Positions 1-64,000 of a DNA stretch of 64,000 nt are shown here, piece after piece. The notes below the pieces were generated by a model that saw nothing but the letters and a program-made list of their open reading frames with translations, made no database searches and was not told the origin of the DNA. How positions within the stretch are numbered: the first letter of the stretch is position 1; the number at the start of each line of letters is the position of its first letter. Made by a program: the position numbers and the translations under genes. Source of the stretch: Macrostomum lignano (taxonomy: Eukaryota); assembly GCA_002269645.1 (NCBI GenBank), contig NIVC01000399.1, positions 62,001 to 126,000 on the forward strand, given 5' to 3'.

Positions 1-246
1 CTATCTATCTATCTATCTATCTGTTTAACTGTCTTTCGAAAATATTTCATAGAATAAAATCGCATTAAAGATCAGCCGAATATCAAATGAGGAAAGTCAA
101 ACACAATGAATAAGCCGATTACTTCGAAGTGAAGTCTAGGATTTCCATTAAATCAGTCAGATCATATAAACGGAGATGCCGAAAGCAACAGAGCTACAGT
201 GATAAGGGACTAAAATCTAGACCTCAATTTTCTCCCTGCCATGCAG

Positions 247-347
247 TCTGTTTGAGATCACGCAGTCGCTCTACTGGTCAACCTACGGTCTGGTTGAGCT
301 GAGCAACACAGATCTGGAGTATCAGCACTCATTCACCGAGTTTGTTG
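247..347 (+). CDS. TRPC/TRP-gamma-like channel, pore-helix exon (LFEITQSLYWSTYGLVELSNTDLEYQHSFTEFVG)
   Basis: Acceptor cctgccatgcag at 246, donor G|gtgagt at 348. Translation resembles the TRPC4/5 pore region (LFETLQSLFWSIFGL...HEFTEFVG). Phase-1 end matches the phase-1 start of the 6642 exon. Too short for the ORF track. Confidence 0.93.
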
Positions 348-374
348 GTGAGTTCATAATGGAAGGCTTTTGTT

Positions 375-530
375 TACAAGGTACAAGGTACGAGGTACAA
401 GGTACAAGGTACGAGGTACAAGGTACAAGGTACAAGGTACAAGGTACAAGGTACAAGGTACAAGGTACAAGGTACAAGGTACAAGGTACAAGGTACAAGG
501 TACAAGGTACAAGGTACAAGGTACAAGGTA
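375..530. repeat. 7-bp tandem repeat (TACAAGG)n
   Basis: Directly visible; starts about 25 nt after the TRPC donor at 348. Confidence 0.97.
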
Positions 531-845
531 CGAGCTACAATCAAACTTTGAAACAAATTTTTTATTTACTAGATTTATTGACAACAATTAACTTAGGCAG
601 CATTTATAACAAATAAATATTTATCATAAACATTTTTGAAGCTTTGAGCATAGAGTTAACAATTTTCGGCACATATATACGGATAATTGAAGTGCATTTT
701 GTAAAATGCAAAACTCACCAAACTGAGGTTAGTTTTGCTGATGTTTTCTAGATAGAAGAGCATTGATCAATTTATCAATACACGAAATCTGAGATTTGAC
801 AGATTAAACAGTCTGTAGTCATGAGAACTCAAAGGAATTTGGGTG

Positions 846-1233
846 CTACTCTTTGGCAGCAGCTTTGCGACTGTAACTCTTCGACTGAGGCATCCTTTGA
901 ATGTCTTCGCTCTGTCTGGACTGCAGCGGCCGCGGCGGCGGGGGCGGCGGCGGCGTCTCGCTGGGGTCACCAGCTGGCGGCTCCTGAGGGTCCTCGTACA
1001 CCCCAGAGTCGGTCCTGTTATTAGCAGGCACCGCCGAGGTGGATACAATAGTTGACAAATTGGTCACCTGGGAGGTGAGAGTGTTGTACGAGGCTGGATT
1101 GAAGTAGCCCAGATTCTGGTGCTGCAGCTGGTAGTGATTCTGCTGACGTCTGAGGTTCAGCACGGTGCTGTCTGCGTCCACGGATGACACTGAAGCGTCT
1201 TGAGACACCAGGCGGCTGATGATAAGGGCGTTG
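846..1233 (-). CDS. DSL-like protein, exon 8, cytoplasmic tail ending ...SRKAAAKE*
   Basis: aatttcag acceptor, phase 2, in the frame of ORF 846-1274. The eight exons total 1344 nt (447 aa plus stop) with no internal stop. Confidence 0.8.
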
Positions 1234-1278
1234 CTGAAATTTAAATTGCGATCCATGTAGCTACATGTGCGCATCCGC

Positions 1279-1478
1279 TGCAGAGGGGGCGCCAGCTACA
1301 GAGGGGGCGCCAGCTACAGAGGGGCGCCAGCTGCAGAGGGGCGCCAGCTGCAGAGGGGCGCCAGCTACAGAGGGGGCGCCAGCTACAGAGGGGGCGCCAG
1401 CTACAGAGGGGCGCCAGCTGCAGAGGGGCGCCAGCTGCAGAGGGGCGCCAGCTACAGAGGGGGCGCCAGCTACAGAGG
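1279..1478. repeat. 17-18-bp minisatellite (cagagggggcgccagcta)
   Basis: Visible; fills DSL-like intron 7. Confidence 0.95.
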
Positions 1479-1492
1479 CGCTTCGCTCTCAC

Positions 1493-1596
1493 CTCTCCGA
1501 CGCTTTGCACATCTTGATGGCCACCAGAGCAATGACAGCCAATATGAAAATGCTGGTCATTGAGGAGGCCATCACGGCTATGAAAAGAACGCTGGT
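1493..1596 (-). CDS. DSL-like protein, exon 7, transmembrane helix (TSVLFIAVMASSMTSIFILAVIALVAIKMCK)
   Basis: ttttcgcttcag acceptor, AG|gtgaga donor; hydrophobic run followed by basic stop-transfer residues. Confidence 0.85.
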
Positions 1597-1670
1597 CTGA
1601 AGCGAAAATTTTTTTTAACGTTGAACTGTTGCGACTGACTTCAGCGAATTTACACAAATCTTCAACTCAC

Positions 1671-1774
1671 AGCTTCATCTCTGTTTCGATTGTCGGAATT
1701 GCCATTGCTTGATCCCGCGCCTCCGGGTCCGCTGGTTGGGAATGCCGGTTTCGTGGCCAGCTGGGCTGAGCAGT
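1671..1774 (-). CDS. DSL-like protein, exon 6 (DCSAQLATKPAFPTSGPGGAGSSNGNSDNRNRDEA), last DSL Cys plus short stalk
   Basis: tttccgcag acceptor, GCT|gtgagt donor; phases 1-0. Confidence 0.8.
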
Positions 1775-1822
1775 CTGCGGAAATATGAAAATTTCTACGT
1801 ATGAACTACTCGTTATTCTACT

Positions 1823-1979
1823 TAGGAGTCGACAACCTCCGGCCCGCGAAGCCTCTCTATCGCGCCCTTGGGTCTTTCATCTACTTTCCTTTCTCCCCTT
1901 CTTTCTCCCCTCTCTAGTCCGCAGTCATGTGCTAGATTCTACATCTAGCCCTTAAATTAAAAAAGCTTGCCAACCCCTG
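1823..1979. mobile_element. hAT-like MITE (about 157 bp)
   Basis: Left end taggagtcgacaacct vs reverse complement of right end caggggttggcaagct (11/16 match). Flanking 8-mers attctact / atttaact (6/8) look like a decayed 8-bp TSD. Confidence 0.6.
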
Positions 1980-2004
1980 ATTTAACTGATTCTACCCCTC
2001 AGAA

Positions 2005-2335
2005 TGCACCCACCTCACTCAGCGTCAATTCCTGCCCCTACGAGTATAGACCAACCACCTAACTCCGCGTCGATTCCCGACCATCCACCTCACTCCGCGT
2101 CGATTCCTACCCCTCAAGACCACCCACCTCACTCCGCGTCGATTCCTACCCCTCAAGACCACCCACCTCACTCCGCGTCGATTCCTACCCCTCAAGACCA
2201 CCCACCTCACTCCGCGTCGATTCCTACCCTCAAGACCACCCACCTCACTCCGCGTCGATTCCTACCCCTCAAGACCACCCACCTCACTCCGCGTCGATTC
2301 CTACCCCTCAAGACCACCCACCTCACTCCGCCCAT
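2005..2335. repeat. 39-bp minisatellite (ccacctcactccgcgtcgattcctacccctcaagaccac)
   Basis: Visible; 13-aa periodicity in overlapping ORFs. Confidence 0.95.
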
Positions 2336-2382
2336 CACCCCCACAGAGTAGCCTAGCTAAAAACATAGCACACCAATCTCAC

Positions 2383-2510
2383 CAATTGTTTCATCGCATC
2401 GCAACAGACCCTCCGAATCGCAGCAGCAGCCTCGCTGCGGTTCGCAGCGCACGTCGCAGCCTCTGCCGTAGAATCCGGGACTGCACTCGATCCAGACTGA
2501 GATGCGCATT
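2383..2510 (-). CDS. DSL-like protein, exon 5, DSL motif (ECSPGFYGRGCDVRCEPQRGCCCDSEGLLRCDETI)
   Basis: Matches the DSL pattern CxxxYYGxxCxxxCxP...CxxxGxxxC; splice phases 2-1. Confidence 0.85.
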
Positions 2511-2597
2511 CTGTTTTTTTGAAAAAAATAAATATTTTTAAACTGCTGGTGTCTCGTAGTCAGTAACTTTGCTTCGACATCCAAAGCTTTTTCTCAC

Positions 2598-2872
2598 CTG
2601 ATTGACTCTGGAGAATGAATTGGCTGCATCGACAGTACGGCTGGATTACCTTTCATTGAGGATGGGTGAATAACCAGCTGGCCCTTACTAAAGCTTCCAA
2701 TATCTTGATTAACGCTTAAACTACTGTTGGTATCCATGGCAACGGTAGTAGTCGTCTTAGTAGGGATAAACTCGGCGATTGGGATGGTGATATTCAATTG
2801 GAACCTTGCTATTAAATCTGTTGGCGAAGAGTACAGACAGTCTGAGATGCTAATGCGGACCTCGGCCCAGCT
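2598..2872 (-). CDS. DSL-like protein, exon 4 (SWAEVRISISDCLYSSPTDLIARF...PESIR)
   Basis: ctttcttttacag acceptor, AG|gtgaga donor; contains ORF 2594-2797; phases 0-2. Confidence 0.8.
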
Positions 2873-2904
2873 CTGTAAAAGAAAGAGGCATTGAAAGTGT
2901 CCTC

Positions 2905-3285
2905 AGATAGCCCACCCCATTCCACCGTTATTTCTTGCCCCTCACTGCGCCCCCACTCCCCCGTTATTTCCTACCCTCACTGCGCCCCCACTCCCCTGTT
3001 ATTTCCTACCCTCACTGCGCCCCCACTCCCCCGTTATTTCCTACCCTCACTGCGCCCCCACTCCCCCGTTATTTCTTGCCCCTCACAGCGCCCCCACTCC
3101 CCGTTATTTCCTACCCTAACTGCGCCCCCACTCCCCCGTTTTTTCTTGCCCCTCACTGCGCCCCACTTCTCCGTTATTTCTTGCCCCTCACTGCGCCCCC
3201 ACTCCACCGTTATTTCCTACCCTCACTGCGCCCCATTCCCCCGTTATTTCCACTCCTCCCTTTTTCTTGCCCCTCACTGCGCCCA
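2905..3285. repeat. 34-35-bp minisatellite (ccctcactgcgcccccactccccgttatttc...)
   Basis: Visible; fills DSL-like intron 3. Confidence 0.93.
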
Positions 3286-3372
3286 CCCCATTTGTTATTG
3301 TTCAGCTGCATTTAGACACCTATTTCATAGCCTCTAAAATTTATTCTAAATGAAAAATGATAAAAATCTTAC

Positions 3373-3493
3373 GGGCATCGGACCGTCTCGACTTTTGATT
3401 GGTTTGGCTAGCTCTGGCAGTCTTGACACTTCGTCTGGGAAGTAGACTCGCTCCTCGTTGCTTAGACAGGGGCTAGTGACTCGAATGTCTGGT
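3373..3493 (-). CDS. DSL-like protein, exon 3 (GPDIRVTSPCLSNEERVYFPDEVSRLPELAKPIKSRDGPMP)
   Basis: cattcag acceptor, CCC|gtaaga donor; phases 2-0 fit both neighbours. Confidence 0.8.
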
Positions 3494-3627
3494 CTGAATG
3501 AATAAGTTGAATCTAATTTCATTCAAAAATATTTTCGGTCGTGCACGGAATCGAATGAGGATACTTTGGCTTGAAAGTCGATTGGGAGCGCAAACCTTGG
3601 GTCATAGACAGTTTTCAATGTACTCAC

Positions 3628-3752
3628 CCGCCCCAGATGGCGGCAACATCAAAGGACGGATCGCAAGGCGACCTCATTGAGTCGCAGCTAGCTCCGCTGA
3701 TTCTCAGGTTGGCCAAATTTTCATAACTGATCAGACGGAGGACCAGCCTGGC
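3628..3752 (-). CDS. DSL-like protein, exon 2 (ARLVLRLISYENLANLRISGASCDSMRSPCDPSFDV), C2/MNNL-like N-terminus
   Basis: AG/GT boundaries (acaatag, GG|gtgagt), open in phase. Pattern resembles the first strands and Cys pair of the Notch-ligand N-terminal C2 domain. Confidence 0.8.
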
Positions 3753-3789
3753 CTATTGTACGCGACAGGTGTGAATTAGAAACATTTTA

Positions 3790-4585
3790 GCTCAGACTCT
3801 CAGTCTCACTTTTCCCTGCTGACTGACTCTCAGTCTCACTTTTCCCTGCTGACTGACTCTCAGTCTCACTTTCCCTGCTGACTGACTCTCAGTCTCACTT
3901 TCCCTGCTGACTGACTCTCAGTCTCACTTTCCCTGCTGACTGACTCTCAGTCTCACTTTCCCTGCTGACTGACTCTCAGTCTCACTTTCCCTGCTGACTC
4001 TCAGCTCCTATCTCACTTTTCCCTCCTGAGACTCTGTTTCTGTCTCACATTTATTCCTGAAAAAAAATCTGACTTTTAACTAATTCCATATTTCCACTGA
4101 ATCTCAGTCTCCTGACTCTCCTGACTTTACACCCTGACTATTTTCATTCCTGACTCTCGCCTGACTCTCCACTTCTGACTTTCTCCACTTCTGATTCTCA
4201 CAAACCCTGACTCTATTCTACCCCTGACTCTCTCCACCCCTGACTCTCTCCACCCCTGACTCTCTCCACCCTTGACTCTCTACACCCCTGACTCCCTCCA
4301 CCCCTGGCTCTATTCTACCCCTGACTCTCTCCACCCTGACTCTCTCCACCCTGACTCGCTCCACCCTTGACTCTCTTCACCCCTGACTCTCTCCACCCCT
4401 GACTCTCTAAACCCCTGACTCTCTACACCCTGACTCGCTCCACCCTTGACTCTCTAAACCCCTGACTCTCTAAACCCCTGACTCTCTCCACCCCTGACTC
4501 TCTAAACCCCTGACTCTCTCCACCCCTGACTCTCTCCACCCCTGACTCTCTAAACCCCTGACTCTCTCCACCCCTGACTCCCTGA
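3790..4585. repeat. Two adjacent CTGACTC-core arrays (about 29-30-bp, then 16-17-bp units)
   Basis: Visible; fill DSL-like intron 1. Confidence 0.92.
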
Positions 4586-4602
4586 CAGTCTGTTTAACTT
4601 AC

Positions 4603-4701
4603 CGACGAGTTAGCAGCCACTTGATGATGCTGAAGAACAAGTCCGTTGATAAGAAGAACGATAACAGAAAACTGTTGCAACAGCAGAGGCAAGTTCTTCA
4701 T
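4603..4701 (-). CDS. DSL/Notch-ligand-like TM protein, exon 1 (signal peptide MKNLPLLLQQFSVIVLLINGLVLQHHQVAANSS)
   Basis: ATG at 4701, hydrophobic leader, donor TCG|gtaagt; 99 nt, phase 0. Confidence 0.8.
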
Positions 4702-5364
4702 CGCGCTGTGAAGCAGTACCAGCTTCCGTAGTGCCAAGATATTCTAGAAATTCCCAGCACTGACCACTCGAAAATATCGCACCGCTGCATAAGGCCTTGT
4801 CATCCTGTTCAAGTTGATAAATATGCGAGTTTCGTCACACTAAAACTTGGATTGCTATAATTAACATGCCCTTTGTTTACATTAGTAATGAACAAGCTAG
4901 GTCAACCCACTCCATGGATGGACATTTGCAACTGTCATGGTGTTCTAATATTCAATGTCTGGTTAGGGACACGGAGAAATTCTGATGATAAATATTTGAT
5001 GATTAGGCTTATAAGATCAGGGTTCAAAGTTTGCAGCGACTGTACGCAGCTACTGTTTAGTTTCGTAAACGCTTTAAAGTGTTTATAAAAGCAGTTTTTG
5101 TTTCCGGTGCTTTTCTGCAACTTATCAGAAATAATAGCAAGCAATGCACATCCAGTTCATGTCCTCAGATGACTTTTTTCCTACCAATAAAAGTAAATGC
5201 CGTAACTGTTAATTTTAATCTTGCAGTTGGGTGGTTGACGGGACAAATAAATAAGATATGATTCGTGTTTTTCCACAGAGCCAATGGTTGCATGCTAATT
5301 GACTTACTTTATCACAGGATTGTGTAGGTGGCAGATTTAGGTTGGCGGGGGTGGATGAGAGAAT

Positions 5365-6360
5365 AATTGAGATTAGAGACTTGGGGTCAGATTAGATTAG
5401 ATACTTTGGGTGAGATTAGATTAGAGACTTTGGGTGAGATTAGATTAGAGACTTTGGGTGAGATTAGATTAGAGACTTGGGGTCAGATTAGATTAGATAC
5501 TTTGGGTGAGATTAGATTAGAGACTTTGGGTGAGATTAGATTAGAGACTTTGGGTGAGATTAGATTAGATACTTTGGGTGAGAATAGATTAGAGACTTTG
5601 GGTGAGATTAGATTAGAGACTTTGGGTGAGATTAGATTAGAGACTTTGGGTGAGATTAGATTAGAGACTTGGGGTGAGATTAGATTCGAGGCTTTGGGTG
5701 AGATTAGATTAGAGACTTTGGGTGAGATTAGATTAGAGACTTGGGGTGAAACTAGATTAGAGACTTTGGGTGAGATTAGATTAGAGACTTTGGGTGAGAT
5801 TAGATTAGAGACTTGGGTGAGACTAGATTAGAGACTTTGGGTGAGATTAGATTAGATACTTTGGATGAAATTAGATTAGAGACTTCGGTTGAAATTAGAT
5901 TAGAGACTTTGGGTAAGATTATATTAGAGACTTCGGTGAGATTAGATTAGAGACTTTGGGTAAGATTATATTAGAGACTTCGGTGAGATTAGATTAGAGA
6001 CTTTGGGTAAGATTAGATTAGAGACTTCGGTGAGATTAGATTAGAGACTTTGGGTAAGATTAGATTAGAGACTTCGGTGAGATTAGATTAGAGACTTTGG
6101 GTAAGATTAGATTAGAGACTTTGGGTGAGATTAGATTATATTACTTTGGGTGAGATTAGATTAGAGACTTTGGGTGAGATTAGATTAGAGACTTTTCAGT
6201 GAGATTAGATTAGAGACGTTTAAGTGAGATTAAATTAGAGACGTTTAAGTAAGATTAGATTAGAGACTTTGAGTGAGATTAGATTAGAGATTCTGAGTAA
6301 GAGAGTGAGATTAGACTAGAGACCCTGGGTGAGAGAGATTAGATTAGATTAGATTAGAGA
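5365..6360. repeat. 24-bp minisatellite (gagattagattagagactttgggt)
   Basis: Visible; 8-aa periodicity in ORF 5367-5831. Confidence 0.96.
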
Positions 6361-6641
6361 TTCTGTACCAAGCTGAAACTAAGCTCATTAAGGTTTAGTC
6401 CTATTTGACCGGGCATCCGTGAATACTATGGATTGAAATTGAGACCCAAGTTCGATTCCTAGGAATTTGAAGAAACAGAAATTGCAGTAGAAATGCAACT
6501 GCGGGTTTGCTGCTTAAGGTATATATATCAGCATTTTTAGCTGACACAGTTGTGCATTTATTTGCTCTTGGTTTTGTAAACTACTGCTAGTAATATATGC
6601 AATCAAAAAGGCAAAACCGTTCATTTTCTTCATTTCCGCAG

Positions 6642-6736
6642 GCAAACTGATGTACGGCGTGTTCTCAGCAATCACGTTTGTTGTCCTGCTGAACATGCTC
6701 ATCGCCATGATGAACTGCAGCTATGAGTTTATCGCG
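6642..6736 (+). CDS. TRPC-like channel, S6 exon (GKLMYGVFSAITFVVLLNMLIAMMNCSYEFIA)
   Basis: Acceptor ttccgcag at 6641, donor GCG|gtgcgt at 6737. LLNMLIAMM is the TRPC S6 signature. Confidence 0.95.
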
Positions 6737-6747
6737 GTGCGTGACAT

Positions 6748-7765
<1,018 letters not shown>

Positions 7766-8199
7766 TCCTCCTATTCCTTCCTAGAAACTATTTATTCCTC
7801 AACAGGAGTTTATCAGTCCTTTTTCTTCACTGTCTTATAAACGGTACAAAAATCAGCATGCTTCATCACATCGCATAAAATAAAGATAAAGGTATTCCAG
7901 CTTCTAAACACATTTAAAAAGGTTGATCATAATATGTCTTCAGCTTGAATCAAAAAAACTTTCGCGCCTCTTTACCTCTCAACATTTGACCTTTTTCTAA
8001 GTCTTCTAATGCAGCGGTTTTGTAAATATTTACTTCGAAGCCAATATAGCCAAGGAAATAAGACTTTTGCATCTCTTTGAAAAGAGGATAACCCACTGGC
8101 AGACGAACCAAACTGAAGTTGAAAACTGTTTTATAAATCCTAAGATTGTAATCCTAACTAATCCCTGATATCTGTTGTCGAACCGTGATTTTTAATGAT

Positions 8200-9170
8200 C
8201 TGACACCTCCCTGTCAAACAGTGAATTCATTCACCTGACACCTCCCTGTGAAACAGTGAATTCACCCAATCTGACACCTCCCTCTCAAACAGTGAATTTA
8301 CCTATCTGACACCTCCCTGTCAAACAGTGAATTCACCCAATCTGACACCTCCCTCTCAAACAGTGAATTCACCCAATCTGACACCTCCCTCTCAAACAGT
8401 GAATTCACCCAATCTGACACCTCCCTCTCAAACAGTGAATTCACCCAATCTGACACCTCCCTCTCAAACAGTGAATTTACCTATCTGACACCTCCCTGTC
8501 AAACAGTGAATTCACCCATCTGACACCTCCCTCTCAAACAGTGAATTTACCTATCTGACACCTCCCTCTCAAACAGTGAATTCACCTATCTGACACCTCC
8601 CTCTCAAACAGGGAATTCACCTATCTGACACCTCCCTCTCAAACAGTGAATTCACCCATCTGACACCTCCCTCTCAAACAGGGAATTCACCCATCTGACA
8701 CCTCCCTCTCAAACAGTGAATTCACCCATCTGACACCTCCCTCTCAAACAGTGAATTCATCCATCTGACACCTCCCTCTCAAACAGTGAATTCACCCAAT
8801 CTGACACCTCCCTCTCAAACAGTGAATTCACCCATCTGACACCTCCCTCTCAAACAGTGAATTCACCCAATCTGACACCTCCCTCTCAAACAGGGAATTC
8901 ACCCATCTGACACCTCCCTCTCAAACAGTGAATTCACCCATCTGACACCTCCCTCTCAAACAGTGAATTCACCCAATCTGACACCTCCCTCTCAAACAGG
9001 GAATTCACCCATCTGACACCTCCCTCTCAAACAGGGAATTCACCCATCTGACACCTCTCTCTCAAACAGTGAATTCACCCATCTGACACCTCCCTCTCAA
9101 ACAGTGAATTCATCCATCTGACACCTCCCTCTCAAACAGGGAATTCACCCATCTGACACCTCCCTGTCAA
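8200..9170. repeat. 35-36-bp minisatellite (tctgacacctccctctcaaacagtgaattcaccca)
   Basis: Visible. Units are near-identical with no unique spacers, so not CRISPR. Confidence 0.96.
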
Positions 9171-9199
9171 GCAGTGTCTCCCCTGCCCTGCCCCCGCAG

Positions 9200-9394
9200 A
9201 TGCAATCGGACACAGAGTGGAAGTTCGCCCGCAGCAAGCTGTGGATCAGCTACTTCGAAGAGGGCGGCACCCTGCCAGTGCCGTTCAACATCGTGCCCAG
9301 TCCGAAGACTTTCCTGTACGCGCTGTACTGGCTGAAGGACAAACTGTGCTCCTGTTCTAAGAAACATCAGCGCAGCAAGTGGCAAAGCATTCGG
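9200..9394 (+). CDS. TRPC-like channel, TRP-box exon ([34 protein letters not shown])
   Basis: EWKFAR TRP box and [12 protein letters not shown] box 2. Acceptor cccccgcag at 9199, donor CGG|gtaaaa at 9395; 195 nt, phase 0-0. Confidence 0.96.
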
Positions 9395-9494
9395 GTAAAA
9401 ATTCACACTTTTTTCATTTCTAATTTTCAAATCCTATCAATAAATTTATTGGCTTGACGAAACCTGAGTATTGTTTTTTATTAACTATTTTCAG

Positions 9495-9536
9495 AATATT
9501 GTTAGGAAAGTCAATGAAAAAGAAATTCGCTATCAG
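9495..9536 (+). CDS. TRPC-like channel, 42-nt exon (NIVRKVNEKEIRYQ)
   Basis: tttcag acceptor and CAG|gtaatg donor, in frame. Gives the RYQ.VMR.LV.RY motif when joined to the next exon. Confidence 0.85.
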
Positions 9537-9584
9537 GTAATGTCTAAAAGCTGCCTTTTGTATGCGTGTTACAATATCCCGGTT

Positions 9585-9955
9585 AGAGTTAAATCAGTTC
9601 CCTGTTAGATTCCTGTTAGATTCCTGTTAGATTCGTGTTAGATTCTTGTTACATTCCTGTTAGGTCCTGTTAGATTCCTGTTAGATCCCTGTTAAATCCC
9701 TGTTAGATCCCTATTAGATTCCTGTTAGATTCCTGTTACATTCCTGTTAGGTCCCTGTTAGATTCCTGTTAGATCCCTGTTAAATTCCTGTTAGATTCAT
9801 GTTAGATACCTGTTAGATACCTGTTAGATACCTGTTAGATCCCTGATAGACCCTGTAAGATTCCTGTTAGATACAAGCCTGATTCATGTTAGTTTCATGT
9901 TAGATCCATGTTAGATTCATGTTAGATCTATGTTAGATCCATGTTAGACTCATGC
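9585..9955. repeat. 11-bp minisatellite (gttagattcct)
   Basis: Visible. Confidence 0.92.
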
Positions 9956-9997
9956 TATATCCCAATAAGCGCTTACGCAACTCGCATTCTTCCTCAG

Positions 9998-10181
9998 TCG
10001 GTCATGCGCTCCCTCGTCAAGCGCTACCTGGCAGCCCGGCAGAGATCCGATGAGAAGCAGGGCGTCACGGAAGACGACCTGAACGAAATCAAAGGCGACA
10101 TCAGCGCATTCAGATTCGAGCTGCTTGAGATTCTGCGAACGAATGGAATGAAAACGCCAGCTTATACCGAACAGCGTTCGA
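9998..10181 (+). CDS. TRPC-like channel, C-terminal coiled-coil exon (SVMRSLVKRY...TEDDLNEIKGDISAFRFELL)
   Basis: Conserved TRPC rib-helix/coiled-coil motif. Acceptor cttcctcag at 9997, donor A|gtgagt at 10182. Confidence 0.93.
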
Positions 10182-10204
10182 GTGAGTGGCGGTTATTTTC
10201 TGAT

Positions 10205-10715
10205 TCCCCAGCTAGGGATTCTCTGATTCCCCAGCTACAGACTCCCTAATTCCCCAGCTGCAGACTCTCTAATACCCCAGCTGCAGACTCTCTAATACCC
10301 CAGCTACAGACTCTCTAATACCCCAGCTAGAGACTATCTAATACCCCAGCTAGAGACTCTCTAATACCCCAGCTAGAGACTCTCTAATACCCCAGCTAGA
10401 GACTCTCTAATACCCCAGCTAGAGACTCTCTAATACCCCAGCTAGAGACTATCTAATACCCCAGCTAGAGACTCTCTAATACCCCAGCTAGAGACTCTCT
10501 AATACCCCAGCTAGAGACTCTCTAATACCCCAGCTAGAGACTCTCTAATACCCCAGCTAGAGACTTTCTAATACCCCAGCTAGAGACTCTCTAATACCCC
10601 AGCTAGAGACTCTCTAATACCCCAGCTAGAGACTCTCTAATACCCCAGCTAGAGACTCTCTAATACCCCAGCTAGAGACTCTCTAATACCCCAGCTAGAG
10701 ACTCTCTAATACCGC
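10205..10715. repeat. 23-bp minisatellite (ccccagctagagactctctaata)
   Basis: Visible. Confidence 0.96.
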
Positions 10716-11269
10716 AGCTTGATTCTGGATTTAGTTTTTCGCTGAACATCAGAAAACAAGTCCCACTATCTATTTAATATATCCTTATCTAATTCAACCT
10801 ATCCTACTAACTAAGTAGTGCAACTGGCAGTCTATCCGACAAACTCTATAGCTACATGTAGTAGAAGCTAACTAAATCTGGTTAAATCTAGAAATCTCTA
10901 TTTTTATCTATCTATAAGCTATAGTTTTGTAGAGTCCAGCAGCGACCTCAGACTTACAGAGAGAAGCCAGTCCAGCAGAGAGATAAGAATGAAATCAACC
11001 CGACCAGCATGCATTGTCAAGCCACACTGTGGAAATTTCCATTCAATTCCGACAGCTCGTTGAATTGAGACGCGAACTAAAATATGAGAAATAGGTCTCT
11101 CTCTCTCTCTCTCTCTCTTTCTGTGTGCCTCTCTCTGTGTAGGGTGCACTCAAATTTAATGCTGCTTAAAAATTAGAAACAGGTGGTGTCCAAACTCTTT
11201 AACTGGCTATTCCTGCTCTCTCTGTAAATCTACCTTGAGAATCTCACCCTTTTATTGTGATCTTCTTGT

Positions 11270-12505
11270 TGTGACCCTCTTTCTCACCCTCTTTCTCCCC
11301 CTCTTTCTCACCCTCTTTCTCACCCTCTTTCTCCCCTCTTTCTCCCCTCTTTCTCACCCTCTTTCTCACCCTCTTTCTCACCCTCTTTCTCACCCTCTTT
11401 CTCACCCTCTTTCTCACCCTCTTTCTCACCCTCTTTCTCACCCTCTTTCTCACCCTCTTTCTCACCCTCTTTCTCACCCTCTTTCTCACCCTCTTTCTCA
11501 CCCTCTTTCTCCCCCTCTTTCTCACCCTCTTTCTCACCCTCTTTCTCACCCTCTTTCTCACCCTCTTTCTCCCCCCCCTCTTTCTCACCCTCTTTCTCCC
11601 CCTCTTTCTCACCCTCTTTCTCACCCTCTTCTCACCCTCTTTCTCACCCTCTTTCTCACCCTCTTTCTCACCCTCTTTCTCACCCTCTTTCTCCCCTCTT
11701 TCTCACCCTCTTTCTCACCCTCTTTCTCACCCTCTTTCTCACCCTCTTTCTCCCCCCCCTCTTTCTCACCCTCTTTCTCCCCCTCTTTCTCACCCTCTTT
11801 CTCACCCTCTTTCTCACCCTCTTTCTCACCCTCTTTCTCACCCTCTTTCTCACCCTCTTTCTCACCCTCTTTCTCACCCTCTTTCTCACCCTCTTTCTCA
11901 CCCTCTTTCTCACCCTCTTTCTCACCCTCTTTCTCCCCCTCTTTCTCACCCTCTTTCTCACCCTCTTTCTCACCCTCTTTCTCACCCTCTTTCTCCCCCC
12001 CCTCTTTCTCACCCTCTTTCTCCCCCTCTTTCTCACCCTCTTTCTCACCCTCTTTCTCACCCTCTTTCTCACCCTCTTTCTCCCCCTCTTTCTCCCCCTC
12101 TTTCTCACCCTCTTTCTCCCCTCTTTCTCACCCTCTTTCTCACCCTCTTTCTCACCCTCTTTCTCACCCTCTTTCTCACCCTCTTTCTCACCCTCTTTCT
12201 CACCCTCTTTCTCACCCTCTTTCTCACCCTCTTTCTCACCCTCTTTCTCCCCCTCTTTCTCACCCTCTTTCTCACCCTCTTTCTCACCCTCTTTCTCCCC
12301 CTCTTTCTCACCCTCTTTCTCCCCCTCTTTCTCACCCTCTTTCTCCCCCTCTTTCTCACCCTCTTTCTCACCCTCTTTCTCACCCTCTTTCTCACCCTCT
12401 TTCTCACCCTCTTTCTCCCCTCTTTCTCACCCTCTTTCTCCCCCTCTTTCTCACCCTCTTTCTCACCCTCTTTCTCACCCTCTTTCTCACCCTCTTTCTC
12501 ACCCT
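11270..12505. repeat. 12-bp minisatellite (ctctttctcacc)
   Basis: Visible; purely explains the 443-aa ORF. Confidence 0.97.
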
Positions 12506-12904
12506 CAAGTTATTTTCAGCCTTTGCTAAAACTGTTTTTGTAGCTCAGTTCAGCTTTTCTGCTTAGCAAACAAAAATCATCAGAAAAAAAGACTTTGTTT
12601 AAACTTTCTTATAAAGCTTCAAAAATAGAAGCCGACGGCACATTGTACACTGAAATAACAGATAAAAAATCAGCAGGTATTATATTTTTGGCTTCTTGCC
12701 AGCATAAAAGTAGGTAAGGCAAAAGACTTTGTCAATAGTGAACTCATACAGAAGCTATTTTAGCACGTGATTCTTGCAGCGCAGCGATAAAACACTCGCT
12801 GATTTCGAAATTGCACTTGAAAAGTTTCTGCACTGTGAGAAAGTGCGATAAGAAATGGGTGCTTATTGAGAACTGATGGAGAAGAGAGCGGACTGGGGTT
12901 TGGA

Positions 12905-14090
12905 AAAGAAGCGGAAAAGGCAGCGGAGAAGAGAGCGGAGAAGAGAGCGGAGAAGAGAGCGGAGAAGAGAGCGGAGAAGAGAGCGGAGAAGAGAGCGGAG
13001 AAGAGAGCGGAGAAGAGAGCGGAGAAGAGAGCGGAGAAGGGAGCGGAGAAGAGAGCGGAGAAGAGTGCGGAGAAGAGAGCGGAGAAGAGAGCGGAGAAGA
13101 GAGCGGAGAAGGGAGAAGAGTGAGGAGAAGAGAGCGGAGAAGAGAGCGGAGAAGAGAGCAGAGAAGGGAGAAGAGTGCGGAGAAGAGAGCGGAGAAGAGT
13201 GCGGAGAAGAGTGCGGAGAAGAGAGCGGAGAAGGGAGAAGAGAGCAGAGAAGAGTGCGGAGAAGAGAGCGGAGAAGAGAGCGGAGAAGGGAGAAGAGTGA
13301 GGAGAAGAGTGCGGAGAAGAGAGCGGAGAAGGGAGAAGAGTGCGGAGAAGAAAGCGGAGAAGGGAGAAGAGTGAGGAGAAGAGTGCGGAGAAGAGAGCGG
13401 AGAAGGGAGAAGAGTGTGGAGAAGAGAGCGGAGAAGAGAGCGGAGAAGAGAGCGGAGAAGGGAGAAGAGAGCGGAGAAGAGAGCGGAGAAGGGAGAAGAG
13501 AGCGGAGAAGAGAGCGGAGAAGGGAGAAGAGAGCGGAGAAGAGAGCGGAGAAGAGAGCGGAGAAGAGAGCGGAGAAGGGAGAAGAGTGAGGAGAAGAGAG
13601 CGGAGAAGAGAGCGGAGAAGAGAGCGGAGAAGAGAGCGGAGAAGGGAGAAGAGTGAGGAGAAGAGAGTGGAGAAGAGAGCGGAGAAGAGAGCGGAGAAGA
13701 GTGCGGAGAAGAGAGCGGAGAAGAGAGCAGAGAAGAGTGCAGAGAAGAGTGCGGAGAAGAGAGCAAAGAAGGGAGAAGAGTGAGGAGAAGAGAGCGGAGA
13801 AGAGAGCGGAGAAGAGAGCGGAGAAGAGAGCGGAGAAGAGAGCGGAGAAGAGTGCGGAGAAGGGAGAAGAGTGAGGAGAAGAGAGCGGAGAAGAGAGCGG
13901 AGAAGAGAGCGGAGAAGAGAGCGGAGAAGAGAGCGGAGAAGAGAGCGGAGAAGAGAGAAGAGAAGAGTGCGGAGAAGAGTGCGGAGAAGAGAGCGGAGAA
14001 GAGAGCGGAGAAGAGAGCGGAGAAGAGAGCGGAGAAGAGTGCGGAGAAGAGAGCGGAGAAGAGAGCGAAGAAGGCAGCGGAGAAGGCAGT
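12905..14090. repeat. 12-bp minisatellite (gaagagagcgga)
   Basis: Visible. Confidence 0.97.
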
Positions 14091-14454
14091 AGATGCAAAA
14101 CCATGGGCTAAACCTATGCTTGGCAAATTTACAATGCAAAAAACTTAGTGCTGGCAAACTGGCATCACCCACCACGTGCTCGAGCGAGCAACTGTAGCCC
14201 TCAGCCGCCTGTACTCTGGAGCAAATACGGGCGTATGCGTGTTACCTTGGCATGAGAATACAATTTTCATTATTGATCCACGCACATCTAGGCACGCGCT
14301 GTTTCTATTTTTAGCTCCGACTGATGTGAAGCGTGCACGCGCTTGATGCATGATGGGGGTCTACAATGCTTCCAGTCTGCATAGCATTGAGAGTGCGGTA
14401 GAGGTTGGAGAGACTGGGGTGCGGTGTGTGACAGAAAATTGGGACAGATAAGTC

Positions 14455-15515
14455 ACATCAAAACCCATTCTGTCACCTCAGATCCCATTCTGTCACCTCA
14501 GATCCCATTCTGTCACCTCAGATCCCATTCTGTCACCTCAGAACCCATTCTGTCACCTCAAATCCCATTCTGTCACCTCAGATCCCATTCTGTCACCTCA
14601 GATCCCATTCTGTCACCTCAGATCCGATTCTGTCACCTCAGATCCCATTCTGTCACCTCAAAACCCATTCTGTCACCTCAAATCCCATTCTGTCACCTCA
14701 AATCCCATTCTGTCACCTCAAATTCCATTCTGTCACCTCAAATTCCATTCTGTCACCCTAAATCCCATTCTGTCACCTCAGATCCGATTCTGTCACCTCA
14801 GATCCCATTCTGTCACCTCAAAACCCATTCTGTCACCTCAGATCCCATTCTGTCACCTCAAAACCCATTCTGTCACCTCAAATCCCATTCTGTCACCTCA
14901 AATCCCATTCTGTCACCTCAAATTCCATTCTGTCACCTCAAATTCCATTCTGTCACCCTAAATCCCATTCTGTCACTTCAGATCCAATTCTGTCACTTCA
15001 GATCCCATTCTGTCACTTCAGATCCCATTCTGTCACCTCAAAACCCATTCTGTCACCTCAAAACCCATTCTGTCACCTCAAATCCCATTCTGTCACCTCA
15101 AATTCCATTCTGTCACCTCAAAACCCATTCTGTCACCTCAAAACCCATTCTGTCACCTCAAATCCCATTCTGTCACCTCAAATTCCATTCTGTCACCTCA
15201 AATTCCATTCTGTCACCCTAAATCCCATTCTGTCACTTCAGATCCCATTCTGTCACCTCAAATTCCATTCTGTGACCTCAAAACCCATTCTGTCACCTCA
15301 GATTTCATTCTGTCACTTCAGATCCCATTCTGTCACTTCAGATCCCATTCTGTCACCTCAGATCCCATTCTGTCACCTCAAAACCCATTCTGTCACCTCA
15401 GATCCCATTCTGTCACCTCAGATCCCATTCTGTCACCTCAGATCCCACTTCAGATCCCATTCTGTCACCTCAGATCCCACTTCAGATCCCATTCTGTCAC
15501 CTCAAATCCCATTCT
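14455..15515. repeat. 20-bp minisatellite (cccattctgtcacctcagat)
   Basis: Visible; runs into the TRPC acceptor at 15517. Confidence 0.97.
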
Positions 15516-15517
15516 AG

Positions 15518-15846
15518 CCAAACTCAGACGCCGCGGGAGCAAGCGATCAATGCAGAGCCGCAGATTCGGTCGCTTCGGAGGCTCAGGCCCCTCTTCAACA
15601 GTTTCCAATGCTTCAATTGGCACCAGCTTGGAGTCCCAACAGCCACCGCTGCAGCCTCCGCAGCCTCCAGTGCAGCAACCGCATCTCCAGAAAGAGGAGG
15701 TGACCCTGAATCCCAGCCGGCTAGCGTACACTTCGCTCGAGCCCATTGCCAATAAAAAAGTTTCATTTAGCTGGTCCTCGGACGCGGAACCAGCTGTGGA
15801 CAGCGGCGGGACCACAGGTGGAGTTCAGCGAAGCGACCTGGTGTGA
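15518..15846 (+). CDS. TRPC-like channel, terminal coding exon (TKLRRRGSKRSMQSRRFG...QRSDLV*)
   Basis: Acceptor cccattctag at 15517. The phase-1 junction from 10181 lands in the frame of ORF 15550-15846. The KLRRR.S..R basic stretch is typical of invertebrate TRP tails. Confidence 0.8.
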
Positions 15847-15899
15847 AAAGTAGCGTAATAAATCCCCCGTGATTAGCCGTTGAGTACTTGTACGTATTC

Positions 15900-18230
15900 G
15901 CCACACTAAATAGCGCCACACTAAATAGCGCCACACTAAATAGCGCCACACTAAATAGAGCGACACTAAATAGCGCCACACTAAATAGCACCACACTAAA
16001 TAGCGCCACACTAAATAGCGCCACACTAAATAGCGCCACACTAAATAGAGCAACACTAAATAGCGCCACACCGAATAGCGCCACACTAAATAGCGCCACA
16101 CTAAATAGAGCAACACTAAATAGCGCCACACCGAATAGCGCCACACTAAATAGCGCCACACTAAATAGAGCAACACTAAATAGCGCCACACCGAATAGCG
16201 CCACACTAAATAGCGCCACACTAAATAGCGCCACACTAAATAGCGCCACACTAAATAGCGCCACACTAAATAGCGCGACACTAAATAGCGCCACACCGAA
16301 TAGCACCACACTAAATAGCACCACACTAAATAGCACCACACTAAATAGCACCACACTAAATAACACCATCTATGAAATAGCTCCACACTAAATAGCGCGA
16401 CACTAAATAGCGCCACACCGAATAGCGCCACACTAAATAGCACCACACTAAATAGCGCCACACTAAATAGAGCAACACTAAATAGCGCCACACTAAATAG
16501 CGCCACACTAAATAGCGCCACACTAAATAGAGCAACACTAAATAGCGCCACACCGAATAGCGCCACACTAAATAGCGCCACACTAAATAGAGCAACACTA
16601 AATAGCGCAACACCGAATAGCGCCACACTAAATAGCGCCACACTAAATAGAGCAACACTAAATAGCGCCATCCGAATAGCGCCACACTAAATAGCGCCAC
16701 ACTAAATAGCACCACACTAAATAGCGCCATCTATGAAATAGCACCACACTAAATAGCACCACACTAAATAGCGCCACACTAAATAGCGCCACACTAAATA
16801 GCGCGACACTAAATAGCGCCACACCGAATAGCGCCACACTAAATAGCACCACACTAAATAGCACCACACTAAATAGCGCCATCTATGAAATAGCACCACA
16901 CTAAATAGCACCATCTATGAAATAGCACCACACTAAATAGCACCACACTAAATAGCGCCACACTAAATAGCGCCACACTAAATAGCGCCACACTAAATAG
17001 AGCCACACTAAATAGCGCCACACTAAATAGCACCACACTAAATAGAGCCACACTAAATAGCACCACACTAAATAGCACCACACTAAATAGCGCCATCTAT
17101 GAAATAGCGCCACACTAAATAGCGCCACACTAAATAGCGCCACACTAAATAGCGCCACATTAAATAGCGCCACACTAAATAGCGCGACACTAAATAGCGC
17201 CACACTAAATAGCGCCATCTATGAAATAGCGCCACACTAAATAGCGCCACACTAAATAGCGCCACACTAAATAGCACCACACTAAATAGCGCCATCTATG
17301 AAATAGCACCACACTAAATAGCGCCATCTATGAAATAGCACCACACTAAATAGCACCATCTATGAAATAGCACCACACTAAATAGCACCACACTAAATAG
17401 CGCCACACTAAATAGCGCCACACTAAATAGCGCCACACTAAATAGAGCCACACTAAATAGCGCCACACTAAATAGCACCACACTAAATAGAGCCACACTA
17501 AATAGCACCACACTAAATAGCACCACACTAAATAGCGCCATCTATGAAATAGCGCCACACTAAATAGCGCCACACTAAATAGCGCCACACTAAATAGCGC
17601 CACATTAAATAGCGCCACACTAAATAGCGCGACACTAAATAGCGCCACACTAAATAGCGCCATCTATGAAATAGCGCCACACTAAATAGCGCCACACTAA
17701 ATAGCGCCACACTAAATAGCGCCATCTATGAAATAGCTCCACACTAAATAGCACCACACTAAATAGCACCACACTAAATAGCGCCATCTATGAAATAGCG
17801 CCACACTAAATAGCGCCACACTAAATAGCGCCACACTAAATAGCGCCACATTAAATAGCGCCACACTAAATAGCGCGACACTAAATAGCGCCACACTAAA
17901 TAGCGCCATCTATGAAATAGCGCCACACTAAATAGCGCCACACTAAATAGCGCCACACTAAATAGCACCACACTAAATAGCACCACACTAAATAGCACCA
18001 TCTATGAAATAGCGCCACACTAAATAGCGCCACACTAAATAGCGCCACATTAAATAGCGCCACACTAAATAGCGCCACACTAAATAGCGCCACACTAAAT
18101 AGCGCCACACTAAATAGCGCCACACTAAATAGAGCCACACTAAATAGCACCACACTAAATAGCACCACACTAAATAGCGCCACACCAAATAGCATCATCC
18201 ATGAAGTAGCGCAATCCATGAAATAGCGCC
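15900..18230. repeat. 15-bp minisatellite (ccacactaaatagcg) with gcgccatctatg variants
   Basis: Visible. A 445-bp internal duplication is shown by identical ORFs at 16869 and 17314. Confidence 0.97.
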
Positions 18231-18764
18231 AGCCAGTTAAGGATGAGCAACTTTATTCACTCGTTATACAACTTTTAGCTTTTGCTTTTAAAAACGTTAC
18301 CATGTTACCATAGTTACCGTAGTTACCATAGTTACCGTAGAATTACCATAGTCGCAAAAGACACGCCCCGGCACACACACAAACCAGTGTACATAATTTA
18401 AAGAATTAGTTATACAAGCTACAGATTTTTTTCTATTCAGAAAGACTGATTAAAATGCGTTTTACAGTATAGAGCGAGGCGTCTGATAACTTGGTAATTG
18501 TCTTACTAATAATTATTTTATCTTTTATCTATATATAGGGATATGTACTAGAGTGAGATTAGAAAATTTTCTTAGTGCATTGTGCGCCAATTACTTAACA
18601 GAATCGACCACGTGACACTTGCGAACTGCGTCACTTTACTAATGAGCTGATTGTACCTGCTTCTTGCGTTCTGTCTGTGCTTAGCCGTGTGATTAGTTTT
18701 ACAGGTATTTGCTCTTGTCCTGTGTCAGTGCACCTAGCTCTGCACTCATTCACTAATGACCCTT

Positions 18765-19940
18765 TCTCTTTTCCCTTCTCCGCTCTCTCCTCCGCTCTGT
18801 CCTCCGCCCCCTTCTCTTTTCCCTTCTCCGCTCTCTCCTCCGCTCTGTCCTCCGCCCCTTCTCTTTTCACTTCTCCGCTCTCTCGTCCGCTCTCTTCTCC
18901 GCCCCCTTCTCTTCTCCCTTCTCCGCTCTCTCCTCCGTCTCCTCCGCCCCTTCTCTTTTCCCTTCTCCGCTCTCTCCTCCGCTCTCTCCTCCGCCCCTTC
19001 TCTTTTCCCTTCTCCGCTCTCTCGTCCGCTCTCTTCTCCGCCCCTTCTCTTCTCCCTTCTCCGCTCTCTCCTCCGCTCTCTCCTCCGCTCTCTCCTCCGC
19101 CCCTTCTCTTCTCCCTTCTCCGCTCTCTCCTCCGCTGCCTTCTCCGCTCTCTCCTCCGCTCTCTCCTCCGCTCTCTCCTCCGCTCTCTCATCCGCCCCTT
19201 CTCTTCTCCCTTCTCCGCTCTCTCGTCCGCTGCCTTCTCTTTTCCCTTCTCCGCTCTCTCGTCCGCTGCCTTCTCTTTTCTCTTCTTCGTTCTCTCCTCC
19301 GCTCTCTTCTCCGCCCCTTCTCTTCTCCCTTCTCCGCTCTCTCGTCCGCTCTCTTCTCCGCCCCCTTCTCTTCTCCCTTCTCCGCTCTCTCCTCCGCTCT
19401 CTCCTCCGCTCTCTCCTCCGCCCCTTCTCTTCTCCCTTCTCCGCTCTCTCCTCCGCTGCCTTCTCCGCTCTCTCCTCCGCTCTCTCCTCCGCTCTCTCCT
19501 CCGCTCTCTCCTCCGCCCCTTCTCTTCTCCCTTCTCCGCTCTCTCCTCCGCTGCCTTCTCTTCCTCATCCGCGCTCTACTCCGCTTCCTTTTCCAAACAC
19601 TTCTCTTCTCCCTTCTCCGCTCTCTCGTCCGCTCTCTTCTCCGCCCCCTTCTCTTCTCCCTTCTCCGCTCTCTCCTCCGCTCTCTCCTCCGCTCTCTCCT
19701 CCGCCCCTTCTCTTCTCCCTTCTCCGCTCTCTCCTCCGCTGCCTTCTCCGCTCTCTCCTCCGCTCTCTCCTCCGCTCTCTCCTCCGCTCTCTCCTCCGCC
19801 CCTTCTCTTCTCCCTTCTCCGCTCTCTCCTCCGCTGCCTTCTCTTCCTCATCCGCGCTCTACTCCGCTTCCTTTTCCAAACACTTCTCTTCTCCCTTCTC
19901 CGCTCCCCTCTCTGCTCTTTCTCTACTCTCTTCTCCGCTG
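18765..19940. repeat. 12-bp-based minisatellite (ctctcctccgct / cttctccgctct)
   Basis: Visible; reverse complement of the 12905-14090 family. Confidence 0.95.
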
Positions 19941-20904
19941 CCTTGTGACTGTAGAGTACGAAGCATACATAGTTATTATTTTCAATAATATATGTATTGT
20001 TCAAAAGTAAGTTTATTTGCACAACTCCTTGCGTACGTGTACTCTCCCAGACTCTCTGGAAACACTTGGCTGCGAACATGCCTCATCTGTACCGCTCGTA
20101 AACGCTTCAACTGCCTTAGCTTTTTGTCAGTGTGTCCAGCCTCTCAACTCCATCTGCTGTCCCTTTCTCACAAGTTATACAATACAGTCACAGAAAGCTT
20201 TCAATTATACAACGAAATAAATAAAATAAACAGCATTCGATTTATAAAATCGATATTTTATTTTTACAAAATAATTCCCATCGTTCAATAATATATATTT
20301 TTCAATAATTGTGATTGTGTATACCCATGCGTGTTTGTGCGCGCTTATCATTAATATTTTGAGCACATTCCACTTTCTGTAAGACAGAATTTCAAATCTG
20401 ATTTAGCATTGAATGCTTCCATACGGAAAAATGTACAGAAGATCAGAAAATCAAATTAATATTTACAATGATTGCGAAAAATCTTGGTTGGTACAGCGGG
20501 CATAGAATGGAAAAAATAGATCAATTAATTTCTTTAAACAACCAGGCAGACTTGATGAATGAGCAACAAGTCGAAGATGAAATTGTGCACAAGACTGGAA
20601 AAGTTACGGTGCCAAGCAGTGAATGAACTGAAAAAATGGCAACATGACTATTAATAATACAACATGAGCAATAAAATTAGGGCCTCCATGAATGAACTGA
20701 CTGGGTTTGAGTGTGAGACTGGTAAGGGAGCTTCATCATTGATTTCTGAGGTAGCTCTGGGCTTGCATGCAGTTCAAGACGCTCAGAAATTCCAACGTAA
20801 GATACGATAAGCACTTGACTGAGGACACAGAATGAAACAGGCTGCCTGCATTGGCTTGATTTACAGGCAAACAGACGGTGAAACAGAATGCTTTATACAG
20901 CAAG

Positions 20905-21160
<256 letters not shown>

Positions 21161-21196
21161 ACACCGAGCCAGCTGAGGTCAGGGTTGCACAGTCAG

Positions 21197-21835
21197 TCAG
21201 TGCAGCAGCACGATACAGGCGGACACCTCCTCGTTCTCCCAGTCGGCCTCGTTAAAGCCGGCCGCCGAGTCCCTGTGCCCGCAGCTCTCGGCCAGCTGCA
21301 CCAAAGTGGCCGCAAGATTTTCTCCGCTAGGATTCGAACCCTGGGACTGCGCCGCCAACAGCTGGCCGCCAACGCAGGCCACCGCCTGCTGGGGAGACAG
21401 CCGGTCCCACAGGCCGGGGCTTCCCAGGATGATAAAGCGGTCGGCGGCCGGGTCGATGCCCACCTCGATCACTTCCGGTCTGGCGGTCAGGTAGGGCGGC
21501 GTCTCGCAGCTCGGTGGCGACTGGCCGGCTGGCCAAGAAGTCCAAGAGTTCAGGCGCTCCTTCGGCCACTTCAACTGCACCAGGCCGAAGGCTCTGAGCG
21601 CCTCCATGCGGCCGAGGAGGCGGTTGCCGGCGAACACGGAGCCGCGCTCGGATGCCGGGTGCTCGGCCAGAACTCGTCGAACTTCCCGACCATTCTCAAT
21701 GGTCTGCTGGGCGAGCGGCTGCCGCCATCGCCAGGCCGTCTGGACATTGTTGACGCTGTCAGTGCCATCTTCGGCGTCGGAGGCAGCGGCGATGGCAGCA
21801 CTTCGAGAGCCAATCACGGCAGCGCTGTTGCCGAT
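21197..21835 (-). CDS. PDP-like PP2C, terminal exon (IGNSAAVIG...RLLGRMEALRAFGLVQLKW...TPPYLTARPEV...IILGSPGLWD...EEVSACIVLLH*)
   Basis: RLLG..P.RAFGD..FKW and TPPYLTAEPEV are diagnostic of pyruvate dehydrogenase phosphatase. Acceptor tttcag at 21836; 639 nt, phase 0. Confidence 0.9.
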   Translation of the reverse strand: MGNSAAVIGSRSAAIAAASDAEDGTDSVNNVQTAWRWRQPLAQQTIENGREVRRVLAEHPASERGSVFAGNRLLGRMEALRAFGLVQLKWPKERLNSWTSWPAGQSPPSCETPPYLTARPEVIEVGIDPAADRFIILGSPGLWDRLSPQQAVACVGGQLLAAQSQGSNPSGENLAATLVQLAESCGHRDSAAGFNEADWENEEVSACIVLLH

Positions 21836-21944
21836 CTGAAATTGTTCAATATCGTATCATTTTTCTCTAATCTGCCGATATTTTGGGTAAATAACTTTCT
21901 ATGATGATATTTATAATCTGGAAGTTGTCAAATAAGTAAAATAA

Positions 21945-22285
21945 CTACTATCTACCGATATGTAGCGATAGTAAGTTTTTATAATCAGATTTCTAAATTC
22001 CAACAGTGTTAATAATATTTATTGGACTCTTATCTACCGATATGTAGCGATAGTTTTTTATAATCATATTTCTAAATTCCAACAGTGTTAATAATATTTA
22101 ATGGACTCTTATCTACCGACATGTAGCAATACCAAGTTTTTTTAATGAGATTTTTAAATTCCAACAGTTTTTAATTTATAAAGGATTCCTATCTACCGAT
22201 ATGTAGCGATAGTAAGTTTTATAATGAGATTTTTTAATTTCAACAATTTTTAATGCATAAAAGATTTCTATCTACCGATATGAAG
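21945..22285. repeat. Diverged ~80-bp AT-rich tandem repeat
   Basis: tctaccga recurs at about 21951, 22033, 22112, 22192, 22271. Confidence 0.85.
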
Positions 22286-22328
22286 TGTTTAATAACTTTA
22301 CTCAGCCAATTTAGTCAAAAATCTTTAC

Positions 22329-23330
22329 CTGCATCAAGCAGCACCGGCTCCCGTCGCCAGAGATCAGACAGGCGGATCCCACGGCACCCGTGGTGGCTGC
22401 CCGCAGAGTCCAGGCCGACTGCCCAGCCGCGCCGCACAGATCCGCATCCAGCCTGATCATGGCCTGGCACAGTCGGTCCGCAGTTGTGCAATCGGCGTCG
22501 GGCTGGGAATTTGCCGCCCGCAGCAGCCTGTCGGTCAGCCAGTCGGCCTTGGCCATGGAGACCAGGTCCTCGGGCACGAACTGGCCGCTGCCGGGCCGCC
22601 GAAGGGACACCGCCGGGACGTCCGCGTTGCCATCGACGGCAGCAGCGTCTTCGCCCGGACTGTGACTATTACTGCAGCAGTCCTCGTTGTCGCTCCAGTC
22701 GAACTGTCTGAGCAGACTTCTCCGAGCGTCGCGAGCTTCAATCGGCGAATTTGAAGCCAACTCGGCCGCGGCGTAGTCCGCCGCCAGAGCCGCCACCGCC
22801 GCGGCGCACTGCCGACCGCCGACGCCGACAAATAGACCGGCGAATGTCGATGAGCTTCGGGTCAGTCTGGCCGCTGTCCATTCCGATGAGGCAACGGAGT
22901 CTGGGGAGACGCTGCCGCCCGACGCTGCTGGCCGGCAGGCCGAGTGCACCCTGCCGCAGTCGGTGGTCTCCTGCTGAATCGGCAAGCCGACAGGCGGCCA
23001 TCTGGGAGCCGCCGACATGGGCGACGGTGGCGAAGCTGACGGAGAGCCGTTTGGGGTGCAGCTCTTCGCCAGAGCCGGGCAGTGGCTGTCATTGCTGCTT
23101 CCAGAAGCAGTAGCGTTAGCCGAATTAGTGAGGACGCGGTGCTGGCTGATGCAGTTCTGCGGTAGAGACTGGGCTCGAGTCCTGCTGCTCGGCTTTGAGC
23201 AGTCTGAGGGTCGGGCCCTGGCTGCTGCCGGTGAGTTGGGCTCCGTAGCTGGTCCGCTCTGCTCCTGCTTCTGCTGCTGGTTGTAACTGCGGCCTTTTTG
23301 ACAATTGACAGGTTGATGGGCGTTGGAAGG
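22329..23330 (-). CDS. PDP-like PP2C (probable pseudophosphatase), large exon; 5' boundary uncertain (first in-frame ATG at 23018)
   Basis: AGLFVGVGGRQCAAAV aligns to PDP LGVFDGHAGCACSQAV, and RLDADL...TGAVGSACLI to RLDNDI...SGATACVAHV. Donor CAG|gtaaag at 22328; frame open to the AG at 23331-23332. Confidence 0.8.
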
Positions 23331-23434
23331 CTAATTGAATGTTTTCAGGTTGAGATATTCAGTTTCAAAACCTTTCACTATTTATTCTAGGAACTAAGCA
23401 TGTTCTCTATAGTCATTGTACGAGCTATTCTTCG

Positions 23435-24075
23435 ACCTTCCAATCCTACCTATCTACTTTCCACTCTACCTTTCTACCTTCCAATCTACCTATCTACTTT
23501 CCACTCTACCTTTCTACCTTCCAATCTACCTATCTACTTTCCACTCTACCTTTCTACCTTCCAATCTACCTATCTACTTTCCACTCTACCTTTCTACCTT
23601 CCAATCTACCTATCTACTTTCCACTCTACCTTTCTACCTTCCAATCTACCTATCTACTTTCCACTCTACCTTTCTACCTTCCAATCTACTTCTCTACTTT
23701 CCACTCTACCTATCTACTTTCAACTCTACCTTTCTACCTTCCAATCTACCTATCTACTTTACACTCTACCTTTCTACCTTCCAATCTACCTATCTACTTT
23801 CCACTCTACCTTTCTACCTTCCAATCTACTTCTCTACTTTCCAATCTACCTATCTACTTTCAACTCTACCTTTCTACCTTCCAATCTACCTATCTACTTT
23901 CCACTCTACCTTTCTACCTTCCAATCTACCTATCTACTTTCCACTCTACCTTTCTACCTTCCAATCTACCTATCTACTTTTCACTCTACCTCTCTATCTT
24001 CCAATCTACTTCTCGATCTATCTTCCACTCTACCTCTCTCTCTACCTCCCACTCTACCTTTCTCTCTACCTCCCA
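23435..24075. repeat. 40-bp minisatellite (ccaatctacctatctactttccactctacctttctacctt)
   Basis: Visible. Confidence 0.95.
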
Positions 24076-24120
24076 CTGTACCCCTCGCAGCAAGAATATC
24101 AATTATCTGCTCATGCTCAC

Positions 24121-24157
24121 CCAAAGCCGAGTACAGTAGACAGCTGAGCATCTTCAT
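24121..24157 (-). CDS. Candidate upstream micro-exon (MKMLSCLLYSAL) of the PDP-like transcript
   Basis: ATG preceded by a possible acceptor (caacag) and followed by a good donor G|gtgagc, but phase 1 is out of frame with the PDP reading frame. Confidence 0.3.
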
Positions 24158-24749
24158 CGCCGCTGTTGTATTGTACTCAATTTTTGAGTAAATTTAAAAA
24201 TCCAATGAAAAAATTCTAAGACTGAAAATACAATTGAATGGCTAGTATATTCAGTGTTCTAATTTCAATCTAATCTGTTTGAAAAAACTACAGATTAATC
24301 AAAAAAATAATCCTTACGGATGTCTAGAAAAAAATTCTTCTAAAAAAGTTTTAGAAGCAACAGCCTTTCTCAGTTGAGAGTCTCGACTCGGTTGAACTGC
24401 AACTTTAGGGTGCCGGCCGATTATACATTTAGATATAATAGCATTTGCTAACCCCAAGCCGCCCACATAACACGCGGGCAGACTGGGGGTGACACCAAGC
24501 TAGTCTGGCTTTGTCCCTATTGGCTGCAGAAGAAATCACGTGCGCTAGAGGGCACAGGGACAGTCGGAGGCGGCCTGTTGAAGAATTCATGCCAAATTGT
24601 ACTTTTATTTTCTCTTCTGCAGCGGTGCAGCGGAATCCACGATTATGTCTGTATTGACTTTAAACAATTGACATTAGCGTAGCCTGCCTCGTGACATGGC
24701 TAAACATGTCAATCTTTTATTGCCAGCCGCCACCTGCAGCTTTCTCTCG

Positions 24750-26985
24750 TGTCTGCTGTGCTATCTCTCATTAATATCTCCCTATCGTCTCCTTCACATC
24801 TCCCTCATGTGTCTGCTGTGCTATCTCTCATTAATATCTCCCTATCGTCTCCTTCACATCTCCCTCACGTGTCTGCTGTGCTGTCTCTCATTAATATCTC
24901 CCTATCGTCTCCTTCACATCTCCCTCACGTGTCTGCTGTGCTATCTCTCATTAATATCTCCCTATCGTCTCCTTCACATCTCCCTCATGTGTCTGCTGTG
25001 CTATCTCTCATTAATATCTCCCTATCGTCTCCTTCACATCTCCCTCATGTGTCTGCTGTGCTATCTCTCATTAATATCTCCCTATCGTCTCCTTCACATC
25101 TCCCTCACGTGTCTGCTGTGCTATCTCTCATTAATATCTCCCTATCGTCTCCTTCACATCTCCCTCATGTGTCTGCTGTGCTATCTCTCATTAATATCTC
25201 CCTATCGTCTCCTTCACATCTCCCTCATGTGTCTGCTGTGCTATCTCTCATTAATATCTCCCTATCGTCTCCTTCACATCTCCCTTATGTGTCTGCTGTG
25301 CTGTCTCTCATTAATATCTCCCTATCGTCTCCTTCACATCTCCCTCACGTGTCTGCTGTGCTGTCTCTCATTATTATCTCCCTATCGTCTCCTTCACATC
25401 TCCCTCAAGTGTCTGCTGTGCTGTCTCTCATTATTATCTCCCTATCGTCTCCTTCACATCTTCCTCAAGTGTCTGCTGTGCTGTCTCTCATTAATATCTC
25501 CCTATCGTCTCCTTCACATCTTCCTCAAGTGTCTGCTGTGCTGTCTCTCATTAATATCTCCCTATCGTCTCCTTCACATCTCCCTCACGTGTCTGCTGTG
25601 CTATCTCTCATTAATATCTCCCTATCGTCTCCTTCACATCTCCCTCACGTGTCTGCTGTGCTGTCTCTCATTAATATCTCCCTATCGTCTCCTTCACATC
25701 TCCCTCACGTGTCTGCTGTGCTGTCTCTCATTATTATCTCCCTATCGTCTCCTTCACATCTCCCTCACGTGTCTGCTGTGCTGTCTCTCATTATTATCTC
25801 CCTATCGTCTCCTTCACATCTCCCTCAAGTGTCTGCTGTGCTGTCTCTCATTAATATCTCCCTATCGTCTCCTTCACATCTCCCTCACGTGTCTGCTGTG
25901 CTGTCTCTCATTAATATCTCCCTATCGTCTCCTTCACATCTCCCTCACGTGTCTGCTGTGCTGTCTCTCATTATTATCTCCCTATCGTCTCCTTCACATC
26001 TCCCTCAAGTGTCTGCTGTGCTGTCTCTCATTATTATCTCCCTATCGTCTCCTTCACATCTTCCTCAAGTGTCTGCTGTGCTGTCTCTCATTAATATCTC
26101 CCTATCGTCTCCTTCACATCTTCCTCAAGTGTCTGCTGTGCTGTCTCTCATTAATATCTCCCTATCGTCTCCTTCACATCTCCCTCACGTGTCTGCTGTG
26201 CTGTCTCTCATTAATATCTCCCTATCGTCTCCTTCACATCTTCCTTATGTGTCTGCTGTGCTATCTCTCATTAATATCTCCCTATCGTCTCCTTCACATC
26301 TCCCTCACGTGTCTGCTGTGCTGTCTCTCATTAATATCTCCCTATCGTCTCCTTCACATCTTCCTTATGTGTCTGCTGTGCTATCTCTCATTAATATCTC
26401 CCTATCGTCTCCTTCACATCTCCCTCACGTGTCTGCTGTGCTATCTCACGTGTCTCCCTCAAGTCTCTCCCTCACATCTCTCCCTCAAGTCTATCACTTA
26501 CGTCTCCCTCACATCTCTCTCACGTCTCCCTTACGTCTCTCCCTCACGTCTCTCCCTCCGTCTCTCCCTCACGTCTCCCTCACGTCTCTCCCTCACATCT
26601 CTCCCTCATGTCTCTCCCTCCGTCTCTCCCTCACGTCTCTCCCTCACGTCTCCCTCACGTCTCCCTCACGTCTCTCTCACGTCTCTCCCTCACGTCTCTC
26701 CCTCACATCTCTCCCTCACGTCTCTCTCACTTCTCTCTCTCACGTCTCCGTCACATCTCTCCCTCACATCTCTCCCTCTCGTCTCTCCCTTACGTCTCTC
26801 CCTCTCGTCTCTCCCTTACGTCTCTCCCTCTCGTCTCTCCCTTACGTCTCTCCCTCACATCTCTCCCTCACGTCTCTCTCTCACGTCTCTCCCTCACGTC
26901 TCTCCCTCACATCTCTCCCTCACGTCTCCCTCACATCTCTCCCTCACGTCTCCCTCACATCTCTCCCTCACGTCTCTCCCTCACA
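24750..26985. repeat. 60-bp minisatellite (about 28 copies) grading into an 11-13-bp subunit array after ~26445
   Basis: Successive 60-nt lines are near-identical; explains the 770- and 820-aa ORFs. Confidence 0.98.
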
Positions 26986-27624
26986 TTACGTTATCACTCT
27001 TTTTTTAGCCTCTCATCCCTTCGTTACCCTACCCTCCTCTTCATTGCAAACTATTGTTCTTCTCTCTCAGTCATTAATTATCCATTACAGAGAAATTTGT
27101 ATTTTCAATATTTCAATTTTAATCACTGTATCTTATGCGGAAATTATTTGGCTAAAATTGTCTTTTTTCACATCCTTCACAGCACATTCCCACGCACCGC
27201 ACTCTGCTTGAACTGAATAATCAGATATCAAAGGGCATCTGGTTTCCCGCCAACTTCTCTGCTAAAATGATATTGCACATGGGACTGAACCGAACTAACT
27301 GTGCACTTACGCCATGTCTGCTGGGGAAAATGGTTATTACTATATATTACTATACTATTTTTAGTTCTGGCACTACTAAGAACCTCCTTCCGCTTGCGTT
27401 TCCTATAAAATATACTTTGCACCCCGTGACTTGTGCTGGTAGCAATATAGAAGCCACATCATGCTGTGTTTTTCTACCTATTGTAGCAGATTATCAAGCA
27501 TAAATGTATCTGTTTGGACCATCCGATACGATGATGCACTTCCGTTGTTTCTAGATTGGCAATTTTACACACAGAACAACCACTGCTGTGCCATCTGAAA
27601 GTTATAAAAAGAAGTATATGTGAG

Positions 27625-28015
27625 GGAGATATAAGGGAGACATGAGGGAGATATGAGGGTCATGTGAGGGAGATGTGAGAGAGATGTGAGGGAGCTGTGA
27701 GGGAGATGTGAGGGAGATGTGAGGGAGATGTGAGGGAGATGTGAGGGAGATGTGAGGGAGATGTGAGGGAGATGTGAGGGAGATGTGAGGTAGATGTGAG
27801 GGAGATGTGAGGGATATGTGAGGGAGATGTGAGGGATATATGAGGGAGATTTGAGGGAGATGTGAGGGTCATGTGAGGGAGATGTGAGGGAGGTGTGAGG
27901 GAGATGTGAGGGAGATGTGAGGGATATGTGAGGGAGATGTGAGGGAGATGTGAGGGAGATGTGAGGGAGATGTGAGGGAGATGTGAGGGAGATGTGAGGA
28001 GATGTGAGGGAGATG
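27625..28015. repeat. 11-bp minisatellite (gagggagatgt)
   Basis: Visible; inverse of the acatctccctc subunit at 24750-26985. Confidence 0.95.
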
Positions 28016-28022
28016 TTAGGGC

Positions 28023-28820
28023 TTCGTTTTAGCGCCACTGGGAAGATTTTAGCGCCATTGGGAAGATTTTAGCAAGACTTGGGAGATTTTAGCGCCACTG
28101 GGAAGATTTTAGCGCCACTGGGGAGATTTTAGCACCAATTGGTGATTTTAGCGCCACTGGGGAGATTTTAGCGCCAATGGGTGATTTTAGCGCCACTGGG
28201 GAGATTTTGGCGCTAATGGGTGATTTTAGCGCCACTGGGAAGATTTTTGCGCCACTGGGAAGATTTTAGCGTTACTGGGAAGATTTTTGCGCCACTGGGA
28301 AGATTTTAGCGCCAATGGGGGATTTTAGCGCCACTGGGAAGATTTTAGCGCCACTGGGAAGATTTTAGCGCCACTGGGGTGGTTTTAGCGTCATTGGCGA
28401 GATTTTAGCGCCACTGGGAAGATTTTAGTGTCACTAGGGAGATTTTAGCGCCAATGGGGGGATTTTAGCGCCACTGGGAAGATTTTAGCGCCACTGGGGA
28501 GATTTTAGCGCCAATGGGGGGATTTTAGCGGCACTGGGAAGATTTTAGCGCCACTGGGGGATTTTAGCGCCACTGGGAAGATTTTAGCGCCACTGGGGTG
28601 GTTTTAGCGTCATTGGCGAGATTTTAGCGCCACTGGGAAGATTTTAGCGCCACTGGGGAGATTTTAGCGCCACTGGGAAGATTTTAGCGCCACTGGGGAG
28701 ATTTTAGCGCCACTGGGAAGATTTTAGCGCCATTGGGGAGGTTCTAGCGCCACTGGGGAGATTTTAGCGCCTCTGGGAAGATTTTAGCGCCACTGGGAAG
28801 ATTTTAGCGCCACTGGGACT
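28023..28820. repeat. 19-20-bp minisatellite (gattttagcgccactgggaa)
   Basis: Visible. Confidence 0.95.
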
Positions 28821-29434
28821 CCCTCCTGCCTCGCAGCCCTGCTCTGCGGTGCCTGTTTTATCAGTGCGCATATCGAGCCAAATGCAGCTTTTATGAGAGC
28901 ATTATTCCACCGATAGTCTGAACAAAGCTAGCAGAAACGCCTACACACAAGTTTGTCTATATATGAGAATATCGATTTTCTATATCCTACTCTGTGCTCA
29001 AGCTATACAGATAGTGGGAGTGTGTAGCGATTGCTTCCACTCCTCTTTCTCAGTCTGTTTGTCTTCTCAGCAGACAATTTGTGCACCAAACTCCTCTTTT
29101 TTGTCCCACTGAATGCGTAGGCGTTCAAGAGTTCTAATCTGCAAATGCGTGCACAGGTAAAGGCGCACGATTGCCTCCGCCTGCTGGCTTTGGCGATAAA
29201 GTGCACGCGGGAACAAGTCATGTGACGCAGCGCGCTGCCTGTCACCCCTTGTCTGTCTGGCCGGATACTTTGCTTTTGACCATATTGAATTGCTAAACGA
29301 GATTTTCAAGCAAATGAAGAGGCTTTATTCCCAACTGGAAGATTTAATTTCAAACTGACAGGTTTCCTTCAACTTTGGCAACCTTCCGAACTGGTAAACT
29401 CCCTTCTAAACTGGAAAAATCCCCTCCAAACTGA

Positions 29435-30245
29435 AAACCTCCCAAACTGACAATCTTCCAAACTGACAACCTCCCAAACTGACAACCTCCCAAACTGACA
29501 ATCTTCCAAACTGACAACCTCCCAAACTGACAACCTCCCAAACTGACAACCTCCCAAACTGACAACCTCCCAAACTGACAACCTCTCAAACTGACAACCT
29601 CTCAAACTGACAAGCTTCTAAACTGACAACCTCCCAAACTGACAAGCTTCTAAACTGACAACCTTCTAAACTCACAACCTCCCAAACTGACAAGCTTCTA
29701 AACTGACAACCTCCCAAACTGACAGCCTCCCAAACTGACAACCTCCCAAACTGACAACCTCCCAAACTGACAAGCTTCTAAACTGACAGCCTCCCAAACT
29801 GACAACCTCCCAAACTGACAACCTCCCAAACTGACAATCTTCCAAACTGACAACCTCCCAAACTGACAACCTCCCAAACTGACAACCTCCCAAACTGACA
29901 ACCTCCCAAACTGACAACCTCTCAAACTGACAACCTCTCAAACTGACAAGCTTCTAAACTGACAACCTCCCAAACTGACAAGCTTCTAAACTGACAACCT
30001 TCTAAACTCACAACCTCCCAAACTGACAAGCTTCTAAACTGACAACCTCCCAAACTGACAGCCTCCCAAACTGACAACCTCCCAAACTGACAAGCTTCTA
30101 AACTGACAGCCTCCCAAACTGACAACCTCCCAAACTGACAACCTCCCAAACTGACAATCTTCCAAACTGACAACCTTCTAAACTGACAACCTTCTAAACT
30201 GACAACCTTCTAAACTCACAACCTTCCAAACTAACAACTTTCCAA
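29435..30245. repeat. 16-bp minisatellite (caaactgacaacctcc)
   Basis: Visible. Confidence 0.96.
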
Positions 30246-30749
30246 AGCGGCAATTGAGCCCTTTAAAATAGAAAAATAGCACAATTCATTACATTTCTGT
30301 GGCGTCTCTCAATTTCAAAGAATCAGCTCCCTCGGCAACGAAAGCAAATGCGCACCACTTTAGTCACGTGGCATTGGCACAGGAATTGCAAGGCTAGAAC
30401 CAAAAGTATGAATTCAGTGGCCTCTAAAAGCAAAACAAGTCTGACCAGCCACTCAGCCAGTTAGATTTCTTGATGTCTAAAATAACATGCGCCTGAATTT
30501 TAGCACCGTTGTACATTTCCTGGGAAATATTCGGTCTGTAGACATTCTCAGCACAGTTGCCAGACCAGGTTGGCGCGCGTCATGCCAGTTTGCCATGTCC
30601 TTTGCTTTGTTTTCGCGTTCTTTGTCTAATTAGCATAATTGCAACGCGTGACATAATTAGGGCTTTTCCGGTTGGCAATGTGCGACAGGGTACTGAGAGT
30701 GAAAACACCAATGACAGGCAGACAGACACTCGAATAATTAATGCCGCTT

Positions 30750-31285
<536 letters not shown>

Positions 31286-33848
31286 GTATGTATATTTTTT
31301 CTGTCTGTTCTGGCTTCGTGTCTGTTTGTGTCCATTCATTATCTGCCTTTTCGCATCTCAATGACAAAGTCACTGCGCAATAAAAAATAAATCTGTTTCT
31401 TAATTTGAAACCTGGACTATTTTTGACTATAGTCGGAACTGCTGTTTATTTTTATCCTTCAAGGAGTCCGTGAGAAAAAAATGTTTCTCTTGTACCGGAA
31501 AATTGATGTCTCGTTGGCAGTTTCACACGCTTTTTTTTAACGACACGGTGACTGCAAAACTTTTCTTTTCTTTGCTAAATTTAAATTTTGTTTTGTTTCA
31601 GTCGCTTTATTCGCAGACAACCCAAATATCCAATTTTAACACGAGTATTGCAACGTGTTTCCTTTTGTTTGGTGTACTGTTAGGAAAAAATCAACACTCT
31701 ACTTTCTTCCTTATTGAATCATCTGTTTTATAGAACTTTTGTGCTTTGCACACTGAGAACTTAATTATGCGATGATTCGATAATAAAACGGATAAAATTT
31801 AAGTCGTAGCTAGATCTGATAATTTTTTTAGTCACAGAGCCACAATCTGCAAATTCAAGACTTCGTTTATGAGTTAGTCGATCTTATTTCCCTCATTTAT
31901 TTTCACGACTAGTAATATTTATATTGGCAAAACGAGACAAAATACGCTTACGAAACACATGGTATAACAAATTTTCCACTTAATACGAGAAGTGTACTAC
32001 TTACAGTAGGCTCCGACAGTAGTGTACTGAGAGAGGGAATAGTAAAATTTAATATCCGCATAAAATCGATTAGCCGTGTTATTGAGTCAACGCTTTGGCT
32101 AATAAGCAATGAATGAATGCAGACATTAGTAATTTTATCAGCTCAATATTGCATGAAAACATAATATGAATAATAGCAATTAATTGAAAAATTAATTAAA
32201 AATTATATCATTTTGAAGCGAAGGTCCAGCACTGTTTGACTCTTGCACGGAAATATTAGCGTAATTCTAACAAAAGGAATCATTTTTACACAGGCATTTT
32301 AGTTCGTTGAAAACTGTAAATTATTTATAATTATAATATAAACTTAGCTGCATTCAGCATTAGCCGTCAATATCAGCATAAACGTAAATGAAAGTTATGG
32401 GACAATGTACACAATACACATTAGCCACGTACCATTTTTCTAACACAGTCAATATATACAAGGGAGTTTGTTCATTAATTATTAGTCCAATCTGACAAAA
32501 TAATCACCACAAAAAGATGATTATAGGTTTCTTAAAGCCATTAAAGTTTCATACCTAAGCATGACGTAGTTAAATATTTTTTTAATAATTAAACAAAACT
32601 TTCAAGGCTTGAAATTGAACTTCTATTCGTACAAACCAATAGTCTAAATTCTCCGGGTTTTACAACTCCAATGCAACAAATACGCTTTTATAGCTTCTGC
32701 TATTCAAATATAGCAAAAATTCACAAAAAACTATTTAATTCTCTAATCTCCGTCAATGCATTATAGCAGTAATAAAACAAAAATTAGAAGCTAAAATACT
32801 GCCTTAGAAAATATGGAGAGGAATAACAATAAATGTACATTAGTAACCAATACAAGTTGCTTTAGCACGATTACGTTAATTAACAGAAGTATTCAGATGC
32901 GCATGCTAGTAAAACAAAACGCTTGTTTTTAAAAAATCGTTAAATTGTAAGTTTTAATAGCTGACTCTTTCACTTCAAATGGAAAACTGATATTAAAATA
33001 TTTAATAAGATGAAAAATATAACAAAACAGACTTAAAGCTGGTTGTTCACTGCGAGGAACTAGAGGTGATGAGCAAATAATTTTTAGTATGACGCGCTTT
33101 ATTTGTTAAAACACAAAGGCAGTCCAGTACTCGAGTATTAAGAGGCTAAATAATACATTATTAATTCATAACTACTAAAAATAAACGATCGATTAAATAG
33201 AAAAGTTGGACAATTAGTTACGTTCAATTGTTTTAAACCCGTAAAACATTCGACTCCGATACACGTCTGCAAGCGTATATAGAAAATGGGTTCTTTTACA
33301 TTGCGCCGGTCATCATGTAGCTAATTTTTTACGTTTTGACCGTTGCATGACATTGGAAATTGTTGTACAGGAAAAGGGTGAAAATTGTTGTGACTAGAGG
33401 ATTTATAAAATAACAAATTTTGAAGCCATAATAAATATAATATTTTTTCTATAGACGAGACAAAATAACTTTGCCGGCAGAATGTTATTTTGTTTTATGT
33501 TCCTGCGGATTCATAGCACTGTCAGCATACACGGAAATACTGGTTACAACAACCATGGTGTTTTTAACTTTAAAGTTTAAATTTTAAATAAGCAGAATCG
33601 ACTGAGATTTGCAAAATTAGGAATGAGACAAATATCTGATGCTATGAGATTAAATGAGGCGTATTAGAATATTTATCATATGATTAGTGAGATGGCGCGG
33701 AAAAAATCCAAAGTAAAATTATCAATTTTAAGCATCGCGTTGTGCTTCAAATTGTTAATACAATTAGCGTACGATCGCATAATAAAAAAAAACCCGGAAA
33801 AATCAACAGTCAATTTTCACCTGCAATCCACACTCTAACCACATATTT

Positions 33849-34153
33849 TCAAACAGTCATATCCTTGAAGAACAGGTTGTCGATCTGCCGGCACACCTGG
33901 TCAGCTGGATTGGCTGCAGATGAGGCAGCGGTCACAGGGGAGGCGCTGTGGCCAGCGCTGGCTGCGTGAACAGTTGCCAGAGGCTGCGGGGTTGGCGGCT
34001 TTGATCCCTGCTGGTGCTGTGGCTGCTGCTGGGGCTGGGGCTGATTTTGAATACTGGGCAAAGGCGCTGATCGACTTGTTTGCACTGAGCTCAGTTGCGG
34101 AACTGGGGTGAACCGTATTGGCGCCTGCTGCTGCTGTTGTTGCTGCTGGGGAT
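33849..34153 (-). CDS. Protocadherin probable terminal exon (DPQQQQ...QVCRQIDNLFFKDMTV*)
   Basis: Acceptor acaacgcag at 34154; ORF 33849-34085. A second frame (stop at 33901) is also open. Confidence 0.65.
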
Positions 34154-34582
34154 CTGCGTTGTATAGTTATAGTATAGTACAAAAATAACGTTGTACAAAC
34201 TGTATGTAGTATTTTATCAAAATAGTACAAATATCGATCGATATCTGTATTAAAATTTCTCAAATCCTAACTTGATTTACAAAATCGGTAGTACAAATGT
34301 ACAAATGTAGTGCGAAAAAATCGTAAAACAAAAATGCACAGACTTTGAATATTTGTGTTGGTTATGTAGTGATCCGCTAGTTGATGTTAGGCGTCCCACT
34401 TTGTCAGCAGTCTCCCTCGCCCTCGCCCTGGGTTGCTGTCTGCCGCTGGTCAGCTTCCCGCCCGCCCCCCTTGGCCCGTCTGTTGCTGCCCTTGGCCTGT
34501 TCTGCCCTTCTGCGTCTCTGTTCTCAGCCCTCAGCTTCTCTGCTGTGGGCTGTCTCTGTTTCGTTCCCGTCCCGTTTTCCTC

Positions 34583-35262
34583 TGTCATGTGAGCAAGTCA
34601 CATGACAGACTCTGCGTTCTTCGAGTCCTAAAGTGCAGTAAACATGTTTACTGCACTCGTTGGCCCTGTTTACCGGGAGAATCACGTGCTTTCGGACCCC
34701 TCCCTTCTCTAAGGAGAGGAGTGACTCATGTTGCTAAAAATAGCAACTGAGTCACAGCCGCGTGTACTCTGGCCGGAGACCTCAAGTGACGTCAGTTCTA
34801 AAAATAGAACGAGTCACGAGGTCTTCCGCACGCTTGTACCCTACCCAAGACTCTCAAGTGACGTCAGTTCTAAAAATAGAACAAGTCACGAGGTCTTGTG
34901 CGTGGGTGTTTCCCGGCTATAAATAGGACCCCTCTCCCCTTGTTTCCGTCAAGGAATTGATTGGCTTCTTATCTGCGGAGAATTCACTAAGATCCCGTGT
35001 GCGTCAGTGTCTAACTAAGTGCCCTTTGCGTACTGAATCCGTTTGTACTGGTCTGACTGAGACCCCACTAAAGCCCAAGCCTAAGTGAGGCTAACACTAC
35101 CTTCCCAGCCACCCCTGAGCCCGGCGGGGATCTGCTGATCAGGACGCTTTGTTCATTAATCTACAAATCTGCACGCTGTGCTGAGTTCGTTGACTTGTTT
35201 ATTTCGTTCCGACGGGAAGCTCGCCTCATCGAAGGCCGAGACCTGAAGGAACTGGTGGCAGC
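34583..35262 (+). mobile_element. LTR-like remnant with promoter motifs and possible PBS
   Basis: Starts TGTCATG inside a 12-bp hairpin; TATAAATA at 34918; TGGTGGCAGC at 35253 resembles a tRNA-Leu primer-binding site. No TSD, second LTR or gag/pol seen. Confidence 0.4.
34683..34925 (+). promoter_or_regulatory. Cluster: E-box, two AP-1 sites, two CRE sites, TATA box
   Basis: CACGTG 34683, TGACTCA 34722, TGAGTCA 34748, TGACGTCA 34787 and 34859 (within a duplicated ~45-bp block), TATAAATA 34918. Confidence 0.5.
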
Positions 35263-35599
35263 ACTACCTACGCTACTGAGAGTTGAGAGAAGACTTCCCA
35301 AGAAGAAGAGGCCGCGACTTAAGGTAAACTTAAGGGCGCTAAACCGGGAAGAAACACCATTCTACTTCAGTTAATTTTCACTGCAGCTGAAATGATTGGT
35401 TCAAATAATAATTCCAATGCTCGATGTGATTATTCATTAAGAAAAGGCGATTGGCTACTAACTACAATAACTGCCAACTACACTCAGCAATATTTAAAAG
35501 TGTCCACCCTTGCCCCAAGGGTCCATGGGCAGCACGATCGATGGTTTCGCCAATTGGCTTTGGGCCATAGACAAATGAGCAAAAAAGGACAGGAAAGTG

Positions 35600-35953
35600 T
35601 AAAGACCGATATCTGGTGTCACAGGGAAAAGCGTTACAGTAACGAGTGTACAGGAGTTCACTGGAGGCATCTGGACGCAGGTGACAATGATAGTCCGCCA
35701 AATGACTGATTGGCGCACTTTGCGTTGGCCATCCAGATCACCGGATATGAACCCGATTGAGCACGTGTGGGATTCCCTGAAGCGCACGATTCGGTGCAAC
35801 AGTCTCTATCCCTCAGAACATGGTCCAGCTGCGCAATGCGCTTTCAGTCGCGTGGCAACAGCTTCCACAAGACTTTCTGCGGCGCCTTGTTCGGGAATGC
35901 CTCGACGAGTGAGCGGTCTGTTGGATGCTCGTGGTTCCTATCTATACCTGTAA
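35600..35953 (+). mobile_element. Degenerate Tc1/mariner transposase fragment
   Basis: WPSRSPDMNPIEHVWDSLKR (from 35726) and MPRRVSGLLDARG match the Tc1 WPxxSPDLNPIExxW and MPRRxxAVIxAxG motifs. No intact ORF and no TIR pair found. Confidence 0.85.
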
Positions 35954-36201
35954 CTGACTGTGCTTTAGACATGTACACAGCGTGGAAATGGCATGGACTT
36001 GTTTCTCTGTTCATTCTCTGTTGCCTTATTTTGATTGTCTATGGCCCAAACATAGTTAAAACCCTTTTAATCCCTAATCGTTCAGCTAGTGTAGCCTTTT
36101 GTGCAGACGTGGACACTTTTCAATGTTGCTGAGTGTAACTTAAACCCCAGCGGCCCGGACGACCAAAGCTAGTCACTCTCACCTCTGTAGGCAGCCTTCA
36201 C

Positions 36202-36725
36202 CTGCTGATGGTGGTGACTTCCAGCGCCTGCGGCAGTCCCGCTACCACCTTGCTGGTTATGATAGCCCGGACCGAGGACAGATCCTCGTCTGAGCAGCCG
36301 CGGCCGCTATCGGACTGGGCACCGTCAGCGACAGGCTGGTCTTGATGGTTTGGCTGCTGCGGCTGGTGCTGCGGCTGTCCATAGTGCACCACCTGGTGCT
36401 GACCGCGGGAAATAGTACAAAAATTGTTGAGATGCTGCTGCTGCTGCTGCTGCTGCTGATAGTACCTCGGATGCTGCATCTGCGGCGAGGCGGCGGCATC
36501 CTCTTTGATCTGGTAGAGCCAGAAGTTCACCTGATCGCTCTTGGCCTGACCGGGTCTCGAAGCCTGCGCTCCTCCTCTAGAAGCAGATCTCTCGCCAGCC
36601 ACTTGATGGCGCGGATTTGGCAGAGTGCTGCAGGCTCCGCCGCCGCCGCCGCCGCCGCCGCCTCCATAGTAACAGCTCGCGTCGTGACTTTGCGGCAGCG
36701 CAAACGAGGTCGTCACTATTGGACT
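36202..36725 (-). CDS. Protocadherin cytoplasmic exon (G/Q-rich, SDSGRGCSDED motif); 3' boundary uncertain (36202 or 36183)
   Basis: Acceptor cgcgcccag at 36726, in frame with ORF 36198-36716. DSGRG resembles the conserved DSG motif of protocadherin tails. Confidence 0.8.
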
Positions 36726-36829
36726 CTGGGCGCGAATGTTTTTGCCGGGCTTTGTTAGATAAAAAACACCATATCATCAAAGATTGATTTAAATGTAATC
36801 CAGCACGATGTAGGTACACAATGTACACT

Positions 36830-37120
36830 TAAAAGTGTACACTACACAATGTGCACTACAAAATATACACATCAAAATGTACACCAAAAATGTACAATTC
36901 AAAATTTACACTACACAATGTACAATACACGATGTACACACTACACAATGTACAATACACGATGTACACACTACACAATGTACAATACACGATGTACACA
37001 CTACACAATGTACAATACACGATGTACACACTACACAATGTACAATACACGATGTACACACTACACAATGTACAATGCACGATGTACACACTACACAATG
37101 TACAATGCACGATGTACACT
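36830..37120. repeat. 30-bp minisatellite (tgtacaatacacgatgtacacactacacaa)
   Basis: Visible; abuts the donor at 37123. Confidence 0.95.
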
Positions 37121-37123
37121 CAC

Positions 37124-37513
37124 AGGCGAGCCAATCGAAGGCGCCCGCAGCACTCCTGAGCCGGCCCAGGCCATCTCTGAGTCCGTCACCGTCAGATGCT
37201 GCGCCTGCTCTGTGTACTGCATGTCGCCACCGCCACCGCCTCCACCCATGCCGTCAATGCCGTCGGTTCTTCGCTGCCGACCTCCTCGATGCTTTCCGCG
37301 CCCGCCGGCTCCGCTAGCGCCGCCTTCGTACACTCCGCAGCAGGGGCGATTCACGCAGGTGATGGCAACGATCAGGATGATGGCCAGGACTGCTGAGACA
37401 GCTGCCAGAATGATGATGATGATGACGTTTCGTCTGGTGTGAGCGGCGGCCAGCTCGGCTTCGTCCAGGAGGTTCACCGGAGGAGCTGAATCGTCGACGT
37501 CGATGTAGATTAC
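37124..37513 (-). CDS. Protocadherin transmembrane exon (VIYIDVDD...NVIIIIILAAVSAVLAIILIVAITCVNRPCC...)
   Basis: Acceptor ctcgcgcag, donor CCT|gtgagt; 390 nt, phase 0-0; clear TM helix. Confidence 0.9.
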
Positions 37514-37544
37514 CTGCGCGAGTTCGGTGAGCACAGTGGCGATG

Positions 37545-37900
37545 TAAGGTGTACAGAATGTACGATGAGCATAGGGTGTACAGGATGTACGATGAGCATA
37601 GGGTGTACAAGATTTACGATGAGCATATAGGATGTACAAGATGTGCGATGAGAATAGGGCGTACAGGATGTACGATGAGCATAGGGTGTACAAGATGTAC
37701 GATGAGCATAGGGCGTACAAGATGTACGATGAGCATAGGATGTACAAGATGTACGATGACCCATAGAGTGTACAAGATGTACAATGGGCATAGGGTGTAC
37801 AAGAAGTTGTACACAATCCTGTTATATTAGTCGATCGTGACGGATGTACAAGATCCTGTATTATAAGACCACAAGTGTACAAGATCAACCATGGGTGTAC
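37545..37900. repeat. ~27-bp minisatellite (gatgtacgatgagcatagggtgtacaa)
   Basis: Visible. Confidence 0.9.
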
Positions 37901-38924
37901 AAGATTCTGTATTATATCATTCCTCTTATTTCGGTAAGGCAAGGAAAGGTAATTAGTTGATTATAATTATTACAATCGAATTGTCTACACATGCTAAACC
38001 ATATGCATCAAAAGTAGCCCAGAGCAACACAGTGCTCAACACGCTAGCTAAGAGTCAGGAAGAAACTCACACAAATAGAGCGGCTGCTAATACTCGAGAG
38101 GGAACTCGATTCTCGCAAATGGATGGATGATGATAAATAGACACATAGATAGATATCAGACTCACAGAGGCGATGAGGGAGATTGAGAGTCTGACTGCTC
38201 AACCTACCTAATACTATCAACGCTTCAGCGAGATCAAAAAGGCTTCTAACCCCCCCCCCAAAACTCAATCAGCTAATTGCTGCTCCTAGGAAAAGTTACT
38301 ATAACCCATACTCTGCTTTTAATTTGATGGGCTGAATGCAAAGATACAGTGTTGTCACTCTTTTCACTTGTCACTTGCGATTCTCTTAGCTAAATAGTCC
38401 GTCTGTTAGTGCTCACGAGTCGATCGAAAATTGTATGCTTCGGCCGGATTGGAGCATAACCTCTCGTTGATAGAAGCAGCATATAAAAATATGAAGGCCT
38501 GTTATTGGCGCGATACAGACAGCCTGTTTTTGGTAAAAGAATAGTAAATGTATTTCGAATTCGCAGTGCCCCTAACGAGGCTCAACTCGGACTATCACAC
38601 AGCCTTTGTTCTCACACTGGCATCAAAAACGGAAATGAGAAGCTCAAATTTTAGAAGCAAAAAAGCTATGATTGGCGATGAAAGACTTTTTTAACCCTCC
38701 CAGTCCTTCTTATCGGATCGGTGGTTTTAATTAACTTGGCATCCGGTCAAGAACCCAGGGGATTTGCAAGATATGGCAATAATTATCAATTATGAATTAT
38801 AAGATTTTTATCAATGCCTCACGCAATAGTTTTGGCGTTGAAAATTCATGTCTTCTTTCCTCTAATTAAGTTGTCAAGAATTGTCTTCAGTAGGTTCAAC
38901 GAGTCCTATTTCCCTTCTGATGGA

Positions 38925-39995
38925 TTCCACAAGTCTGATGTCACTTCTGAAGGATTCCACAAGTCTGGAATCACTTCTGAAGGATTACACAAGCTTGATA
39001 TCACTTCTGAAGGATTCCACAAGTCTGATGTCACTTCTGAAGGATTTTCCAAACCTGATGTCACTTCTGAAGGATTCCACAAGCCTGATGTCACTTCTGA
39101 AGGATTCTCAAACCTGATGTCACTTCTGAAGGATTCCACAAGCCTGATGTCACTTCTGAAAGATTCTCCAAACCTGATGTCACTTCTGAAGGATTCCCCA
39201 AACCTGATGTCACTTCTGAAGGATTCCACAAGCCTGATGTCACTTCTGAAGGATTCCACAAGCTTGATATCACTTCTGAAGGATTCCACAAGTCTGATGC
39301 CACTTCTGAAAGATTCTACAAGCCTGATGTCACTTCTGAATGATTCCACAAGCCTGATGTCACTTCTGAAGGATTCCACAAGCCTGATGTCACTTCTGAA
39401 GGATTCTCCAAACCTGATGTCACTTCTGAAGGATTCCACAAGTCTGATGTCACTTCTGAATGATTCCACAAGCCTGATGTCACTTCTGAAGGATTCCACA
39501 AGCCTGATGTCACTTCTGAACGATTCCCCAAGCCTGATGTCACTTCTGAAGGATTCCACAAGCTTGATATCACTTCTGAAGGATTCCACAAGTCTGATGC
39601 CACTTCTGAAGGATTCCACAAGTCTGATGCCACTGCTGAAGGATTCCACAAGCCTGATGTCACTTCTGAAGGATTCCGCAAGTCTGATGTCACTTCTGAA
39701 GGATTCCGCAAGTCTGATGTCACTTCTGAAGGATTTCACAAGCCTGATGCCACTTCTGAAGGATTCCACAAGCCTGATGTCCCTTCTAAAGAATTCCACA
39801 AGCCTGATGTCACTTCTGAAGGCTTCCGCAAGTCTGGAATCACTTCTGAAGGATTCCACAAGTCTGATGTCACTTCTGAAGGATTCCACAAGCCTGATGT
39901 CACTTCTGAAGGATTTCACAAGTCTGATGTCACTTCTGAAGGATTCCACAAGCCTGATGTCACTTCTGAAGGATTTCACAAGTCTGATGTCACCT
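38925..39995. repeat. 30-bp minisatellite (cacttctgaaggattccacaagcctgatgt)
   Basis: Visible; 10-aa periodicity in ORFs. Confidence 0.96.
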
Positions 39996-40689
39996 CTTGA
40001 GCATCGCACCAACATTGACGTCACTTTTCGCCACAAATTTAAAGGCAACAAAAGCTTTATTTCATAATTCTTCTGAAAGCAGACTTTACTTCTAGGTAAA
40101 ATAAAGTTTTCGTTGCCTAGACTGACTGCTTCAGAACGTCGTTCGTTAAGGGGTTCGTTGCTGCATGCTCATTTCGCGCATTGTTTTCTCAGACAATACA
40201 CAGGCGCGCACTCGTGTGTCGTAGATGGACGTGCTCAAGAGGCTGAGTAGAAGTATTTGTTGCGCAACTGGCATTGCATAGTAGGAATGCTGGACACTCA
40301 TGGAAGGCAGATTATGGAATTCAAGAAGGATGAGGCAGGGAGGCAGGCAGCCAGAGGGGTGGTTGCTCGTCAAAGTTACGCAACCTAACGTAAAAAAATT
40401 CTCTCCTAAGTTTCCATTCAGGGGGTTCATGATCGGAGATTTATCTAAAAGCGAAGACCGCTTGACCGAAATATTTCTGTTCAATGATTTATGAATTGAC
40501 TAAAAGAGAAAGGAATGCTTTCGAGTGGTCAGTATCCTTTATACGAATAAGAGTTTGGAATTCTTGTGCTATTTGCATTTTTCTGTAGGAATTTGGTCCT
40601 CGAGAATGAAATCTGATCGGAAACTCGCGCCCTCGAAGATGGTTTATAAAGTGATCTGAATTGATCGGATCTGTCGCTGAGGGAACGGA

Positions 40690-43600
40690 AGTTTTTGTTT
40701 CATTGGAGTGGAAATGGCGGATGTGGCACTGAAGAAACGGAGGTTGTTGTTTCATTGGGGTGGAAATGGTGGATGTGTCAACTGAAGGAACGGAGGTTTC
40801 ATTGGGGGCGGAAATGGTGGATGTGTCAACTGAAGGAACGGAGGTTTCATTGGGGGCGGAAATGGTGGATCTGTCAACTGAAGGAACGGAGGTTTCATTG
40901 GGGGCGGAAATGGTGGATCTGTCAACTGAAGGAACGGAGGTTTCATTGGGGGCGGAAATGGTGGATCTGTCAACTGAAGGAACGGAGGTTTCATTGGGGG
41001 CGGAAATGGTGGATCTGTCAACTGAAGGAACGGAGGTTTCATTGGGGGCGGAAATGGTGGATCTGTCAACTGAAGGAACGGAGGTTTCATTGGGGGCGGA
41101 AATGGTGGATCTGTCAACTGAAGGAACGGAGGTTTCATTGGGGGCAGAAATGGTGGATCTGTCAACTGAAGGAACGGAGGTTTCATTGGGGGCAGAAATG
41201 GCGAAGCTGTCACTGAAGGAACGGGGGTTTTTGTTTCATTGGGGGCGGAAATGGTGGATGTGTCACTGAAGGAACGGGGGTTTTTGTTTCATTGGGGGCG
41301 GAAATGGTGGATCTGTCACTGAAGGAACGGAGGTTTCATTGGGGTCGGAAATGACGGATGTGTCACTGAAGGAACGGAGGTTTCATTGGGGTCGGAAATG
41401 ACGGATGTGTCACTGAAGGAACGGAGGTTTCATTGGGGGCAGAAATGGCGGATCTATCACTGAAGGAACGGGGGTTTTTGTTTCATTGGGGGCATAAATG
41501 GCGGATCTGTCACTGAAGGAACGGGGTCTTTGTTTCATTGGGGGCAGAAATGGTGGATGTGTCACTGAAGGAACGGAGGTTTCATTGGGGGCAGAAATGA
41601 CGGATGTGTCACTGAAGGAACGGAGGTTTCATTGAGGGCAGAAATGGCGGATCTGTCACTGAAGGAACGGGGGTTTCATTGGGGTCGGAAATGACGGATA
41701 TGTCAACTGAAGGAACGGAGGTTTCATTGGGGCAGAAATGACGGATGTGTCACTGAAGGAACGGAGGTTTCATTGGGGGCAGAAATGGCGGATCTATCAC
41801 TGAAGGAACGGGGGTTTTTGTTTCATTGGGGGCATAAATGGTGGATCTGTCACTGAAGGAACGGGGTCTTTGTTTCATTGGGGGCAGAAATGGTGGATCT
41901 GTCACTGAAGGAACGGAGGTTTCATTGGGGTCGGAAATGACGGATGTGTCACTGAAGGAACGGAGGTTTCATTGGGGGCAGAAATGGCGGATCTATCACT
42001 GAAGGAACGGGGGTTTTTGTTTCATTGGGGGCATAAATGGCGGATCTGTCACTGAAGGAACGGGGTCTTTGTTTCATTGGGGGCAGAAATGGTGGATGTG
42101 TCACTGAAGGAACGGAGGTTTCATTGGGGGCAGAAATGACGGATGTGTCACTGAAGGAACGGAGGTTTCATTGAGAGCAGAAATGGCGGATCTGTCACTG
42201 AAGGAACGGGGGTTTCATTGGGGTCGGAAATGACGGATATGTCAACTGAAGGAACGGAGGTTTCATTGGGGGCAGAAATGACGGATGTGTCACTGAAGGA
42301 ACGGAGGTTTCATTGGGGGCAGAAATGGCGGATCTATCACTGAAGGAACGAAGGTTTTTGTTTCATTGGGGGCATAAATGGTGGATCTGTCACTGAAGGA
42401 ACGGGGTCTTTGTTTCATTGGGGGCAGAAATGGTGGATGTGTCACTGAAGGAACGGAGGTTTCATTGGGGTCGGAAATGACGGATGTGTCACTGAAGGAA
42501 CGGAGGTTTCATTGGGGGCAGAAATGGCGGATATATCACTGAAGGAACGGGGGTTTTTGTTTCATTGGGGGCATAAATGGCGGATCTGTCACTGAAGGAA
42601 CGGGGTCTTTGTTTCATTGGGGGCAGAAATGGTGGATGTGTCACTGAAGGAACGGAGGTTTCATTGGGGTCGGAAATGACGGATGTGTCACTGAAGGAAC
42701 GGAGGTTTCATTGGGGGCAGAAATGGCGGATCTGTCACTGAAGGAACGGGGGTTTCATTGGGGTCGGAAATGACGGATATGTCAACTGAAGGAACGGAGG
42801 TTTCATTGGGGGCAGAAATGACGGATATGTCACTGAAGGAACGGAGGTTTCATTGGGGGCAGAAATGGCGGATGTGTCACTGAAGGAACGGAGGTTTCAT
42901 TGGGGGCAGAAATGGCGGATGTGTCACTGAAGGAACGGAGGTTTCATTGGGGGCAGAAATGACGGATATGTCAACTGAAGGAACGGAGGTTTCATTGGGG
43001 GCAGAAATGACGGATATGTCAACTGAAGGAACGGAGGTTTCATTGGGGGCAGAAATGACGGATCTGTCACTGAAGGAACGGGGTTTCATTGGGGTCGGAA
43101 ATGACGGATATGTCAACTGAAGGAACGGAGGTTTCATTGGGGGCAGAAATGACGGATGTGTCACTGAAGGAACGGAGGTTTCATTGGGGGCAGAAATGGC
43201 GGATCTATCACTGAAGGAACGGGGGTTTTTGTTTCATTGGGGGCATAAATGGCGGATCTGTCACTGAAGGAACGGGGTCTTTGTTTCATTGGGGGCGGAA
43301 ATGGTGGATGTGTCACTGAAGGAACGGGGTCTTTGTTTCATTGGGGGCGGAAATGGTGGATGTGTCACTGAGGGAACGGAGGTTTCATTAGGGTCGGAAA
43401 TGGCGGATGTGTCACTGAAGGAACGGAGGTTTCATTGGGGTCGGAAATGGCGGATCTGTCACTGAAGGAACGGAGGTTTCATTGGGGTCGGAAATGGCGG
43501 ATGTGTCACTGAAGGAACGGAGGTTTCATTGGGGGCAGAAATGGCGGATGTGTCACTGAAGGAACGGAGGTTTCATTGGGGGCAGAAATGGTGGATCTGT

Positions 43601-46600
43601 CACTGAAGGAACGGAGGTTTCATTGGGGGCAGAAATGGTGGATCTGTCACTGAAGGAACGGAGGTTTCATTGGGGTCGGAAATGGCGGATGTGTCACTGA
43701 AGGAACGGAGGTTTCATTGGGGGCAGAAATGGTGGATCTGTCACTGAAGGAACGGAGGTTTCATTGGGGTCGGAAATGACGGATGTGTCACTGAAGGAAC
43801 GGAGGTTTCATTGGGGGCAGAAATGGTGGATCTGTCACTGAAGGAACGGAGGTTTCATTGGGGTCGGAAATGGCGGATCTTTCACTGAAGGAACGGAGGT
43901 TTCATTGGGGTCGGAAATGACGGATGTGTCACTGAAGGAACGGAGGTTTCATTGGGGGCAGAAATGGCGGATGTGTCACTGAAGGAACGGAGGTTTCATT
44001 GGGGGCAGAAATGGCGGATGTGTCACTGAAGGAACGGAGGTTTCATTGGGGGCAGAAATGACGGATATGTCAACTGAAGGAACGGAGGTTTCATTGGGGG
44101 CAGAAATGACGGATATGTCAACTGAAGGAACGGAGGTTTCATTGGGGGCAGAAATGACGGATCTGTCACTGAAGGAACGGGGGTTTCATTGGGGTCGGAA
44201 ATGACGGATATGTCAACTGAAGGAACGGAGGTTTCATTGGGGGCAGAAATGACGGATGTGTCACTGAAGGAACGGAGGTTTCATTGGGGGCAGAAATGGC
44301 GGATCTATCACTGAAGGAACGGGGGTTTTTGTTTCATTGGGGGCATAAATGGCGGATCTGTCACTGAAGGAACGGGGTCTTTGTTTCATTGGGGGCGGAA
44401 ATGGTGGATGTGTCACTGAAGGAACGGGGTCTTTGTTTCATTGGGGGCGGAAATGGTGGATGTGTCACTGAAGGAACGGAGGTTTCATTGGGGTCGGAAA
44501 TGGCGGATGTGTCACTGAAGGAACGGAGGTTTCATTGGGGTCGGAAATGGCGGATCTGTCACTGAAGGAACGGAGGTTTCATTGGGGTCGGAAATGGCGG
44601 ATGTGTCACTGAAGGAACGGAGGTTTCATTGGGGGCAGAAATGGCGGATGTGTCACTGAAGGAACGGAGGTTTCATTGGGGGCAGAAATGGTGGATCTGT
44701 CACTGAAGGAACGGAGGTTTCATTGGGGGCAGAAATGGTGGATCTGTCACTGAAGGAACGGAGGTTTCATTGGGGTCGGAAATGACGGATGTGTCACTGA
44801 AGGAACGGAGGTTTCATTGGGGGCAGAAATGGTGGATCTGTCACTGAAGGAACGGAGGTTTCATTGGGGTCGGAAATGGCGGATGTGTCACTGAAGGAAC
44901 GGAGGTTTCATTGGGGGCAGAAATGGTGGATCTGTCACTGAAGGAACGGAGGTTTCATTGGGGTCGGAAATGGCGGATCTTTCACTGAAGGAACGGAGGT
45001 TTCATTGGGGGCAGAAATGGCGGATGTGTCACTGAAGGAACGGAGGTTTCATTGGGGGCAGAAATGGTGGATCTGTCACTGAAGGAACGGAGGTTTCATT
45101 GGGGGCAGAAATGGTGGATCTGTCACTGAAGGAACGGAGGTTTCATTGGGGTCGGAAATGGCGGATGTGTCACTGAAGGAACGGAGGTTTCATTGGGGGC
45201 AGAAATGGTGGATCTGTCACTGAAGGAACGGAGGTTTCATTGGGGTCGGAAATGGCGGATGTGTCACTGAAGGAACGGAGGTTTCATTGGGGGCAGAAAT
45301 AGTGGATCTGTCACTGAAGGAACGGGGGTTTCATTGGGGTCGGAAATGGCGGATCTTTCACTGAAGGAACGGAGGTTTCATTGGGGTCGGAAATGACGGA
45401 TGTGTCACTGAAGGAACGGAGGTTTCATTGGGGGCAGAAATGGCGGATGTGTCACTGAAGGAACGGAGGTTTCATTGGGGGCAGAAATGACGGATATGTC
45501 AACTGAAGGAACGGAGGTTTCATTGGGGGCAGAAATGACGGATATGTCAACTGAAGGAACGGAGGTTTCATTGGGGGCAGAAATGACGGATCTGTCACTG
45601 AAGGAACGGGGGTTTCATTGGGGTCGGAAATGACGGATATGTCAACTGAAGGAACGGAGGTTTCATTGGGGGCAGAAATGACGGATGTGTCACTGAAGGA
45701 ACGGAGGTTTCATTGGGGGCAGAAATGGCGGATCTATCACTGAAGGAACGGGGGTTTTTGTTTCATTGGGGGCATAAATGGCGGATCTGTCACTGAAGGA
45801 ACGGGGTCTTTGTTTCATTGGGGGCGGAAATGGTGGATGTGTCACTGAAGGAACGGGGTCTTTGTTTCATTGGGGCGGAAATGGTGGATGTGTCACTGAA
45901 GGAACGGAGGTTTCATTGGGGTCGGAAATGGCGGATGTGTCACTGAAGGAACGGAGGTTTCATTGGGGTCGGAAATGGCGGATCTGTCACTGAAGGAACG
46001 GAGGTTTCATTGGGGTCGGAAATGGCGGATGTGTCACTGAAGGAACGGAGGTTTCATTGGGGGCAGAAATGGCGGATGTGTCACTGAAGGAACGGAGGTT
46101 TCATTGGGGGCAGAAATGGTGGATCTGTCACTGAAGGAACGGAGGTTTCATTGGGGGCAGAAATGGTGGATCTGTCACTGAAGGAACGGAGGTTTCATTG
46201 GGGTCGGAAATGGCGGATGTGTCACTGAAGGAACGGAGGTTTCATTGGGGGCAGAAATGGTGGATGTGTCACTGAAGGAACGGAGGTTTCATTGGGGTCG
46301 GAAATGGCGGATGTGTCACTGAAGGAACGGAGGTTTCATTGGGGGCAGAAATGGTGGATCTGTCACTGAAGGAACGGAGGTTTCATTGGGGTCGGAAATG
46401 GCGGATCTTTCACTGAAGGAACGGAGGTTTCATTGGGGTCGGAAATGACGGATGTGTCACTGAAGGAACGGAGGTTTCATTGGGGGCAGAAATGGCGGAT
46501 GTGTCACTGAAGGAACGGAGGTTTCATTGGGGGCAGAAATGGTGGATCTGTCACTGAAGGAACGGAGGTTTCATTGGGGTCGGAAATGACGGATGTGTCA

Positions 46601-46705
46601 CTGAAGGAACGGAGGTTTCATTGGGGTCGGAAATGACGGATGTGTCACTGAAGGAACGGAGGTTTCATTGGGGGCAGAAATGGTGGATCTGTCACTGAAG
46701 GAACC
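40690..46705. repeat. 47-48-bp minisatellite, about 6 kb (ggaggtttcattgggggcagaaatggcggatgtgtcactgaaggaac)
   Basis: Visible; largest array in the window. Confidence 0.98.
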
Positions 46706-46728
46706 CTTCACAATGTCAAGCGACTCAC

Positions 46729-47234
46729 CTTGGCCTCTGACTTGGGATTGGTTGGGGCGCAGTCTCTGGCCTGAACCATGAGTTTGTAGCGGTTCAGGTC
46801 AGCCAAATCAAGCGGTTGGGCAACCCGAATCTCCCCAGTGCTGGCGTCGATACTGAACTTGTTCCTGGCCTGCTGCTGCGTGAGGCTGTACACGATCTGA
46901 CCGTTGAGACCGTCATCTCCGTCCTCAGCTCGAACTCGCATCACCAGCGAGCCCACCCGGTGAGTGTAGATGCTAATCTTCGTTGGCTGACTATTGTTGC
47001 CAGGTGAGACAATCACCGGTGCTTGATCGTTCACGTCTAGGATTCGAATCACAACTTCGCGATCCGTCTTAAGGGGCTGACTGCCACGGTCCTGAGCTCG
47101 AACCTGGATTGTGTAGGACGATACGGCCTCTCGGTCGAACTTGGCGTTGGTGCGAAGGGTGCCGTCTTCGTCGAGAGTGAACAGGTGCCTGTAGCGGCTG
47201 TTGAGCTGCAGGAATTGCACCTGGCCGGCGGCAC
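46729..47234 (-). CDS. Protocadherin exon (GAAGQVQF...FDRE...DVNDQAP...membrane-proximal repeat)
   Basis: Acceptor ccactcag, donor AAG|gtgagt; phases 1-0; covers ORF 46708-47220. Confidence 0.93.
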
Positions 47235-47279
47235 CTGAGTGGCGAAGTTGGAGACCAAGGATTTTAGATGCGTCACTAG

Positions 47280-48750
47280 CAATCTACGCCCCCCGTTGGG
47301 GAGCCAAAGAAATGCAATACACGTATTTTTAACAAGCTACATGTAGCCTTGAAATTTTAAAAAATCTCCTGTCAAAATTCTAACCCTAACCAAAACCCTA
47401 AATTCAATATTTTGTCCATGAGTTTTTGCATGATCGATGCTTCTATGATTTTTGGCATGACGCTTCCATTGTTTTTGCATGACGCTTCCATTATTTTTGC
47501 ATGATGCTCCCATGATAAACATTTTTAATAAGCTAAATGAGCCAAGTTATAAGCTACCCTAACCCTAACCCTAACCCGAATCTTAACGCAATAACCCTGA
47601 ACCTAACCCTAAACCTAAACCCTAATACCAACCCTAACACTAACCCTACAGCCTGACATCTGCATAAGTTTGTGAAGAGCTAGTAGTATTTTTTAGCTTA
47701 GTATCTTAGCGTTAGGGAGCCAAAAATACAATACAAGTTTTGTAATAAACTACATGTAGCATCTCTTTGCAATATACCTCAGAAGTCACTTGTAAGCCTT
47801 GAAATGTCAGTAATTCCCCCCACAAGCTTTAACAAATCAACTCCCCCTTGACATCTCAGCGATGCCCCAAATAAGCCTTGAAGTCTAAAAAATCTGTCAA
47901 CCTTCTAACCCTAACCCTAGCCTAACCCTAACCCTAACCCTAACCCTAACCTAACCCTAAAGCATTGAAATTTCAGTAATTCTGAGTCATTATAGCACTA
48001 CTACAGCGTTATAGCGATTCCCTGCAAGCCTCGACATCGTAGGGATTCCCAAATGAATCTCTTCGCTTCGACATGAAGCTTCTTTTATTTTTTACATTAT
48101 GCTTTTTCTATCAGTGAGCCCTGAGGAGCCAACAAAAAATGTAATAAAAAGTTTTCATTAAACTACATGTAGCTTCTGACTTTAGTCTTGAAATCTCATT
48201 TATACCCCCGTGAGCCTTGACATCTCAGCTATTCCCCCCGTAAGCCTTGACATGTCAGCGATGCCCCCCATAAATCTTGAAATCTAAAAAAATCCCCTGT
48301 TAACCTTGAAACCCGATAAAAAAACCCTCAACCCACACCTGACCTAAACCTAACTTTAACCCAACCTAAAGCCTTGAAATCTCAGCAATTCTTCTCCCCT
48401 AAGCCTTGGCATTTTAGTGTTTCCTTCTTTAAGAATCACCAGCACTATAACGATTTCCACCAAGCTTTGACATTGTAGCAATTCCCAAATGAATCTTTTA
48501 ACTTCGACATGACTTTTCTTATATGTATACATAGTGCTACTTTTATTTTTTACATGACTCTGCTTCTATCAGCGCCCCCCCTGTGGCGAGCCAACAATGA
48601 ATGTAATAAAAATTGAGTAAAGTACATGAACTTTGAAGTAGCTTCTGACTTTTGCTTTGACATCTCAGAAACCCCCCCCCCACCTGTAATCTCAGTTATT
48701 CTCTGTGAGCCTTGACGTCTCAGTAATTCTCCCCAGCACAGCACTGTACT
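47280..48750. repeat. About four diverged ~430-bp units containing (CCCTAA)-like telomeric tracts
   Basis: gagccaa...ctacatgtagc head recurs near 47300, 47718, 48125, 48587; ctaaccctaacc tracts near 47380, 47560, 47905-47960, 48345. Confidence 0.75.
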
Positions 48751-48879
48751 ATAGCTTCATTTAATTTTTATATGACACCTTTCATGTCTGACATGGCGCT
48801 TCTTTTGATTTTTACATGACGCTTCTTTTATTCTTCCATTATTCTTCTTAATTTTTTAAATGACACTTTCATTAGTTTT

Positions 48880-64000: not shown

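What the first reader, a model, noticed from the sequence alone, without database searches (positions are those of the whole stretch)
846..4701. EGF-less DSL/Notch-ligand-like membrane protein with a receptor-style tail
Seen: eight exons splice in phase to 447 aa: signal peptide, C2/MNNL-like region, DSL-like Cys motif, ~35-aa stalk, TM helix, and ~135-aa tail containing DSGVYEDP followed by TPPPPPPPRP. Established: Delta/Serrate ligands carry EGF repeats between DSL and TM and usually end in a PDZ-binding motif; YxxP and PxxP/polyproline are SH2 and SH3/EVH1 docking motifs. Inference: a minimal ligand, decoy or Notch-independent receptor that signals inward through adaptors such as Nck or Crk. 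The ORF track misses it because the exons are short.
Basis: partly seen in the sequence, partly recalled or inferred. Interest (0 to 1): 0.75.

Follow-up and report, generated by a model that had tools for sequence, protein, structure and literature searches.

The report
EGF-less Delta-like flatworm membrane protein
This is a real, already annotated but unstudied gene of the flatworm Macrostomum lignano. It encodes a single-pass membrane protein that keeps only the N-terminal tip (C2-like plus DSL-like) of a Delta/Serrate Notch ligand, has no EGF repeats, and carries a conserved adaptor-docking tail, so it is a curious stripped-down offshoot of the ligand family and probably not a working Notch ligand.

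Summary
Eight minus-strand exons (4701-846) with GT/AG boundaries splice in frame to 447 aa. The same boundaries on the NCBI M. lignano contig reproduce the deposited, transcriptome-guided protein BOX15_Mlig009932g1 exactly.

The protein has a signal peptide, a ~180-aa Cys-bearing N-domain, a six-Cys DSL-like knot, a 33-aa stalk, a TM helix and a 137-aa tail. No EGF-like pattern exists in any frame of the locus.

- **Pfam:** nothing for the window protein. A 28%-identical paralog (Mlig032942) with the same architecture hits Pfam DSL below threshold (E 0.006).
- **PDB:** the two-sequence family profile finds only Drosophila Delta and human DLL1, at their DSL domains.
- **hhalign against seven solved C2-DSL ligands:** colinear, P 1e-9. 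The DSL part alone scores 36, against a maximum of 18.7 in 200 shuffles. The N-domain is weaker (P 3e-4).
- **AlphaFold:** models were too poor to decide the fold.
- **Notch-binding face of the DSL:** lost (0 of 5 residues).
- **Tail:** the most conserved block of the protein is YExP followed 16-17 aa later by PxxPxR.

No relatives were found outside M. lignano. Both paralogs sit antisense in the same intron of paralogous TRPC-like channel genes.

Verdict: a new variant of a known kind. Function is untested.

The parts
4603..4701 (-). Exon 1: start codon (4701-4699) and signal-peptide-like N-terminus (aa 1-33).
   Evidence: Hydrophobic segment aa 4-24. 100% identical in L002.
3628..3752 (-). 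Exon 2: start of the N-domain (aa 34-75), RLxxYEN...CDS...CDPxF...WG. This is the part that aligns to the first strands and cysteines of the ligand C2/MNNL domain.
   Evidence: Acceptor caatAG and donor GTGAGT. hhalign family 6-56 against C2 3-57, score 30.6, P 3e-4; shuffles mean 12.7, max 26.
3373..3493 (-). Exon 3: N-domain (aa 75-115), with the conserved Cys84.
2598..2872 (-). Exon 4: rest of the N-domain (aa 116-207), with the conserved IxDC (Cys127) and a ~27-aa insert absent from the paralog.
2383..2510 (-). Exon 5: DSL-like six-Cys module (aa 207-250): C216-x8-C225-x3-C229-x7-C237-x7-C245-x5-C251, with FYG.
   Evidence: hhalign against the DSL of seven solved ligands: score 36.0, P 4e-8, 0 of 200 shuffles reach it. 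PDB profile hits are only Delta 7alk and DLL1 4xbm, at their DSL.
1671..1774 (-). Exon 6: last DSL cysteine (C251) and the low-complexity stalk (aa 250-284).
1493..1596 (-). Exon 7: transmembrane helix (about aa 285-310) and the basic juxtamembrane stop-transfer residues.
   Evidence: Kyte-Doolittle 19-residue window peak of 2.41 at aa 284-319. AlphaFold helix 279-315.
846..1233 (-). Exon 8: cytoplasmic tail (aa 319-447) and stop codon TAG (848-846).
927..1010 (-). Conserved tail cassette (aa 394-421): DSGVYEDPQEP ... PPPPPPPRP, that is YExP followed 17 aa later by PxxPxR.
   Evidence: Block aa 391-421 is 50% identical to the paralog, against 19% for the rest of the tail. Both motifs and their spacing are kept.
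247..349 (+). Context: pore-region exon of the host TRPC-like channel gene (LFEITQSLYWSTYGLVELSNTDLEYQHSFTEFVG). The DSL-like gene lies antisense in the intron that follows it.
   Evidence: 88% identical to the equivalent exon at the paralogous locus L001 16058-15957.
9194..9400 (+). Context: TRP-box exon of the host channel gene ([10 protein letters not shown]...). It closes the intron that contains the DSL-like gene.
   Evidence: tblastx against L001 8112-7906, 83% identity. The L001 gene carries Pfam Ion_trans and YVC1_C.
9995..10186 (+). Context: next exon of the host channel gene (VMRSLVKRYL...VTEDDLNEIKGDISAFRFELLEIL).
   Evidence: tblastx against L001 7374-7183, 86% identity.

Best explanation
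The locus encodes a type I single-pass membrane protein, M. lignano Mlig009932. It descends from the N-terminal receptor-binding module of a Delta/Serrate-type ligand (a C2/MNNL-like beta domain followed by a DSL knot) and has no EGF repeats, so that module sits on a ~33-residue stalk close to the membrane.

The DSL face that canonical ligands use to bind Notch EGF11-12 is not kept. The cytoplasmic tail lacks the usual ligand features I looked for (an NxxN-type or PDZ-type motif). Its best-conserved element is instead a YExP tyrosine followed 16-17 residues later by a class II PxxPxR polyproline.

The most likely mode of action is a fast-evolving, lineage-specific cell-surface recognition molecule. 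The C2-DSL tip would bind a membrane or protein partner. The tail, once tyrosine-phosphorylated, would recruit SH2/SH3 adaptors or kinases of the Abl/Crk/Nck type, giving inward ('reverse') signalling in the manner of ephrin-B rather than Notch trans-activation.

Shown: the gene model, the architecture, DSL homology, absence of EGF, motif conservation, and restriction to M. lignano in the databases searched.

Inferred: the C2 fold, the binding partner, phosphorylation, and adaptor recruitment.
For: - **Gene model:** it equals the deposited transcript-based protein (PMC5730564).
- **Paralog:** P0019 (Mlig032942, 28% identity, E 3.5e-15 in a library of 1.84 billion proteins) has the same architecture, the same ten conserved cysteines, and 6 of 7 shared intron positions.
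- **PDB:** the family profile finds only Delta 7alk (E 0.0057) and DLL1 4xbm (E 0.011), both at the DSL. P0019 alone finds the Delta, Jagged-1 and Jagged-2 DSL.
- **Pfam:** DSL is the only family hit for P0019 (E 0.0063, below the cut-off).
- **hhalign against seven solved C2-DSL sequences:** global and colinear, Prob 96%, P 1e-9. DSL alone P 4e-8, with shuffles reaching at most 18.7 against 36.0. N-domain P 3e-4 with z about 5.8. Cross-domain controls give P 0.3-0.4. The match to EGF1 is weaker (19.5 over 12 columns).
- **No EGF:** no EGF pattern in any frame of the locus.
- **Tail:** the cassette is 50% identical against 19% for the rest of the tail, with spacing conserved.
- **Fold hint:** the low-confidence P0019 ectodomain model is all-beta with about nine strands before the DSL, and its non-significant top Foldseek hits are C2 domains.
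- **Specificities (established knowledge, not tested here):** SH2 domains of Abl, Crk and Nck prefer pY-x-x-P. Class II SH3 ligands are PxxPxR.
Against: - Pfam MNNL and DSL do not hit the window protein, and the paralog's DSL hit is below Pfam's cut-off.
- The C2 assignment rests on about 50 aligned residues and colinearity.
- Both AlphaFold models are of low confidence (pLDDT 31 and 50), and no Delta or Jagged structure appears among the Foldseek hits.
- The family profile has only two independent sequences.
- The last DSL loop lacks GWxG and is shorter than in canonical ligands.
- I found no expression data, interaction data or phosphorylation data.
- Short linear motifs such as YxxP and PxxPxR arise easily in proline-rich disordered tails, and conservation across just two paralogs is a small sample.
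- Loss of the canonical Notch-binding face does not exclude binding to a co-evolved flatworm Notch.
Confidence: 0.6

Rival explanations
1. It is a true Notch-pathway component: a minimal ligand, cis-inhibitor or decoy. Its membrane-proximal C2-DSL module binds flatworm Notch, in cis or in trans, through a co-evolved interface. In this reading the tail serves endocytosis and trafficking.
For: In canonical ligands C2 plus DSL form the core Notch EGF11-12 binding unit (PMC3415683, and the C2 literature listed). Homology to that unit is supported. The paralog keeps F and R of the FCRP motif. DLL3 sets a precedent for a divergent DSL protein that acts only in cis (PMC2171428 abstract).
Against: Of the conserved face (JAG1 F199, R201, R203, D205, F207), the window protein has R, E, Q, G and a gap (0 of 5) and the paralog keeps 2 of 5. 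There are no EGF1-3/DOS repeats, which contribute to binding in Jagged/DLL1-type ligands. The two paralogs are only 35% identical in the DSL, which fits poorly with one conserved receptor. The most constrained tail element is an SH2/SH3-type cassette, and no NxxN or PDZ-type motif was found.
Confidence: 0.25
2. The DSL and C2 resemblance is convergent or compositional. The protein would then be an unrelated lineage-specific Cys-containing membrane protein, and the UniRef 'DSL' name a false positive of an automatic rule.
For: There is no Pfam hit for the window protein. The PDB E-values are marginal (0.006-0.011). The profile is built from two sequences. The structure prediction is inconclusive.
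Against: Column shuffles that keep the composition never approach the observed DSL score (maximum 18.7 against 36.0, n=200), nor the N-domain score (maximum 26 against 30.6, n=60). The loop lengths x8, x3 and x7 match canonical DSL, and the YYG/FYG and FCRP motifs are in register. Among 177,635 PDB sequences the only hits are Delta and DLL1, at the right domain. The domain order and the start of the N-domain directly after the signal peptide match the ligands.
Confidence: 0.1
3. It is a decaying remnant of a Delta duplicate that lost its EGF exons. It would be transcribed (perhaps because it sits inside an active channel gene) but without function of its own.
For: Divergence is very fast (28% identity) compared with the host channel exons (83-88%). 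The gene has no relatives outside M. lignano in the libraries searched.
Against: Both paralogs and both alleles keep intact reading frames, splice sites, all ten cysteines, the TM helix and the tail cassette. The tail block is 50% identical although the rest of the tail has drifted to 19%, which points to selection.
Confidence: 0.05

Closest known systems
Canonical DSL Notch ligands (Delta/DLL1/DLL4, Serrate/Jagged1/2)
   Same: Both are type I membrane proteins. An N-terminal domain begins directly after the signal peptide and aligns with the first strands and cysteines of the ligand C2/MNNL domain. A six-Cys DSL-type knot with YYG/FYG follows it, with loop lengths x8, x3 and x7.
   Different: It has zero EGF repeats, against 5-9 in the Delta family and 16 in the Jagged family (PMC3415683). 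The C3-C4 and C5-C6 loops are shorter and lack GWxG. The Notch-binding face is not kept (0 of 5). Pfam thresholds are not reached. The tail has no PDZ-type end and instead carries a conserved YExP-PxxPxR cassette.
C. elegans DSL-1-type minimal ligands
   Same: Both are reduced members of the DSL superfamily with a shortened ectodomain.
   Different: DSL-1 is secreted and still has one EGF repeat (PMC3415683). This protein is membrane-anchored, has none, and has a long tail.
Bivalve DSL-only / tandem-DSL genes
   Same: These genes encode DSL without any EGF domain. They were reported as a separate branch of lophotrochozoan DSL genes (PMC8166818).
   Different: That branch was reported only in bivalves and as DSL or DSL tandem repeats. 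Flatworms were left out of that paper's ligand tree. A C2-like domain, a TM helix and a signalling tail are not described for those genes. No sequence relationship was tested here.
DLL3 (divergent vertebrate DSL ligand)
   Same: It is a DSL-family member with a degenerate DSL that does not trans-activate Notch (PMC2171428 abstract), so it is a precedent for loss of ligand function within the family.
   Different: DLL3 keeps its EGF repeats and acts on Notch in cis. Nothing links the flatworm protein to Notch so far.
Ephrin-B-type reverse signalling (functional analogy only, from general knowledge)
   Same: A membrane-bound 'ligand' whose short cytoplasmic tail carries conserved tyrosines that recruit an SH2/SH3 adaptor (Nck2/Grb4) after phosphorylation.
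   Different: There is no sequence or fold relationship, ephrin-B also ends in a PDZ ligand, and phosphorylation of the flatworm tail is untested.

Membership tests
DSL domain (Pfam PF01414 / PROSITE DSL profile) | Significant match to the curated profile | tested here: not met
   Pfam gives no hit for the window protein, whole or in fragments, even at E<=10. The paralog P0019 hits PF01414 as its only family, but below the cut-off (17.2 bits against 24.2, E 0.0063, first 16 profile positions). UniRef names both proteins 'DSL domain-containing protein'. I infer that this comes from an automatic profile rule, which I could not run.
DSL domain (Pfam PF01414 / PROSITE DSL profile) | Six cysteines with canonical spacing and the CxxxYYGxxCxxFCRP core | tested here: met
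   The window protein has C-x8-C-x3-C-x7-C-x7-C-x5-C with FYG. DLL1 has C-x8-C-x3-C-x11-C-x7-C-x8-C. The paralog carries FYYG and FCRP. hhalign score 36.0, P 4e-8, 0 of 200 shuffles at or above it. Loops 3 and 5 are shorter, and GWxG is absent.
DSL domain (Pfam PF01414 / PROSITE DSL profile) | Consecutive disulfides (C1-C2, C3-C4, C5-C6) and the DSL fold | not testable with these tools
   The DSL region has pLDDT below 50 in both AlphaFold models. The disulfide pattern comes from PMC3415683.
MNNL / ligand C2 domain (Pfam PF07657) | Significant match to the curated profile | tested here: not met
   No Pfam hit for the window protein or for P0019.
MNNL / ligand C2 domain (Pfam PF07657) | Profile-profile similarity to solved ligand C2 domains, in register from the mature N-terminus | tested here: inconclusive
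   Local hhalign gives 51 columns, score 30.6, P 3e-4, Prob 38%. Sixty shuffles give mean 12.7, SD 3.1, maximum 26. The global N-only comparison gives P 0.0018. Three of the four cysteines align with DLL4-type C2 cysteines. The rest of the domain shows no detectable similarity.
MNNL / ligand C2 domain (Pfam PF07657) | Eight-stranded C2 beta-sandwich fold | tested here: inconclusive
   The P0019 ectodomain model (pLDDT 50, pTM 0.50) is all-beta with about nine strands before the DSL. The best Foldseek hits are C2 domains (Munc13-1, E-Syt2, CAPS, cPLA2, Cep120), but none is significant (best E 0.097, TM <= 0.31), and no ligand C2 is among them.
Canonical Delta/Serrate/LAG-2 Notch ligands | One or more EGF-like repeats between the DSL and the membrane | tested here: not met
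   No EGF-type Cys pattern in any frame of window 1-9000. Introns carry at most 2 Cys per open stretch, except one tandem repeat. The transcript-based annotation and the paralog also lack EGF.
Canonical Delta/Serrate/LAG-2 Notch ligands | Conserved Notch-binding face of the DSL (hJAG1 F199, R201, R203, D205, F207) | tested here: not met
   In the hhalign register the window protein has R, E, Q, G and a gap (0 of 5), and the paralog has F, R, L, G and a gap (2 of 5).
Canonical Delta/Serrate/LAG-2 Notch ligands | Binding to and trans-activation of Notch | not testable with these tools
   This needs binding and reporter assays.
Canonical Delta/Serrate/LAG-2 Notch ligands | Ligand-type intracellular motifs (Neuralized NxxN, Mib1 boxes, PDZ ligand in some members) | tested here: not met
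   Neither tail has NxxN. The C-termini ...AAAKE and ...SKPNK do not end in a hydrophobic residue. Mib1 boxes were not tested. The motif definitions come from general knowledge and from PMC3415683 (PDZ).

The most novel reading that the evidence does not exclude
A macrostomid-specific 'C2-DSL receptor': the Notch-ligand tip has been freed from its EGF stalk and re-used as the sensing domain of a Notch-independent receptor that signals through phosphotyrosine and SH3 adaptors. It evolves rapidly (28% identity between paralogs whose host genes are 83-88% identical). Through a gene duplication it has stayed antisense in the same intron of TRPC-like channel genes, which hints at coupled regulation with the channel.
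Probability: 0.3. Interest if true: 0.65.

Novelty: new variant of a known kind. Interest (0 to 1): 0.45.

Why it matters
If the reading is right, it shows that the C2-DSL head of Notch ligands can exist and be kept by selection without any EGF repeat, on a short stalk and with a different kind of tail.

- **For Notch structural biology:** this would be a natural 'minimal module' for asking what C2-DSL can bind on its own (lipid, Notch or something else).
- **For evolution:** it would be an example of a core developmental ligand being re-used as a lineage-specific receptor.
- **For genome annotation:** it would record a case of a nested antisense gene pair preserved through duplication.

The practical reach is limited. 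The family is so far confined to one flatworm species, and nothing is known about its expression or function.

Tried and rejected
- **Pfam:** a scan of the whole protein and of three fragments at E<=10 gave nothing relevant.
- **PDB, single sequence:** phmmer with the window protein gave only low-complexity noise.
- **Large protein searches (three word-indexed and one full HMMER pass over 1.84 billion representatives):** besides one true paralog, they returned only M. lignano entries. Most are fragmentary, frame-shifted gene models of the same gene carrying unrelated UniRef names (WAP, Rho-GAP, Elicitin, CUB and others). No other species appeared.
- **AlphaFold2, full protein with a three-row alignment:** failed (pLDDT 31).
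- **AlphaFold2, paralog ectodomain:** reached only pLDDT 50, and Foldseek against PDB gave no significant match.
- **Expression data:** I looked for Mlig009932 and Mlig032942 in the full text and in the supplements of four M. lignano papers and found nothing.
- **Hidden EGF exons in the repeat-filled introns:** considered and rejected.
- **A second copy elsewhere in the window:** considered and rejected.
- **DSL-like knot as an EGF domain:** considered and rejected, because it matches DSL much better than EGF1.

Full report
**1. The observation**

The region 846-4701 holds a minus-strand gene whose eight exons I rebuilt from the sequence: 4701-4603, 3752-3628, 3493-3373, 2872-2598, 2510-2383, 1774-1671, 1596-1493 and 1233-846. 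Every donor is GT(A/G)AG and every acceptor AG.

One correction: exon 2 must use the acceptor caatAG at 3753/3752. The ccAG 5 nt further on breaks the frame. The introns are almost entirely tandem repeats with periods of 16-39 bp.

The listed features are all present:
- a hydrophobic N-terminus (aa 4-24)
- a Cys-bearing region of about 180 aa
- the knot C216...C251
- a 33-aa low-complexity stalk
- a hydrophobic helix (about aa 285-310)
- a 137-aa tail with DSGVYEDP (394-401) and TPPPPPPPRP (412-421)

**2. Source and independent support for the gene model**

The protein is 99% identical to NCBI BOX15_Mlig009932g1 of the flatworm Macrostomum lignano (P0001, 448 aa). On the NCBI contig NIVC01001748.1 (L002) all eight exons are colinear at 97-100% identity. 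Splicing that contig at the same sites, including the caatAG acceptor, gives P0001 residue for residue.

The Mlig_3_7 annotation was built from a genome-guided RNA-seq assembly (StringTie/TACO plus trans-splicing and poly(A) data; PMC5730564). The junctions therefore rest, indirectly, on transcript evidence. I did not see the reads myself.

The two alleles or copies differ by three synonymous and two non-synonymous codons and one Pro codon.

No EGF-like six-Cys pattern or CxC...GYxGxxC core occurs in any frame of window 1-9000. No open stretch in introns 1-6 has more than two cysteines. The nine cysteines in intron 7 come from a 17-bp repeat. The 'extra EGF exons' refutation is therefore not met.

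**3. Relatives**

I ran one full HMMER pass over 1.84 billion representative proteins and three word-indexed searches of 5.8 billion proteins. One of the three used an ectodomain-only profile, to keep the polyproline tail from flooding the candidate list. Only M. lignano entries came back.

Most are fragmentary or frame-shifted models of the same gene from an older assembly, with unrelated UniRef names.

One is a true paralog: P0019 = BOX15_Mlig032942g1 (404 aa, 28% identity, E 3.5e-15). It aligns end to end and has the same architecture, with no EGF. The conserved features are:
- four cysteines of the N-domain (C56, C63, C84, C127)
- six cysteines of the knot (C216, C225, C229, C237, C245, C251)
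- RLxxYEN, CDS, CDPxF and WG near the N-terminus
- the tail motifs

Its gene has seven exons, and six of the seven intron positions of the window gene are shared. UniRef calls both proteins 'DSL domain-containing protein'.

**4. Is it DSL / C2?**

*Curated profiles.* Pfam finds nothing for the window protein, whole or in pieces. For the paralog the only family is DSL (PF01414), below the cut-off: 17.2 bits against 24.2, E 0.0063, covering the CxxxYYGxxCxxFCRP start.

*PDB.* A profile of the two paralogs searched against 177,635 distinct PDB sequences finds exactly two. These are Drosophila Delta (7alk, E 0.0057) and human DLL1 (4xbm, E 0.011). Both align at the last C2 strand plus the DSL. P0019 alone finds the Delta, Jagged-1 and Jagged-2 DSL weakly.

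*Profile-profile comparison.* I recovered seven verified C2-DSL sequences from PDB alignments: DLL1, rat and human DLL4, Delta, Jagged-1, Jagged-2 and Serrate. I compared profiles with hhalign.

| Comparison | Result |
|---|---|
| Whole ectodomain, global | colinear, 4-222 against 1-205, Prob 96.4%, P 1.1e-9 |
| DSL alone | score 36.0, P 4.3e-8; 200 column shuffles mean 9.8, SD 2.4, max 18.7 |
| N-domain alone | score 30.6, P 3.3e-4, over the first 51 residues; 60 shuffles mean 12.7, max 26 |
| Cross-domain controls | P 0.3-0.4 |
| Family knot against EGF1 profile | score 19.5 over 12 columns |

In the N-domain match, three cysteines fall on C2 cysteines.

*Conclusion on homology.* DSL homology is well supported. 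Homology of the N-domain to the ligand C2/MNNL is plausible but not proven.

*Structure.* Structure prediction did not settle it. The full protein gave pLDDT 31. The paralog ectodomain gave pLDDT 50 and pTM 0.50, an all-beta model with about nine strands before the knot. Foldseek against PDB gave no significant match. The non-significant top of the list is enriched in C2 domains (Munc13-1, E-Syt2, CAPS, cPLA2, Cep120), and no Delta or Jagged structure appears.

**5. What differs from a ligand**

- *EGF repeats.* Canonical ligands have 5-16 EGF repeats, and even secreted C. elegans DSL-1 has one (PMC3415683). This family has none.
- *Notch-binding face.* The conserved DSL face in Jagged-1 is F199, R201, R203, D205 and F207. 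In the hhalign register the window protein has R, E, Q, G and a gap. The paralog has F, R, L, G and a gap.
- *DSL loops.* The C3-C4 and C5-C6 loops are shorter, and the GWxG motif is missing.
- *Tail.* The tails have no NxxN, PPxY or NPxY motif and do not end in a PDZ-type hydrophobic residue.

**6. The tail**

Between the paralogs the tail is 19% identical overall, but block 391-421 is 50% identical. That is the highest of any segment (DSL 35%, N-domain 29%).

The block holds [DE]SxVYExPxEP and, 16-17 residues later, PxxPxR (PPPPPR and PPLPAR). A weaker conserved C-terminal QRxPxSxSxS follows; in the paralog it reads RSFSKP.

From established knowledge, pYxxP is the preferred SH2 motif of the Abl/Crk/Nck/RasGAP group, and PxxPxR is the class II SH3 ligand. 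Phosphorylation and binding remain untested.

**7. Surroundings**

The gene lies antisense inside an intron of a TRPC-like cation channel gene on the plus strand. The channel exons found are:
- pore exon 247-349 (LFEITQSLYWSTYGL...FTEFVG)
- TRP-box exon 9194-9400 ([10 protein letters not shown]...)
- a further exon at 9995-10186

The paralog sits in the same way, between the pore exon (L001 16058-15957) and the TRP-box exon (8112-7906) of the paralogous channel gene, which carries Pfam Ion_trans and YVC1_C.

The host exons are 83-88% identical in protein, and the nested proteins 28%. The simplest reading is one segmental duplication of an already nested pair, followed by much faster evolution of the nested gene.

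**8. Best explanation and rivals**

*Best explanation (about 0.6).* A lineage-restricted, fast-evolving offshoot of the DSL ligand superfamily that keeps a membrane-proximal C2-like plus DSL-like head. It acts as a recognition molecule with inward signalling through the YExP/PxxPxR cassette, and canonical Notch trans-activation is unlikely.

*Rivals.*
- A true Notch cis/trans modulator with a co-evolved interface (about 0.25).
- A chance or convergent resemblance (about 0.1), which the shuffles and the PDB specificity argue against.
- A transcribed but functionless remnant (about 0.05), which the intact frames and the conserved tail block argue against.

**9. Novelty**

The gene is deposited as a hypothetical protein, and UniRef already flags a DSL domain. 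I found no paper that mentions it.

EGF-less DSL genes have been noted in bivalves (PMC8166818). They are described there as DSL-only or tandem-DSL genes, not as this architecture.

I rate it a new variant of a known kind. It is of moderate interest, limited by its narrow distribution and the absence of any functional data.

Noticed in passing
window 247-349, 9194-9400, 9995-10186 (+); L001 16058-15957, 8112-7906, 7374-7183 (-): The DSL-like gene is nested antisense in the intron between the pore exon and the TRP-box exon of a TRPC-like channel gene. Its 28%-identical paralog occupies the same intron of the paralogous channel gene. The host exons are 83-88% identical, so the nested gene has diverged far faster than its host.
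   Followed up: partly
window 375-540, 1277-1478, 2079-2331, 2915-3251, 3795-4029, 4165-4580, 5370-6290, 6749-7765: Nearly all intronic and flanking DNA here is tandem repeat: (TACAAGG)n, units of 17, 39, 35, 29, 16 and 24 bp, and about 254 copies of TCTA. Intron lengths differ between this window and the NCBI contig, while the exons are 97-100% identical.
   Followed up: partly
proteins P0002-P0018 and P0020-P0023 (UniRef / metaclust entries from M. lignano): About twenty database entries are fragmentary or frame-shifted predictions of this same gene from an older assembly. They carry misleading automatic names (WAP, Rho-GAP, Elicitin-like, CUB, GRANULINS, LRRNT, VASt domain-containing and others). 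P0004 fuses the tail to a retroelement-type CCHC/aspartic protease segment.
   Followed up: partly
window 12677-14401 and many long ORFs listed: Most ORFs of 120 aa or more in the 64-kb window overlap on both strands and several fall in tandem-repeat stretches. They were not examined individually. Window 12677-14401 matches L002 1-1708 at 98.6% identity, which places this window on the same stretch as the NCBI contig.
   Followed up: no
window aa 429-440 of the protein (about 870-905, -) and P0019 C-terminus: There is a second, weaker conserved tail element, QRxPxS[KR]S[YF]S[RK]. In the paralog it reads RSFSKP, which fits the mode-1 14-3-3 / basophilic-kinase pattern RSxSxP. The window protein lacks the proline.
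   Followed up: no

What the first reader, a model, noticed from the sequence alone, without database searches (positions are those of the whole stretch)
21197..23330. Pyruvate dehydrogenase phosphatase paralog lacking all metal-binding aspartates
Seen, by eye alignment to PDP1/2: EDRR becomes SSEW, FDGH becomes FVGV, GD becomes GN, AFGD becomes AFGL, ATDGLW becomes GSPGLW, and DDIT becomes EEVS. PDP scaffold motifs (RLLG, RAFG, KW, TPPYLTAxPEV) are kept, the frame is open for over 1.6 kb and splice sites are intact. Established: PPM/PP2C catalysis needs these Asp residues, and TAB1 is the known PPM pseudophosphatase. Inference: a maintained catalytically dead PDP-like protein acting as scaffold, dominant-negative or substrate trap.
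Basis: partly seen in the sequence, partly recalled or inferred. Interest (0 to 1): 0.72.

Follow-up and report, generated by a model that had tools for sequence, protein, structure and literature searches.

The report
Catalytically dead flatworm PDP paralog

Summary
The window is Macrostomum lignano DNA. On the minus strand lies a three-exon gene (24157-24121, 23293-22329, 21835-21197) whose 546-aa product is exactly NCBI PAA83868.1, "hypothetical protein BOX15_Mlig008876g1".

- **Family:** It passes Pfam PP2C. Its best solved relatives are PDP1 structures, by sequence (E 4e-17) and by predicted fold (E 3e-22).
- **Origin:** It shares a phase-0 intron position with Schistosoma PDP.
- **Active site:** All nine conserved catalytic columns of the PDP family are replaced. 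In PPM1A numbering these are E37/D38 to S/S or a gap, D60V, H62V, D146N, D199L, D239P, D282E and N283-position D to E. By contrast, 40 of 53 other conserved columns are kept (Fisher p 2.5e-5). None of 68 other PDP-family proteins lacks the metal ligands.
- **Active paralog:** M. lignano also has a canonical PDP with an intact site.
- **Selection:** Three genomic copies exist. dN/dS between them is 0.08-0.19 (14 synonymous versus 6 non-synonymous changes, p 3e-5).
- **Transcription:** The source annotation was built from RNA-seq.
- **Distribution:** No ortholog outside M. lignano appeared among 1.84 billion representative proteins.

It is therefore a maintained PDP-derived pseudophosphatase. 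Partner, location and role are not established. This is a new member of a known kind (TAB1, PHLPP) and of moderate interest.

The parts
24121..24157 (-). Coding exon 1 (37 nt; MKMLSCLLYSAL + first base of G13), donor GG|GTGAGC
   Evidence: Joining it to exon 2 reproduces NCBI PAA83868.1 exactly.
23294..24120 (-). Intron 1 (827 nt, 40% GC), mostly a 40-bp tandem repeat (23431-24039)
   Evidence: It is 891 nt in copy L001.
22329..23293 (-). Coding exon 2 (965 nt). It holds the S/P/A/Q-rich N-terminal extension, internal Met105 (23018), degenerate motif I, degenerate motif II, the diverged PDP insert, and the beta strands up to ...CCLMQ.
22869..22895 (-). VASSEWTAA (aa 146-154): replaces the PxEDR motif (PPM1A E37/D38)
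22815..22835 (-). LFVGVGG (aa 166-172): replaces FDGHGG. The bridging metal ligand D60 is now V168 and the general acid H62 is now V170.
22584..22700 (-). Acidic, Cys-rich insert (aa 211-249) in the PDP-specific insert region, predicted disordered
   Evidence: (pLDDT below 50 for residues 106-143 of the 442-aa numbering).
21836..22328 (-). Intron 2 (493 nt, 26% GC, phase 0), mostly a 79-bp tandem repeat. Its position and phase are identical to an intron of Schistosoma PDP.
21197..21835 (-). Coding exon 3 (639 nt including the TGA stop at 21197-21199): the best-conserved half of the PP2C domain
21815..21835 (-). IGNSAAV (aa 335-341): GD[SC] becomes GNS (PPM1A D146 to N337)
21566..21622 (-). RLLGRMEALRAFGLVQLKW (aa 406-424): the scaffold is kept, RAFGD becomes RAFGL (PPM1A D199 to L419)
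21470..21502 (-). TPPYLTARPEV (aa 446-456): PDP-subfamily signature at the end of the flap, retained
21404..21427 (-). LGSPGLWD (aa 471-478): metal ligand D239 becomes P474, and the D243 equivalent (D478) is retained
21215..21241 (-). WENEEVSAC (aa 533-541): RDDIT becomes NEEVS (PPM1A D282 to E536). The protein ends ...IVLLH, like the canonical M. lignano PDP (...VLLLH).

Best explanation
This is a transcribed, selectively maintained pseudophosphatase. It arose by DNA-level duplication of a flatworm pyruvate dehydrogenase phosphatase (PDP, PPM/PP2C fold).

Shown here:
- It keeps the PDP fold and the flap/core motifs.
- It has lost the binuclear-metal ligands, the general-acid His and its Asp partner, so the canonical PPM hydrolysis mechanism cannot operate.
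- An intact PDP paralog exists in the same genome.
- Recent evolution of the three copies is constrained.

Inferred: it works by binding rather than catalysis, through the conserved flap and former active-site face. My committed guess, at a probability of about 0.3, is that it still engages the PDP system and so damps or tunes reactivation of the pyruvate dehydrogenase complex. It could do this by occupying phospho-E1alpha or by pairing with the active PDP. About equally likely (about 0.3) is that the module now binds an unrelated partner outside mitochondria, as TAB1 does.

The confidence given below refers to the shown part: a maintained, catalytically dead PDP derivative.
For: - **Identity:** The Pfam PP2C score is 51.2 bits against a cut-off of 20.3.
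- **Closest structures by sequence:** The best PDB sequence hits are PDP1 at E 4e-17. The next family scores 7e-3.
- **Predicted fold:** AF2 with a 70-sequence alignment gives pLDDT 78.9 and pTM 0.82. Its best fold matches are PDP1 structures at E 3e-22 and TM 0.66-0.77, ten orders of magnitude ahead of other PP2Cs.
- **Tree:** An NJ tree places it beside the flatworm PDPs, with bootstrap 64.
- **Shared intron:** A phase-0 intron at LMQ|IGNS matches AAQ|VGDC in Schistosoma PDP.
- **Dead site:** D60V, H62V, D146N, D199L, D239P, D282E and loss of E37/D38. That is 9 of 9 catalytic columns lost against 13 of 53 others (p 2.5e-5). No acidic residue lies within 8 residues of the V168 position, and the nearest to P474 is the retained D478 (the D243 equivalent), four residues downstream; this can be read directly from the sequence.
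- **Maintenance:** Three loci have intact cores. dN/dS is 0.14 (14 synonymous, 6 non-synonymous, p 3e-5) and 0.08-0.19 pairwise. There are no indels in the CDS between the window and L001, against 17 gap openings in about 3.3 kb of flanking and intronic DNA. The CDS is 66% GC and introns are 26-40% GC.
- **Transcription:** My gene model equals NCBI PAA83868.1. That annotation was built only from RNA-seq (StringTie/TACO/TBONE; PMC5730564).
- **Active paralog:** It is present as three copies (Mlig021355g1 and others) with all motifs intact.
Against: - No enzymatic, expression-level or localisation data for this gene were found.
- The selection test rests on only 20 substitutions between very recent copies. 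Gene conversion could blur it, and it says nothing about the long branch.
- No ortholog in another species could be found, so long-term conservation is unproven.
- The AF2 model is driven by an alignment of canonical PDPs. The single-sequence model was uninformative (pLDDT 36).
- Against a PDC-linked role in particular, three points. The N-terminus is not a typical presequence: 2 basic residues in the first 20, against 5 in the canonical PDP. The PDP insert region proposed to hold the lipoyl group is the least conserved and is predicted disordered. The conserved C-terminal PDP segment is largely lost.
- The true start codon is ambiguous. Copy L001 has Lys at Met105, and copy L002 has a 1-nt deletion that puts the upstream ATG out of frame.
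Confidence: 0.8

Rival explanations
1. It is a re-purposed binding module unrelated to pyruvate dehydrogenase. After losing catalysis, the PDP-derived domain acquired a new partner in the cytosol or nucleus and acts as a scaffold or adaptor, as TAB1 does for TAK1/p38. This shares the 'pseudophosphatase' verdict and differs only in the partner.
For: The N-terminal 130 aa are S/P/A/Q-rich low complexity rather than an Arg-rich presequence. A new 39-aa acidic, Cys-rich disordered insert is present. The lipoyl-pocket region and the C-terminal PDP segment are strongly diverged. Identity to any PDP is about 30%.
Against: The PDP-specific flap signature TPPYLTAxPEV and the RLLG...RAFG...KW block are kept at 42% identity. 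That is easiest to explain if an ancestral interaction surface is still in use. There are no data on partners.
Confidence: 0.3
2. It is a non-functional duplicate on its way to becoming a pseudogene. It is still open only because too little time has passed.
For: It is found in a single species so far. One copy (L002) has a 1-nt deletion in the N-terminal extension. The genome is a recent polyploid with much redundancy (PMC5730564).
Against: The protein has diverged to about 30% identity from every PDP, yet it keeps a 1641-nt reading frame, both splice sites and 40 of 53 non-catalytic conserved columns. There is an excess of synonymous changes in all three pairwise comparisons. The L002 deletion lies in a CCCC run of a PacBio-based assembly and leaves the PP2C-like core intact.
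Confidence: 0.07
3. It is still an enzyme that uses a non-canonical site, for example metal held by E536/E537/D478/E150, or a different chemistry.
For: Three acidic residues remain near the former site: E536, E537 and D478, the equivalent of PPM1A D243. Several 'pseudo' enzymes have later been found to be active.
Against: The ligand that bridges both metals (D60) is Val and D239 is Pro. The general-acid pair H62/D199 is Val/Leu. The only nearby acidic replacement is the retained D478 (the D243 equivalent), four residues from P474; none lies near V168. Established PPM1A mutagenesis shows that single changes at these positions abolish activity. TAB1 and PHLPP2, which have milder losses, are inactive (PMC12002173).
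Confidence: 0.04
4. The PP2C-like region is not a separate gene but the C-terminal part of the upstream FAT-like cadherin, as in UniProt model A0A1I8IUH5.
For: That model joins cadherin tail exons (window 37513-33855) to the first PDP-like exon in another frame, using an acceptor 7 nt downstream.
Against: The cadherin's last exon runs into a stop codon (...FFKDMTV*) that the fusion model has to skip. The RNA-seq-based NCBI annotation keeps the two genes apart at two of the three loci, and the third locus is annotated from the internal Met. M. lignano is known to produce polycistronic precursors that are resolved by trans-splicing.
Confidence: 0.03

Closest known systems
Canonical pyruvate dehydrogenase phosphatases: mammalian PDP1/PDP2 (PDB 2PNQ, 3MQ3, 6V0T) and the M. 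lignano PDP (PAA93896.1, Mlig021355g1)
   Same: PP2C fold with PDP-specific features: RLLG...RAFG...KW, the TPPYLTAxPEV flap end, and the ...LLH C-terminus shared with the M. lignano PDP. These are the best sequence and fold matches, and one intron position is shared with Schistosoma PDP.
   Different: All catalytic residues are replaced. Identity is about 30%. The N-terminus is low complexity instead of an Arg-rich presequence. There is a new disordered acidic insert. The conserved C-terminal NAATHLIR...RDDIT segment is largely lost.
TAB1 (TAK1-binding protein 1), the classic PPM-fold pseudophosphatase
   Same: A PP2C fold without phosphatase activity because metal ligands are lost. It acts as a binding and activating subunit. 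This comes from established knowledge and PMC12002173. TAB1 structures are matched at fold level (2J4O, E 3e-10).
   Different: It belongs to a different PPM subfamily and arose independently. TAB1 is conserved across metazoans and still binds one Mn2+ at the M2 site. The protein here has lost the M1/M2 bridging Asp and the D239 equivalent, and it is known from one species only.
PHLPP1/PHLPP2
   Same: PPM-domain proteins recently shown (PHLPP2) to be pseudophosphatases with a degenerate metal site (PMC12002173).
   Different: They are multidomain (PH, LRR) and ancient, having lost activity at the base of the metazoans. PHLPP2 binds a single Zn2+. They are unrelated to PDP.
Inactive myotubularins (MTMR5/9/13) that pair with active paralogs
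   Same: This is only a mechanistic analogy from established knowledge: a dead paralog that regulates its active sibling by heterodimerising with it. PDP1c is known to dimerise (PMC12146199).
   Different: The fold is different (PTP superfamily), and no evidence for heterodimerisation exists here.

Membership tests
PPM/PP2C fold (Pfam PF00481) | Significant match to the PP2C profile above the curated cut-off | tested here: met
   51.2 bits against a cut-off of 20.3, E 1.8e-13. Only the C-terminal 60% of the profile matches. The fold model matches many PP2C structures.
PDP subfamily of PPM | Closer to PDP1/2 than to any other PPM, by sequence and by fold | tested here: met
   PDP1 scores E 4e-17 against 7e-3 for the next family. 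Foldseek gives E 3e-22 against 3e-12. The best non-self hits of the exhaustive HMMER search that were named or inspected (roughly 70 of the 150 listed) are PDPs, with no non-PDP PP2C among them.
PDP subfamily of PPM | PDP signature motifs (RLLG, RAFG, KW, TPPYLTAxPEV) | tested here: met
   All are present.
PDP subfamily of PPM | Shared gene structure with a PDP gene | tested here: met
   The phase-0 intron before the GD[SC]/GNS motif is shared with Schistosoma PDP. It is not shared with the M. lignano canonical PDP, which lacks that intron.
PDP subfamily of PPM | Mitochondrial matrix targeting presequence | tested here: inconclusive
   The first 20 residues have 2 basic and 0 acidic residues, against 5 basic in the canonical M. 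lignano PDP. No dedicated predictor was available and the start codon is ambiguous.
PDP subfamily of PPM | Dephosphorylates PDC E1alpha and binds the E2 lipoyl domain | not testable with these tools
   Needs biochemistry.
Catalytically active PPM phosphatase | Binuclear metal ligands (PPM1A D60, D239, D282, with E37/D38 through water) | tested here: not met
   They are V168, P474, E536, and S/S or a gap.
Catalytically active PPM phosphatase | General acid His62 and its partner Asp199; third-metal Asp146 | tested here: not met
   They are V170, L419 and N337. Only the D243 equivalent (D478) remains.
Pseudophosphatase (pseudoenzyme) | Homologous to an active enzyme, lacks catalytic residues, yet is maintained by selection and expressed | tested here: met
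   Homology and residue loss are shown as above. dN/dS is 0.08-0.19 between three copies. The gene model is RNA-seq-derived. Actual absence of activity was not tested.
TAB1 family | Orthology to TAB1 (closest PPM subfamily, C-terminal TAK1/p38-binding regions) | tested here: not met
   TAB1 ranks far below PDP1 in fold search (E 3e-10 against 3e-22) and is absent from the sequence hits. The resemblance is functional only.

The most novel reading that the evidence does not exclude
A PDP-derived pseudophosphatase that regulates the pyruvate dehydrogenase complex without catalysis. It could do so by shielding phospho-E1alpha, competing for the E2 lipoyl domain, or heterodimerising with the active PDP. 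This would be the first pseudoenzyme layer described in PDC control. It could be tested in a flatworm model that has RNAi and transgenesis.
Probability: 0.2. Interest if true: 0.6.

Novelty: new member of a known kind. Interest (0 to 1): 0.4.

Why it matters
Pseudoenzymes derived from PPM phosphatases are few: TAB1 and, since 2025, PHLPP. None derived from the PDP subfamily turned up in the searchable literature. The public records label this protein only as 'hypothetical protein' or 'PPM-type phosphatase domain-containing protein', so automated pipelines would count it as a phosphatase.

If it still docks on the pyruvate dehydrogenase system, it would add a non-catalytic regulator to a central metabolic switch. 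If it does not, it is a clean example of a metabolic phosphatase fold being re-used as a binding module. M. lignano has RNAi, in situ hybridisation and transgenesis, so both readings can be tested.

The limits are clear. The gene is known from one species, nothing is known about its function, and loss of catalytic residues in a duplicated enzyme is a common evolutionary outcome.

Tried and rejected
- **Retrocopy origin.** I considered this because none of the three introns of the M. lignano canonical PDP is present. I rejected it because intron 2 sits at the same position and phase as an intron of Schistosoma PDP.
- **Single-sequence AlphaFold2.** It gave pLDDT 36 and was uninformative. Only the alignment-based model was used.
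- **Orthologs.** The word-indexed search and the exhaustive HMMER search found nothing closer than about 37% identity outside M. lignano. A cross-species dN/dS or branch test was therefore impossible.
- **Expression or phenotype data.** The three gene identifiers occur in no searchable full text. They also do not occur in the supplements of four M. lignano papers. A fifth paper had no supplements held.
- **PDP1 structure papers.** They were wanted for ligand numbering and the lipoyl pocket, but are not held. I used PPM1A numbering instead, with a sequence recalled from memory. Its Asp/His positions agree with the published residue numbers. Treat this mapping as a consistency check.
- **Rfam.** It found no RNA family in the window.
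- **Fusion with the upstream cadherin (UniProt A0A1I8IUH5).** I judged it a prediction artefact or a polycistronic precursor.
Apart from the retained D478 (the D243 equivalent, a third-metal ligand) four residues from P474, there are no acidic residues near the V168 and P474 positions.
Full report
**What is there**

[quoted passage not shown] The spliced product of the locus is 99% identical to NCBI 'hypothetical protein BOX15_Mlig012261g1'. My three-exon model is an exact match to PAA83868.1, BOX15_Mlig008876g1.

The gene lies on the minus strand:
- Exon 1 is 24157-24121, with donor GG|GTGAGC.
- Exon 2 is 23293-22329.
- Exon 3 is 21835-21197, including the stop codon.

The coding sequence is 66% GC (GC3 76%). 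The two introns are 40% and 26% GC and consist largely of tandem repeats.

**Checking the observation**

Pfam finds a PP2C domain at 51.2 bits against a cut-off of 20.3. The best solved relatives by sequence are PDP1 structures at E 4e-17. The next PPM family reaches only 7e-3.

- PxEDR becomes ASSEW.
- FDGHGG becomes FVGVGG.
- GD[SC] becomes GNS.
- RAFGD becomes RAFGL.
- [ST]DGLW becomes SPGLW.
- RDDIT becomes NEEVS.

RLLG, RAFG, KW and TPPYLTAxPEV are kept.

The losses map onto PPM1A numbering as follows. The PPM1A sequence was recalled from memory, and its Asp/His positions agree with the published residue numbers.

| PPM1A residue | Residue here |
|---|---|
| E37/D38 | lost (S/S or a gap) |
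| D60 | V168 |
| H62 | V170 |
| D146 | N337 |
| D199 | L419 |
| D239 | P474 |
| D243 | D478 (retained) |
| D282 | E536 |

Of 62 columns that are at least 85% conserved in the family, the protein keeps 40. All nine catalytic columns are among the 22 it lost (Fisher p 2.5e-5). None of the 68 other family members lacks a metal ligand. No acidic residue lies close to V168, and the only one close to P474 is the retained D478, so the 'shifted ligand' escape does not apply.

**Is it a real, maintained gene?**

The Mlig_3_7 assembly holds three copies: the window, L001 and L002. This fits the species' recent genome duplication.
- Window versus L001 shows 14 synonymous and 6 non-synonymous differences. 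That gives dS 0.035, dN 0.005 and omega 0.14, with binomial p 3e-5. The other two pairs give omega 0.08 and 0.19. Allowing for transition bias weakens this result but does not remove it.
- The coding sequence has no indel between the window and L001, whereas the surrounding 3.3 kb has 17 gap openings. Many of those gaps lie in repeats.
- Copy L002 has a 1-nt deletion in a CCCC run at CDS position 278. This puts the upstream ATG out of frame, so that copy is annotated from the internal Met105.
- Copy L001 has Lys at position 105 and needs the upstream start. The true N-terminus is therefore uncertain.
- The NCBI annotation of this assembly was derived only from RNA-seq, using StringTie, TACO and TBONE (PMC5730564). 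The existence of these models is therefore indirect evidence of transcription and of the splice pattern.
- No paper or supplement that I could search mentions the three gene identifiers.

**Origin**

M. lignano also has a canonical PDP, again in three copies. It has all catalytic motifs, an Arg-rich presequence and the same unusual ...LLH C-terminus.

The dead protein is about 30% identical to it and to every other PDP. A neighbour-joining tree puts it next to the flatworm PDPs with weak support (bootstrap 64).

Its second intron is phase 0, between Q334 and I335 of LMQ|IGNS. An intron of Schistosoma PDP sits at exactly the same aligned position and phase (AAQ|VGDC). The canonical M. lignano gene has no intron there, and its three introns are absent from the dead gene. 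The gene therefore descends from a flatworm PDP by DNA-level duplication and is not a retrocopy.

No ortholog outside M. lignano exists among 5.8 billion 90%-identity protein clusters or 1.84 billion representatives. Other macrostomids may simply be unsampled.

**Structure**

With a 70-sequence alignment, AlphaFold2 gives pLDDT 78.9 and pTM 0.82. Disordered stretches are at residues 1-21, 32-38 and 106-143 of the 442-aa numbering. Foldseek puts PDP1 structures first at E 3e-22 and TM 0.66-0.77. Other PP2Cs follow from E 3e-12, and TAB1 scores 3e-10. The alignment consists mostly of canonical PDPs, so this is essentially a homology model.

Conservation is uneven:
- The blocks EVxRxxxEHP...RLLG...RAFG...KW and TPPYLTA...GLWD...helix are about 42% identical to family members.
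- The PDP-specific insert region is about 12% identical. This region has been proposed to hold the lipoyl group (PMC12146199).
- The C-terminal segment is about 18% identical.

**Mechanism**

Shown: the canonical binuclear-metal PPM mechanism cannot operate, and the protein is nevertheless kept.

Established knowledge: PPM catalysis needs these Asp ligands. The milder cases TAB1 and PHLPP2 are inactive (PMC12002173).

Inferred: the protein acts by binding. I commit, at about 0.3, to a role within the PDP system. In that reading it occupies phospho-E1alpha or pairs with the active PDP, and so tunes reactivation of the pyruvate dehydrogenase complex. The flap and near-site surfaces are what has been preserved, and PDP1c is known to dimerise. 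About equally likely is a new, non-mitochondrial partner. The atypical N-terminus and the loss of the lipoyl-pocket and C-terminal segments point that way.

Less likely readings are a drifting duplicate (0.07), residual non-canonical activity (0.04) and a cadherin fusion (0.03).

**Comparison and verdict**

By sequence, fold and gene structure the protein is a member of the PDP subfamily. It fails the test for an active PPM enzyme. It works like TAB1 or PHLPP, as a PPM-fold pseudophosphatase, but it is not a member of those families.

I found no report of a PDP-derived pseudophosphatase. The public records call the protein only 'hypothetical' or 'PPM-type phosphatase domain-containing'. I rate it a new member of a known kind, with interest 0.4.

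Noticed in passing
window 21836-22328 (intron 2); L004 6914-13756; L003 4840-5406: The phase-0 intron before the GNS motif is at the same position and phase as an intron of Schistosoma PDP. It is absent from the canonical M. lignano PDP gene, whose own three introns are absent here. This implies differential intron loss after a DNA-level duplication.
   Followed up: yes
window 23431-24039 and 21944-22282: Both introns of the gene are built mainly of tandem repeats (40-bp and 79-bp units). Copy number differs between gene copies: intron 2 is 493 nt here and 251 nt in L001.
   Followed up: partly
window 20906-21157: A (CAGA)63 microsatellite begins about 40 nt downstream of the stop codon, probably inside the 3' UTR.
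   Followed up: no
window 24744-26984: A 60-bp unit repeated 28 times at 97% identity, followed by a 13-bp array, lies just upstream of the gene's first exon. Further CT-rich arrays are at 19012-19944.
   Followed up: no
window ~33860-54456, minus strand: A FAT-like cadherin gene lies upstream, with a Cadherin domain hit in ORF 53206-54456 and tail exons at 37513-33855. Its last exon ends ...FFKDMTV*. UniProt model A0A1I8IUH5, oddly named 'Protein grainyhead', skips this stop. It fuses the tail through a tiny exon at about 32023 to the PDP-like exon 1 in another frame, using an acceptor 7 nt downstream (cag|TTACAAC). This is probably an artefact or a polycistronic precursor.
   Followed up: partly
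L002 (NIVC01001748.1), CDS position 278; L001 codon 105: Copy L002 has a 1-nt deletion in a CCCC run, which frameshifts the N-terminal extension. Copy L001 has AAG (Lys) where the other two copies have the internal ATG. No single start codon therefore serves all three copies as assembled.
   Followed up: partly
P0019 (Glossina PDP-like), P0056, P0111 in alignment A1: A few other PDP-family proteins have lost non-ligand catalytic residues while keeping the metal ligands. The D199 equivalent is Asn in all three, the D146 equivalent is Gly in the Glossina protein, and the H62 equivalent is Asn in P0111. These may be weakened or partly degenerate PDP paralogs.
   Followed up: no
window 15763-16671, minus strand: A 302-aa ORF has a weak LisH motif hit (E 1.8e-5). 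The region 12721-19641 is 97.7% identical to L001, which is higher than the neighbouring DNA, yet no gene is annotated there in L001.
   Followed up: no
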